Source: Clostridia bacterium (GTDB lineage: Bacteria; Bacillota; Clostridia; TANB77; CAG-508). Taken from it: a stretch of DNA of 55,157 nt. The notes beneath the pieces were generated by a model. The model saw only the letters and a list, made by a program, of their open reading frames with translations, was not told the origin of the DNA and did not search any database. The stretch is taken from the NCBI GenBank assembly GCA_045643205.1, contig JAZUKI010000001.1, forward strand, positions 1 to 55,157, given 5' to 3'. Shown here one piece after another: positions 1 to 55,157 of this stretch. The translations under genes and the position numbers were made by a program. Positions within the stretch are counted from its first letter, which is position 1. Each line of letters begins with the position of its first letter.

Positions 1-26
1 GAGTGTGCTTAGGTACACTAAACATT

Positions 27-142
27 TCTGGTGATGATTTTACTAAGGGAAATACCCGTTCCCATCCCGAACACGGAAGTCAAGCCTTAGTGAGCCGACG
101 ATACTTGTGGGTTACCCTGCTTGGAAAATAGGTATCGCCAGA
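27..142 (+). rRNA. rrf: 5S ribosomal RNA
   Basis: 116 nt; TCTGGTGAT...ATCGCCAGA terminal helix; conserved CCCGTTCCCATCCCGAACACGGAAGTCAAGC core. Confidence 0.96.
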
Positions 143-176
143 TTTTTTTATTTTTTTAACATAACAAACCAAAACT

Positions 177-209
177 AATTAATATGGCAATCCATATTAA
201 TTTTTTTTT
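177..209 (+). terminator. Intrinsic terminator after 5S rRNA
   Basis: AATTAATATGG-caat-CCATATTAATT hairpin followed by T-run. Confidence 0.75.
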
Positions 210-216
210 GCTTTTA

Positions 217-225
217 TGATAGAAT
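217..225 (+). promoter_or_regulatory. Extended -10 promoter for pgeF operon
   Basis: TGaTAGAAT about 65 bp upstream of the ATG. Confidence 0.45.
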
Positions 226-289
226 AATGCTGTATATTAAAAAAATTAATAAATGTTAATTGTATTACAAATAAAAAAGCGAGGATAAA

Positions 290-1111
290 ATGTTAATAAG
301 TAATGATATTTATAAGATTATTAGAACTGATAAAGTAGATTTTTTACAATTTAATAAGCTTTTACAATTTCCAGAATTAACACATTGTTTCACATTAAAA
401 AGACATGCTGTAGGTTTCTTACCTAAGAGACTAGATTATTTACCAGACCATGAAGCATATAAGTTCACTAAAAGATATTTTAATATAATAGATGAGACTT
501 TAATTAGACCTGTTCAAGAGCATACAGATAATTTAATTCTTTATACAGAAAATTATGATAGCGAAAATTTATCAACACCAGCTGATGGTGTTATTACTGA
601 TGATAAATATGTTTGCGCAGTTACAATTGAGGCAGATTGCATTCCAATGATTTTATACGATCCAGTGAAAAAAGTTGTTGCAAATGTTCATTCTGGTTGG
701 AAAGGAACAATAAAAAAGATTGGCGTACAGGCTGCAAAATCAATGATTGAGAACTATGGATGTAATCCAGAAGATATTATTTGTTGCATGGCACCATCAA
801 TTGGAAAGGATCATTTTTTAGTACATGATGATGTAAAACAAATTTATGAAAATACATTTGGAGATTTACTAGAAAAAAATAAATTATTAGAAGATAATAA
901 TATTTCAGATGAAAAAGGTAAACAATATAATATTGATAATCCAGGAATTTATAAAGTATTATTAGAAGAAATCGGATTAAAGCCTGAAAATATTATAGAT
1001 GCTGGGCTTTGCACAATTTGTAATAATGAAGAATTTCATTCAGCAAGATTTGAAGGTACAGGATTTAGAGAAGGCGCTTTAATTACCATGATTAAAAATG
1101 ATGTTAAATAA
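290..1111 (+). CDS. pgeF: Peptidoglycan editing factor / YfiH-like (laccase-domain) protein
   Basis: QEH, ADG, ADC(I)P, HSGWKG, PSI and CTIC..FHS motifs of the YfiH/PgeF family; GAGG RBS. Confidence 0.88.
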   Translation: MLISNDIYKIIRTDKVDFLQFNKLLQFPELTHCFTLKRHAVGFLPKRLDYLPDHEAYKFTKRYFNIIDETLIRPVQEHTDNLILYTENYDSENLSTPADGVITDDKYVCAVTIEADCIPMILYDPVKKVVANVHSGWKGTIKKIGVQAAKSMIENYGCNPEDIICCMAPSIGKDHFLVHDDVKQIYENTFGDLLEKNKLLEDNNISDEKGKQYNIDNPGIYKVLLEEIGLKPENIIDAGLCTICNNEEFHSARFEGTGFREGALITMIKNDVK

Positions 1112-1122
1112 TAGGAGAATTT

Positions 1123-2055
1123 ATGAAATTATTAGCAGATGCTTTAAAACCAGGCGATACAATTGGTTTAGTTTCACCATCAAATGTTTTAGAGAGCGAA
1201 GAAGATTTTGAAATAATTGAAGAATCTATGAAATGGGCAGAATCACAAGGATTCAAGATTCTTAAAGGAAAATATTTTGGAGTTAATGAAACTAAGTATG
1301 GATTAACTGCAATACATAAAGCAGAAGAAATAAATGAAATGTTTGCAAACAAAGATGTAAAAGCAATTATAGCAGTTAAAGGTGGAGAAAATTCTAATGC
1401 ATCATTTGATTATTTAGATTGGGAACTTATAAAAAATAATCCAAAGATATTCATGGGATTTTCAGATACTACTTCACTATTAAATGAGATTAATTTTAAA
1501 ACAGGATTAGTTACATTTTCTGGGCCTACATTCAAAAGATTAAATGAAACTGAATATAATAAAAAATCAGTAATAAATAGATTAATGAACAAAGACTTAA
1601 AACTTGCTAATGACGAGGATTTGCAAGAATGCAAAATATTAAGAGAAGGAACAGCAGAAGGAGAATTAGTTGGTGGGAATCTAACATTAACTTCTGATTT
1701 AATTTTTGGAAAATATAAAGTTGATTTTAAAAATAAAATTTTAGTTATTGAAGATTTAGGTTGGGAAAGTATTCCTGGTATTGTTTCTCACAATTTATAT
1801 AAGATGAGAAGTGAAGGAATTTTTGATGATATAGCTGGTATATGGATTGGAAATTATGAGAGTGATACAAACATTACATTAGAACAAATATTAATGGATA
1901 CAATTGAAGATATTAAATTTGATAAACCAATAATAAAAATAAATAATTTTGGACATGGTGATAAAAACCAAGTAATTCCAATAGGTACAAAGGCTAAGAT
2001 AGATACTTCATCAGAAAAACCATACATATTTTTAAAAGAGAATTGCTTAAATTAA
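1123..2055 (+). CDS. LD-carboxypeptidase (peptidase S66)
   Basis: LKPGDTIGLVSPS, KGG, GFSDTT (catalytic Ser), GGNL, IED, FGH motifs. Confidence 0.9.
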   Translation: MKLLADALKPGDTIGLVSPSNVLESEEDFEIIEESMKWAESQGFKILKGKYFGVNETKYGLTAIHKAEEINEMFANKDVKAIIAVKGGENSNASFDYLDWELIKNNPKIFMGFSDTTSLLNEINFKTGLVTFSGPTFKRLNETEYNKKSVINRLMNKDLKLANDEDLQECKILREGTAEGELVGGNLTLTSDLIFGKYKVDFKNKILVIEDLGWESIPGIVSHNLYKMRSEGIFDDIAGIWIGNYESDTNITLEQILMDTIEDIKFDKPIIKINNFGHGDKNQVIPIGTKAKIDTSSEKPYIFLKENCLN

Positions 2056-2109
2056 TTTTTTTCATTATAATGAAAATGCAAATAAAAATAATTTTAAAAG
2101 GAGAAAAAA

Positions 2110-2430
2110 ATGGATCAAAGAAAAAAAGCAATAGGAATTTTAGCTATAGGATTAGCTTTCATAATTGCTGCAGTAGGTGTATATTATTGTGGATATGTAA
2201 TTGGAAGGGATGCTGCAGAAAGAGAATTAAAAAAGAGTGTTTCAGCAAATGTAGTAGCAAATGAAGCAGCAAACGAAGTAACAAACGAAGCAACTAATGA
2301 AGCAACTAACGAAGATGAAAATGCAGTAATTACAGAGGCTAATGAAGTAGCAAATGATGTTGAAGGTTCAGCTAACGAAACAAATGAAGTAGTTAATGAA
2401 GCTGAAAATACAGTAGTTACAAATGAATAA
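2110..2430 (+). CDS. Small membrane-anchored protein with acidic Asn/Glu repeat tail
   Basis: AAAGGAG RBS; one N-terminal hydrophobic helix; (A/T/V)NE repeats; 3' end overlaps the rdgB start. Confidence 0.75.
   Translation: MDQRKKAIGILAIGLAFIIAAVGVYYCGYVIGRDAAERELKKSVSANVVANEAANEVTNEATNEATNEDENAVITEANEVANDVEGSANETNEVVNEAENTVVTNE
2245..2425 (+). repeat. Degenerate 12-bp coding tandem repeat (xxNE units)
   Basis: gcaaatgaagca gcaaacgaagta acaaacgaagca actaatgaagca actaacgaagat... Confidence 0.7.
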
Positions 2431-3016
2431 TAAAACTATAATTTTAGCAAGTAATAATTCAGGAAAGATTAAAGAAATTAAATCTATATTTAAGAATTAT
2501 GAAGTTATACCTATAAAAGAGGCAGAGCAATTATTAGGAAAAGAATTAATTGTAACAGAAAATCAAGATACTTTTAAGGAAAATGCTCTTGAAAAAGTTA
2601 GAACTTTGTTTGAACAAGTAGGCAATGAATATATTTGCATTGCTGATGATTCGGGTCTTTCAATAGATGCTTTAAACGGTTTTCCGGGTGTTCATACAGC
2701 AAGATGGATGGATGCAGATGATCATATAAAGAATTTAAAACTATTGGAAAAACTTAATAATAATGATGAAAGAAACAGTCATTATACTACAGTTATTGCT
2801 TTAAAAGATTCTAATGAAGAAAGAACTTTTGAATACACATTAGATGGAAAGATTGCGGATAACTGTAGAGGAAATAATGGTTTTGGTTTTGATGAAATAT
2901 TTGAAATAAAAAATGGAAAAACCTTAGCTGAAATTTCTACCGAAGAAAAAATTGCGATAAGTCCTAGGAAAAAAGCATTAGAGAAAATTGAACAATATTT
3001 AAATGAGAAGGAATAA
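2423..3016 (+). CDS. rdgB: Non-canonical purine NTP pyrophosphatase (RdgB/HAM1)
   Basis: ASNNSGK, TFKENA, ADDSGL, GFPGV, GFGFD, ISPR. Confidence 0.92.
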   Translation: MNNKTIILASNNSGKIKEIKSIFKNYEVIPIKEAEQLLGKELIVTENQDTFKENALEKVRTLFEQVGNEYICIADDSGLSIDALNGFPGVHTARWMDADDHIKNLKLLEKLNNNDERNSHYTTVIALKDSNEERTFEYTLDGKIADNCRGNNGFGFDEIFEIKNGKTLAEISTEEKIAISPRKKALEKIEQYLNEKE

Positions 3017-3018
3017 CA

Positions 3019-3576
3019 ATGATTTCTAGTTGGGAAGAACTTTCAGATAGTATTAAAGATTGTAAAAAATGTGGTTTATGTGAAGGCAGAACTAACATTG
3101 TTATAGGAGTAGGTGAGCATAATACAAATATTATGCTTATTGGAGAAGGCCCTGGTGCAGATGAAGATGCTCAGGGTATTCCTTTTGTTGGAAAAGCTGG
3201 ACAACTTATGAATCAAGCGTTTGCAGGATTAGAAATTGATAGAAATAAATTATACATTGCAAATGTAGTTAAATGTAGACCACCACAAAATAGAGTTCCA
3301 ACGAAAGAAGAAGCAAATAGTTGCAAAGAATATTTAGATGCACAAATAAGTTTAATAAAACCTAAAATAATTGTTTTATTAGGTGCAACAGCATTACAAA
3401 ATGTTTTAGGAGAAGAATACAAAATTACTTCCGCAAGAGGAAAATGGATTGAAAAAGATGGAATATCATATTTACCAACTTGGCATCCAGCAGCACTTTT
3501 ACGTGATGAATCTAAAAAAATTCAATTTTGGAATGATTTAAAATTAGTAAGTGAAAAGGAAAAAATAAATGAGTAA
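3019..3576 (+). CDS. Uracil-DNA glycosylase family 4 (Fe-S)
   Basis: CxxC, GEGPG, PFVG, NVVKCRPPxNR, HPAA. Confidence 0.93.
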   Translation: MISSWEELSDSIKDCKKCGLCEGRTNIVIGVGEHNTNIMLIGEGPGADEDAQGIPFVGKAGQLMNQAFAGLEIDRNKLYIANVVKCRPPQNRVPTKEEANSCKEYLDAQISLIKPKIIVLLGATALQNVLGEEYKITSARGKWIEKDGISYLPTWHPAALLRDESKKIQFWNDLKLVSEKEKINE

Positions 3577-4495
3577 TAATAAAACAGTTGCAGTTATTGG
3601 AAGCGGACCATCAAGTATGATTGTTGCAACAACGCTTAATCAAAAAGGAATTAAAGTTAAAATTTTTGAAAAAGAAGATAAACTTGGAGGACTACTTAGA
3701 TATGGGATTCCGGACTTTAGATTAAATAGAAATAATTTAGATAAATCTTTAGAAATGCGTTTGAAAAATATAGAATATCAAACTAATTGTGAATTAGGAA
3801 AAGATATTCATTTAGAAAATTTAAAAGATGAGTATGATGCAATTTATTTAGGTGTAGGTGCAAATGAAGGAATAGTAAATCTAAGTGGTAATAATGTTTT
3901 GAGTGCGAATCAATTATTATTAGATTATAATAGGAGCAACGATACAGAGTTTTATATAAATATGTTTAAAGATAAAACAGTATATGTAAATGGTGGTGGA
4001 AATGTTGCAATGGATGTTTCTAGAACTATTGCTAGATTTGGTGGAAAGGTTGAAATTATTTATAGAAGATCAATAGAAGAAATGCCAGCAAAGGATTCTG
4101 AAATAAAAGATGCAACTGATGATGGAGTTAAAATTAATTTTTTAACTAATATATTAGAAGTTGAAAATGGAAAAATTAAAACGATAAAAACAAAGTTAGT
4201 AAAGAAAGAAAACGAAGATAGATTATCACCTGTAAATATTGATGGAACAGAAGAAGAACTAGATTACGATTATTTAATTTTAGCTATTGGTGCAAAAACA
4301 AATAGAGAACTTCTTATTAATGAAGGATTAGAATTGAATGAAAAAGGTTTTGTAAAAGTTAATGAAAACTGCCAAACAAATTTTGAAAATGTTTTTGCAG
4401 GTGGAGATTTACTTGGTGAAAAAGCAACAATTCAATATGCAACGACTTCTGGAATAAAGGCAGCAAATAATATAATAAAATATTTAGAAAACTAA
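3569..4495 (+). CDS. GltD/NfnB/PreT-like FAD/NAD(P) oxidoreductase lacking the N-terminal Fe-S domain
   Basis: GSGP, GGLLRYGIPDFRL, GGGNVAMD, YRR, FAGGD; the protein starts directly at the dinucleotide-binding fold. Confidence 0.82.
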   Translation: MSNNKTVAVIGSGPSSMIVATTLNQKGIKVKIFEKEDKLGGLLRYGIPDFRLNRNNLDKSLEMRLKNIEYQTNCELGKDIHLENLKDEYDAIYLGVGANEGIVNLSGNNVLSANQLLLDYNRSNDTEFYINMFKDKTVYVNGGGNVAMDVSRTIARFGGKVEIIYRRSIEEMPAKDSEIKDATDDGVKINFLTNILEVENGKIKTIKTKLVKKENEDRLSPVNIDGTEEELDYDYLILAIGAKTNRELLINEGLELNEKGFVKVNENCQTNFENVFAGGDLLGEKATIQYATTSGIKAANNIIKYLEN

Positions 4496-4524
4496 CGAAA
4501 TAGCACTATACAGGAAATAAGAAA

Positions 4525-4556
4525 AAAAGAGTATTACAAATTAGTAATACTCTTTT
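4525..4556 (+). terminator. Intrinsic terminator
   Basis: AAAAGAGTATTAC-aaatta-GTAATACTCTTTT. Confidence 0.8.
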
Positions 4557-4630
4557 AATTATTGTGATATAAACTATTGAAAAATTATATTGTATAATCT
4601 AAACGTGTGAAAGAGTATACTTTAATTTAA

Positions 4631-4728
4631 AACGCAATACTAAAAAATAGAACATTAAAAAACACGATACTAAAAATAAAATACAACATAAAAAATAACA
4701 CACGATATTATAAAACATGATACTAAAG
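4631..4728 (+). repeat. Six degenerate ~15-bp tandem units (consensus AACACRATAYTAAAA)
   Basis: aacgcaatactaaaa, aatagaacattaaaa, aacacgatactaaaa, aatacaacataaaaa, cacacgatattataa, aacatgatactaaag. Confidence 0.6.
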
Positions 4729-4741
4729 AAAAGGAGAAGTA

Positions 4742-5842
4742 ATGTCTGTAATTGATGATGAGTTAAAACAATTTGGAATAGATATTGTTTGCCCACTAAA
4801 AAAGGACAAAGTAAATGCAATTGCTGATTATGTTGCAAAAGCATTGTGCATTAAGTATCCAGAACTAAAACTTGATTATAAGATTTTATATTCTGGAATA
4901 AGTAGATTACCTATGTATATTGCAGACATGCCAAACATAGATTCTGGCGCATGCTATTTCTACAAAACACAAAGCATTTATTTTGGAAAAAATTTAAGTG
5001 AGAAAGAAATAAAGAAAGTTGCAGTTCATGAATGTATACATCATTTTCAAGAAATATCTGACAATAAAGGTGAGATGTTAAGAATGGGATTGTGCACATA
5101 CAGTCACAACAAGGGATATGGACACGCTTTGAATGAGGCTGCAGTTCAAACTATGGCTGCATATGCAACTGATGAGCAATCAGAAGTTGTTACTTATTAT
5201 GGAATAACAATGCCTTCAGACAGTCCTGATTATTATCCAGTAGAGTGCAATTTGTTGAAACAAATATCATACACAACTGGTGCATCAGTATTATATGAAA
5301 GTACTTTCTTTGCAAATGATAAATTTTTTGAAGCACTAAAAGAAATTAATGGAGAAAATAAATCTTTAAAGTTGCAATATAACTTTGAAAAGATGTTATT
5401 ACTAGAAAGCAAGCTTGCAGAGATTTCTGCATATGTTCAAACACATGATTTAAAATATAGAATTTATAAGAAAGCAGTAAAGACTTCTAATAAGTATAAG
5501 AAGAACATTGCAAACTTATTCTTTACTACTCAAAATTCTATTATAAAAACATTTTTTAATTATAAATTTAAAGATATTAAAAATACTTTAGAAATAGAAG
5601 AGTATAGAAAGTTACTATTTAATTATAGAAACTTAATAGGTACAAATGATGAATACTCATTCTTTAATGATTTCTATCTTCAAAAGATGATTGAATTAGA
5701 TGATTTATATAATAAATTAACTGAAAGTCATGCACTTGTTATTGTAAAGAAATCTAAGATTAGTCGTATTTTTGATGCAATTAGAACATTGTTTAATTTG
5801 AACAAAGAAACAGTAGCAAATACAAATGAAGAAGACCTATAA
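4742..5842 (+). CDS. Hypothetical protein, putative HEXXH zinc metallopeptidase
   Basis: AAGGAG RBS; HECIH followed ~30 aa later by LNEAA (gluzincin-like third ligand). Confidence 0.6.
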   Translation: MSVIDDELKQFGIDIVCPLKKDKVNAIADYVAKALCIKYPELKLDYKILYSGISRLPMYIADMPNIDSGACYFYKTQSIYFGKNLSEKEIKKVAVHECIHHFQEISDNKGEMLRMGLCTYSHNKGYGHALNEAAVQTMAAYATDEQSEVVTYYGITMPSDSPDYYPVECNLLKQISYTTGASVLYESTFFANDKFFEALKEINGENKSLKLQYNFEKMLLLESKLAEISAYVQTHDLKYRIYKKAVKTSNKYKKNIANLFFTTQNSIIKTFFNYKFKDIKNTLEIEEYRKLLFNYRNLIGTNDEYSFFNDFYLQKMIELDDLYNKLTESHALVIVKKSKISRIFDAIRTLFNLNKETVANTNEEDL

Positions 5843-5861
5843 AATAGGTAAAAAAGGCTAT

Positions 5862-5892
5862 AAAATCTACACTTTTTGTGTAGATTTTTTTT
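5862..5892 (+). terminator. Intrinsic terminator
   Basis: AAAATCTACAC-ttttt-GTGTAGATTTT plus T-run. Confidence 0.8.
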
Positions 5893-5909
5893 GCCTTGTG
5901 TAGTATAAT
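5881..5909 (+). promoter_or_regulatory. sigma70/SigA promoter of leuS operon
   Basis: TAGATT-17-TATAAT overlapping the upstream terminator. Confidence 0.5.
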
Positions 5910-6021
5910 TATATAGTCTAAAAATTCCTTACAAAAGCCTAGGGAAATAAGAAATTTAGACGTTTTAAATTAGGCTAAAAACACTAAAATTTAAAACTTT
6001 CAGATTTGGAGGGATTGGCGT

Positions 6022-8421
6022 ATGTATAATTTTCAAAAAGCAGAAGAAAAATGGATGAATTATTGGGATAAAAATGAAACATTTAAGACAGATGTTTGGG
6101 ATTTCTCAAAACCTAAATATTATGTACTGGATATGTTCCCTTATCCATCAGGCATTGGTTTACACGCAGGTCACGTAGAAGGTTATACAGCAACAGATGT
6201 TGTTGCAAGATATAAAAGAATGAGAGGATATAATGTTCTTCACCCAATGGGATGGGATGCATTTGGTCTTCCAGCTGAGCAATTTGCAATAAAAACAGGA
6301 AAACATCCTGATGGATTTACTCAAGCTAATATCGAAACATTCAAGGTTCAAATTAGAAATTTAGGCCTTTCTTATGATTGGTCAAAAGAAATTTCTACTT
6401 GTGATCCTAAATATTATAAATGGACACAATGGATTTTCAAACAATTATATAATGATGGTTATGCAAAGATAGTTGAAATGCCAGTTAACTGGTGCGAAGG
6501 ATTAGGAACTGTTTTAGCTAACGATGAAGTAATTGATGGAAAGAGTGAAAGAGGCGGATTCCCTGTTGTTAGAAAAAATATGAAGCAATGGGTTATTGAT
6601 ACACCTAGATTTGCTGAGGATTTATTAGCAGGACTTGATGATCTTGATTGGCCAGAATCAACAAAAGAAATTCAAAGAAATTGGATTGGAAAATCAGTTG
6701 GTGCTGAAGTTGATTTTAGCATTGCTGGAAATGAAGATTTGAAGTTTACTGTTTTTACAACAAGAGCGGATACATTATTTGGCGCTACATATTGTGTTTT
6801 AGCACCTGAACATGATTTAGTTAAAAAGATTACTACACCAGAACAAAAAGATGCTATTGAGCAATATATTAAAGAAGCTGCAGCTAAATCTGATTTGGAA
6901 AGAACAGAATTAAACAAAGAGAAAACAGGAGTATTTACAGGAGCTTATGCTATTAACCCAGTAAATAATAAAGAAATTCCTATTTGGATTTCTGATTATG
7001 TTATGGCAAGCTATGGAACTGGCGCTATTATGGCTGTTCCAGCACATGATGAAAGAGATTATGCATTTGCTACTAAGTTTGGAATTGATATTATTCCAGT
7101 TCTTGAAGGTGGAGATGTTTCTAAAGAGGCATTTGTAGGAGATGGAGTTCATATTAATTCTGGATTCTTAGATGGATTAAACAAAGAAGATGCTATTGAA
7201 AAAATGATTCAATGGCTAGAAGATAAAAAGATTGGACATAAGAAAGTTAATTACAAGATCAGAGATTGGATATTTGCTCGTCAAAGATATTGGGGCGAAC
7301 CAATTCCAATTATTAATATGGAAGATGGAGATCATATTGCATTAGATGATAATGAATTGCCATTAGTACTTCCTAAGTTACAAGATTATGCACCAAGCAA
7401 AAATGGAGATAGCCCACTTGAAAAAGCAACTGATTGGGTTAATGTTGAAGTTAATGGAAAGAAAGGTAAGAGAGAAACAAGCACAATGCCTGGTTCTGCA
7501 GGTTCAAGCTGGTATTTCTTAAGATATTTTGATCCAAATAATGATAATGCATTAGCAGATCCTGAATTAATTAAACACTGGATGCCAGTAGATTTTTATA
7601 TGGGTGGACCAGAACATGCAGTAGGACACTTAATTTATGCGAGAGTTTGGAATAAATATTTATATGATAAAGGAATTGTTTCTGTAAAAGAACCATTCAA
7701 AAAATTAGTTCATCAAGGGATGATTCTTGGTGCTAATGGAATTAAAATGGGTAAGAGATATCCAGAATTTGCAGTTGATCCTAATGATATTGTTAGAGAT
7801 TATGGTGCTGATACAATTAGACTTTATGAAATGTTTATGGGACCAATTGAAGCTAACAAGCCATGGAATGTTGATGGTGTTGAAGGCGCAAAGAGATTCA
7901 TAGATAGAGTTTATAGAATTTTCGAAGAGAAAGAAGTTTCTGAAAAAGAAAATAAAAACTTAGAGAAAGTTTATCACCAAACAGTTAAAAAGGTTACAGA
8001 AGATTTAGATAAAATTCAATTTAATACAGCTATTAGTCAAATTATGATTTTAGTAAATGCAATTTATAAGGAAGAACAAGTTCCACTAGAGTATGCAGAA
8101 GGTTTAATAAAAATGTTAAATCCATTTGCACCATTTGTAACTGAAGAAGTTTGGAATACATTCTTAAAACATGAAGATTCAATTACATATGAACCATGGC
8201 CAGAATTTGATGCTGATAAAGCAATTAGTGATGAAATTACTTTACCAGTTCAAGTAAATGGAAAACTAAGATCAAATGTAATGATTGAAAAGGATGAAGA
8301 AGAAGCATCTGTAAAAGAAAAAGTTCATACAGATGAAAAAGTAAAAGCTTTTATTGATGGAAAAACTATCGTAAAAGAAATTTATGTACCTAATAGAATT
8401 TACAATATAGTTATTAAATAG
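6022..8421 (+). CDS. leuS: Leucine--tRNA ligase
   Basis: MFPYPSG, HAGH (HIGH-like), FTTRADT editing domain, [15 protein letters not shown] (KMSKS-like), C-terminal QVNGKLR. Confidence 0.97.
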
Positions 8422-8430
8422 AGGAGATTT

Positions 8431-10299
8431 ATGAGTATTTTGAAATCATCAAAAAAACAATCAAGTGAGCAAGTAAGCGATAAAAACAAAAGTACAACAT
8501 TTGAAAAAGTTTCAGACAAAATTGAACAAGAACAAAAAGCTCAAAAAAAGGTTGAAACAAAAGAAACAAAAACAATAAAAATTGCGTTTAATATTATTGC
8601 TATTTTTTGCATTGCAATTTTTGCTTTTGCTTTAACACCTAAGGCTTTTCAAAATGATACTTTTTATACTATCAAGATAGGACAAGATATCAGAGCTAAT
8701 GGAATTGATTATGTTGATCATTATTCATGGCATGGAAATCTTAAATATACATATCCACACTGGTTATATGATTTTTTAACAGGATTAATTTTTGATTTTG
8801 CCGGTGGATATATGGGAATATATATTGCTACGGTTATATTAGCAATGATAATGGGCATACTTTTATATGTAACTAATAAAAAAGTATCGAAGAATGAACT
8901 TATTTCATTTTTTATTACAATGGGACAATTATTTTTATTAAAATCATATATTTGTGCCAGAGCTCAATTAGTAACATTTTCATTATTTATATTAACAGTA
9001 TTTTTAATAGAAAGCTTCTTAGAAAAACCAAAGTGGTGGCAAGGCGTATTATTAGTACTGATATCATTACTTGTAGCTAATTTACATGCTGCAACATGGC
9101 CATTCTATTTTGTTTTATATTTGCCTTTTATTGGTGAATATATAGTATCAGCAATTTTTGAAGGAAAATTATTTCATTATGTTTCAATTAAAATTGCTAA
9201 CATTAGATTGAAACGTGCAAACAAAAAATTAAAGAAAGCTAAAAATGAAACAAAAGTAGAAAAATACAAAGCAATTATAGTTAGCTGTAATAAAGATATT
9301 TCTGTAGAAAATGAACATTATGAAAAATTTAAAGTAAAATATGCAGAGAGATTAAAGAACCCATACAAAGTTAAATTGGAGAAGATAAAACATGTTCCTA
9401 AATTATTAATAATAATGGGCATTGCTATATTAATGGGATTCTGTACACCACTAAAAGATACACCATTTACATACACATTGTTAACAGCTAAAGGTACAAC
9501 AATGCAAGGAATTAGTGAGCATTTACCATTAACACTTAGTCAAAATTTTGAAATGATAATTTGCTTAATTACTACAGTTGTTTTATTAACATTTACAAAA
9601 GTAAAAATTAAGTTAAGAGATTTGTTTTTTGTTATTGGATTATCAACATTAGCATTTATAACTAGACGTCAAGTATCAATGTTTATAATATTTGGCGGAT
9701 TTGCAATTACAAGAATGAGTACATCTTTATTTGAAACATATTTTAAAGATGTAAAAATAAAGATAATGAATTTAGCAACTACGGCTGTTGGCACACTAAT
9801 AATTGTAGTAATTACTTTAGTAATTTCATTCTTAAATTATTATCCAATTATGAATGATGATTATGTAAGTAATACATACCCAATTGATGCTTGTGAATGG
9901 ATAAAAATGAATATACCAGATTATCAAAACACATCAAAAGTAAGAATTTTCAATGACTATAATTATGGAAGTTATATATTATTAAATAATATTCCTGTAT
10001 TTATAGATTCTAGAGCTGATTTATATACCCCAGAATTTAATGGAAAATATAATGAACAAACAAAGAAATATACTGGAAACGATGTTTTCCAAGACTATTT
10101 AAATGTTTCTTCAATAGGAACTTATTATAAAGATTTATTTAATAAATATAATATTACTCACATTTTAATTAAAGCAAATTCAAAGTTAAATATGCTTATA
10201 TCAAAAGAAAGCGATTATGCAACATTGATTTATGCAAAAGATAATCAAGGTTATGTAATTTATGAAATAAATAGAAATAGTGATAGTGTTAATCAATAA
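8431..10299 (+). CDS. Multi-pass membrane protein, putative GT-C-fold glycosyltransferase
   Basis: About 10 TM helices; ND..Y...G...DxYS...HWL loop, ARAQ, ANLH, ISEH; soluble C-terminal NDYNYGSY...VFIDSRADLY. Confidence 0.6.
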   Translation: MSILKSSKKQSSEQVSDKNKSTTFEKVSDKIEQEQKAQKKVETKETKTIKIAFNIIAIFCIAIFAFALTPKAFQNDTFYTIKIGQDIRANGIDYVDHYSWHGNLKYTYPHWLYDFLTGLIFDFAGGYMGIYIATVILAMIMGILLYVTNKKVSKNELISFFITMGQLFLLKSYICARAQLVTFSLFILTVFLIESFLEKPKWWQGVLLVLISLLVANLHAATWPFYFVLYLPFIGEYIVSAIFEGKLFHYVSIKIANIRLKRANKKLKKAKNETKVEKYKAIIVSCNKDISVENEHYEKFKVKYAERLKNPYKVKLEKIKHVPKLLIIMGIAILMGFCTPLKDTPFTYTLLTAKGTTMQGISEHLPLTLSQNFEMIICLITTVVLLTFTKVKIKLRDLFFVIGLSTLAFITRRQVSMFIIFGGFAITRMSTSLFETYFKDVKIKIMNLATTAVGTLIIVVITLVISFLNYYPIMNDDYVSNTYPIDACEWIKMNIPDYQNTSKVRIFNDYNYGSYILLNNIPVFIDSRADLYTPEFNGKYNEQTKKYTGNDVFQDYLNVSSIGTYYKDLFNKYNITHILIKANSKLNMLISKESDYATLIYAKDNQGYVIYEINRNSDSVNQ

Positions 10300-10311
10300 A
10301 GAAAGTGAAAG

Positions 10312-11235
10312 ATGAATACAATTATTAATAAATATTTAGTAACTGAACATGATGACAATAAAAGACTTGATGCTTATGCTTCAAGTCTTAATAGTATTGA
10401 GTCTAGAAGTATGGCACAAAAATTAATTAAAGATCAAAAAATTTTAGTAAATGGAAATTCATCAAAGGAAGCATATAAAATAAAAGTTGGTGATGAAATT
10501 ACTGTAATGATTGATCCACCAAAGGAAAGCCATATTAAGGCAGAGGATATACCACTTAATATTATTTATGAAGATGATGACATTTTAGTAGTAAATAAAG
10601 AAAAAGGAATGGTTGTTCATCCAGGCAACGGCAATTATGAAGGAACTCTTGTTAATGCTATTATGAATCATTGCAAAGATAGTTTATCAGGAATTGGTGG
10701 TGAACTTAGACCTGGTATAGTTCATAGAATAGATAAAGATACATCAGGACTTTTAATAGTTGCAAAGAATGATAAATCACATATTAATTTATCAGAGCAA
10801 ATTAAAAATCATACAGTAACTAAAATTTACACTTGTTTAGTAAAAGGAAATTTACCCGAAGATAAGGCAACTATAGATATGCCAATTGCACGTTCACAAA
10901 ATGATAGAAAAAAGATGGATGTTAGACAAGACGGCAAAGAAGCGGTAACCCATGTTACTGTTTTAAAAAGATATGGAAATTATACTTTACTTAGTGTTAA
11001 AATAGATACAGGTCGTACACATCAAATTAGAGTTCACTTATCACACATTGGATATCCAGTAGTTGGTGATGAAGTTTATTCTAGTGGCAGGAACGAATTT
11101 AACATCCACGGCCAAATGCTACATAGTACAGAGCTTACATTTGTTCATCCAAAAACAAATAAGGAGATGCATTTTGAAGCACCACTTCCAGAATATTTTA
11201 AAAAAGTTCTAGATGAACTAGATAGGAGAGCATAA
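10312..11235 (+). CDS. rluD: RluA-family pseudouridine synthase (RluD-like)
   Basis: S4 domain, GMVVHP, HRIDKDTSG, TGRTHQIRVH. Confidence 0.9.
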   Translation: MNTIINKYLVTEHDDNKRLDAYASSLNSIESRSMAQKLIKDQKILVNGNSSKEAYKIKVGDEITVMIDPPKESHIKAEDIPLNIIYEDDDILVVNKEKGMVVHPGNGNYEGTLVNAIMNHCKDSLSGIGGELRPGIVHRIDKDTSGLLIVAKNDKSHINLSEQIKNHTVTKIYTCLVKGNLPEDKATIDMPIARSQNDRKKMDVRQDGKEAVTHVTVLKRYGNYTLLSVKIDTGRTHQIRVHLSHIGYPVVGDEVYSSGRNEFNIHGQMLHSTELTFVHPKTNKEMHFEAPLPEYFKKVLDELDRRA

Positions 11236-11957
11236 TGGAAGAGAGACTACAAAAAGTTTTAGCAAATGCTGGCGTTGCTTCAAGAAGAAAGTGCGAAGAA
11301 TTAATCTTAAATGGACAAATAAAAGTTAATGGAAAAATAGTAAAAGAACTTGGCACAAAAGTTGATGCAGAAAAAGATAAAATAGAGTATAATGGAAAAC
11401 AGATAAATAAAGTTGATAAATATGTATATATTTTATTAAATAAACCAATCGGATATGTTACTACAATGAATGATCAGTTTGGTAGAGATACAGTAATGGA
11501 TTTAGTTAAAGTAAGGGAAAGGGTTGTTCCCGTTGGAAGACTTGATATGTATACTTCAGGAGCTATACTGCTTTCAAATGATGGAGACTTTGTTAATAAA
11601 GTTACACATCCTAAACATGAAGTCGATAAAACATATAACGTAACAGTTGCTGGAGTTATTTCAAATGAAGATGTTGATAAACTAAGAAAGGGTGTTGAAA
11701 TAGATGATGAAGGAACACCATACACAACTAAAGAAGCAAAAGTAAAAATACTACATATAGATCAAGAAAAGAATTTATCAAGATTGCAAATCACAATTCA
11801 TGAAGGAAAGAACAGAGAAGTAAGAAAGATGTGTGAAGCAGTCGGTAAAAAGGTCATTGCACTACATAGAGCCAAAATTGGCGATATTAGTGTTAAAGAT
11901 ATACCACTTGGAAAGTGGAGATATTTAAAAAATTACGAAATTAAAAAACTAATTTGA
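11235..11957 (+). CDS. rluB: RsuA-family pseudouridine synthase (RluB-like)
   Basis: ERLQK...SRR S4 domain, NKPxG, VGRLD, EGKNREVR. Confidence 0.9.
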   Translation: MEERLQKVLANAGVASRRKCEELILNGQIKVNGKIVKELGTKVDAEKDKIEYNGKQINKVDKYVYILLNKPIGYVTTMNDQFGRDTVMDLVKVRERVVPVGRLDMYTSGAILLSNDGDFVNKVTHPKHEVDKTYNVTVAGVISNEDVDKLRKGVEIDDEGTPYTTKEAKVKILHIDQEKNLSRLQITIHEGKNREVRKMCEAVGKKVIALHRAKIGDISVKDIPLGKWRYLKNYEIKKLI

Positions 11958-11988
11958 TTTTAATTTCACAAAGGAAGGAAGAGTTATT

Positions 11989-12918
11989 ATGATAGAGGAT
12001 AACGAAATTAAGACAAAGGTTTCACCATTTGCAATGAGAGAGGGTGAAATAAAAGTATTTGATGGAAAAGATGGATATGTTTCTATGAATCAAATACTTC
12101 AAAAAATCAATATTGGACATATCAATGAATTACATTTTAAAATTCTAGAATTGATTAACAAATTTGAATTTTTAACATCAAGACAAATATTTCAATTATT
12201 AGAATATTGCAACATGGAAATTAAAGATCAAGATAAACTTAATAAGAAGCTTGAACAATTATTAAAAAATAAAATTATTACTAGATATTATTTCACATCA
12301 GCAGATGGAAATGGTGTTTATAGAGTATACTGCATGGAAAAGATGGGTAAATACCTTTTAAATTCAAGAGAAATTGAATGCAAATGGCAACCATCAGATA
12401 ATGCAAAGCCAGTTGAAATGATGAAGAAAAAATTAGCTGGAAACCAAGTAATCATTGCTTATATGAGAAAGGTAAAGACATTTAAAAATTATCATTTAAA
12501 ACCACAACTAACAGCTAAAAGAATTGGAAAAACATTTAAACCAATTGCATCAATAGATTTTGTAGTAGGAAAAGCAGAAGTTTCAATTGCATATGAAATG
12601 GTAAGAAGAAACCAAAATTGGGAAGAAAAATTAGTAGAAAGAATGATTTTATGGAAAGACTTCTATGAATCATTTGTTCCAGGTGATGCTGGATTTAGAT
12701 CAATACCTCAACTAGTTTTTGTTTGCGAAGATCAAAAACATATGGCTGAAGTATTTAAAGTATTGTATGTTAATAAAACAATATTGCCATCAATAAAATA
12801 TTATTATACAACTGATTTAGATCAAAATGAGGACACTCTAGATAAATCATTGTATGAATTTGTAAGTGATGGAACTCAATTTAAAATTAATAATATTAGT
12901 GCTAAATTCTTAGCATAA
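11989..12918 (+). CDS. Replication-relaxation (Replic_Relax)-like protein
   Basis: Winged-helix N-terminus (ILELINKFEFLTSRQI...LEQL...VYCMEKMG) and a restriction-endonuclease-like C-terminus (YEMVR...WKDFY...PQLVFVCED); strong RBS. Confidence 0.62.
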   Translation: MIEDNEIKTKVSPFAMREGEIKVFDGKDGYVSMNQILQKINIGHINELHFKILELINKFEFLTSRQIFQLLEYCNMEIKDQDKLNKKLEQLLKNKIITRYYFTSADGNGVYRVYCMEKMGKYLLNSREIECKWQPSDNAKPVEMMKKKLAGNQVIIAYMRKVKTFKNYHLKPQLTAKRIGKTFKPIASIDFVVGKAEVSIAYEMVRRNQNWEEKLVERMILWKDFYESFVPGDAGFRSIPQLVFVCEDQKHMAEVFKVLYVNKTILPSIKYYYTTDLDQNEDTLDKSLYEFVSDGTQFKINNISAKFLA

Positions 12919-12922
12919 AAAG

Positions 12923-12952
12923 AAAAGAGGTTGATTTAAATCAACCTCTTTT
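12923..12952. terminator. Bidirectional terminator between convergent genes
   Basis: Perfect 30-bp palindrome AAAAGAGGTTGATTTAAATCAACCTCTTTT. Confidence 0.85.
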
Positions 12953-12964
12953 AATATGACTTTA

Positions 12965-15385
12965 TTAATTATTAGAATTACCAGATGATTTTTTATTAGT
13001 GTTTTTACGTTGTCCTGGGTTGTAGATTGCATCATTATCTCCTGGTTTGATTGATAAGTTAGTTGGATCTGTATGAATTGGTCCATCTGAATTATCATCA
13101 CTAAATGAAACTTTATCTGTTCTTCTATGAGCTGTATTTCCAAATTTATTATAAACAGTATCATTATATTTATCAGTTTCTTTAGCATTTGCAATACCAT
13201 TAGAGAAACTTGTAAAATTATATGATTTAATTTTTTGTTTATCTAAGTATTTAGGTGACATGAAATCAAGATCAGCTTGACCATTATCAATTTTACCACC
13301 TAAGTTCTTAATTTTATATGTACATCTCTTGAACTTAGCACCAGAAATTGTTCCAGCAAATTGTTTTGGACCCCATCTATATGCAACATTAGCTTTAGAA
13401 GTATATGCATCCTTTTCTTTATCAAAGTCATTATCAGAAATCCACCATTTTTTAACTTGACCAATTTCACTTTGCCAGTAAACAGCATCTTCTGGAGAAA
13501 CACCACCAAATACGATTTTGTTTGAACAGTTTGATAAAATTGTGTCACCAATTTTAGAATAATCTCCAGTAGTTGTTAGTTGGTCATTTGTATCACTTAA
13601 ACTTACTAATGAGCTCTTACCTCTTAATTGAGATAAGTTTTGTACAGAAATAACTGTACCAATTCTATATTTTCTATAAGTTGTAAATATTAATTCTGTA
13701 GCAGGACAAATGAAATCAGCAAATTCATCAACATATAAATAGTGAGGGATACGTGATTTTTCATTTCCTGGTCTTCTTAATACAGAGTATTGCATTAATA
13801 GCAAATAGAATAAACCAAATGCTCTATGAGCTGTTTCTCCTAAATCACCACGTCTTGTACAAACTAAGCAAACATCACCATTTTCAAGAACATTATCAAA
13901 ATTAATATTATTTTCTCTATTACATAAAATACGTTTAATTCCAGGATATCTTAAAAGTGTATCAAGTTGAGCTAAAGGAAGAGAAACTAATTTTTTCATT
14001 TCATCCTTGCTATTACCACTTTCATAGAAATTCTTTCTGAAATAAGCAATTTGATTTTCATATTCCTTTGAAAGAACTTCATCTTCTTCAAGAATTCTAC
14101 ACATTTTTTCTATAACATCAAAATTATTTAATAACTTATACATATCATTTAAGTTTGGTAATTTTCCTGCATTTAATTTAGGATATACAACTTTTAATAA
14201 GATAGCTAAGTTTTCAACAACTTGATTAGCTAAGTTTTCTTTATAATTTAATCCACCTGAAGCTGTAGCATAGAAGCCACCTAAAATTGTAGATATAGCT
14301 GTAGCTGCTTGTAGAGGAGAAGTAAATGAGAATGGATTTAATCCAATAGAATCTGAACTATTAGGATCAAATAAGTAATATCCAATACCATGAGCAGCAC
14401 AAACTTTTTTCATTTTTTCAATTGTTTCATCATCTGGAGCAATATATGTTAAACCTAAATCTCTATAAGTATAATTTGAACCAGATTGATTCATTACTAA
14501 TTTTTTGAAGTATGAAGCATAAGCCTTAGCTTTTGATTCAACTGGAAGAATCATATTTAATGAGAAATTATTATTAATGTAGTCATTATCATATGGAGCA
14601 TTTAATGTTGCTATTCCAGTACGTAAAGCTGCGTTAGCCATACTCTTAGCTGTTTCTCTATAAAAATATTTCTTATATAAATCTTGAGCAATCCAAGGTT
14701 CAAAAATTAATGTTGTTTTACCAGCACCAGAAACTCCAACTGCAAGTGTTGATTCGTATCTTCTTATTTCTGGAAGCTTAACTTTAGTTCCATATTCTTT
14801 TTCAATACCAATATAGATTTCATTAGTGAAATTACCCCAACCTTTAGTTGTATCACTTAAATCTATACCTGTATAATCATAAATACCTTCAAAAACTTTT
14901 CTAGTATCATTAATGTCTAAGTATAATTTCTTAAATATTGTTCCAGCAGTGAATAGAGGAAGAAGTAATGCTAATGAACCGAATGCTGGGCTAATTAAGA
15001 AACCAAAATTTTGAACTATACCAGTAAAGTTTGGAACAGAGATGAATCCCATCCAAAGTAATTTGTTTGCACCTTCAGTAAACATTAAAATTACTAAAAT
15101 ATAAAATTCAATTACAAATCTATTAAACCATTTAACTTTATCATTATCTACTTTTACAAACTTTGATTTCATAGCAAATGCAAATGAGAATACACAAGAC
15201 GCTAATGCTAAAGTGTACATTAGTGGGCTCCAATAATAATAAGCTACACCTGTAAAAATAATAAATGCAAATTCAACTAAACGATCTATTAAAAAATACA
15301 CAGTTAATAAAGATAGAATATATGTAAAAAATGTATTTCTATCTGTTTTTAGTGCATTTAAAAATTTATCTAATAATTTAAGCAT
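12965..15385 (-). CDS. Type IV coupling protein-like ATPase (VirD4/TraD/TraM-recognition family)
   Basis: About 4 N-terminal TMs; Walker A GVSGAGKT (14714-14737); FDP...LNPF; Walker B YLYVDEF (13721-13741); RKYRIGTVISVQNLSQL; ILSNCSNKIVFG; GAAAGGA RBS. Confidence 0.85.
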   Translation of the reverse strand: MLKLLDKFLNALKTDRNTFFTYILSLLTVYFLIDRLVEFAFIIFTGVAYYYWSPLMYTLALASCVFSFAFAMKSKFVKVDNDKVKWFNRFVIEFYILVILMFTEGANKLLWMGFISVPNFTGIVQNFGFLISPAFGSLALLLPLFTAGTIFKKLYLDINDTRKVFEGIYDYTGIDLSDTTKGWGNFTNEIYIGIEKEYGTKVKLPEIRRYESTLAVGVSGAGKTTLIFEPWIAQDLYKKYFYRETAKSMANAALRTGIATLNAPYDNDYINNNFSLNMILPVESKAKAYASYFKKLVMNQSGSNYTYRDLGLTYIAPDDETIEKMKKVCAAHGIGYYLFDPNSSDSIGLNPFSFTSPLQAATAISTILGGFYATASGGLNYKENLANQVVENLAILLKVVYPKLNAGKLPNLNDMYKLLNNFDVIEKMCRILEEDEVLSKEYENQIAYFRKNFYESGNSKDEMKKLVSLPLAQLDTLLRYPGIKRILCNRENNINFDNVLENGDVCLVCTRRGDLGETAHRAFGLFYLLLMQYSVLRRPGNEKSRIPHYLYVDEFADFICPATELIFTTYRKYRIGTVISVQNLSQLRGKSSLVSLSDTNDQLTTTGDYSKIGDTILSNCSNKIVFGGVSPEDAVYWQSEIGQVKKWWISDNDFDKEKDAYTSKANVAYRWGPKQFAGTISGAKFKRCTYKIKNLGGKIDNGQADLDFMSPKYLDKQKIKSYNFTSFSNGIANAKETDKYNDTVYNKFGNTAHRRTDKVSFSDDNSDGPIHTDPTNLSIKPGDNDAIYNPGQRKNTNKKSSGNSNN

Positions 15386-15473
15386 AATAGGTTCCTTTCA
15401 CTATACATACTTGTACACTTCTATTATCTTACAAAATGGCAAAAAATACAAGTGTTTCAGGCTATTTTTGAAC

Positions 15474-15506
15474 AAAAAAAGAAGTGGAAAAATCCACTTC
15501 TTTCTC
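15474..15506 (-). terminator. Terminator after hup
   Basis: AAAGAAGTGGA-aaaa-TCCACTTCTTT with an A-run on + (U-run on -). Confidence 0.8.
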
Positions 15507-15524
15507 TAAAATATAATAAACAAA

Positions 15525-15803
15525 TTATTTGTGATTTACTACATCTTTTAATGCTTTACCAGCTTTGAAAACAGGTGCTTTTGATGCAGGAATTTTGATT
15601 TCTTCCTTAGTTTGAGGATTTCTTCCTTTTCTAGCAGCTCTTTTCTTAACTTCGAAAGAACCAAATCCAACTAATTGAACTTTGTCACCTTTCTTTAAGC
15701 TAGCAGTAATAGCAGCAATCATAGCGTCTAATGCTATTTCAGCATCCTTTTTTGTTTCTCCTGTTTTAGCAGCCATTGCTGCGATTAATTCAGATTTGTT
15801 CAT
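15525..15803 (-). CDS. hup: DNA-binding protein HU
   Basis: MNKSELI, GFGSF, GRNPQTxEEIKIPA. Confidence 0.98.
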
Positions 15804-15928
15804 TATTAATTACCTCCTAAAGTAAATAAGAAATGTTTTGACTTTTTGTAAGTCTTTAATATATTTACAAGAAATCACAATAAATAGCAAGGGTTTTTGC
15901 AATTTTTTTTATTAAGAATTTGTAACAA

Positions 15929-16618
15929 TTATTTAGAATCTTTTAATTGACTTTCTAATTTTTCTTTCTTTTTTTCTATTTTTTTAGCTCTATTAACAGT
16001 TCTATTATATTTAGATTCTATTTTGTCTTCCTTAGTTGGCTTCTCTGTAATAGTTGTATCTTCAGCTTTTAAATCATCTTTTACAAAGTATCCTTTTATT
16101 AAAAATTCTCTAGCATACATAAATAGAGAAAGGATAGTAAAGGTAAGAGCAACATAATAAATGTAAAGATCAAATTGAAATTGTATATTAAAGAAATGAA
16201 TTGCTAAAGATGAAACTATCGCAAAGTAAAACAATACAGTTGAAAGTTTACCAAACCATCTACTAGAAACAACTAATTTCTTTCCATATAGGAAGGCAGC
16301 ACCAGCAACCATTAATAATTCTTTTGAAAAAACAACAATTAAAATCCACCATGGAATAATGTTAATATAAGCTAAAGCAATTAATGTAAATAATTGGTTG
16401 GCTTTATCAGCTAAAGGATCAATTAATTTTCCAAAGTTAGAAACAAAGTTGAATCTTCTTGCAATTATTCCATCTAAAACATCTGTTAACCCTGAAATAG
16501 TTAGTAGGATTGCAGCAACTAAAAATTCATGATTTAAAATTGCTCCAAAGATAAAAGGTATAAAAAAGAATCTACTAACAGTTAAAATGTTTGGAATATT
16601 TTTTAAAAAACTTTTCAT
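15929..16618 (-). CDS. pgsA: CDP-diacylglycerol--glycerol-3-phosphate phosphatidyltransferase
   Basis: IPNxLT.xR, DxLDGxIAR...FGKLIDPLADK; ATG at 16618 follows GAGGTG RBS; Lys-rich C-terminal tail. Confidence 0.85.
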   Translation of the reverse strand: MKSFLKNIPNILTVSRFFFIPFIFGAILNHEFLVAAILLTISGLTDVLDGIIARRFNFVSNFGKLIDPLADKANQLFTLIALAYINIIPWWILIVVFSKELLMVAGAAFLYGKKLVVSSRWFGKLSTVLFYFAIVSSLAIHFFNIQFQFDLYIYYVALTFTILSLFMYAREFLIKGYFVKDDLKAEDTTITEKPTKEDKIESKYNRTVNRAKKIEKKKEKLESQLKDSK

Positions 16619-16647
16619 AAACACCTCTATGTATATTTTATTTTCAT

Positions 16648-16688
16648 AAATTTGATTTTGTGTATTTTACAAATTTGATTTTGCGTAT
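16648..16688. repeat. Direct repeat, 18 bp x2, period 23
   Basis: aaatttgattttgtgtat / aaatttgattttgcgtat in the pgsA 5' leader. Confidence 0.75.
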
Positions 16689-16705
16689 ATTTCATTTTCA
16701 CGTGG

Positions 16706-16734
16706 ATTATAGCAAGAATATAAAAAAAATTCAA
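16706..16734 (-). promoter_or_regulatory. SigA promoter of pgsA
   Basis: TTGAAT-17-TATAAT with TG extension (TGcTATAAT) on -. Confidence 0.7.
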
Positions 16735-16763
16735 CAAAAAAGAGAGATCTAAAAGATCTCTCT
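16735..16763 (-). terminator. Terminator after tRNA-Leu
   Basis: AGAGAGATCT-aaa-AGATCTCTCT with a U-run on -. Confidence 0.8.
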
Positions 16764-16768
16764 ATATT

Positions 16769-16855
16769 TGGTGCAGATACCCGGAATCGAACCGGGACGA
16801 TATCGCTATCGCAGGATTTTAAGTCCTGTGCGTCTACCAGTTCCGCCATATCTGC
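16769..16855 (-). tRNA. tRNA-Leu(TAA)
   Basis: GCAGATA/TATCTGC acceptor stem, CAGGA-CTTAAAA-TCCTG anticodon arm, long variable arm, GGTTCGATTCC, encoded CCA. Confidence 0.97.
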
Positions 16856-16878
16856 GTAACTAAGTTACAACAATCGTT

Positions 16879-16907
16879 ATTATAATATGTTGAACAACAT
16901 TTGTCAA
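16879..16907 (-). promoter_or_regulatory. Consensus SigA promoter of tRNA-Leu
   Basis: Perfect TTGACA-17-TATAAT on -. Confidence 0.85.
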
Positions 16908-16941
16908 TACAAATTTTAGAATTTTCTAATAAAAAAAGTTG

Positions 16942-16970
16942 TTTACAAACATTTTTTATTATTATATAAT
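16942..16970 (+). promoter_or_regulatory. SigA promoter of TPR/pilin operon
   Basis: TTTACA-17-TATAAT, divergent from the tRNA promoter. Confidence 0.65.
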
Positions 16971-16991
16971 TTGGCCATTAAAAGGAGAAAT

Positions 16992-18233
16992 ATGATTTTT
17001 TTAGTTATTACAACAGTTATAATATTAAGCTTTTTCATATTTACATTTGTAAAGGTTATATTATCTAAATTCAATAATTATCTTTTTACTCTAATACTAG
17101 AAGTTATTGGAGCTTTTATTGATTTTGTTTTTATAATAGCAAATCAGGAGCCAGGAATTCCAGTATATTTTCTAATATATCTATTAGGAATTGTAATTCC
17201 TTTGATTATTTTCTTATTAGAACAGAAAAATGTATATGTAAATTACATATTAAGAGAGAAATTTACAAAACCTGAAAATCGCCAAGATTTTTATTTTTCA
17301 ATAACAGAAAGAAATAATAACAATTATTGGGCACATAGTAGATTAGCAAAGTATTATGGTGAAAACAATGAATTAGAAAAACAAGAGATAGAATACCTTA
17401 AATTAGTAGAATTAAATAAGACAAATAAAGAAAATTACTGTGAATTAGCTAAAATTCAAGTGAAATTAAATAAACCTAATCAAGCTATTGCTACATTATC
17501 TAGCTTATTAAATGAAGATCCTGGATATTTAGAAGGAAATATTCAGCTAGCTCAAATTTTATATGATACAGAAAAATTTAAAGAAGCAGTTATGGTTTTA
17601 AATCATGCATTAGAGTTTAATCCAACTGCTTATGATTTATATTTTTATCTAGGAATGAATTATACTAGATTAAATGACTTTCAAAATGCAAAGGACAATT
17701 ATCAAAAAGCAGCAACAATTAATGGTTTAACAGGAATCTCAAATCTTAATTTAGGTGAAATTAGTATAATTTTTAAAGACTATGAAACAGCAGAAAAATA
17801 TTTTATGGACTGCTTAAATGATGATGATGATAAAACTGTAGCTTATGCATATTATTACTTAGCAAAAACAAAAATATTCCAAAAGAATTATCAATTAGCT
17901 ATACATTATACTAATTTAGCAATTGAGATTGATCCTAAAATGAAAAAGAAAATAGAAGAAGATAACCATTTTACTCCTATTTTAGGAAATTTAAATATTA
18001 GATTAAAAGATGCCAAAGATAAAGAGATAAACACTAAGATGACAAAACAACAAGAAGAAGTTATTAATATTTTAGAAAGAAATGCTGATTTAGTTGAAGA
18101 CTTAACTAGTGAATATTGTTTTACTAAAGCAGATTATGATTCTTATGAAGAAATGGAAGCAGAACAAGAAAAAGAAACTGAAAAGAATCAAAAATATTAT
18201 AGAGATGATGAAAGATCAAAAGGGGGATTTTAA
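16992..18233 (+). CDS. Membrane-anchored tetratricopeptide repeat protein
   Basis: ATG at 16992 after AAAGGAG; 3 N-terminal TMs followed by ~7 TPR-like repeats (e.g. YFYLGMNY, AYYYLAK, ALEFNP, AIEIDP). Confidence 0.8.
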   Translation: MIFLVITTVIILSFFIFTFVKVILSKFNNYLFTLILEVIGAFIDFVFIIANQEPGIPVYFLIYLLGIVIPLIIFLLEQKNVYVNYILREKFTKPENRQDFYFSITERNNNNYWAHSRLAKYYGENNELEKQEIEYLKLVELNKTNKENYCELAKIQVKLNKPNQAIATLSSLLNEDPGYLEGNIQLAQILYDTEKFKEAVMVLNHALEFNPTAYDLYFYLGMNYTRLNDFQNAKDNYQKAATINGLTGISNLNLGEISIIFKDYETAEKYFMDCLNDDDDKTVAYAYYYLAKTKIFQKNYQLAIHYTNLAIEIDPKMKKKIEEDNHFTPILGNLNIRLKDAKDKEINTKMTKQQEEVINILERNADLVEDLTSEYCFTKADYDSYEEMEAEQEKETEKNQKYYRDDERSKGGF

Positions 18234-18428
18234 ATGAAAAACGAAAGAGGAGTATCTTTAATTTCATTAATTATAGCAATTTTAGTTTTACTATTAATTG
18301 CAGGAGCAGTAATAGCTATAGCTGTTAATAAAAAAGTTTTTACAAACAATGAAAATGATACAATAGAGAATAATACTGTAATAGAAAATATAGTTGAAGA
18401 AAATGCAACTTCAGAAAACAATGCATGA
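18234..18428 (+). CDS. Minimal type IV pilin-like protein (non-canonical leader)
   Basis: MKNERG|VSLISLIIAILVLLLIAGAVI class III signal-like N-terminus, then a short Asn/Glu tail; abuts the TPR stop codon. Confidence 0.7.
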   Translation: MKNERGVSLISLIIAILVLLLIAGAVIAIAVNKKVFTNNENDTIENNTVIENIVEENATSENNA

Positions 18429-18536
18429 TAAATATATAAAAAATATAAACATATAAACTAATATGTATATTATGCGTATCATGTATAAGTTTACAAACAA
18501 AGAAAGATAAATAAACACAAAGGAGAAATACAACAG

Positions 18537-19352
18537 ATGGATATTGGATTACATATAATTATATTCATTATAGGTTGTTTTGTTGGAAGTCTAGTTGAAG
18601 AACTAGGATATAGAATTTCAGCAAAAAAGAAAGTATTTAGTGGAGCTATTAAATGTCATAAATGCAATCAAGATTTTGAATGGTCAGAATGCATCCCAAT
18701 TATAAGTTACCTTATATATAATGGTAAATGCAAACATTGTAACAAACCTTTAGTTTTTAAAAAGTTTGTTGTCGAACTATTATTTGGAATAATGACATTA
18801 TTATTAGGTAAAGCTTATGGAATAACAACTACTACAGCATCAGTAACAAATTTCTGTGAGTTATTTGTTTCTGAACTATATTTAATATTTATATATTTTA
18901 TTATAGTACAAGATTTTAATAATCATGTTGTTTCAACTAAAGTAGTTAATTATGGAATTGTTATTTCAGTAATTAGAATTATTATAGATTACATTAGTTG
19001 CTATATAATGCATCAACAATTAAATTTAAACAGATTAATTATATATTTAATTGCAATATCATTATTACTAGTAGCTAGTCTTACTCAAAAGAAGAAAAAT
19101 AAAAAGAGAGATTATCCTATTAATATGGCTTTAATTTGTGCAATTATGGGATTGTTTACTCAAGAAATAGCAGTTATTATAACAGTTATAATGACATTAA
19201 TAATGACATGTTTAAGAATAGTACTAAAGAAAATAAATGACAAATCAAGCAAATATAAGAATAAAACTGTTCCTAGTTTACCAATAGGAGCTTATCTAGC
19301 AATTTCAAATTTTACAATACTATTAATATCTGTATTTATGTTATTAGATTAA
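18537..19352 (+). CDS. Prepilin peptidase-like protein (A24 with N-terminal Zn domain)
   Basis: GCFVGS, CHKC...IPIISYL...GKCKHC, VELLFG, QD, C-terminal LPIGAYL; GxGD motif not found. Confidence 0.8.
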   Translation: MDIGLHIIIFIIGCFVGSLVEELGYRISAKKKVFSGAIKCHKCNQDFEWSECIPIISYLIYNGKCKHCNKPLVFKKFVVELLFGIMTLLLGKAYGITTTTASVTNFCELFVSELYLIFIYFIIVQDFNNHVVSTKVVNYGIVISVIRIIIDYISCYIMHQQLNLNRLIIYLIAISLLLVASLTQKKKNKKRDYPINMALICAIMGLFTQEIAVIITVIMTLIMTCLRIVLKKINDKSSKYKNKTVPSLPIGAYLAISNFTILLISVFMLLD

Positions 19353-19385
19353 AAACATTATAAAGCAAGGTAAAATGGAGGATAG

Positions 19386-20300
19386 ATGAGAATAGGAATT
19401 GATATAGGTGGCAGTCATATAGCTACAGGAATTGTCAATGAAGAAGGAAAAATAGTAGACAAAGAAGAAAAAAATATTTATTTAGGTGATGTTGCTGAAA
19501 CAGAAGAAAGAGCAAAACAAATAATAATAGCAACTATTACTTCAGAAATAGATAATCTATTAAAGAAAAACAATTATACAAAAAGTGATATTTCTAAAAT
19601 TGGAATTGCAACACCAGGAAATCCATCAGAAACTAATTTAAGAAATTTAGTTAATATGAAAATTAATAATTTTAATATAGTAGAAGAATTACAAAAAACA
19701 TTTAATACAACGATTAAAGTAAAAAATGATGGCAAGTGTTCTGGATTGGCAGAGAAAAAGTATGGCGTATTAAGAGGATATGAAGACTGTATTTATTTAT
19801 GCATTGGTACAGGAGTTGGAAGTGCAGTTTTTTTAAACAACAAATTATTAACGCCAAAATTAAATACAGGTTTTGAATTAGGTCATATGATAATAGATAA
19901 AAATGGAGAACAATGTAATTGCGGAAATAAAGGATGTTTTGAAACATTTGCTTCAATAAAAAGATTTAGAGAAAAAGCAATTAGAAAGTTTGGCTTACCT
20001 ACAGATTGTATAGCAGAAGAAGTACAACAATATATTAGAAAAAATATTGAACGTGAAGATGTAAAAAAATTCGTAGATGAATATATAAAAAGTGTTGCTT
20101 TAGGGGTAGCTAACTTAATAAATATATTTGAACCAGAAGCGATAGCATTTGGCGGAAGCTTTGCATATTATGATGATATCTTCGTACCAATATTGAAAAA
20201 ACAAATTGAAAATAGTTTGTTCAACAAAGGAACAAAATATAAGTTACTAGTAGGACAATTAAAAAATGATGCTGGAATCATTGGTGCAGCTGAATTATAA
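19386..20300 (+). CDS. ROK family sugar kinase (glucokinase-like)
   Basis: GIDIGGS, ND, GTGVG, ELGH...CNCGNKGCFE, AGIIGAA; no HTH. Confidence 0.9.
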   Translation: MRIGIDIGGSHIATGIVNEEGKIVDKEEKNIYLGDVAETEERAKQIIIATITSEIDNLLKKNNYTKSDISKIGIATPGNPSETNLRNLVNMKINNFNIVEELQKTFNTTIKVKNDGKCSGLAEKKYGVLRGYEDCIYLCIGTGVGSAVFLNNKLLTPKLNTGFELGHMIIDKNGEQCNCGNKGCFETFASIKRFREKAIRKFGLPTDCIAEEVQQYIRKNIEREDVKKFVDEYIKSVALGVANLINIFEPEAIAFGGSFAYYDDIFVPILKKQIENSLFNKGTKYKLLVGQLKNDAGIIGAAEL

Positions 20301-20347
20301 AAAAATATAAAAAAATTAAAAAAATGCTAGTAAATTACAAATTGAAA

Positions 20348-20356
20348 TGGTATAAT
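20348..20356 (+). promoter_or_regulatory. Extended -10 promoter
   Basis: TGgTATAAT 32 bp before the ATG. Confidence 0.55.
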
Positions 20357-20388
20357 CCAAGATGTATAAAATTTAAAGGAGAAGAAAA

Positions 20389-20961
20389 ATGGAAGAAAAT
20401 AATAATCAACAACAACCACAACAAGCACAACAATATCAACAATACCAAGCACCACAACAACCACAAGGTGCACCTCAAGGAAACGGAAATCAATTTTTCC
20501 AAGGCTTTACAGCACCAAACACAGAGGATGGATTAAAGAAAAAGTTTGCTGATCTTAAAACAATATTTTTAATTTTAGGAATTTTAGCAGCTATTGGAGT
20601 TATAATTGATTTAGTAACAGTAATTCCAACAATTAAAGCATTAAATGCAGTATCAAGCTTATCAAGATATCTTGTAGGAAGCTCAGTAAGCAGCGGATTA
20701 GTTGCAATATTAATTATTGCTGTAATCATTGATGTTGCTTTCTGCGCAGTACAATGGGTCGGAATGATAATGGCTAAGAAAGAAGATAAGAAAGCTTTAA
20801 TTTTAGGTATTATTGCTGGTGGATTAGAACTTTTAATCGTTTTAATTTGCTTAATCGCAGGTGCAGGATTCAAATGGTTCAATGCAATTATGGGTGGAGC
20901 TTTAATCGCTGATTGTATTATTACATTAAATGCATATAAAGCAGTTAGAGGAAACAAATAA
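20389..20961 (+). CDS. Hypothetical membrane protein with Gln/Pro-rich N-terminus
   Basis: AAAGGAG RBS; QQPQQAQQYQQYQ repeat; about 4 TM helices. Confidence 0.8.
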   Translation: MEENNNQQQPQQAQQYQQYQAPQQPQGAPQGNGNQFFQGFTAPNTEDGLKKKFADLKTIFLILGILAAIGVIIDLVTVIPTIKALNAVSSLSRYLVGSSVSSGLVAILIIAVIIDVAFCAVQWVGMIMAKKEDKKALILGIIAGGLELLIVLICLIAGAGFKWFNAIMGGALIADCIITLNAYKAVRGNK

Positions 20962-20976
20962 TTAATTTAAAAATTT

Positions 20977-21003
20977 AAGACTGGCGTAAGCCAGTCTTTT
21001 TTT
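20977..21003 (+). terminator. Intrinsic terminator
   Basis: AAGACTGGC-gtaa-GCCAGTCTT plus T-run. Confidence 0.85.
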
Positions 21004-21065
21004 ACTTTTAATGTTTAACTTTTAATTTTAGAATTTGAATCTAATAAATAATTTTAGTAAGACAT

Positions 21066-21100
21066 AAAAAACTGATTTTAAAAATTAAAATCAGTTTTTT
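21066..21100 (-). terminator. Terminator after the amylase gene
   Basis: AAAAAACTGATTTTAA...TTAAAATCAGTTTTTT inverted repeat. Confidence 0.7.
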
Positions 21101-21110
21101 ATTTTTAGTT

Positions 21111-22577
21111 TTATAAATTATACATATTATCTTTTTTTATCCAAACAGATACGCTACCTCCATTGCAGTAAAAGATTCCATTACCATCTTTATCAACATA
21201 TACAGGTTCTTTAATGTTTCCTGTACAATCATAAAGCACACAGTTTGCTAAGTTCTTTCCAACATACATTTGCTTATTTCCACCAGGTCCATCTGAAAGA
21301 ATTACAGCCATTCCAGAATCTTGATGATAATAGTCACCAAATCGTGTCCATCCAATAATATCAGGATTATCAAAATAATCTTTTTCTTCACCATATGCTA
21401 AATATTTTCTACACATTAAAAACTTATCTAATATTTCTTTCATAGGTGGTATATTTTTTTCAGGAATTCCATAATAGTCACCATAGAAAATGCAAGGAAT
21501 TCCAACATCTCTAAACATTATGCAAGCATAAGCTGATGGTTTAAACCAATCTTGAACCCATGATTCTAATGATTGTCCAGGTTCTGTATCATGATTATCA
21601 ACAAAAGTAACTGCTCTTGATGGTCTTCTATCAATTAAAGTATCTTCAAATAATTTACTCATATCATAATAACCGCCACTATTAGCAGCATCTCTAAAAT
21701 GATAGTGTAGAGGAGCATCAAACAAAGAAGTTACTTCATCATTATAATCTAAATAATTTAATAGAGAATTAACGTCTCCACTAAAATATTCACCTACTGT
21801 ATAAAAGTCTTCACCAATATAATGTTTTAATTCATGTAGCCATTTTTTATAGAAAGAAAAACGAATATGTTTTACAGCATCTAGTCTAAAACCATCTACA
21901 TGAGTTTGATCAAAATACCATTTACCCCAAAGTGTTAAATCATTAACAACATCAAGATTATTAAAGTCAACATCAGCACCCATTAAATAATCAAAGTTGC
22001 CATGTTCTTTATCGACATCTGGACTAAAATGTTTTCCATAAAATTTGTAAATCTTATTTGTCTCTGTATAAAAGTCATAATCGATTGAAGTAAAGTGAGA
22101 CCAATCTAATTTAAAGTCAGAATATTTATTATTTCTTCCTTCAAAATTATATTTTGTCCAACATAATATTTTTCTATAATCACCAACAGTTAAATTTCTA
22201 TCTTCTTGATTAACTTCATAAGCAATTACTTCTTGCTTTTCATCAGCACCAAGACGATGATTTAAAACAATATCAGCAATAACTTGAATTCCTTCTAATT
22301 GAAGTGCTTCAATAGCTGCTATATATTCATCTTTTGTACCATATTTTGTTCTTATAGAACCTTTTTGATTAAATTCACCTAAATCGTATAAATCATAAAC
22401 TCCATAGCCAGTATCATTAACACCAGAAGCACCCTTATAAGCAGGGGGCAACCAGATTGAAGTAATACCTTTTTCTTTTAAAATAGGAGCTTGATTAATA
22501 AGGTTAGTCCACAATTTACAGTTTGATGGAAGATACCATTCAAAGTACTGCATCATGGTTTTGTTGAGCCTCTTCAT
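21111..22577 (-). CDS. Cytoplasmic alpha-amylase (GH13)
   Basis: MQYFEWY, GYGVYDLYDLGEF, GFRLDAVKH, VGEY, FVDNHD; no signal peptide; start after GGAGG. Confidence 0.93.
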   Translation of the reverse strand: MKRLNKTMMQYFEWYLPSNCKLWTNLINQAPILKEKGITSIWLPPAYKGASGVNDTGYGVYDLYDLGEFNQKGSIRTKYGTKDEYIAAIEALQLEGIQVIADIVLNHRLGADEKQEVIAYEVNQEDRNLTVGDYRKILCWTKYNFEGRNNKYSDFKLDWSHFTSIDYDFYTETNKIYKFYGKHFSPDVDKEHGNFDYLMGADVDFNNLDVVNDLTLWGKWYFDQTHVDGFRLDAVKHIRFSFYKKWLHELKHYIGEDFYTVGEYFSGDVNSLLNYLDYNDEVTSLFDAPLHYHFRDAANSGGYYDMSKLFEDTLIDRRPSRAVTFVDNHDTEPGQSLESWVQDWFKPSAYACIMFRDVGIPCIFYGDYYGIPEKNIPPMKEILDKFLMCRKYLAYGEEKDYFDNPDIIGWTRFGDYYHQDSGMAVILSDGPGGNKQMYVGKNLANCVLYDCTGNIKEPVYVDKDGNGIFYCNGGSVSVWIKKDNMYNL

Positions 22578-22778
22578 AAAAAAGAAAACCTCCAATAATT
22601 TTTATTTGATTCGAAAATTTATATCATTATAGCATTCTTTTTTTTATAAAAATAGATGAAAAATAAAAAAATATATTATATAATTAAACGCAATTGAAAT
22701 GTTGAATTTTACATTGCTCTTAATATATAATTAAAGGGCAATTGAGCAAATATGAATGTAATAAACAAGGAGGAAAAT

Positions 22779-24515
22779 ATGGCTAAAAAGCAAAACAAAT
22801 TAAACAAATTTGCAGTTTTAATAATTTTATTAGTTATAGTTGCAGTTATCTTTATAGTTGTTAAAATTGTTAATTCAAATAAGGTTAACATACTAACTAT
22901 TAATAAGGAAGACGTTGTTTATTACACTCTTAGAAAAGATGGAAAAGTGGGAGTTCTTGATAAAGATGGAAATGTAGTTATTGAGCCTAAGTATGCAGAT
23001 GTTATGATTCCTAATCCTACAAAAGATACATTTATTGTAACTGATTATTTTGAAACTAATACAAAGTGGTATGCTGTTAATAAAAACGGAGAAAAGATTT
23101 TAACTCAATATACTGATGTTCAAGCTATTCCAATTAACTCATTTGTTAGTTATATTCCTTATGAAAAAACAACTTTAATTTTTAAAGAAAATGAAAAATT
23201 AGGTTTGATTGGTATTGATGGAAATAAAATAACAGATGCGATATATGATGAAATTACTGGAATTGATTATAAAGAAGGATATTTAAAAGCAAAGAAAGAT
23301 AATCATTATGGAGTAATCAATATCAACGGAAAAACAGTTATTAATTTTGAATATGACAATGTATCAGCAGATGGTTATTATGATAAAGATAGCAAAAATG
23401 ATAAAGCAGGATTTATTTTAAGAACTAGATCAGACAATGGATATAAGTTTGGTTATGCAGATTCAAATGGAAATGTTATTTTAAAAACAATATACAACGA
23501 GGTTAATAGACTTACAGAAATAGAAGAAAAAGATATATATCTACAAGTTTCTCAAAATGGAAAAGTAGGTATAATGAAAAATAATAATGAATTATTAAAA
23601 ATTGAATTTCAAGATATTGAATATGATAAAGGTTCTAAATTATTTTTAGTTCAACAAAACAATGCACAAGGTATTTACAATTTAAGTGGAGATTGTAAAG
23701 TTCCAATTGATTACAATACAATAAGCTTAGCTGGTGATGTTTTAGTTTGCTATAAGGGCGATGTTAGAAAAGTTTTTGACAAAGAAGGAAATGAAGTTAA
23801 CTTAGATTATGAGTGCTATAAAAAAGTAAATGATGAGTATGGTATAGTAATCGATTCAGAAGGAAGATATAACATTTGCAACAAAGCATATAAGACAACT
23901 ATAAATGAAGGTTATGTTTATATTGAATATTTTACAAACAATTTATTTATTGCAACTAATGAGAGTAAAACAGGTGTAATAGATGCATTAGGAAATATTA
24001 AAGTTCCTTTTGAATATGGAACAATTCAAAAATTAAATGATATTAATGTTTTACAAGCCATTACAATTGATGGAAGTAGAATGGATATTATTGATGGTGA
24101 TGGAAAAATAAATAACGGATTAGTAAATGCTAATTTAGTTAAGACAGAAAAATACATTAAAATTTATAATGATACAGAGGTTAAATATTATTCTTTAGAT
24201 GGAAAAGAAACAGAGTATAAAGATTTAGTAACAGATAATTCTGCTTATGCTTCTAAAAAAGATGGCAAGTGGGGAGTTGTTGATTCAACAGGAAAAATTA
24301 TTGCTAATTATGAATATGAAATGGTTACTGAACTAACAAATGGTAAATATATTGGAGTTAAAAAGAATGGCAAGTGGGGAGTTATTGATTCAACAGGAAA
24401 AGAATTAATTAGTCCAAAATATGAATTAAGTTCTTCAAACAATACATTCTTAGGACAATATTTTGAGATTACAAATGGAACATCAGTGTCTTCATATTGT
24501 GGAGACAACCAATAA
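22779..24515 (+). CDS. WG-repeat membrane-anchored protein
   Basis: AAGGAGG RBS; N-terminal TM; many K(W/Y/V)GxIDxxG repeats. Confidence 0.85.
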   Translation: MAKKQNKLNKFAVLIILLVIVAVIFIVVKIVNSNKVNILTINKEDVVYYTLRKDGKVGVLDKDGNVVIEPKYADVMIPNPTKDTFIVTDYFETNTKWYAVNKNGEKILTQYTDVQAIPINSFVSYIPYEKTTLIFKENEKLGLIGIDGNKITDAIYDEITGIDYKEGYLKAKKDNHYGVININGKTVINFEYDNVSADGYYDKDSKNDKAGFILRTRSDNGYKFGYADSNGNVILKTIYNEVNRLTEIEEKDIYLQVSQNGKVGIMKNNNELLKIEFQDIEYDKGSKLFLVQQNNAQGIYNLSGDCKVPIDYNTISLAGDVLVCYKGDVRKVFDKEGNEVNLDYECYKKVNDEYGIVIDSEGRYNICNKAYKTTINEGYVYIEYFTNNLFIATNESKTGVIDALGNIKVPFEYGTIQKLNDINVLQAITIDGSRMDIIDGDGKINNGLVNANLVKTEKYIKIYNDTEVKYYSLDGKETEYKDLVTDNSAYASKKDGKWGVVDSTGKIIANYEYEMVTELTNGKYIGVKKNGKWGVIDSTGKELISPKYELSSSNNTFLGQYFEITNGTSVSSYCGDNQ

Positions 24516-24537
24516 ATAAAGGAAAGTATTTGATACG

Positions 24538-25770
24538 ATGAATAAAAAAGTAATTGTTATTGGAGGCGGACCAGCAGGAATGTTGGCCGCCATTTCTGCT
24601 AAAAAGCAGGGAAATAATGTAATTTTATTAGAAAAAATGAATAAGCTTGGTAAGAAGTTAGCCATTACTGGAAAAGGTAGATGCAATATTACAAGCTCTC
24701 TTCCTATGGATAAATTTATAGAAAACATTCCTGGAAACGGAAGGTTTTTATATAGTGCATTTCAAAACTTTACAAATGAAGACATATTGAAATTAATTGA
24801 TATTCCAACAAAAAATGAAAGAGGAAACAGAGTATTTCCAGTAAGTGATAGAGCAACAGATGTTATTGAAGCTTTAGTTAGAAAACTTGATGATATTGAT
24901 ATAAAACTTGAAACTGAAGTTAAAGAAATTTTAGTTAATACAGATAGTGAAGGAAAGCAAAAAATTTTTGCAGTAAGAACTCAAAGAGAAGATATTAAAT
25001 GTGATAAAGTTATTTTAGCAACTGGAGGATTAAGCTATCCTGCAACAGGTTCAACAGGTGATGGATATCAAATTGCATCAAAATTAGGACATACAATTGT
25101 TGATACAAGACCATCATTGGTTTCAATGACAGTTGAAGGAGAGTCACTTCATTATTGTCAAGAATTGCAAGGATTATCACTTAAAAATGTTACAATAAAA
25201 TTATTTGAAAATGGAAAGAAAATATATGATGATTTCGGCGAAATGCTATTTACTCATTTTGGAATTTCAGGACCAATTGTTTTAAGTGCATCAGCTCATT
25301 TGGTTAGAAGTAAGATGAAAAATCCATATGCAGAGTTTGATTTAAAACCAGCACTTGATGATGCAAAACTTGATGATAGAATTTTAAGAGATTTCGAAAA
25401 ATATAAAAATAAAGAATTAAAGAATGCATTAAATGATTTATTACCACAAGCAATGATTCCAGTAATTATTGAAAGAAGCGGAATTGAAGCAGAACGAAAA
25501 GTTAATTCAATTACTCGTGAAGAAAGATTAAAAATAATTGAACTATTAAAACATTTTAAAATTGAAATTTCAGGATTCGGTTCAATAAAAGAAGCAATAG
25601 TTACAGCTGGAGGAATTTCAGTTAAAGAAATTAATCCTAAAACAATGGAGTCAAAGCTAGTTGAAGGATTGTTCTTTGCAGGAGAAGTAATTGATGTTGA
25701 TGCTTATACCGGTGGATTTAATTTACAAACAGCTTATTCAACAGGTTATACAGCAGGTTTAGATCAATAA
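24538..25770 (+). CDS. HI0933/YhiN-family flavoprotein
   Basis: GGGPAG, TGKGRCN, GRVFP-like, ATGG...GSTGDG, LFTHFGISGP, TGGFNLQ. Confidence 0.92.
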   Translation: MNKKVIVIGGGPAGMLAAISAKKQGNNVILLEKMNKLGKKLAITGKGRCNITSSLPMDKFIENIPGNGRFLYSAFQNFTNEDILKLIDIPTKNERGNRVFPVSDRATDVIEALVRKLDDIDIKLETEVKEILVNTDSEGKQKIFAVRTQREDIKCDKVILATGGLSYPATGSTGDGYQIASKLGHTIVDTRPSLVSMTVEGESLHYCQELQGLSLKNVTIKLFENGKKIYDDFGEMLFTHFGISGPIVLSASAHLVRSKMKNPYAEFDLKPALDDAKLDDRILRDFEKYKNKELKNALNDLLPQAMIPVIIERSGIEAERKVNSITREERLKIIELLKHFKIEISGFGSIKEAIVTAGGISVKEINPKTMESKLVEGLFFAGEVIDVDAYTGGFNLQTAYSTGYTAGLDQ

Positions 25771-25788
25771 AAATGGAAAGGAAAAATA

Positions 25789-26703
25789 ATGCTAGATAAG
25801 TGTGAAATATGCCCACGTGATTGCAAAGTAAATAGATTAAATGGCCAGCTTGGTTTTTGTAAAGCTAGTGATAAGGTTAAAGTAGCACTAGTGTCAACGC
25901 ACTATTTTGAAGAACCTTGTATAAGTGGAGTTCAAGGTGAAAATCAAAAAGGTTCTGGAACTATATTTTTTAGTAATTGCAATTTAAGATGTATGTTTTG
26001 TCAAAATCATGAGATTAGTCATGAAGGAAAAGGAATAGAAATTACAACAGATAGACTTGCTGAAATAATGATTGAGCAACAAGAGAGAGGAGTAAATAAT
26101 ATTAATTTAGTTACTCCAACAATATATGTTTTTCAAATAGTAGAAGCAATAAAAAAGGCAAAGGCAATGGGACTTCATATTCCTATTGTTTATAATACTT
26201 GTTCTTACGAAACAGTAGAAACAATTAAAATGCTTGATGGATTGATAGATATATATTTACCAGATCTTAAATATTATGCAGATAATATTGCTATAAAATA
26301 TAGTATGGCACCTAATTATTTTGAACAAGCATCAGCAGTTATTAAAGAGATGCAAAGACAAGTTGGTGAAAATGTTTTTGATGAAAATGGAATTATGCAA
26401 AAAGGTATGATAATCAGACATTTAATTCTACCAAATCATATTCAAAATACAAAACATATTCTTAAATGGATAAAAGATAATTTACCTGATGGAACATATG
26501 TAAGTGTTATGGCACAATATTTTCCAACATATAAAGCAAAAGAAGATGAATCAATTAACAGAAAAATTAGTGCTAAAGAATATGCTGAAATTGAGAACTA
26601 TTTAAGCGAATTGGAATTAGAAAATGGTTACATACAAGAACTTGGCAAACATGAGGAAGAATATGTTCCAAATTTTGATTTTAGCAATATTGAGAAGAAA
26701 TAA
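25789..26703 (+). CDS. Radical SAM protein, PflX-like
   Basis: CEICPRDC, HYFEEP, CNLRCMFCQN, NINLVTP, YLPDLKY, IRHLILP. Confidence 0.88.
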   Translation: MLDKCEICPRDCKVNRLNGQLGFCKASDKVKVALVSTHYFEEPCISGVQGENQKGSGTIFFSNCNLRCMFCQNHEISHEGKGIEITTDRLAEIMIEQQERGVNNINLVTPTIYVFQIVEAIKKAKAMGLHIPIVYNTCSYETVETIKMLDGLIDIYLPDLKYYADNIAIKYSMAPNYFEQASAVIKEMQRQVGENVFDENGIMQKGMIIRHLILPNHIQNTKHILKWIKDNLPDGTYVSVMAQYFPTYKAKEDESINRKISAKEYAEIENYLSELELENGYIQELGKHEEEYVPNFDFSNIEKK

Positions 26704-26841
26704 GATTGGATGATAGAACTTAAATAGGATATGTTAATTGATTTTAGCTGTAATCAGAAGAAATAATGGCTAAAAAGCCTTAAAATATGGCATTATGTTA
26801 ATAAAATATATTATATTTTTGTTACAACCCCTTGATTTTTC

Positions 26842-26870
26842 TTGAAAAAATTTGAATCCTCCTATATAAT
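26842..26870 (+). promoter_or_regulatory. SigA promoter of gap operon
   Basis: TTGAAA-17-TATAAT. Confidence 0.7.
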
Positions 26871-26933
26871 TAATTCGTTAGATTGCCAAAGAAATGGCGA
26901 TTACAATTAATTCTTAAGGAGGAATTTTTTATT

Positions 26934-27950
26934 ATGTCAGTTAGAGTTGCTATTAATGGATTTGGACGTATAGGACGTCTTGCATTTAGACAAATGTTTG
27001 GAGCAGAAGGATATGAAATCGTTGCTATCAATGATTTAACATCTCCAGAGATGTTAGCTTATCTTTTAAAACATGATTCTGCACAAAAAACATATGCTAA
27101 AGCAGATACAGTTTCAGCAGGAGAAGATTCAATTACAGTTGATGGACAAACAATCAAGATTTATGCAGAAAAAGAAGCTGCAAATCTTCCATGGGGAGAA
27201 TTAAATGTTGATGTTGTTCTTGAATGTACAGGTTTCTATACATCTAAAGAAAAAGCACAAGCACATATTGATGCAGGAGCAAAGAAAGTTATTATTTCTG
27301 CACCAGCTGGAAATGATTTACCTACAATTGTTTTTGGTGTTAATGAAGGAATATTAAAACCAGAAGACCAAATTATTTCAGCTGCATCTTGTACAACAAA
27401 CTGCTTGGCACCTATGGCAAATACATTAAATAAATATGCACCAATTCAATCAGGAATTATGTGCACAGTACATGCTTATACAGGAGATCAAATGCTTCTT
27501 GATGGACCACAAAGAAAAGGAAATTTAAGAAGATCAAGAGCTGCTGCAGTTAACATTGTACCTTCATCATCAGGAGCTGCTAAAGCTATTGGATTAGTTA
27601 TTCCAGAATTAGATGGAAAATTAGTTGGAGCCGCACAAAGAGTTCCAGTTGCAACAGGATCAACAACATTATTAACAGCAGTTGTTAAAGGTGAAAATGT
27701 TACAGTTGATGGAATTAATGAAGCTATGAAAGCTGCTGCAAATGATTCATTTGGATATGATGCAGGAGAATTAGTTTCTTCAGATATTATCGGAGATACA
27801 CATGGTGGTGTATTTGATCCAACACAAACAATGGTAGTTCCAATGGGAGATGGATTATTCGAAGTACAAGTTGTATCTTGGTATGACAATGAAAATTCTT
27901 ATACATCACAAATGGTAAGAACAATAAAATATTTCGCTGAATTAAAATAA
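26934..27950 (+). CDS. gap: Glyceraldehyde-3-phosphate dehydrogenase
   Basis: [22 protein letters not shown]; ATG after AAGGAGG. Confidence 0.98.
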
Positions 27951-27962
27951 TTAAAGTAGGCC

Positions 27963-27990
27963 TAGAGGTCCGATTCAGTTCGGACCTCTA
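27963..27990 (+). terminator. GC-rich hairpin between gap and pgk (partial terminator or mRNA stabiliser)
   Basis: TAGAGGTCCGA-ttcagt-TCGGACCTCTA without a U-tract. Confidence 0.6.
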
Positions 27991-28015
27991 TATATATGAT
28001 AAGGAGTTATAAAAA

Positions 28016-29203
28016 ATGAATAAAGTTACAGTTAGAGAAATGGAATTAAAGGACAAGAAAGTTTTAATGAGATGTGACTTCAATGTTCCTTTAGATGAAA
28101 ATTTAAATATAACAGATAAAACAAGAATTAAAGCTGCATTACCTACAATTAAGTATGTTTTAGATCAAGGAGCTAAATTAATTCTTTGCTCACATTTAGG
28201 AAGACCTAAGGGAGAAGTTAAGAAAGAATTTTCTTTAGCACCAGTTGCAAAAGAATTATCAGTTGAACTTGGAAGAGAAGTTAAATTAGCAAATGATATC
28301 GTTGGAGATTCTGCAAAAGCATTAACAGCTAACATGAATGCAGGTGATGTAGTTTTACTTGAAAACGTTAGATATGATGCAAGAGAAGAAGCAAATGATG
28401 AAGAATTTTCAAAAGAATTAGCAGAACTTGCTGAAGTATATGTAAATGATGCTTTCGGTACAGCTCATAGAGCACATGCTTCAACAGAAGGTGTATCAAA
28501 GTTTTTACCATCAGCTTGCGGATTCTTAATTGAAAAAGAATTAGAACAATTAGGAGACTCTTTAAATAATCCAGATAGACCATTTGTTGCTATCTTAGGA
28601 GGAAAGAAAGTTTCTGATAAAATTGGTGTAATCAATTCTTTATTAGACAAAGTTGATACATTAATTATTGGTGGAGCTATGGCTTACACATTCTTTAGAG
28701 CTCAAGGATTTTCAACAGGAAAATCATTAGTTGAAGAAGATAAGATTGAATTAGCAAAAGAATTACTTGCTAAAGCTGAATCAAAAGGAGTTAAATTATT
28801 ACTTCCAGTTGATACAACTTGTGGAAAAGAATTCGATGAAAACACAGAAATATTAGTAGTTAAGAGTAATGAAATTCCTGATGATTGGGAAGGATTTGAT
28901 ATTGGACCTGCATCAGTTGAATTATATAAAGAAGTTCTTTCAACTGCAAAAACAGTTTTATGGAATGGACCAGTTGGTGTATTTGAATTAACTCCATTTG
29001 CTGTTGGAACAAATGAAATAGCTAAATGCTTAGCTGAATTAACAGATTGCAAAACTATTATTGGTGGTGGAGATTCTGCAGCAGCTGTTACAAAAGCAGG
29101 ACTTGCTGATAAAATGACACATATTTCAACAGGTGGTGGAGCTTCACTTGAATTTATTGAAGGAAAAGTTTTACCAGGAATTGAATGTATTCCAAATAAA
29201 TAA
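28016..29203 (+). CDS. pgk: Phosphoglycerate kinase
   Basis: [30 protein letters not shown]. Confidence 0.98.
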
Positions 29204-29218
29204 TTTTAGGAGTTTAGT

Positions 29219-29965
29219 ATGAGAAGAAAAGTAGTAGCAGGAAACTGGAAAATGAATATGCTTCCAGATGCAACAATGTCAGTACTTGAAGAATTACAAA
29301 CATTAGTTGAAGGAGCAAATGCAGAAGTTGTTGTTTGCGTTCCTTTCACAGATTTAAATTATGCATATTATGCAACACAAGAAAAGAAAACAGTTCATAT
29401 CGGTGCTCAAAACATGCACTGGGAAGAAAGTGGAGCATATACTGGAGAAATTTCACCAGATATGCTTAAAGCAATTAATTGTGAATATGTAATTATTGGT
29501 CATTCAGAAAGAAGACAATATTTTGCAGAAACAGATGAAACAGTTAATAAAAAAATCAAAGCAGCATTAGCTCATGATTTAAAACCAATAGTATGTGTTG
29601 GTGAAACATTAGAACAAAGAGAAGCAGGAGAAACAGTTAATGTTATTACATCTCAAATTCATAATGCTTTTGAAGGATTAGAAGCAAAAGATTTAGAAAA
29701 TGTAATTGTTGCATATGAACCTATATGGGCTATTGGTACTGGGAAAACAGCTACTAGCACAGAAGCTAATGATGCAATTAAAGAAATTAGAAATCAAATT
29801 GAAAAAGATTTCTCAACAGGTGACCTTCCAATTTTATATGGAGGATCAGTAAAACCTGAAAATGCAAAAGAATTATTTACAACATCAGACATAGATGGAG
29901 GCCTTGTAGGGGGAGCAAGTTTAAAAGCTGATGTATTTAGTAAAATTGTAAATTATGACAAATAG
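29219..29965 (+). CDS. tpiA: Triosephosphate isomerase
   Basis: GNWKMN, GHSERR, AYEPIWAIGTG, YGGSV. Confidence 0.98.
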   Translation: MRRKVVAGNWKMNMLPDATMSVLEELQTLVEGANAEVVVCVPFTDLNYAYYATQEKKTVHIGAQNMHWEESGAYTGEISPDMLKAINCEYVIIGHSERRQYFAETDETVNKKIKAALAHDLKPIVCVGETLEQREAGETVNVITSQIHNAFEGLEAKDLENVIVAYEPIWAIGTGKTATSTEANDAIKEIRNQIEKDFSTGDLPILYGGSVKPENAKELFTTSDIDGGLVGGASLKADVFSKIVNYDK

Positions 29966-29996
29966 AATTAAAACAAAATAAAAGAGGAACATAAAA

Positions 29997-31532
29997 ATGG
30001 AAAAAAGAGTAACAATGCTAATGATATTAGATGGTTTTGGAATTAATGATAATCCAGAAGGAAATGCTATAGCTAATGCAAAGAAACCTAATATCGACAA
30101 GTTAATGATGACATGTCCAATGTCAAAAGTTTCTGCAAGTGGAGCAGCGGTTGGATTACCAGATGGACAAATGGGAAACTCAGAAGTTGGTCATACAAAT
30201 ATTGGAGCAGGAAGAATTATATATCAAGACTTAACAAAGATAACAAAATCAATTGAAGACGGTGATTTTTTCAGCATTCCTGAATTTGTTGATGCAGTTG
30301 AATCTGCAAAAAACAATAATAAATCACTACACATTATAGGATTAGTATCTGATGGTGGAGTTCATAGTCATCAAAGACATTTATATGCATTACTTGAATT
30401 AGCAAAAAGAAGAGGAATGGAAAACAACGTTTTTGTTCATTGTTTAATGGATGGAAGAGACACGCTTCCATCAGCTGGTGAAGGATATATTCAACAACTT
30501 GAAGAAAAAATGAAAGAAAAAGGTGTTGGAAAAATCGCAACAATCAGTGGTAGATATTATGGAATGGATAGAGATAACCGATGGGAAAGAGAAAAGAAAG
30601 CATATGATGCAATGGTTTTAGGAGTTGGCGAAAAAGCTAATTCTGCACAACAAGTTATGGAAAACTCTTATCAAAAAGAAGTTTTTGATGAATTTGTTGT
30701 TCCAACAGTAATTTATAATGGAGAAAAACCAGTTGCTACAATAGAAGATGGAGATTCAGTTATTTTCTTTAACTTTAGACCAGATAGAGCAAGACAAATT
30801 ACAAGAGCTTTTGTTGATCCTGAATTTAAAGAGTTTGAAACAAAGAAAATGAATTTGAATTTTGTTTGTATGACTGAATATGATGAATCAATTCCTAATG
30901 TTAAGATTGCATTTAAAGATGAATCAATCAAAAATACATTTGGCGAATACATTAGCAATAATGGAAAAACTCAATTAAGAATTGCTGAAACTGAGAAATA
31001 TGCGCATGTTACATTCTTTTTTAATGGTGGTAGAGAAGAACCATATGAAGGAGAAGATAGAATATTAGTTAATTCACCAAAGGTTGAAACTTATGATATG
31101 AAACCTGAGATGAGTGCATATGAAGTTACAGAAAATGTTTTAAAAGCAATTAATGAAGAAAAATATGATGCAATAGTGTTAAACTTTGCAAATGCAGATA
31201 TGGTTGGACATACAGGAAATTTCGAAGCAGCTGTAGCAGCTATTGAAGCTCTTGATGAATGTGTTGGAAAAATTGTTGATGCTATTAAAAAACATAATGG
31301 TACATTATTAATTACTGCTGACCATGGTAATTCTGAACAAATGATTGACTATAAAACAGGAGATCCATTTACACAACATACAACAAATTTAGTACCATTA
31401 ATTTTAGTAAATAAAGAAAATGCAAAATTAAAAGATGGAAGACTTTGCGACTTAGCACCTACAATGATTGATATTATGGGACTTGATAAACCAGCAGAAA
31501 TGGCTGGCGAAAGTCTATTAGTTAAAGAATAA
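29997..31532 (+). CDS. gpmI: 2,3-bisphosphoglycerate-independent phosphoglycerate mutase
   Basis: LDG, GQMGNSEVGH, DGRD, AETEKYAHVT, DMVGHTG, ADHGN. Confidence 0.98.
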   Translation: MEKRVTMLMILDGFGINDNPEGNAIANAKKPNIDKLMMTCPMSKVSASGAAVGLPDGQMGNSEVGHTNIGAGRIIYQDLTKITKSIEDGDFFSIPEFVDAVESAKNNNKSLHIIGLVSDGGVHSHQRHLYALLELAKRRGMENNVFVHCLMDGRDTLPSAGEGYIQQLEEKMKEKGVGKIATISGRYYGMDRDNRWEREKKAYDAMVLGVGEKANSAQQVMENSYQKEVFDEFVVPTVIYNGEKPVATIEDGDSVIFFNFRPDRARQITRAFVDPEFKEFETKKMNLNFVCMTEYDESIPNVKIAFKDESIKNTFGEYISNNGKTQLRIAETEKYAHVTFFFNGGREEPYEGEDRILVNSPKVETYDMKPEMSAYEVTENVLKAINEEKYDAIVLNFANADMVGHTGNFEAAVAAIEALDECVGKIVDAIKKHNGTLLITADHGNSEQMIDYKTGDPFTQHTTNLVPLILVNKENAKLKDGRLCDLAPTMIDIMGLDKPAEMAGESLLVKE

Positions 31533-31645
31533 TTAGTTAGTCAAAAAATTAATTTAAAGCGATAAATAATTAATTGGAAAAATAGATTAATTGAAAAGCA
31601 ATAAATTATTTAAAAGTAAATTTATTAATTTAAAGGATTAATATA

Positions 31646-33367
31646 ATGCAAAAGATTATAAAAAAAGTTATTATTTTATTATTTGCAATTATAGTTTGTT
31701 TAATGTTAACAAATGTTTCATTTGCAGAAGAAAATAATGAAAATAATTTCGTAATTGAAAATTTTGAAGTTGAACTAAATGTTAGAGAAGACAACAAAGT
31801 TGAAGTTAAAGAAATTATAGATGTTAAGTTTTTAAAACAGGATAGCCATGGAATATACAGGGCAATTCCAATATGGGATAAATATACTGGCAATGATGGA
31901 AAAACTATAGATAAAAGAACAAAAATAACAGATTTTAAATGTGATGGTGAAGATATAAAAGATGAATCTTCAGCAACAATGTTTAGAGTAAAAATAGGCA
32001 ATCCAGATAGAATAGTTCCAGAATATAAAACTTATAATATTTCTTATACTTATGATTTTGGAAAAGACAACTATACTGACAGAGATGAATTTATATTCAA
32101 TGCATTTGGAGATTCATTAAATGGAGGAGTTCCTTATGGAAAAATTACTTTAAAATTTGCAAAGGGTTCCTCTAGTGAAACAATTAATAAAATCAGCAAA
32201 GAAAAATTATCTATATGGAAAGATAAATATAGGAAAGAAAATATTTATGAAAATGGAAAAAATAATGATACTCAAACTTCAGTAACAGTAACTGATGATG
32301 GTATTGTTATAAATTTAACCAACATAACAGGATCAATAACTACAGAGGTTATATTAGATCAAGGATATTTTACTAATGTAGGAGACACATACGATAATAA
32401 TTCAATGATTTTATGTTTCATAATAATATTGATTGCTGTTTCTTCAATTGTAGTTTGGTTCTTTATTGGAAAAGATAATAAGATTGAAAAAAGTAAAAAT
32501 ATTTATTATCCACCAGACAACTTAGATCCAGCATATATAGGAGTTGTTTTAGGAAACATAGTAACATATAATCAATATAATGCACTTACTGTTTCATTAG
32601 CTTCAAAAGGATATATAAGTATCGCTAGAGATCCAAAAGATAAAAATAATTTTTTTGTAAAAAAATTAATAGATATAAATAAACCATTACCAAATGGAAT
32701 TAAAGAATTATCTGAAAATGAGAAACTTATATATGAATCTATGTTTAGAGGAAATGAAGTTATTATTAGTTTAAAAGATAATAAAATAGATGAAAAGAAA
32801 TTAGAACAAATAAATAAAAATACTGCAAAATTTAGAGAAAAAATAATTGAAAAGAAATCTTCGATTATACAAATTATTTATACGGTTCTTTCATTAATAT
32901 CTGTAATTATTTATTTAATAGCATTCTTTGCAATTAAAGATATGAATCCAGAACATAATTATATTTATATAATTACATTTATTATGGTAATAGTTGAAAT
33001 TGTATTTACATTTTTAATAGAAAAGAGAACTTCTTATGGCGATAAATTAACAGGTAAAATTATGAGCTATAAAGAGTTTCTTAAAAGTTTCAACAAAGAA
33101 CAATGTGAAAAATTATTAAAAGAAAATCCAAAATATTTTTACGAAACATTACCTTATACCTATGTGTTAGGCGTTTCAAAAAATTGGTTAAAAGAAATAA
33201 ATACATACCCTGATTTAGCAAGGTATTGTAATGTTACTTATTTTCAAAATTTAACAGTGTTTTTAGCATATCAATGTATTTTTACAAACAGCACATCAAA
33301 CTATGGTGGCGGTTCAGGCGGTAGTTTTGGCGGACTAGGTGGATCTAGCGGAGTAGGTTCATGGTAA
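31646..33367 (+). CDS. DUF2207-family membrane protein
   Basis: Signal peptide, HGIYRxIP, PPDNLDPA, LPYxYVLG, Gly/Ser-rich C-terminus ending GSW. Confidence 0.8.
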   Translation: MQKIIKKVIILLFAIIVCLMLTNVSFAEENNENNFVIENFEVELNVREDNKVEVKEIIDVKFLKQDSHGIYRAIPIWDKYTGNDGKTIDKRTKITDFKCDGEDIKDESSATMFRVKIGNPDRIVPEYKTYNISYTYDFGKDNYTDRDEFIFNAFGDSLNGGVPYGKITLKFAKGSSSETINKISKEKLSIWKDKYRKENIYENGKNNDTQTSVTVTDDGIVINLTNITGSITTEVILDQGYFTNVGDTYDNNSMILCFIIILIAVSSIVVWFFIGKDNKIEKSKNIYYPPDNLDPAYIGVVLGNIVTYNQYNALTVSLASKGYISIARDPKDKNNFFVKKLIDINKPLPNGIKELSENEKLIYESMFRGNEVIISLKDNKIDEKKLEQINKNTAKFREKIIEKKSSIIQIIYTVLSLISVIIYLIAFFAIKDMNPEHNYIYIITFIMVIVEIVFTFLIEKRTSYGDKLTGKIMSYKEFLKSFNKEQCEKLLKENPKYFYETLPYTYVLGVSKNWLKEINTYPDLARYCNVTYFQNLTVFLAYQCIFTNSTSNYGGGSGGSFGGLGGSSGVGSW

Positions 33368-33386
33368 AAAAGAAAGGAGGAATTGA

Positions 33387-33926
33387 ATGAGTCAAGTTAA
33401 TGATTTATATAAAGATATTCAAAACCTCCTTTATAAACTAGTTCCTGAAAAATTTAAAAAGTTATATTTATATGCATCTATTATAAATGGTAAAAATGGC
33501 GAAATGTTTTTTTACTATTTTCCAAAAACAATTTTAAAGTCAAATGCAATTAATTGCTATGATATTCCTGATAAATTTGGAATAGACGAAAATATTTATA
33601 ATGAAAATTTAAATAGTTTATTTAATTTGATTAGACAACTATATGCAATACAAAAAGGAACTTGGACTAACATAACTATTAAATTTGAAGGAAGAACATT
33701 TACTGTAGAATATCACTTTAATGATTTAGTAAATTCAAATTATTCGGATAGTGAAAGAAGAATAATTTGGTGCAATAAATATTTAAATATTCCTAATGAA
33801 AAATTTAGTAGGGCTGAGAAAAAGTTGATTGAAAACTATATTGAAGAAAGTACAAAAAAGCCTATAATTTATACAGAAGAACTTGAACATAGTTCAATTT
33901 TCGAAGATGAAGATGAAGAAGAATAA
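33387..33926 (+). CDS. DUF600/YezG-like protein
   Basis: PEKFKKLYLYA...EMFFYY...WTNITI...F.VEY...RRIIW pattern; AAGGAGG RBS. Confidence 0.7.
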   Translation: MSQVNDLYKDIQNLLYKLVPEKFKKLYLYASIINGKNGEMFFYYFPKTILKSNAINCYDIPDKFGIDENIYNENLNSLFNLIRQLYAIQKGTWTNITIKFEGRTFTVEYHFNDLVNSNYSDSERRIIWCNKYLNIPNEKFSRAEKKLIENYIEESTKKPIIYTEELEHSSIFEDEDEEE

Positions 33927-33973
33927 GAAAAAATAATAAACTACCTAAATGTAAAAAAATTGGTAGTATATAT

Positions 33974-34048
33974 TGGGGTATAGCCAAGTGGTAAGGCAGG
34001 GGACTCTGACTCCTCGATGCGTGAGTTCGAATCTTACTACCCCAACCA
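33974..34048 (+). tRNA. tRNA-Gln(CTG)
   Basis: TGGGGTA/TACCCCA acceptor stem (U1-A72), GGGGA-CTCTGAC-TCCTC anticodon arm, GTTCGAATC, CCA. Confidence 0.95.
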
Positions 34049-34122
34049 ATATAATTAAAACATTACAAATATAAACACAATATAAATATAAATAATATAT
34101 TTAATAATAGAAGGAGAAAAAA

Positions 34123-34605
34123 ATGATTTGTCCAAATTGTAAAAATAGTATTCAAGATTATCCAGATTATTGTCCATTTTGTGGAACAAATTTTAAACAA
34201 CAAGGAGCACCACAAGTTAATGCACAAGGAATGCCAGTAAACCAAGTAAACCCAAATGTAATACCTGGTGAAGAACAAGGATTTGTAGATGTAGTTATTC
34301 AAAGAAGAAATGCATTTGCAGGATCTGCTGTAACAGTACATATATTAGTTGATGAAGTTGAGATTGGTCAATTAAAAAATGGTCAATATGCTCAATATAG
34401 AATTCCATGTGGAACACGTAAAGTTGTATTAAAAACATATAGTACATATGATGGATATTTAGTTACATTCCAAAATGATTGTAGAAATATGAGAATTGAA
34501 ATTGGAATGCAAATGGGATTTTGGAATGGAAGTGTTGCAATGTATTCAGTTACAAAAGAATACGATAATCAACCACCAGTTGGTATTCCAAAAGTAGAAA
34601 ATTAG
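34123..34605 (+). CDS. Zinc-ribbon domain protein
   Basis: CPNC...CPFCG, Q/P linker, C-terminal beta domain; GAAGGAG RBS. Confidence 0.75.
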   Translation: MICPNCKNSIQDYPDYCPFCGTNFKQQGAPQVNAQGMPVNQVNPNVIPGEEQGFVDVVIQRRNAFAGSAVTVHILVDEVEIGQLKNGQYAQYRIPCGTRKVVLKTYSTYDGYLVTFQNDCRNMRIEIGMQMGFWNGSVAMYSVTKEYDNQPPVGIPKVEN

Positions 34606-34619
34606 TAACAGTAATCAAT

Positions 34620-34654
34620 AAGAGCTAATGGGAAACATTTCTCATTAGCTTTTT
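34620..34654 (+). terminator. Intrinsic terminator
   Basis: AGCTAATGGGAAA-ca-TTTCTCATTAGCT plus T-run. Confidence 0.75.
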
Positions 34655-34672
34655 ATAAGAATAGGAGAAAAA

Positions 34673-35797
34673 ATGTTTAGCAAAAAAGATATTTCGAGAG
34701 ATGAATTCCAACTATTTGGAAAGCAAGCAAAATGTGGATATGACTGGTGGTGGCATTCATTCACTGCTATCGATGAAGAAAGTAATGTGAAAAAACAATT
34801 CTTTCTAGAATTTTTTACTTGTAATCCTAAGTTAGGTGGAGATAAACCTATTTATGGACAAATTCCAAGAAATCAAAAGTACGGAGTAAAACCTTCATAT
34901 TTAATGATAAAAGTTGGAACTTGGGGAGAAAATAAAAAACAACTTCATAGATTTTTTGGATGGAACAAGGTTGAAATTAAAGCGAAAAAACCTTTTAGCA
35001 TAAAAGCAGATGATTGCTATTTATCAGAAACTGAAACTTATGGAAAAGTAAGTGTTACAAAAGAAGAATCTGAAGAACATAAAGAATACATGAGTGATTA
35101 TGGAACAATAGAATGGAACCTTAAAATAAATAAAATCATTCCATACAATGTAGGTTATGGTGCAGGAAAATTATTTAGAAAAATTCAAGCATTCGAAATG
35201 TTTTGGCATGCAGAAGGAATGAAAACCGAATTTTCAGGAGAAATCATACTAGATGGAAAAAAATATAAAGTAGTAGCAGAAGAATCAAATGGCTATGCTG
35301 ATAAAAACTGGGGCAAAGATTTTACATCACCATGGGTATGGTTATCAACAAATAATTGTTATAGTAAAAAATATGATAAGAAACTAGAAAACACAGTTTT
35401 TGACATAGGTGGAGGAAAACCTAAAGTTGGACCAATTTCTTTAAATAGAAAGTTATTATCAGCAATGTATTATGAAGGAAAATGTTTTGAGTTTAACTTC
35501 TCAAAATTTTGGACTTTTTGTAGAACAAAATTTGAGTGTCATGAAACAGACAGTCAAATTGTATGGCATGTTGAACAAAGAACATGGAACAATAAAATGA
35601 TTACAGATATAACTTGTGAAAAGAAAGATATGATATTAATCAATTATGAATCACCTAAAGGCGAGAAAAAATATTCGAAATTATGGAATGGTGGCAACGG
35701 AAAAGGAATTATTAAACTTTATAGAAAAGGCCAATTAATTGATGAAATTGAAGTAGATTTAGGTTGTGAATATGGAGAGTTTGATACCGAACTATAA
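34673..35797 (+). CDS. Tocopherol cyclase-family protein
   Basis: YDWWW, FWHA, GYADKNWGxDFxxPWVW. Confidence 0.75.
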   Translation: MFSKKDISRDEFQLFGKQAKCGYDWWWHSFTAIDEESNVKKQFFLEFFTCNPKLGGDKPIYGQIPRNQKYGVKPSYLMIKVGTWGENKKQLHRFFGWNKVEIKAKKPFSIKADDCYLSETETYGKVSVTKEESEEHKEYMSDYGTIEWNLKINKIIPYNVGYGAGKLFRKIQAFEMFWHAEGMKTEFSGEIILDGKKYKVVAEESNGYADKNWGKDFTSPWVWLSTNNCYSKKYDKKLENTVFDIGGGKPKVGPISLNRKLLSAMYYEGKCFEFNFSKFWTFCRTKFECHETDSQIVWHVEQRTWNNKMITDITCEKKDMILINYESPKGEKKYSKLWNGGNGKGIIKLYRKGQLIDEIEVDLGCEYGEFDTEL

Positions 35798-35841
35798 AAC
35801 TATTTACAAAAAGCCTTAAAAATAGTACAATTGAAGGACTT

Positions 35842-36636
35842 ATGGATAAAATAAACGAATTAACAAAAATGCAAAAGGATGAAGAAAAAATTCTTTTGGC
35901 TAAAGTGAATGATAAATTGAAATTCTGTATTGCTAGAAATAGACCTGAAAATACAGATTTTCTTGATTTGTCTGAACAAGCAAGCGTATACAATTTATTG
36001 GAAAATAGAAGATGTGATAAAATTTCTATGTTTGGTGGATATGCAGAAGCTGAACGTAAAATTTTATTTGCATTACCTGAAGAAATAGAATTTTCTGATA
36101 AAATTTACAACCAAGTTTTAAAAGTTTTTAGAATTACTCTTCCAAAAGACCAATGGGGAACATACGAACACAAAACCTATTTAGGTGCTTTGATGAAATT
36201 AGGAATGAAGAGAGAAAAAATAGGGGATATTTTAGTTAGAAATGATGGCGCTGATATTATAATAATGTCTGAAGTAGAAAAGTTTTTAACTCAAAATATT
36301 AATGGTTTAACTAGATTTCAAAAAGCTAAGATAGAAGTAAAAAATATAGATGAATTAATATATATAGAACCTAAAAAAGAAATATTAAAAATAAATGTTC
36401 CATCTATGAGACTTGATTGTTTAGTAGGTGAACTTGCGAGATGTTCTAGAAATGATGCAGTTGATTTAATAAATCAAGAAAGAGTATTTGTTAATTTTAA
36501 AGAAGAATTAGTCGGAAGCAAACAAATTAAAGAAGGATCATATATAACAATTCGCGGTAAAGGTGGAAGATTTAAAATTAATAAAATTATAGGAACTTCT
36601 AAAAGCGGAAGAATCAACGTAGAAGTAGAACATTAA
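35842..36636 (+). CDS. ylmH: YlmH/Sll1252 family S4 RNA-binding protein
   Basis: TDFLD, GGYxEAER, HKxYLGALMxLGxKRExIGDI, SMRLD, IRGKG. Confidence 0.85.
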   Translation: MDKINELTKMQKDEEKILLAKVNDKLKFCIARNRPENTDFLDLSEQASVYNLLENRRCDKISMFGGYAEAERKILFALPEEIEFSDKIYNQVLKVFRITLPKDQWGTYEHKTYLGALMKLGMKREKIGDILVRNDGADIIIMSEVEKFLTQNINGLTRFQKAKIEVKNIDELIYIEPKKEILKINVPSMRLDCLVGELARCSRNDAVDLINQERVFVNFKEELVGSKQIKEGSYITIRGKGGRFKINKIIGTSKSGRINVEVEH

Positions 36637-36732
36637 AAATATTGTGAAAATAAATATATTAATCTTACTAAGATAGAAATATTAATATTAACTATAAAAT
36701 AAATAAAATAGGTATATTAAAGAAAGGGAAAG

Positions 36733-38112
36733 ATGAAAGCAAAGTTTATTACATTAGGATGCAAAACAAATCAATATGAATCTAATGCAATGGAACAAAG
36801 TTTCAAAAAAGATGGAATTGAAATTTTGCCAAGTGATAGTAGTGAATCAGCTGATATTTGTGTAGTAAACACATGTAGTGTTACAAATGTTGCTGAGAGA
36901 AAATCAAGACAAATGCTTAGACGTGAAAAACAACAAAATCCAGAAGCAATTGTTGTTGCTTGTGGATGTTATGTTCAGGTTTCTCAAAAGGAAGTAGAAG
37001 AAATGCCTGAAGTTGATATTGTAATTGGCATCAATGAAAAAAATCATATTTTAGAAATTGTTAAAGAATACATTGCAAATAGAAATGAAAAATCTAGAGT
37101 TTCTGATGTAATGCATAAGCAGGGCTTTGAAGATTTTGGAACAACAACATACACAGAGCTAAACAGAGCTGTAATAAAAATTCAAGATGGTTGTGATAGA
37201 TTTTGCACATATTGTATTATTCCTTATGCTAGAGGAAAAGTAAGAAGCAGAAATCCACACAATGTTTTAAAAGAAATAGAAGAGATATCAAAAACAGGTA
37301 TTAAAGAAATTGTTCTTACAGGAATTCATATTGCATCATATGGAAAAGATTTTTCAAAAGAAGAGGGAGAACAATATAGAAAAGATTTTGGATACGATAA
37401 TGATTATCCAGAATTTGATCCAAGAGAAGATTTAACATCTGGAGCATTCAGATTAATTGATTTGATAGAACAAATTAACAAAATAGATACAATTGAGAGA
37501 ATTAGAATTGGATCAATTGAACCTAAATGGGTTAATGAAGATTTAATTACAAGATTAGTTAAATGCGAAAAAATCTGCGACCATTTTCATTTATCACTTC
37601 AAAGTGGATGTAATGAAACACTAGAAAGAATGAAGAGAAGATATACAACAGAAGATTTTAGAAATGCTGTAACTCTATTAAGAAAGGCATTTCCTAAAGT
37701 TGCATTAACAACAGATATTATAGTTGGTTTTCCAGGAGAAACAGATGCAGAGTTTGAAAAAACATATAAATTTTTAGATGAAATTAAATTTTATAAAATG
37801 CATATTTTTAAATATTCACCAAGAAGAGGAACAATTGCGGAAAACTTACCTAATCAAATTGATGGAACAATCAAAGAAGAAAGAAGTAAGAAATTAATTG
37901 AGTTATCAGATAAAAATGAGAATGATTATAATAAAGAATTAATTGGAAAATCAATTGATATCTTATTTGAAGAAAGAGAAGGTAAATACTTTAAAGGTCA
38001 TTCAACTAACTATGTTTTAGTTAAAGTTGAAACCAAGGAAAATCTAGAAAATCGAATCTTACCAGTAGAAATTCTTGATACTAAAAATCTAGAAACTATT
38101 GGAAAAATTTAG
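36733..38112 (+). CDS. mtaB: tRNA t6A methylthiotransferase MtaB
   Basis: TLGCKTNQYES, NTCSVT, QDGCDRFCTYC, HLSLQSG, IVGFPGET. Confidence 0.93.
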   Translation: MKAKFITLGCKTNQYESNAMEQSFKKDGIEILPSDSSESADICVVNTCSVTNVAERKSRQMLRREKQQNPEAIVVACGCYVQVSQKEVEEMPEVDIVIGINEKNHILEIVKEYIANRNEKSRVSDVMHKQGFEDFGTTTYTELNRAVIKIQDGCDRFCTYCIIPYARGKVRSRNPHNVLKEIEEISKTGIKEIVLTGIHIASYGKDFSKEEGEQYRKDFGYDNDYPEFDPREDLTSGAFRLIDLIEQINKIDTIERIRIGSIEPKWVNEDLITRLVKCEKICDHFHLSLQSGCNETLERMKRRYTTEDFRNAVTLLRKAFPKVALTTDIIVGFPGETDAEFEKTYKFLDEIKFYKMHIFKYSPRRGTIAENLPNQIDGTIKEERSKKLIELSDKNENDYNKELIGKSIDILFEEREGKYFKGHSTNYVLVKVETKENLENRILPVEILDTKNLETIGKI

Positions 38113-38118
38113 AAAAAA

Positions 38119-38127
38119 TGCTATAAT
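38119..38127 (+). promoter_or_regulatory. Extended -10 promoter for mfd
   Basis: TGcTATAAT 32 bp upstream of the ATG. Confidence 0.5.
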
Positions 38128-38159
38128 CAATACATATTCCAAACAAAAAGAGAAGGATC

Positions 38160-41100
38160 ATGAATTATATTTTAAAAGACTTTGTTTCAACAAAGGTTTA
38201 TGAGAATCTTAAAGGTTTGGAAAAAGAATATTTCCAAGCCAATAATAAAAAATACAGGTACCCGGTAGTTTTATCGGGTCTTGTTGGCGTGTCAAAGGCT
38301 ATGCTTGGAAGTGCATTAAATATTGATAACAAAGAAAAAGTAGTTATAGTAACTTACAATGAATTACAAGCAAGAGAATTATTAAAAAATATTTTATACT
38401 TTACAGATGATGTTGATTTCTTTCCAAAGAGGGAAATATCAATTTATGATTACGATGCTGAAAGTAATGAAATAGAATTTGACAGAATAGCTGTTTTAAA
38501 TAAGATACATAAAAACAAAGCTAAAATCATAGTTACTACAATCGAAGCATTAATGCAAAATTTAATTGCAGAAAATTCACTTTATGAAAATTCTATCAAC
38601 TTTAAAGTTGGGGACGAAGTGGACATAGAAAAGATTAAAAATATTTTAATTAATTTAGGATATGAGAGATCAGATTTAACTGAAGCTAGAGGTCAATTTA
38701 GTATTAGAGGAGATATCATAGATATTTCTCAAAGCGAAACAGTAGGCATAAGAATTGAACTTTGGGGAGATACAATAGATAGCATTAGAGAATTTAACTT
38801 ACAAAATCAAAGATCTGTTGAGAACATTGATAAGTGCGAAATTTTACCTATGTCTGAAAAAATTATTGATTCACCTTTATCTGTAGTTGCTGATAGAATC
38901 GAACAGGCAGTAGCACATGATATTTTAAAATCGACAGAGAACATAAATAAAGATGTTGAAGAAATTAGAAATGGTGATTATAGAAATAAAATCGATAGAT
39001 ATTTTGATAGATTTTATATAAATCAATCTAATTTATTAGACTATTTAAAAGACTTTAAAATTTTAGTTGACGAACCAGAAAAAATTAAGCAAAGAATTGA
39101 ATCAATTCAATTAGATAATGAAAATTTAATTAAAGAACTAATTGAAAAAGGCAAAGCTGTTCCTGATGTTTTATATAGTGAAAATAAATATATTTACAAC
39201 TTTGAAAATTATGATAATGTCATTTATATAAAAGAAGCGGATAGCAATTTTAATAGTTTTAAATACAAAGAAAATAATTCTTTTACTAGCGATAATCTTA
39301 AAGGTATCAATGATGAAATTGTAAGATATATAAAAGATAAAAGAAAAGTTATCATTTTGACAGGTTCAGTTGAGGGCCAAAACAAAGTAGCAAAATTAAT
39401 AGAAAATTCAACTAAGGTTGAAAGTTTAGATGGAGTAAAGGCTAGTCCATCTAGTATATTTGTGTGCACTGGAGCACTTACAACAGGTTTTATAAATGAA
39501 GAAACAGGAATTGTTGTTTTAAGTAACGAGGAATTTTTTTCAGCTAGAAAGAAACATTTAAGATCAAATATAAAATCATTTAATGAAGGTTCAAAAATTG
39601 TTTTTGCAGACCTTAATGTAAATGATTATGTTGTTCATAGAAAATATGGTATAGGTGTTTTTACAGGTGTAAAAACAATAGAAGTAGACGGCATTACAAA
39701 AGATTTCATTGGAATTCAATATAGAGGAGGAGATGCTTTATATGTTCCAACAACAAACTTGGATAATGTCAGAAAATATATTGGTGGCGAAGGAAGTCTT
39801 AAGTTAAATAAACTTGGAACAAAAGAATGGGCAGATACAAAAGCTAAAGTTAAAGGAAACTTAAGAAGTGTTGCTAAAGAATTAATTGAACTTTATGCAA
39901 GAAGAGAAAATTCAAAAGGTTTTGCATTTAGCGAAGATACACCTTGGCAAAAAGAATTTGAAGAAAGTTTTCCATACTCAGAAACTGATGATCAGTTAAG
40001 ATGTATTGCTGAAGTAAAGAAAGATATGCAAAACGCTAAACCAATGGATAGATTGCTATGTGGAGATGTTGGATATGGAAAAACAGAAGTAGCTTTAAGA
40101 GCAGCATTTAAAGCTGTTATGGATGGAAAGCAAGTTGCATATTTAGCACCAACAACAATTTTAGCAAACCAACAATATGAAGAATTTGTTGAGAGAATGC
40201 AAGCATATCCAATTAGAATAGAACTTCTTAATAGATTTAGAACTGCAAAACAACAAAAAGAAACAGTTGAAAAACTAAAACGTGGTGAAGTTGATGTAGT
40301 AGTTGGAACTCATAGATTATTAAGTAAAGATGTTGAATTTAAAGATTTAGGATTGTTAATAGTTGATGAGGAACATAGATTTGGAGTTAAAGCGAAAGAA
40401 AAGATAAAAGAGTACAAAGCAACAGTTGATGTTTTAACAATGACTGCAACTCCAATTCCACGTACATTACAAATGTCTATAGTTGGTATTAGAGATATGT
40501 CTGTTATTTATGAACCACCTATGAATAGAAAACCAGTTCAAACTTATGTACTTGAATATGACAAAGAAATTATAAGAGAAGCAATAACAAAAGAACTTGA
40601 AAGAGGCGGTCAAGTTTTCTATATATTCAATAATGTAGAGCACATGCCTAGTAAGGCTCAAGAAATTATTAATATGATTCCAGAAGCAAAAGTTGATTTT
40701 GCAAATGGACAAATGACTGGAAATCAAATTGAAGAAATAATGCAAAATTTCATAGAAAATAAGACTAATGTTTTAGTTTGTACAACAATTCTTGAATCTG
40801 GAATAGATATTCCAAATGCAAATACTATTATTGTTGAAAATGCTGATAGATTTGGATTAGCACAACTTTACCAAATAAGAGGTAGAGTTGGTAGAAGTAA
40901 TCGCCAAGCATATGCATACATTACATATAGAAAAGATAGAATGATGAATGAAGATGCTTCAGCAAGATTAAAAGCAATAAAAGAATTTACTGAATTTGGT
41001 TCAGGTTTCAAAATAGCAACACGTGATCTTCAAATTAGAGGAGCAGGAAGTTTATTTGGTGAAATTCAATCAGGTCATATGGAACAAGTTGGTTATGATA

Positions 41101-41588
41101 TGTATAACCGTTTGCTACAGGAAGTTGTTAAAGAAATGAAAGGCGAAAAAATAGAAGAAGAGCCTGAAGAAGAAATTACAATTGATATTAATTTATCTGC
41201 ATATATTCCAGGAAATTATATAGAAAATGCATCTCAAAAAATTGAGGTCTATCAAGATATAGCTAATTGTACTAGTGAAGAAGATATTAAAAATGTTATC
41301 GACGAAATAAAAGATAGATATGGTGTTTTACCAAAAGAAGTTGAGAATTTACTTGAAATTGCAAGAATTAAAAATTTATGTAGAGATAAAAAAATTATTA
41401 AGATTCAACAAAAACAAAGTAACATTGTTTTCACATTAAAAGAGTTTAATAATGACAAAGCTGTTGATTTAATAAAACGTTATGGACATCAAATAAGATT
41501 TTCACCAGGAGTAACACCTTATTTAACTTTAAAGCCGGATAATAAAAATTTAATTGAAGAGATAAAAGAATTTATTAATATTATTTAA
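38160..41588 (+). CDS. mfd: Transcription-repair coupling factor
   Basis: UvrB-like N-terminus, CarD/RID domain, GDVGYGKT, DEEH, TATPIPRTL, QIRGRVGR, RDLQIRGAG. Confidence 0.97.
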   Translation: MNYILKDFVSTKVYENLKGLEKEYFQANNKKYRYPVVLSGLVGVSKAMLGSALNIDNKEKVVIVTYNELQARELLKNILYFTDDVDFFPKREISIYDYDAESNEIEFDRIAVLNKIHKNKAKIIVTTIEALMQNLIAENSLYENSINFKVGDEVDIEKIKNILINLGYERSDLTEARGQFSIRGDIIDISQSETVGIRIELWGDTIDSIREFNLQNQRSVENIDKCEILPMSEKIIDSPLSVVADRIEQAVAHDILKSTENINKDVEEIRNGDYRNKIDRYFDRFYINQSNLLDYLKDFKILVDEPEKIKQRIESIQLDNENLIKELIEKGKAVPDVLYSENKYIYNFENYDNVIYIKEADSNFNSFKYKENNSFTSDNLKGINDEIVRYIKDKRKVIILTGSVEGQNKVAKLIENSTKVESLDGVKASPSSIFVCTGALTTGFINEETGIVVLSNEEFFSARKKHLRSNIKSFNEGSKIVFADLNVNDYVVHRKYGIGVFTGVKTIEVDGITKDFIGIQYRGGDALYVPTTNLDNVRKYIGGEGSLKLNKLGTKEWADTKAKVKGNLRSVAKELIELYARRENSKGFAFSEDTPWQKEFEESFPYSETDDQLRCIAEVKKDMQNAKPMDRLLCGDVGYGKTEVALRAAFKAVMDGKQVAYLAPTTILANQQYEEFVERMQAYPIRIELLNRFRTAKQQKETVEKLKRGEVDVVVGTHRLLSKDVEFKDLGLLIVDEEHRFGVKAKEKIKEYKATVDVLTMTATPIPRTLQMSIVGIRDMSVIYEPPMNRKPVQTYVLEYDKEIIREAITKELERGGQVFYIFNNVEHMPSKAQEIINMIPEAKVDFANGQMTGNQIEEIMQNFIENKTNVLVCTTILESGIDIPNANTIIVENADRFGLAQLYQIRGRVGRSNRQAYAYITYRKDRMMNEDASARLKAIKEFTEFGSGFKIATRDLQIRGAGSLFGEIQSGHMEQVGYDMYNRLLQEVVKEMKGEKIEEEPEEEITIDINLSAYIPGNYIENASQKIEVYQDIANCTSEEDIKNVIDEIKDRYGVLPKEVENLLEIARIKNLCRDKKIIKIQQKQSNIVFTLKEFNNDKAVDLIKRYGHQIRFSPGVTPYLTLKPDNKNLIEEIKEFINII

Positions 41589-41602
41589 TACGCAATAAAA
41601 TA

Positions 41603-41655
41603 AAAAATAAGATAGTAAAAAATGAGCTATTGAAAAATAAAATATTGAAAAACAG
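41603..41655 (+). repeat. Degenerate 15-bp tandem repeat x3.5
   Basis: aaaaataagatagta aaaaatgagctattg aaaaataaaatattg aaaaacag. Confidence 0.55.
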
Positions 41656-41667
41656 AAGGAGGCTAAA

Positions 41668-42459
41668 ATGATTATAACAAGCAAAGATAATGAGACTATA
41701 AAATCAATTAAAAAGTTAAAAGAAAAAAAGTATAGAACTAATAGTTTTATAGTTGAAGGAATTAAAATGGTAAAAGAATCTTTAGAACAAGCAGAAGTAG
41801 AAAAAGTAATTGTAAGTGAAACTTTTTCAAATTCAGATGATTTCAAAAGTTTTAATTGCAATACTTTCAAAAAAAATAATTTTGATGAAACAAAATTAAT
41901 CATTGCTTCAGATAAAGTTTTCGAAGAATTAACTGATGTTATAACACCACAAGGAATAATTGCAGTAGTTAGTAAAAAATCAAATACAGAAATTGATTAT
42001 AACGATGAATTTATTTTAGCTCTTGATGGAATTCAAGATCCAGGAAATTTGGGAACAATTATAAGAACAGCAGATAGTGCAAATATCAAACAAATAATTG
42101 TTTCTAAGGCAACTGTTGATGCATATTCTCCTAAAGTTGTTAGAAGTACAATGGGTGGGATTTTCAGAACAAAAGTAATTGAAGTTGAAAATTTAGCAGA
42201 AACTTTAAATAAATTTAAAAGCAATGGATATAAAGTTATAACAACAGAACTAAGTGCAAAAAAATCAATTTATGATATAGATTATCAAAAATCAGTTGTT
42301 GTTATAGGAAACGAAGCAAATGGCGTAACTGAAGAAGTAAGTAAAGAGGCTACAGAAAAAGTAATTATTCCTATGCTAGGAAGTACTGAAAGTTTAAATG
42401 CAGCTGTTGCTACTAGTATTATAATTTATGAAAATGTAAGACAAAAATTACAAAAATAA
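41668..42459 (+). CDS. TrmH/SpoU family RNA methyltransferase
   Basis: ITSxDN, TPQGI, QDPGNLGTIIRTA, GNEANG, ESLNAA. Confidence 0.92.
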   Translation: MIITSKDNETIKSIKKLKEKKYRTNSFIVEGIKMVKESLEQAEVEKVIVSETFSNSDDFKSFNCNTFKKNNFDETKLIIASDKVFEELTDVITPQGIIAVVSKKSNTEIDYNDEFILALDGIQDPGNLGTIIRTADSANIKQIIVSKATVDAYSPKVVRSTMGGIFRTKVIEVENLAETLNKFKSNGYKVITTELSAKKSIYDIDYQKSVVVIGNEANGVTEEVSKEATEKVIIPMLGSTESLNAAVATSIIIYENVRQKLQK

Positions 42460-42566
42460 GTATACAAAAGTAAAAATATATGTTAGAATATTTCTCACCT
42501 AAGGGTAAGCAGTATCACACTCCGGGTAAAAAAATTATAGCCAAATGGCACAGGAGGGTTTACGAA

Positions 42567-42908
42567 ATGAAAGAGAAACAAAAGAAGCAGCGGCGGTTAG
42601 CAACAATGGTATCTGAACCAAAAGAAATTGCCAAATTAATGGCAAATGGAAATGAAAAGACTAAGATTTTTCTTGTAGAGTACATGAAAAAGTCTGAAGA
42701 AAATAAACTTTGGATAGATGTACTTGATATGTATGAAATTTATGGAGAAGATATTTTAATTCTCTATGAAACGTGTTGCAGCTCCGATCAGGATTTATTT
42801 AGTACAATTTTGTTGTATATAGATAATCAAAGTTTTGGAACATTTCTCGAACAGCGTAGAATGCTAAAAAAAATCATAAAGGATAAAGAAGTTTTTTTAG
42901 CAAGCTAA
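42567..42908 (+). CDS. Hypothetical protein
   Basis: AGGAGG RBS before the ATG at 42567; own terminator downstream; 113 aa. Confidence 0.6.
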   Translation: MKEKQKKQRRLATMVSEPKEIAKLMANGNEKTKIFLVEYMKKSEENKLWIDVLDMYEIYGEDILILYETCCSSDQDLFSTILLYIDNQSFGTFLEQRRMLKKIIKDKEVFLAS

Positions 42909-42942
42909 ACGTAAAAAAAGTAGTTTAATTTAACAAACTTTC

Positions 42943-42970
42943 TTCCATCTGCAAAGATGGAAGTTTTTTT
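42943..42970 (+). terminator. Intrinsic terminator
   Basis: CTTCCATCT-gcaa-AGATGGAAG plus T-run. Confidence 0.85.
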
Positions 42971-43029
42971 ATGCCTAAAATCATTAAATTTGGCAAGTTT
43001 AAAAAAAGCATTTACACATACTGGAATAC

Positions 43030-43058
43030 TTGAAAAAACTAGTCTAAAAGGGTATAAT
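43030..43058 (+). promoter_or_regulatory. SigA promoter of aspS
   Basis: TTGAAA-17-TATAAT. Confidence 0.7.
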
Positions 43059-43109
43059 ATACAAGTACATTTTTGCCCGCTTTTGGGCGATAAGAGGAGC
43101 ATAAATATT

Positions 43110-44882
43110 ATGTATAGAAATCATAATTGTGGAGAATTAAATATTAAAAACGTAGGAGAAACAGTTCAACTTGCTGGATGGGTTCAAAGAATTAGAAATC
43201 TTGGATCTATGCAATTTGTAGACTTAAGAGATCAATTTGGAATTACTCAAATTGTTGTTTCTTCTGATGCAATAAAGAAAGATATGGAAAACGTATATCC
43301 TGAAACAGTTATAAGTGTTACAGGTTCTGTTGTTGAGCGTTCTAATAAGAATGATAAAATGGCAACAGGAGAAATTGAAATTAATGCTGAAAAAATTGAA
43401 GTCTTAGGTAAATGTAAAAATGTTTTACCTTTTGAAGTTAATTCTGAAAAAGTTGATATTAACAATGTTAGAGAAGATTTAAGACTTCAATATAGATATA
43501 TAGATTTAAGAAATGACAGAATTCATAATAGTATTTTATTAAGATCAAAGATAATTAAGATGCTTAGAGATGAGATGGAGAAAAAGGGATTTCCAGAAAT
43601 TCAAACACCAATTTTAGCTAACTCATCACCAGAAGGAGCTAGAGATTATTTAGTACCTAGTAGACTTCATGCTGGAAAATTCTATGCATTACCTCAAGCA
43701 CCACAACAATTTAAACAATTATTAATGATTAGTGGCTTTGATAAATATTATCAAATAGCACCATGTTTTAGAGATGAGGATCCAAGAGCAGATAGAGCTC
43801 CAGGTGAATTTTATCAATGGGATATGGAAATGGCATTTGCTACTCAAGATGATGTTTTTGCAGTTGTTGAAGATATTATGCCAAGAGTATATGAAAAATT
43901 TACTACATGGACAGTTGATAAAGCACCATTTATTAGAATTCCATATGCTGAAGCAATGGAGAAGTATGGTATTGATAAACCAGATTTAAGAAATCCATTA
44001 ATAATTACAGATGTTACAAAGTCATTTGAAAATTCTGAGTTTAAGGCATTCCAAGGAAAAACAGTAAAATGTATTATTGTTCCTAACGGAAATGAACAAG
44101 GAAGAAAATTCTTTGATAATATGGAAGAGTTTGCAAAATCAGCTAGTGTTGGAGCTAAAGGACTTGCATGGGTAAAGGAAGATGCTGAAGGTGTTCTAGC
44201 TGGAGGAATTAGTAAGTTTATTACTGATGCTATGAAAGAAGAAATTGGATTAAAACCAAATGATGCTGCATTCTTTGTTGGAGATGAATTTAGAAAAGCT
44301 CAAAAAATTGCTGGATTAGTAAGAATTGAGTTAGGTAAGAGATTAGAATTAATAGAGAAGAATGTTTACAAATTCTGTTGGATAGTTGATTTCCCAATGT
44401 ATGAGTACAATGAAGATGAAGATAAGATTGACTTCAACCATAATCCATTCTCAATGCCACAAGGAGGAATGGAAGCATTAGAAAATATGGATCCACTTGA
44501 TATTGTTGCATACCAATATGACTTAGTTTGCAACGGATATGAAGTTGCTTCAGGAGCTGTTAGAAATCATAATCCAGAAATTATGGTTAAAGCTTTTGAA
44601 ATAGCAGGATATAAAGAAGAAGAAGTTAAGAAGAGATTTGGAGCTTTATATACAGCATTCCAATATGGTACACCACCACATGCTGGTATAGCACCTGGTC
44701 TTGATAGAATGGTAATGTTAATTGCTGATACAGATAATATTAGAGAAGTAATTGCATTCCCTAAGAATAAGAAAGCAAGAGATGTTATGATGAATGCTCC
44801 AAGTATTGTAACAGATGCACAATTAAAAGATGTTCATATTGCAGTTACAGAGATTGAAGATGATACAGAAGGTGAGAATTAG
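43110..44882 (+). CDS. aspS: Aspartate--tRNA ligase
   Basis: MYRNHNCG start after GAGGAG; PEGARDYLV, CFRDEDxRADR, GxAxGLDR, IAFPK. Confidence 0.97.
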   Translation: MYRNHNCGELNIKNVGETVQLAGWVQRIRNLGSMQFVDLRDQFGITQIVVSSDAIKKDMENVYPETVISVTGSVVERSNKNDKMATGEIEINAEKIEVLGKCKNVLPFEVNSEKVDINNVREDLRLQYRYIDLRNDRIHNSILLRSKIIKMLRDEMEKKGFPEIQTPILANSSPEGARDYLVPSRLHAGKFYALPQAPQQFKQLLMISGFDKYYQIAPCFRDEDPRADRAPGEFYQWDMEMAFATQDDVFAVVEDIMPRVYEKFTTWTVDKAPFIRIPYAEAMEKYGIDKPDLRNPLIITDVTKSFENSEFKAFQGKTVKCIIVPNGNEQGRKFFDNMEEFAKSASVGAKGLAWVKEDAEGVLAGGISKFITDAMKEEIGLKPNDAAFFVGDEFRKAQKIAGLVRIELGKRLELIEKNVYKFCWIVDFPMYEYNEDEDKIDFNHNPFSMPQGGMEALENMDPLDIVAYQYDLVCNGYEVASGAVRNHNPEIMVKAFEIAGYKEEEVKKRFGALYTAFQYGTPPHAGIAPGLDRMVMLIADTDNIREVIAFPKNKKARDVMMNAPSIVTDAQLKDVHIAVTEIEDDTEGEN

Positions 44883-44945
44883 TTTTTATAGTTATTATAA
44901 ATTTTTATGAGTATCATGAATTTTTATAGTTATTATGAATTTTTA
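44883..44945 (+). repeat. 19-bp tandem repeat x3.3
   Basis: tttttatagttattataaa tttttatgagtatcatgaa tttttatagttattatgaa ttttta. Confidence 0.8.
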
Positions 44946-44966
44946 CAACATTATTGAGGAGTTAAA

Positions 44967-45848
44967 ATGGAAGAAACCGACTATGATGTAGTTATTTTAG
45001 GAGCTGGTCCTGCAGGAATATCAGCTGGATTATATGCATTCAGAGGAGGATTAAAAACATTAGTATTAAATAATCCTGCTTCTGGCTCTGCACTTAGTCA
45101 AGCTCATTTGATTTCAAATTACTATGGTTTCCCTGATGGAATAAAGGGCGATGATTTATTTAATAATGGAATCAAGCAAGCAAAAAATCTTGGAATTGAA
45201 GTTAGAGATGAAGAAGTAATTGATTTATCAATTTTTTCTGATAATGTGTTTTTGGTAAAAACAGCCGAAAACGAATATTCAACAAAAGTTATTATTATTG
45301 CTCTTGGCGACAAGAAACAAAAACCTAATATTGAAGGTATTGATAAATATACTGGCAGAGGCGTGAGTTATTGTGCAGTATGTGATGGATTTTTCTATAA
45401 AGAAAAAGATGTTGCAGTAATAGGAAATGGAAAATATGCACTTAATGAAATTGAACATCTTAAGAATATTGTTGGTTCAGTAAAATTATTTACAAATGGT
45501 GAAGAAATAAATTTTGACAAAGATGATAATTTGATAATTGATACAAGAAAAATTAAATCAATATCTGGTGATAATAAAGTGGAAACAGTTAATTTCACAG
45601 ATGAAAATTCAGAAAAGATTGATGGAATTTTTATTGCTATAGGAACAGCAAGTGGAAATGATTTAGCTACCAAGATGGGAATTTTGATGGATAATGAAAC
45701 AATTGTAGTTAATGAAAAAATGGAAACCAATGTTCCAGGAATATATGCTTGTGGCAATATCACCGGTGGTTTACTTCAAGTAAACAAGGCAGCATATGAA
45801 GGAGCACAAGCAGGTTTGAATGCAATAAAGTATATTACAAAACACTAA
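44967..45848 (+). CDS. Thioredoxin reductase-family flavoprotein
   Basis: GAGPAG, NYYGF, GVSYCAVCDG, PGIYACG; NADPH-binding motifs degenerate. Confidence 0.85.
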   Translation: MEETDYDVVILGAGPAGISAGLYAFRGGLKTLVLNNPASGSALSQAHLISNYYGFPDGIKGDDLFNNGIKQAKNLGIEVRDEEVIDLSIFSDNVFLVKTAENEYSTKVIIIALGDKKQKPNIEGIDKYTGRGVSYCAVCDGFFYKEKDVAVIGNGKYALNEIEHLKNIVGSVKLFTNGEEINFDKDDNLIIDTRKIKSISGDNKVETVNFTDENSEKIDGIFIAIGTASGNDLATKMGILMDNETIVVNEKMETNVPGIYACGNITGGLLQVNKAAYEGAQAGLNAIKYITKH

Positions 45849-45901
45849 TTTAATTGAATATAATATTGCCGTTATGGTATAAATTTATTAGGAGAATTTT
45901 A

Positions 45902-46939
45902 ATGAAAAACATTAAGGATTATAACCTAGATGCATTAAAAGAAGAACTTGTAAGTTTAGGCGAAAAAGGTTTTCGTGCTGAACAAATATTTAAGTGGTTA
46001 TATGTTGATAAGGCAAAGTCTTTTGATGAAATGACTAATCTTTCATTAGATTTAAGAAATAAGCTTAAAGAAAATTATAATATTTGTGATTTTTCAATTG
46101 AAAGAAAGTTAGTTTCAAAAGATGGAACAATTAAATATCTTTTTGGTTTGGGTGATGGAAATGCAATTGAATCAGTTATGATGGAATACAAATATGGAAA
46201 AACAGTATGTGTTTCAACTCAAATAGGATGTAAAATGGGATGCAAATTTTGTGCATCAACAGGAGCTCAATTTGTTAGAAGTTTAACTTCAGGTGAGATT
46301 GTAGAGCAAATAATTAAAATTGAGCAAGATACAGGTGAGACAATTTCAAATGTTGTATTTATGGGAATTGGCGAGCCAATGGATAATTTTGAAAATGTTA
46401 TGAATGCAATAGGCATTTTAAACAATCAAAAAGGACTAAACATAGGAGCAAGACATATTGGTGTAAGTACTAGTGGTGTTGTTCCAAAAATTAGAGAATT
46501 TGCAGATAAAGATGTTCAATGTACATTAGCAATATCTTTACATAGTGCAAATAATGAAACTCGTTCAAGTATGATGCCAGTTAATAATGCATATCCAATT
46601 GAAGAATTAATGGATGCTTGCAAATATTATATGGATAAGACAAATAAACGTATTTCTTTTGAATATGCATTAGCAAGAGATAATAATGACAACTTGAAAG
46701 ATGCTGAAGAATTAACAAATTTACTTAAGACAAAGCTAGGGTATTTAAATTTAATTCATGTAAATTTAATTCCTATTAATAAAATTGAAAATGGAAATTA
46801 TGATCAATCTTCATTAGAAAACATTATGAAGTTTAGAGATTATTTAAATGATCACGGTATCACAGCAACTATTAGAAGAGAACTAGGATCTGATATTAGT
46901 GCGGCATGTGGTCAATTACGTAGACAGAACTTAAAATAA
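45902..46939 (+). CDS. rlmN: Dual-specificity RNA methyltransferase RlmN
   Basis: CVSTQIGCKMGCKFC, MGIGEP, SLH, AACGQL; ATG after AGGAG. Confidence 0.95.
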   Translation: MKNIKDYNLDALKEELVSLGEKGFRAEQIFKWLYVDKAKSFDEMTNLSLDLRNKLKENYNICDFSIERKLVSKDGTIKYLFGLGDGNAIESVMMEYKYGKTVCVSTQIGCKMGCKFCASTGAQFVRSLTSGEIVEQIIKIEQDTGETISNVVFMGIGEPMDNFENVMNAIGILNNQKGLNIGARHIGVSTSGVVPKIREFADKDVQCTLAISLHSANNETRSSMMPVNNAYPIEELMDACKYYMDKTNKRISFEYALARDNNDNLKDAEELTNLLKTKLGYLNLIHVNLIPINKIENGNYDQSSLENIMKFRDYLNDHGITATIRRELGSDISAACGQLRRQNLK

Positions 46940-46949
46940 AGGAGGCACT

Positions 46950-47684
46950 ATGGTGCAAGCGTTTGCAACATCAGATGTTGGAAAAGTGCGAGAAATCAAC
47001 GAAGACTATTTTTCAATTAGTTATCCAAACGAAAATGTTCAAGTATTTTTATTAGCAGATGGTATGGGCGGATACGATGGTGGAGAAGTAGCTAGTAAGC
47101 TAGCAGTAACAACAGCAAAAAACTATATCTTAAGTAATTTTGAAAAAACCGAAAAAGATAGAGAAAAGTTAATTGAGTTGGTTAGAAGCGCAACACAATA
47201 TGCTAATATGGTAGTTTATGATAAGGCAAAAGAAAGAGGAAATGAAGAACTAAGAAAAATGGGCACTACTCTTGATATTTGCTTAATTTATCAAAACAAA
47301 ATTTATTTTTCACATATTGGAGATAGTAGAATTTATCGACTTAGAAAAGGTTTCTTTAGAAGACTAACTAAGGACGATAGTTATGTTCAACAACTTGTTG
47401 ATGAAGGAAAAATTACAAAAGATGAGGCAATAAATCACCCAGATAAAAACATGTTAATAAAGGCTTTAGGGGTTGCGCCTTATGTAGAAGTTGAAGCGGC
47501 AGATAAAGGTTATATGAGAGATGATGTAATCTTAATGTGCTCAGATGGATTAACTAATATGGTAAGTGAAGAAGAAATTGCTCAAATAATTTTAGACAAT
47601 CCATCAGATGCAACTGGAATGTTAATTCAAAAAGCTAATGATATGGGCGGAAGAGACAATATCACAGCTATTATCATAAGGTAA
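46950..47684 (+). CDS. prpC: PP2C Ser/Thr phosphatase (Stp1/PrpC)
   Basis: GKVRExNED, ADGMGG, MGTT, GDSR, CSDGL, GGRDNIT. Confidence 0.92.
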   Translation: MVQAFATSDVGKVREINEDYFSISYPNENVQVFLLADGMGGYDGGEVASKLAVTTAKNYILSNFEKTEKDREKLIELVRSATQYANMVVYDKAKERGNEELRKMGTTLDICLIYQNKIYFSHIGDSRIYRLRKGFFRRLTKDDSYVQQLVDEGKITKDEAINHPDKNMLIKALGVAPYVEVEAADKGYMRDDVILMCSDGLTNMVSEEEIAQIILDNPSDATGMLIQKANDMGGRDNITAIIIR

Positions 47685-47697
47685 GAGGAGAAAATAT

Positions 47698-49710
47698 ATG
47701 AATTTGGTAGGAAATACAATAGGTAATAGATACGAAGTTCTAGAAGAAGCCGGAATCGGCGGAATGGCAACTGTTTACAAAGCAAAAGATCATGTTTTGA
47801 ACAGAGATGTTGCTGTTAAAATTTTGAAGGATGAGTTTACTACAGATGTAGACTTTATAAAAAGATTTAATTCAGAAGCTCAATCTGCAGCAAGTTTATC
47901 TCATGCTAACATTGTTTCTATATATGATGTAGGACATGAGGAAGAAGACAATTTATATTATATTGTCATGGAGTTAATTAAAGGAAAAACTCTTAAACAA
48001 ATTATTACTAAAGATGAAAAGTTATCATGGAAATGGGCTTTAAATATTTCAATTCAAATTGCATCAGCTTTAGAAGTTGCTCATAAAAATGGAATTGTTC
48101 ATAGAGATATAAAACCACATAATATAATTATTACAGAAGATGGTGTAGCAAAAGTCATGGATTTTGGAATCGCTAAAGCTGTTTCAAATTCTACAATGAC
48201 TGCATTTGGTACAACAATTGGTTCAGTACATTATTTTTCACCAGAACAAGCAAAAGGAAGTTCAACTGATGATCGTTCAGACATTTATTCATTAGGTGTT
48301 GTAATGTATGAAATGTTAACAGGAAAAGTACCATTTGATGCAGATACACCAGTTTCAATTGCTTTGAAACATATGCAAGAAGATCCTAAACCAGCTATAG
48401 AAATTAATGAAAACATTCCTACAGCTGTAAATGATATTGTTATGAAAGCAATGCAAAAGGAACCTGAAAACAGATATCAATCAGCAACTGAAATGCTTGC
48501 AGATTTAAGTAAAGCATTGAAAGATCCTGAAGGAGATTTTGTTATTCTAGAAAATGAAGATGGTGGATATTCAAGAGTAATTAGAGGAGTAAAACCTGCT
48601 GATATTAAAAAGAGTAAACAAAATAATAGTAAGTTAAACAAAAATGCTAAAAAGCAAAATATATTCCAAAAATATCCTAAACTTAAAATACCAGTAGCTA
48701 TATTATCATTAGTTGCAATTTTCTTTATAGTATTTGGTGTAACAAAAATTGCTATTGATGGATTTGATTCAAGTGTAGAGATTCCAAATTTAATTGGAAT
48801 GAGTAAAGAAGATGCACAAAAAGCATGTGATGAAAAAGGATTAAAGTTCTTAATTGGAGAACCAATTGCAAGTAATGATATTGAAAAAGATAAAATTGCA
48901 AAACAAGATCCTGAATTTAAAAATGAAAAGAAAATAGAAAAAGGAACTGAAATAAAAGTTTCTATCAGTACAGGAAAAGAAGAACACGAACTTCCTGATT
49001 GGAAAGACAAAACAATAACTGAAGTTAAGACTGAAGCTGAAAAATTTGGTTTGATAATAAATGAAATTGAAGAATCAAGTGATAAAGTTGAAAAAGGTAG
49101 AGTAATTAGCACAGAAACAAAAGCAGGAGTTATTGTAACTTCAGGTGATACAATTAATGTTCATGTAAGCACAGGAAAGAAGAAAACAAAGGTACCATCA
49201 TTAATTGGAATCACAGAAAATCAAGCAAAGAACATGTTAACTAATGCTCATTTAAAAGCAAAAGTAGAATATGATACAGATGAATCACAACCTGATAAAA
49301 ATGGTTTAGTAATTAAACAAAGTGAAGAACAAGATGCAGAAGTTGATGAAGGAACAGAAATCACAATTACTATTAATGCAATTGATGAAAAGAAAACAAA
49401 ACTATCAGTAACAGTTAATGCAACATATACTGGTACAGAACCAACTGCATCAGCTAAATTAACAGTTAAGATTGATGCTAAAACAGCAGGAACAGAAACA
49501 GTTAATTTCACAGCAGCTTCAAAGAATAAATCATTTACTATAACAAATGAAATTACTAAAAAAGTTGAAATAACAGTTTGTGATGAAAAAGGTAATAGCA
49601 TTGGCGGACCAATAACTGTAGATCCATCAGAATGGTACGATGGAGTAGAAACTATTAAACAAGAAATAAATGTTACTATAAAAGGTACAAGTACAGATAA
49701 AAAAGAATAA
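47698..49710 (+). CDS. prkC: PASTA-domain Ser/Thr kinase (PrkC/PknB)
   Basis: GGMAxVY, VAVK, HRDIKP, DFG, SPEQ; TM; three PASTA repeats; C-terminal beta-rich domain. Confidence 0.95.
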   Translation: MNLVGNTIGNRYEVLEEAGIGGMATVYKAKDHVLNRDVAVKILKDEFTTDVDFIKRFNSEAQSAASLSHANIVSIYDVGHEEEDNLYYIVMELIKGKTLKQIITKDEKLSWKWALNISIQIASALEVAHKNGIVHRDIKPHNIIITEDGVAKVMDFGIAKAVSNSTMTAFGTTIGSVHYFSPEQAKGSSTDDRSDIYSLGVVMYEMLTGKVPFDADTPVSIALKHMQEDPKPAIEINENIPTAVNDIVMKAMQKEPENRYQSATEMLADLSKALKDPEGDFVILENEDGGYSRVIRGVKPADIKKSKQNNSKLNKNAKKQNIFQKYPKLKIPVAILSLVAIFFIVFGVTKIAIDGFDSSVEIPNLIGMSKEDAQKACDEKGLKFLIGEPIASNDIEKDKIAKQDPEFKNEKKIEKGTEIKVSISTGKEEHELPDWKDKTITEVKTEAEKFGLIINEIEESSDKVEKGRVISTETKAGVIVTSGDTINVHVSTGKKKTKVPSLIGITENQAKNMLTNAHLKAKVEYDTDESQPDKNGLVIKQSEEQDAEVDEGTEITITINAIDEKKTKLSVTVNATYTGTEPTASAKLTVKIDAKTAGTETVNFTAASKNKSFTITNEITKKVEITVCDEKGNSIGGPITVDPSEWYDGVETIKQEINVTIKGTSTDKKE

Positions 49711-49718
49711 TACAATAT

Positions 49719-49751
49719 AAATAAGGATGGTTTTTTAAATCATCCTTATTT
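49719..49751 (+). terminator. Hairpin/terminator between prkC and rpe
   Basis: AAATAAGGATG...CATCCTTATTT. Confidence 0.6.
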
Positions 49752-49766
49752 CAAAGGAGAGAAAAA

Positions 49767-50453
49767 ATGGAAATAGCAACTTCACTTTTGAGTGTTGAAA
49801 GAGTAAATTTTTCAGAAATAGCATATAGAATAGAAGCAGCTGGAACAAATTATTTTCATATAGATGTTATGGATGGAAAATTTGTAGAAAACAGTACAAT
49901 CAATTTAATGAAAGAATATGCAGATCAAATTTGTGGAATTAACAATACACCAATGGAAGTTCATTTAATGGTAGATAATGTAAAAGAATATGTCGATATG
50001 TTTCTACCAAATAATCCAAGAGAGATAGTTTTTCATATAGAAGCTTTAAAGAAAAAAGCAGAAAAAGAAAATACAATTTTTAAAGATGAAGTTATGGAAA
50101 TGATTAACTACATTAAAAGCGAAGGATCAAAGGTAGGTATTGCAATTAGTCCTGACACAGATATAAAAGAGGTTTATAAATTTTTACCATATATTCATAC
50201 AGTGCTTGTAATGACTGTTAATCCTGGATATGGTGGACAAACATTTATAGAAAATTGTGTTGCTAAAATTGATGAACTAAAAAAATATATAGATGATAAT
50301 AATTTGGAAAATGAAATTGAAGTTGATGGTGGAATTAACTTTGATACAATTATTAAGTGCAAAGAGGCAGGTGCTGAAAGAGCAGTAGTAGGAAGCTTTT
50401 TAATAAATGCAAAAGATTTAAATTATACAATGAACAAATTAAAAAATGCATAA
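49767..50453 (+). CDS. rpe: Ribulose-phosphate 3-epimerase
   Basis: HIDVMDGxFV, VHLMV, MTVNPGYGGQ, EVDGG. Confidence 0.93.
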   Translation: MEIATSLLSVERVNFSEIAYRIEAAGTNYFHIDVMDGKFVENSTINLMKEYADQICGINNTPMEVHLMVDNVKEYVDMFLPNNPREIVFHIEALKKKAEKENTIFKDEVMEMINYIKSEGSKVGIAISPDTDIKEVYKFLPYIHTVLVMTVNPGYGGQTFIENCVAKIDELKKYIDDNNLENEIEVDGGINFDTIIKCKEAGAERAVVGSFLINAKDLNYTMNKLKNA

Positions 50454-50551
50454 ATTAAAAAATATAGATAAAAAATAAATTTTAAATATAAATTAAGAAA
50501 CAAACAAAATTAAAATGGAATAAATTTAACATATAAATTTAAGGAGCAACA

Positions 50552-53305
50552 ATGAGCGAAGAAAAAAGTATTTATAATCAATCAATACAAGAAGTAGAAG
50601 AAAGATTTAAAACTGATATTGCACAAGGTTTATCTCAAGAAGAGGTTGAAAAGAGATTTGAACAATATGGAAAAAATGAAATTCAAGAATCAAAACATAC
50701 AGGAATAATTAAAAAGTTTTTAAATCAATTTAAAGATTTTATGATATTAATTTTAATAGTTTCAGCTATCATTTCAGGTGTTTTAAATACTGTAAATGGT
50801 GAGGGGATGACAGATACAATAATTATTTTAATAGTAGTTGTTGTTAATGCAATTATTGGAGTTGCACAAGAAGCAAAATCAGAAAAGTCAATGGAGGCAT
50901 TAAAACAAATGTCAGACCATATGGCTAAAGTACTTAGAAATGGAAAACAAGTAGTTGTTTCTGCTAAGGATTTAGTACCTGGTGATATCATATTTTTAGA
51001 TACAGGTGATTTTGTACCGGCTGATATTAGAATAGTTGAAGCAGTTAATTTAAAAATTCAAGAATCAGCATTAACAGGTGAATCAGTTCCTGTAGAAAAA
51101 ATTCCAGTAAAACTTGAAAAAGAAAAATTAGGTGTTGGTGATAGAAAAAACATGTCATTTTCTTCTTCACTTGTTACTTATGGTAGAGGAAAAGGAATTG
51201 TTATTGCAACTGGAATGAATACAGAAGTTGGTCAAATTGCCACAATGATAAATAATACAGTTGACGATAGAACACCACTTCAAATTAAGTTAGACCAATT
51301 AGGAAAAATATTAGGAATTTCTGCACTTGTAATTTGTGCAATCATTTTTGGAATTGGATTATTATATGGTAAACAACCATTTGAAATGTTTATGACTGCA
51401 GTAAGTTTAGCAGTTGCTGCCATTCCAGAAGGATTAGTCGCAGTTTCAACAATTGTTTTAGCAATTGGCGTTCAAAGAATGGCAAAACAAAGAGCTATTA
51501 TAAAGAAATTACCTGCTGTTGAAACATTAGGATCAACTTCAGTAATTTGTACAGATAAGACAGGAACTTTAACACAAAATAAAATGACAGTTAAAAAAGT
51601 TTGCTGGGACAACAAAATTGTAGATCTTGAAAAAATAAATATGAGTGAATTAAAAGATAAAAATTTAAATTCATTTGTTGATTTGAAAAGATTAACTTAT
51701 TGCGGAATGTTCTGCAATGATACCAAGATTGGTGCTGATAATTCATTAATTGGAGATCCAACTGAAACAGCATTGATAGATATGAGTTTTGAATTAGAGT
51801 TTGATGCATCAAAATTTGAAGAACATCCACGTATAAATGAAATACCATTTGATTCAGATAGAAAGCTTATGACAACAGTTAATAAGCATAAACAAAGATG
51901 GGTAGTTTACACTAAAGGTGGCATGGATGAATTAGTTTCAAAATGTAATTACTATGTTGTAAACAATGAAATAAAACCTAAAGATAGTGAATTTGAAAAA
52001 CAAATTGCTATATATAATTATGAAATGGCTAAAAATGCTTTAAGAGTTTTAGCGTTTGGTTATAAAGATTTTGATCATGAGCCAACAGATGAAGAAATGA
52101 AGAACATTGAAAATGATTTAATTTTTGTTGGTATGGTTGGAATGATTGATCCTCCAAGAATAGAAGTAAAAGCAGCAGTTGCAAGTTGTAAATCAGCAGG
52201 TATAAAAACAGTTATGATAACAGGTGATCATGTTACAACAGCTGTAGCAATAGCTAAAGAACTTGGAATAATAGAAGATGATTCAGAAGCAATAACAGGT
52301 GCAGAACTTGAAGAAATGAGCGATGAAGAATTGTTCAATAACATTACAAAATATGCAGTTTATGCAAGAGTTTCACCTAAACATAAAGTTAGAGTTGTCG
52401 AAGCATGGCAAAAAAGAAATGATATAGTTGCAATGACAGGTGATGGCGTAAATGATGCACCAGCACTAAAGACAGCTGATATTGGTTGTGCAATGGGAAT
52501 AACAGGAACTGAAGTTTCAAAGGAAGCAGCTGATGTTATTCTAACAGATGATAATTTTGCTACTATAGTTAATAGTGTAAGAGAAGGAAGAAGAATATTT
52601 GATAATATATCAAAAGCAATTTTATTTTTACTTTCAACAAACATAAGCGAAATTATTGTTATGCTTGTTATTACTTTAATTACTCCTTGGATAGTTGCAG
52701 AACATGGAATAGATGTTAATTTAGTACAAATATTTACAGCAGTTCAATTATTATGGTTAAACTTAGTTACAGATTCTTTACCAGCATTGGCGCTTGCTTA
52801 TGATCCAGCCGATAAAGAAGTTATGAATAGAAAACCAAGTAAGAAAAAAGGATTCTTTTCTAAGAGATTTTTATGGAGAGTATTATCTCATGGATTTGCT
52901 ATAGCATTAGTTGTAATAGTAGCATTCATACTTGGATTAAATGCATCAGAAGGCACAATAGAAAAAGCAATGACACAATATCCGGGATTAACAGTACCAG
53001 AGGCAAAACTTGAAATAGCACAAACAATGGCGTTTATAGTAATAATTTTTGCAGAATTTTTCCAAGTATTCACAATCAGAAACAATGAAAAATTGTTAGT
53101 TCAAACTGGAGTTGGTGGAAACAAAGTTTTATGGTTATCAATATTTATATCAGTAATGCTTGCATTAGTTGTTTTATTAATTCCAGCACTACAAGCATTA
53201 TTTGGAATAATATTATTACCAATGTCAGAGATATTAAAATGTATTGGATTAGCACTACTACCAGTAGTATTAATTGAATTAATGAAATTACTTAAAATAA
53301 ATTAA
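50552..53305 (+). CDS. Calcium-translocating P-type ATPase (type IIA)
   Basis: LTGES, AIPEGL, DKTGTLT, TGD, GDGVNDAP, LWLNLVTD. Confidence 0.93.
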   Translation: MSEEKSIYNQSIQEVEERFKTDIAQGLSQEEVEKRFEQYGKNEIQESKHTGIIKKFLNQFKDFMILILIVSAIISGVLNTVNGEGMTDTIIILIVVVVNAIIGVAQEAKSEKSMEALKQMSDHMAKVLRNGKQVVVSAKDLVPGDIIFLDTGDFVPADIRIVEAVNLKIQESALTGESVPVEKIPVKLEKEKLGVGDRKNMSFSSSLVTYGRGKGIVIATGMNTEVGQIATMINNTVDDRTPLQIKLDQLGKILGISALVICAIIFGIGLLYGKQPFEMFMTAVSLAVAAIPEGLVAVSTIVLAIGVQRMAKQRAIIKKLPAVETLGSTSVICTDKTGTLTQNKMTVKKVCWDNKIVDLEKINMSELKDKNLNSFVDLKRLTYCGMFCNDTKIGADNSLIGDPTETALIDMSFELEFDASKFEEHPRINEIPFDSDRKLMTTVNKHKQRWVVYTKGGMDELVSKCNYYVVNNEIKPKDSEFEKQIAIYNYEMAKNALRVLAFGYKDFDHEPTDEEMKNIENDLIFVGMVGMIDPPRIEVKAAVASCKSAGIKTVMITGDHVTTAVAIAKELGIIEDDSEAITGAELEEMSDEELFNNITKYAVYARVSPKHKVRVVEAWQKRNDIVAMTGDGVNDAPALKTADIGCAMGITGTEVSKEAADVILTDDNFATIVNSVREGRRIFDNISKAILFLLSTNISEIIVMLVITLITPWIVAEHGIDVNLVQIFTAVQLLWLNLVTDSLPALALAYDPADKEVMNRKPSKKKGFFSKRFLWRVLSHGFAIALVVIVAFILGLNASEGTIEKAMTQYPGLTVPEAKLEIAQTMAFIVIIFAEFFQVFTIRNNEKLLVQTGVGGNKVLWLSIFISVMLALVVLLIPALQALFGIILLPMSEILKCIGLALLPVVLIELMKLLKIN

Positions 53306-53328
53306 AAACAAACTAAATATGCAAAAAA

Positions 53329-53357
53329 TAAAAATCAGGATGATGTCCTGATTTTTA
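53329..53357. terminator. Bidirectional terminator
   Basis: TAAAAATCAGGA-tgatg-TCCTGATTTTTA between convergent genes. Confidence 0.85.
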
Positions 53358-53984
53358 TTTTTGTTTGTATTTACAATATTTTTTCAATTTACAATTTTCA
53401 CATCCTGGATTTTTTGATGAACAAATTTCTCTACCAAATAAAATAAATGTGTGATTAACATCTTTCCAATATTCTTTTGGAATATACTTTAATAAGTCTT
53501 TTTCTATTTTTAGTGGGTCTGTTTCTTTTGAAAGACCTAATCTTTGCGAAATTCTTGCAACATGGGTATCAACTGCAATACCCTGAGGATTGTCATAAGC
53601 ATCAAGTAGAATACAATTAGCTGATTTTCTGCCAACTCCAGGTAAGGTTTGCAATAGTTCCATATCATTAGGAACAATGCCATCATAATCTTCTTCAATT
53701 TTTTTACTAGCCAAAATTAAATTCTTAGCTTTATTTTTATAAAAACCAATTGAATGTATAAGTTCTTCTAAATCATTGATATTTGCTTTTGCCATTTGCT
53801 TTGAAGTTTTATATTTTTTAAATAGTGATGGTGTAACCATATTCACTCTAGCATCGGTACATTGAGCAGACAAACAAACTGCAACTAACATTTGAAAAGG
53901 TGTAGTAAAATCTAAGCTAGATTTAGCATTAGGATACAAATTTATAATTTCATTGGTTATTTGAACTGCTATTTTTTTATTCAT
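53355..53984 (-). CDS. nth: Endonuclease III
   Basis: LSAQCTD, LPGVGRKSA HhH, VDTHV, C-x6-C-x2-C-x5-C. Confidence 0.95.
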   Translation of the reverse strand: MNKKIAVQITNEIINLYPNAKSSLDFTTPFQMLVAVCLSAQCTDARVNMVTPSLFKKYKTSKQMAKANINDLEELIHSIGFYKNKAKNLILASKKIEEDYDGIVPNDMELLQTLPGVGRKSANCILLDAYDNPQGIAVDTHVARISQRLGLSKETDPLKIEKDLLKYIPKEYWKDVNHTFILFGREICSSKNPGCENCKLKKYCKYKQK

Positions 53985-54108
53985 AAATTTCCTCCAGAGC
54001 TTAAATTAAACATGGCAAAATACTTTAAAAGTACAATTTCAACATAATTATAGTACATTTTTTAATTTTTAAACAATAAATTGATAAAAAATCGAAAAAA
54101 CAGCCATT

Positions 54109-54167
54109 TGTAAAGCAAAAACACTTGACAAAAGAACAAAAAAGGTGTAAAGTAGTAGTGCTTTACA
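54109..54167 (+). promoter_or_regulatory. ylxM-ffh promoter with two palindromic operator-like sites
   Basis: TTGACA(54125)-17-TAAAGT(54148); TGTAAAG-N8-CTTGACA (54109-54130) and TGTAAAG-N8-CTTTACA (54146-54167). Confidence 0.75.
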
Positions 54168-54196
54168 AAAATTACTTTAAAGCAGGAGAATTGATT

Positions 54197-54544
54197 ATGG
54201 AAAAACACATAGAAGTTAGTATATTGTGGCAAATATATGGAAAACTTTTAACTGAAAAACAGTATGATGTTTTGAATGATTACTATAATGATGATTTATC
54301 TCTTTCTGAAATTGCAGAAAATAGTAACATATCAAGACAAGCTGTTCGTGACTTAATCAAGAAAGGAGAAACTAAACTTTTCGAATATGAAAAGTTATTA
54401 GGTATCATGGAAAAGACACAACAAAATGAGAAAACACTTCAAGATGCGCTCGAGAAACTCAGCAAGATTACTGATTATACATCAGACAAAAAGATCGCAA
54501 AAATCTTAAGTGAAGTACAAAAAGAATTAAGTTATATTTCATAA
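54197..54544 (+). CDS. ylxM: YlxM (UPF0122) HTH protein
   Basis: YGKLLTEKQ, YYNDDLSLSEIAE, SRQAVxD, YEKLLG; directly upstream of ffh; ATG after AGGAG. Confidence 0.92.
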   Translation: MEKHIEVSILWQIYGKLLTEKQYDVLNDYYNDDLSLSEIAENSNISRQAVRDLIKKGETKLFEYEKLLGIMEKTQQNEKTLQDALEKLSKITDYTSDKKIAKILSEVQKELSYIS

Positions 54545-54559
54545 TTAAAGGAGGAAACA

Positions 54560-55157
54560 ATGGCTTTTGAAGGGCTATCAGAAAAACTACAAGCTTTTAC
54601 TAGAAAACTTAGTGGTAAGGCAAGAATTTCAGAATCAGATTTAAATGAGATGCTTAGAGAAGTTAAACTTGCATTACTTGAAGCAGATGTTAACTATAAA
54701 GTTGTTAAAGAATTTATTAACAATATACATGATAAAGCATTAGGTCAAGATGTATTAAAGTCATTAACTCCAGGTCAACAAGTTGTAAAGATAGTTAAAG
54801 ATGAACTTATTGATTTACTTGGTGGTACAGATAGCAAAATAGCATTTACACCAAATCCACCAACAATAATTATGTTAGTTGGTTTACAAGGTTCTGGTAA
54901 AACTACTACAACTGGTAAGCTTGCTTACTTAATGAAGAATAAACTCAAGAAGAAAGTTCTTCTTGCTGCTGGTGACGTTTATCGTCCTGCTGCTATTGAT
55001 CAACTTGATACTTTAGCCAAGAATGTTGGCGTTGACTTGGTCAACATGGGCACCAAAGCTTCGCCTGTTGAAATTGCCAAAGCCGCAAAAGAAAAAGCAT
55101 TCAACGAACACTACGATGTTTTGATTATCGATACTGCTGGTCGTTTAGCAATTGATG
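54560..55157 (+). CDS. ffh: Signal recognition particle protein Ffh (3'-truncated by the window end)
   Basis: MAFEGLSEKL, ALLEADV, GLQGSGKTT, DVYRPAA, DTAGR; AAGGAGG RBS; absent from the ORF track because no stop lies in the window. Confidence 0.95.
   Translation, partial: MAFEGLSEKLQAFTRKLSGKARISESDLNEMLREVKLALLEADVNYKVVKEFINNIHDKALGQDVLKSLTPGQQVVKIVKDELIDLLGGTDSKIAFTPNPPTIIMLVGLQGSGKTTTTGKLAYLMKNKLKKKVLLAAGDVYRPAAIDQLDTLAKNVGVDLVNMGTKASPVEIAKAAKEKAFNEHYDVLIIDTAGRLAID

Follow-up and report, generated by a model that had tools for sequence, protein, structure and literature searches.

The window (the whole stretch of 55,157 nucleotides that was analysed, contig C1 of the genome) harbours two convergent genes, here named A and B. 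According to the ORF list gene A (11989-12918, + strand) encodes 309 aa and gene B (12965-15385, - strand) 806 aa. The rluB-like gene upstream of A ends at 11957 and A starts 31 bp later; direct reading of the sequence revealed a purine-rich RBS-like tract, AAAGGAAGGAAGAG (11970..11983, + strand), in this gap, 5 nt short of the ATG of gene A. When analysing the region further upstream, leuS, a gene for a 622-aa membrane protein, rluD, rluB and A were found to lie in one direction with gaps of 0-31 bp, and a terminator scan listed no + strand terminator-like site from 5888 to 12923, the rluB-A gap included. This layout confirms the first-pass annotation, in which a Replic_Relax-like gene was placed 31 bp past rluB, without an intervening terminator, and probably at the end of the leuS operon. 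The flanks of A and B consist of housekeeping genes (leuS, two pseudouridine synthase genes, hup and a pgsA-like gene) and the GC content around the two genes is 0.26-0.30, inside the range of 0.23-0.35 for the window, as expected from the housekeeping flanks and host-like composition noted in the same annotation.

Between A and B a bidirectional intrinsic terminator was identified (12923..12952), a perfect 30-bp hairpin (13 pairs, 4-nt loop) with A/T runs on both sides, which agrees with the palindromic terminator previously proposed to be common to both genes. The RNA fold of the spacer is -16.5 kcal/mol. Hairpins are also present in the equivalent A-B spacers of 12 other genomes, and because their sequences are unrelated the hairpin is taken to be a terminator and not a conserved oriT; an oriT-like sequence conserved between species was not found, and the hairpins of the A-B spacer vary.

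An alignment of sequences upstream of B from 18 species of one family (f1) showed a promoter-like block at 15419..15455 (- strand), containing a -35-like TTGTAT (15446-15451), a 17-nt spacer and a -10-like GATAAT (15423-15428). This block may function as the promoter of B, and when used as a weight matrix in a genome-wide scan it gave one other match only, 5' of a murC-like gene. Just 3' of hup, reading by eye revealed a 9-pair hairpin with a 4-nt loop and a T run behind it (15480..15501, - strand), absent from the list of the terminator scan, which is likely to be the hup terminator and would give B its own transcription unit.

The coupling ATPase and the relaxase-like protein

Hydropathy analysis of B proposes N-terminal membrane segments at residues ~19-47, 54-72 and 127-151. 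Walker A (G..G.GKT, 217-224), Walker B (DEF, 553-555) and an RKY...Q..QL block (571-586) are invariant across 38 B orthologues and paralogues, while the C-terminal tail, from about residue 640, is poorly conserved. In Pfam searches B matched TraG-D_C with 30.8 bits, above the cut-off of 22, and T4SS-DNA_transf with 17.8 bits, under the cut-off of 20.1; the match to NCBIfam conju_CD1115 had an E value of 7e-8, yet was well under the family cut-off. Among 26 B orthologues TraG-D_C was found in 24, TrwB_AAD_bind in 17 and T4SS-DNA_transf in 13. The family is divergent, since the B profile gave no PDB sequence at E<=0.01. With its membrane anchor and P-loop NTPase, its HMM match and a co-occurring VirB4-based channel (see below), B is, judged by sequence, an intact VirD4/TraG/TrwB-type type IV coupling ATPase, in accordance with the VirD4/TraD-like ATPase that had been recognised from its membrane segments and motifs.

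Gene A encodes an N-terminal conserved peptide (SPF...E...DGK.G) and a winged helix-turn-helix, with a putative Replic_Relax domain (MOBC, PD-(D/E)XK-class) at the C-terminus. Against Pfam Replic_Relax (PF13814) A scored 20.3 bits (E 6e-4), under the cut-off of 25.3, with residues 53-153 aligned to model positions 1-103 of 191, whereas four in-order orthologues (G026, G095, G210 and G237) scored above it with 37.4, 27.8, 27.1 and 25.9 bits, the one in G210 spanning model positions 1-177. These orthologues support the earlier assignment of the + strand ORF to Replic_Relax. In the A family as a whole the domain was matched by 33 of 57 members (E<=0.01), and 3 of 10 further members were above the cut-off across about 1-181 of the 191 positions. 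PF13814 represents the MOBC relaxase class, the partner of VirD4-type coupling proteins (PMC5357655, PMC12857230), and the winged helix-turn-helix typical of this family is found in A.

When a profile of the 57 members was compared with the PDB, residues 39-133 aligned to the PadR-family regulator 5dym, with an E value of only 0.034, and HTH_12 was matched by two A-family members. The best-scoring matches of A fall on this winged-helix part, and a transcription-regulatory role has been proposed for Replic_Relax by Steczkiewicz et al. (PMC3424549), both of which would suit a DNA-binding regulator better than an active relaxase. Against this, the charged residues E203, R206, E247, D248, H251 and D276, each conserved in 42 to 57 of the 57 members (E247 in 57, R206 in 56, D276 in 55, H251 in 54 and E203 in 49), are all present in A. 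A search of the whole genome for the Relaxase, Rep_trans and Mob_Pre families found none. On its domain matches A is a divergent Replic_Relax/MOBC-type protein, and it is a putative relaxase or DNA-processing protein of a chromosomal T4SS.

Distribution and descent of A and B

The distribution was studied in 41 related genomes from five families (f1-f5) of one order, probably GTDB TANB77, with reduced genomes of 0.9-1.8 Mb, and in an even sampling of the class comprising 11 in-order and about 290 other genomes. Among the relatives A was found in 38 of 41 (24 of 25 high-quality genomes) and B in 39 of 41 (25 of 25), each with all five families represented and each in single copy in nearly all cases. 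Both were present in 11/11 in-order genomes of the class-wide sample, and outside the order A was found in 1/290 and B in 1/289 scored genomes. In the trees of A (33 rows) and B (40 rows) each of the five families forms one clade (SH-aLRT 89-100), and the two trees agree in placing f1 beside f5 and have within-genus groupings in common. When compared with the sister species, dN/dS was 0.105 for A and 0.132 for B, indicating purifying selection, and 0.076-0.113 for four neighbouring genes. A and B are vertically inherited chromosomal core genes of the order, which upholds the suggestion of a pair domesticated in the core chromosome, including the expectation of single copies, congruent trees and no integrase nearby; patchiness among relatives was not seen.

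Both protein families typically occur on plasmids and ICEs, and IMEs equipped with just a MOBC relaxase and a VirD4 coupling protein have been described (PMC5357655), which would speak for a recent acquisition, with A and B as a remnant or component of an integrative conjugative or mobilisable element. A search of the whole genome revealed one tyrosine recombinase (Phage_integrase, contig C10) and two serine recombinases (Resolvase, contig C6), with no match to either family on contig C1 or near the T4SS cluster on contig C3, and an integrase or recombinase with element boundaries was not seen beside the transfer genes. Instead of a patchy spread and trees conflicting with taxonomy, the genes are near-universal with the five families monophyletic, their composition is host-like, their dN/dS is comparable to that of housekeeping genes, and they persist across families while the neighbouring genes change. 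Recombinase, composition, distribution, tree and dN/dS tests all contradict a recently acquired element, which is considered very improbable.

The channel genes and their linkage to A and B

Abundance of TANB77 has been linked to the response to cancer immunotherapy in one study, the available text of which describes only a Tad-like pilus in the order (PMC11680825). In the genome studied here, contig C3 contains a conserved T4SS cluster for a complete channel, encoding VirB2-like pilins, PrgI/VirB3-like, VirB6-like and VirB4-like proteins and a lysozyme-domain protein (cell-wall hydrolase). Three of the pilin-like genes gave sub-threshold matches to T4SS_pilin or TrbC, and close to virB4 there are genes for hydrolases and for several VirB2-like pilins. 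The VirB4 of this cluster is present in 41/41 relatives, and in the class-wide sample in 11/11 in-order genomes and 4/290 others, those at 29-39% identity only. The T4SS of the order, which includes genes for VirB2-like pilins, is lineage-wide, chromosomal and vertically inherited. The first-pass annotation was right that VirB4 and integrase are missing from the window, as searches of the whole genome with AAA_10, CagE_TrbE_VirB, Phage_integrase and Resolvase gave no match on contig C1. However, it had also regarded A and B as an orphan pair that may work with type IV pilins in place of a classical T4SS, and this idea was not supported when the search of the full genome for VirB4, one of the checks proposed for it, found the VirB4-like gene on C3.

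A adjoins B in 13 of 16 loci with both genes. The synteny comparison showed that the pairing is not a fixed unit. In three of the five families (f2, f3 and f4) most genomes have the two genes on separate contigs or far apart, as do several genera of f1. In f3 and one genome of f2 A adjoins the T4SS cluster, and by coordinates the distance between A and VirB4 is 4-10 kb in 5 of the 8 genomes that represent f2 and f3. Just 5' of A, most families carry a gene for an S1/OB-fold protein, which is fused to A in three proteins; no orthologue of this partner was found in the present genome.

The many genomes in which A and B are unlinked, as well as their convergent orientation with separate transcription signals, would be in line with two independent genes, adjacent by accident, where A is a stand-alone nuclease or regulator (in e.g. 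genome maintenance or defence) and B alone serves the T4SS. The domain of A is also found fused to NACHT and Roc-COR NTPases and is thus not confined to conjugation, and its winged helix is similar to that of a retron effector family. However, the phyletic patterns of A and B match (11/11 in-order, about 1/290 outside), their trees are congruent, A adjoins the T4SS cluster in the genomes mentioned above, and A-like and B-like genes occur together on the same 7 Clostridium plasmid records (see below). Independence of the two genes is for these reasons regarded as unlikely.

Known systems and the proposed role

The closest analogue would be the chromosomal T4SS of Patescibacteria (CPR), described as MPF_FATA-derived, vertically inherited, essential for epibiotic growth and mostly without a relaxase, with 109 relaxase homologues in 103 of 3,035 genomes (Quinonero-Coronel et al. 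2025, PMC12102498). Both systems are chromosomal, lineage-wide and vertically inherited in reduced genomes, both contain monoderm-type PrgI/VirB3, VirB6 and VirB4 together with VirB2-like pilin genes and peptidase or lysozyme hydrolases, and in both the coupling protein gene is often located far from virB4 (PMC12102498). They differ in that the host is a Clostridia order and not CPR, and in that the relaxase is not absent here, a MOBC-like gene being found in 38/41 genomes.

The authors of the Patescibacteria study favour a co-option elsewhere than conjugation (PMC12102498), and the T4SS of the present order could likewise have been domesticated but co-opted beyond DNA transfer, for delivery of proteins or effectors, adhesion or cell contact, with B coupling proteins and A acting as a DNA-binding regulator or a translocated protein. 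The resemblance to the Patescibacteria hosts in genome size and in the pilin and hydrolase genes near virB4 (PMC12102498) points in this direction, together with the regulatory role and the winged-helix matches discussed for A. On the other hand, a relaxase-class gene has been kept under purifying selection, unlike in Patescibacteria, the family-wide conserved charged residues are all found in A, and the homologous plasmid gene set resembles a conjugation module. Such a co-option is possible but judged rather doubtful.

Relaxases, coupling proteins and mating channels are usually seen as belonging to selfish mobile elements. The explanation preferred here, with modest confidence, is that A and B form the module that processes the substrate and couples it to a conjugation-type T4SS (Gram-positive, MPF_FATA-like). 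This system would have been fixed in the chromosome by an ancestor of these small-genome gut Clostridia, an order that is probably TANB77, and has since been vertically inherited with its genes scattered among housekeeping genes. In the proposed mechanism B would be a membrane ATPase docking on the C3 channel (VirB3/PrgI-like, VirB6-like, VirB4, VirB2-like pilins and cell-wall hydrolase), while A would bind DNA via its winged helix and cut or hold it via the restriction-endonuclease-like Replic_Relax domain, assisted by the S1/OB-fold partner in those families that encode it. Nicking by A may take place at a chromosomal oriT, and the substrate would pass from A to B through physical contact between the two proteins. 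Most likely this substrate would be DNA of the chromosome, which is passed out to other cells or exchanged with them, and the domesticated conjugation-type machine probably still handles DNA. In the literature searched no description was found of an order-wide chromosomal relaxase with a coupling ATPase and a T4SS channel.

The T4SS of the gonococcal genetic island is chromosomal and exports chromosomal DNA by means of the relaxase TraI and the coupling protein TraD. It serves as a functional model for the mechanism proposed here, being chromosomal with relaxase and coupling protein kept and DNA exported. The island is horizontally acquired, found in some strains of one diderm species, and its relaxase is of the MOBH class, whereas the present system is an order-wide core trait with a MOBC-like relaxase gene. 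It is tentatively suggested, as a possibility with a chance clearly below even, that cells of TANB77 export or exchange DNA by a relaxase-dependent, chromosome-encoded route as a selected core trait of the lineage, a conjugative element made into a permanent cellular organ in which, unlike in Patescibacteria, the relaxase has been retained. If true, host lineages are able to capture a whole conjugation apparatus for their own use, an uncultured order of gut Clostridia has a built-in form of bacterial sex, and the T4SS of Patescibacteria, which lacks a relaxase, gains a counterpart that contains one, with bearing on the roles of chromosomal T4SS in small-genome bacteria.

ComEC was found in 39/41 relatives, so most members need no other route of DNA entry, which speaks against the preferred explanation. 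In the two smallest genomes (G000 and G018) ComEC was not detectable, and G000 has retained two DprA genes and the T4SS set. The lack of a detectable ComEC beside a kept T4SS set lends weak, circumstantial support to DNA handling, and in the smallest genomes the T4SS might replace transformation.

Like the MOBC relaxases TraX of pAD1 and MobC of CloDF13, A carries a winged helix at the N-terminus with a putative restriction-endonuclease-like domain behind it, and has a VirD4-type coupling partner (PMC12857230). It belongs to a divergent subfamily, set apart by an additional conserved peptide at the N-terminus and, in most families, by a partner with an S1 domain; unlike the plasmid-borne MOBC relaxases it is chromosomal and vertically inherited. 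The same gene set was found on large Clostridium plasmids, with A-like, S1 partner, B-like, VirB4-like and VirB6-like genes together on plasmid p1 of C. beijerinckii (NZ_CP107023.1). The plasmid records on which A-like and B-like genes co-occur, p1 and six from C. botulinum (KT897275-KT897280), are the top 7 B matches among 378 records. Identity to the chromosomal set is 39% for VirB4, 27% for the coupling protein and 25% for the A-like protein, a VirB6-like gene is shared too, and the gene for the S1-domain protein is situated directly 5' of the A-like gene. The plasmid sets differ in being plasmid-borne and patchy with integrases nearby, and are probably mobile cousins of the domesticated set. 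In the MOB-suite typing in PLSDB these plasmids are classified as non-mobilizable, which suggests a relaxase subfamily that is overlooked by plasmid-typing tools.

Organisation and family assignment of the gene pair

The genome comprises 1.008 Mb in 10 contigs with a completeness score of 100%, and the window, with a GC content of ~28%, is its contig C1. Gene A (11989–12918, + strand) is a 309-aa open reading frame. A gap of 31 bp separates its start from the upstream rluB-like gene, which codes for a pseudouridine synthase, and just before A lies a ribosome-binding tract rich in purines. The genes leuS, one for a 622-aa membrane protein, rluD, rluB and A run in one direction with gaps of 0–31 bp. 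A terminator scan gave a terminator-like site on the + strand at 5862–5888 and no further + strand site between it and the hairpin separating A from B, and A is reasonably regarded as the putative last gene of a leuS-rluB operon. Gene B (12965–15385, - strand), an 806-aa open reading frame, is convergent with A, and the 30-bp hairpin (12923–12952, 13 pairs) lies between the two. Upstream of B a second hairpin, read by eye as the terminator of hup, is followed by hup and a pgsA-like gene. The 30-bp palindrome was considered as an oriT and rejected, since 12 other genomes have hairpins of unrelated sequence in the corresponding spacer; the A-B spacer hairpins vary from species to species and are ordinary bidirectional terminators, with no conserved oriT.

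When analysing the region upstream of B a 37-nt block appeared (TTGTAT, a 17-nt spacer and GATAAT), kept in 18 species of the window's family (f1) with any upstream gene and representing a putative strong housekeeping-type promoter. A weight matrix made from this block, with the relative G006 and gapped rows excluded, found one other site in a scan of the whole genome, before a murC-like gene, and the block was therefore rejected as a motif of a type IV secretion system (T4SS) regulon. The pilins mentioned in the first-pass annotation correspond to a locus further along the window (18234–19352), where a 64-aa product bears an N-terminal methylation (type IV pilin) motif and the next gene is prepilin-peptidase-like (A24_N_bact).

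That annotation had called A Replic_Relax-like (PF13814). A itself scores 20.3 bits, below the cut-off of 25.3, and matches the winged-helix half of the model only, but four orthologues from elsewhere in the order (TANB77) reach 25.9–37.4 bits, one of them spanning positions 1–177 of the 191 in the model. In the wider A family 33 of 57 members match Replic_Relax at E≤0.01, and three of ten additional members exceed the cut-off in matches that span almost the full model; on these grounds A is placed in Replic_Relax as a putative, divergent member. PF13814 has been assigned to the PD-(D/E)XK nuclease superfamily (PMC3424549) and is described as a domain of MOBC relaxases, the partners of VirD4-type coupling proteins (PMC5357655, PMC12857230). 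The best-kept polar residues of the 57-member alignment (K146, N152, E203, R206, E247, D248, H251 and D276) are all found in A, E247 being kept in 57/57 members, and an N-terminal SPF...E motif is conserved ahead of the winged helix. Comparison of the A profile with solved structures gave a weak winged-helix match only, and a plasmid tblastn search with the family member P0209 gave no match. An A-type domain was also seen at about residues 311–629 of three proteins of 1400–1735 aa (P0172, P0176 and P0186) carrying NACHT and pentapeptide repeats, or Roc-COR GTPase domains, architectures that look like conflict or defence types.

For gene B, described from the outset as a VirD4/TraD-like ATPase, the match to TraG-D_C (30.8 bits) lies above the Pfam cut-off of 22 and that to T4SS-DNA_transf (17.8 bits) slightly under the cut-off of 20.1; the NCBIfam VirD4-like CD1115 family is matched at E 7e-8. 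Among 26 orthologues TraG-D_C is matched in 24, TrwB_AAD_bind in 17 and T4SS-DNA_transf in 13. No variation was seen in Walker A (G..G.GKT), Walker B (DEF) or the RKY...Q block across 38 orthologues and paralogues, and hydropathy indicates three to four membrane segments at the N-terminus; the duplicate locus L002 of the sister species (G018) was excluded from both this alignment and the B tree. The profile of B found nothing among PDB sequences at E≤0.01. From the HMM matches, the invariant motifs and the membrane segments B is identified as a VirD4-type coupling ATPase, intact yet divergent, which agrees with the original description. The idea that B stands in for FtsK was rejected, as a separate 908-aa FtsK/SpoIIIE gene is located on contig C5.

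Distribution and inheritance of A and B

The presence of the genes was followed in 41 genomes, made up of the window's own, 24 from the same genus and 16 from four other families. B was detected in 39/41 and A in 38/41, or in 25/25 and 24/25, respectively, of the high-quality genomes; both are missing from G005 (71% complete) and G008 (83% complete), and A alone from G035. Each is single-copy per genome except in family f2 (loci L024, L029, L132 and L133), where an ancient tandem duplication has given the coupling ATPase gene B a second copy next to the first. In the tree these copies form two sister clades, which places the duplication at the base of f2. In a search of 301 genomes drawn evenly from the class, 11 of them in-order, the A profile matched 11/11 in-order genomes and 1/290 others, and B at E≤1e-20 matched 11/11 and 1/289 scored others, one genome being unscorable.

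Maximum-likelihood trees were made for A (33 rows, excluding the G018 copy, which is truncated by a contig end) and B (40 rows), with one homologue from a plasmid and one from outside the order as roots. All five families are monophyletic in both trees (SH-aLRT 89–100 for A and 99–100 for B), and the trees agree in recovering the window's genus, in placing f1 beside f5 and in common groupings within the genus. Measured against the sister species, A has a dN/dS of 0.105 and B one of 0.132, compared with 0.076–0.113 for four neighbouring genes. The near-universal single copies, the family-congruent trees and the neighbour-like dN/dS bear out the proposal that the pair is domesticated in the core chromosome; neither patchiness among relatives nor incongruence of the trees was found. 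A search of the whole genome for recombinases revealed one tyrosine recombinase on contig C10 and two serine recombinases on C6, and none on C1 or near the T4SS cluster on C3 described below. No recognisable ICE was found around the genes, and it is highly improbable that the pair is the remnant of such an element.

In 13 of the 16 loci bearing both genes, A and B are neighbours that converge on a spacer of 35–226 bp; all 13 belong to f1 and f5, and elsewhere the two genes are found on different contigs. In the sister species a 10-kb biosynthetic cluster (L031:6881–16990), absent from the window, is inserted between B and A and encodes an NRPS-like PPDK_N/AMP-binding/PP-binding protein, a UbiA prenyltransferase, a second AMP-binding enzyme, a GNAT protein and a DUF3419 protein. 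Outside f1, an S1/OB-fold protein of 169–290 aa is encoded directly before A in nine of the ten loci examined (Pfam-checked in five), and three proteins of the wider A family are S1-A domain fusions; no orthologue of this partner was found in the window's genome. The coordinates place A at the end of the channel cluster, 4–10 kb away from VirB4, in 4/4 f3 genomes and 1/4 f2 genomes. That A and B work independently of each other is considered unlikely.

The type IV secretion channel and related plasmids

The pair had been presented as an orphan, a claim contradicted by a T4SS channel cluster in the same genome (contig C3, ~217–244 kb). The cluster starts with three small genes resembling pilin genes, which match T4SS_pilin or TrbC/VirB2 below threshold, followed by a PrgI/VirB3-like gene, a 400-aa polytopic gene called "VirB6-like" by position and by homology to a plasmid gene in the same position, a 668-aa VirB4-like ATPase (P-loop_TraG, AAA_10, DUF87), a number of large proteins that match no family and, last, a 1419-aa protein with a C-terminal Phage_lysozyme2 domain, in place of which the clusters of other families have Peptidase_M23 proteins. 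The VirB4 of this cluster is present in 41/41 relatives with 64–97% identity, and in the class sample in 11/11 in-order genomes and in 4/290 outside the order at 29–39% identity. No relaxases of the Relaxase, Rep_trans and Mob_Pre families were found in the genome. Judged by sequence, A, B and the C3 cluster between them supply all the parts of a Gram-positive conjugation machine.

Only seven plasmid records with an A-like gene were found, one from Clostridium beijerinckii (NZ_CP107023.1) and six from C. botulinum (KT897275-KT897280), and the same seven are the top matches of B. The C. beijerinckii plasmid carries genes for VirB4 (39% identity), a VirB6-like protein, a coupling protein (27%) and an S1 protein, immediately followed by the A-like gene (25%), as well as integrases and a dnaN copy. 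These large plasmids look like mobile relatives of the domesticated set. All seven are typed as non-mobilizable by MOB-suite in PLSDB, so the relaxase subfamily is apparently missed by this tool, and the mobility of the plasmids may be underestimated.

Possible function and relation to known systems

In the reading we lean towards, with a little more confidence than doubt, A and B would form the DNA-processing and coupling module of a captured conjugation machine, for which DNA would still be the substrate. This is based on a relaxase-class gene being under purifying selection in nearly every genome, on the family-conserved residues all being found in A, on A travelling with an OB-fold partner and on the resemblance of the plasmid homologues to transfer modules. 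The main rival, a T4SS co-opted for a non-DNA role, is rather unlikely; such a co-option was proposed by the authors of PMC12102498 for the T4SS of Patescibacteria, which they describe as vertically inherited and MPF_FATA-derived. That system (PMC12102498) resembles the TANB77 set in its VirB2-like pilin genes, its neighbouring hydrolases and the distance of its coupling proteins from virB4, but for the most part it has no relaxase, whereas the TANB77 set keeps the relaxase-class gene A. Circumstantially, the ComEC channel domain (PF03772) was found in 39/41 relatives but in neither the window's genome (100% complete) nor the sister species (86% complete), the two smallest genomes at ~1.0 Mb each, and yet the former retains two genes for DprA along with the entire T4SS set.

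In a species-level genome collection the A profile found relatives in at least 537 of 599 candidate stretches. The best 80 of these at least 537 are from gut MAGs, uncultured Clostridia or Clostridium sp., and include one from 'Clostridium sp. CAG:492' with 62% identity; CAG-492 belongs to the GTDB order TANB77 (PMC11680825), which points to TANB77 as the order of the window's genome. The component families are already known, as is a lineage-wide chromosomal T4SS, from Patescibacteria. The main text of PMC11680825 has no word starting with 'conjugat' or 'T4SS', and in the main texts of the literature searched no such T4SS was found in a Clostridia order, nor any T4SS whose relaxase-class and coupling-protein genes are retained in the core genome, dispersed and passed on vertically.

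A second VirB4-like ATPase (P-loop_TraG, AAA_10, DUF87) is encoded by a 584-aa open frame at C3:85071–86825 (L013:10072–11826), between gyrB and gyrA and four genes from dnaA. In G036, of family f5, the operon of this gene adds ParA-like, CpaF-like (T2SSE) and TadB/C-like (T2SSF) genes, all missing in the window's genome, and corresponds to the Tad-like pilus locus reported from TANB77; PMC11680825 presents this cluster as a conserved hallmark of the order, some CAG-492 species being without it. The first 128 codons of the 584-aa frame (L013:10072–10460) contain no ATG, GTG or TTG, but ATA codons occur only a few bases downstream of a GGAG ribosome-binding site, which together suggests that the gene uses a rare start codon.
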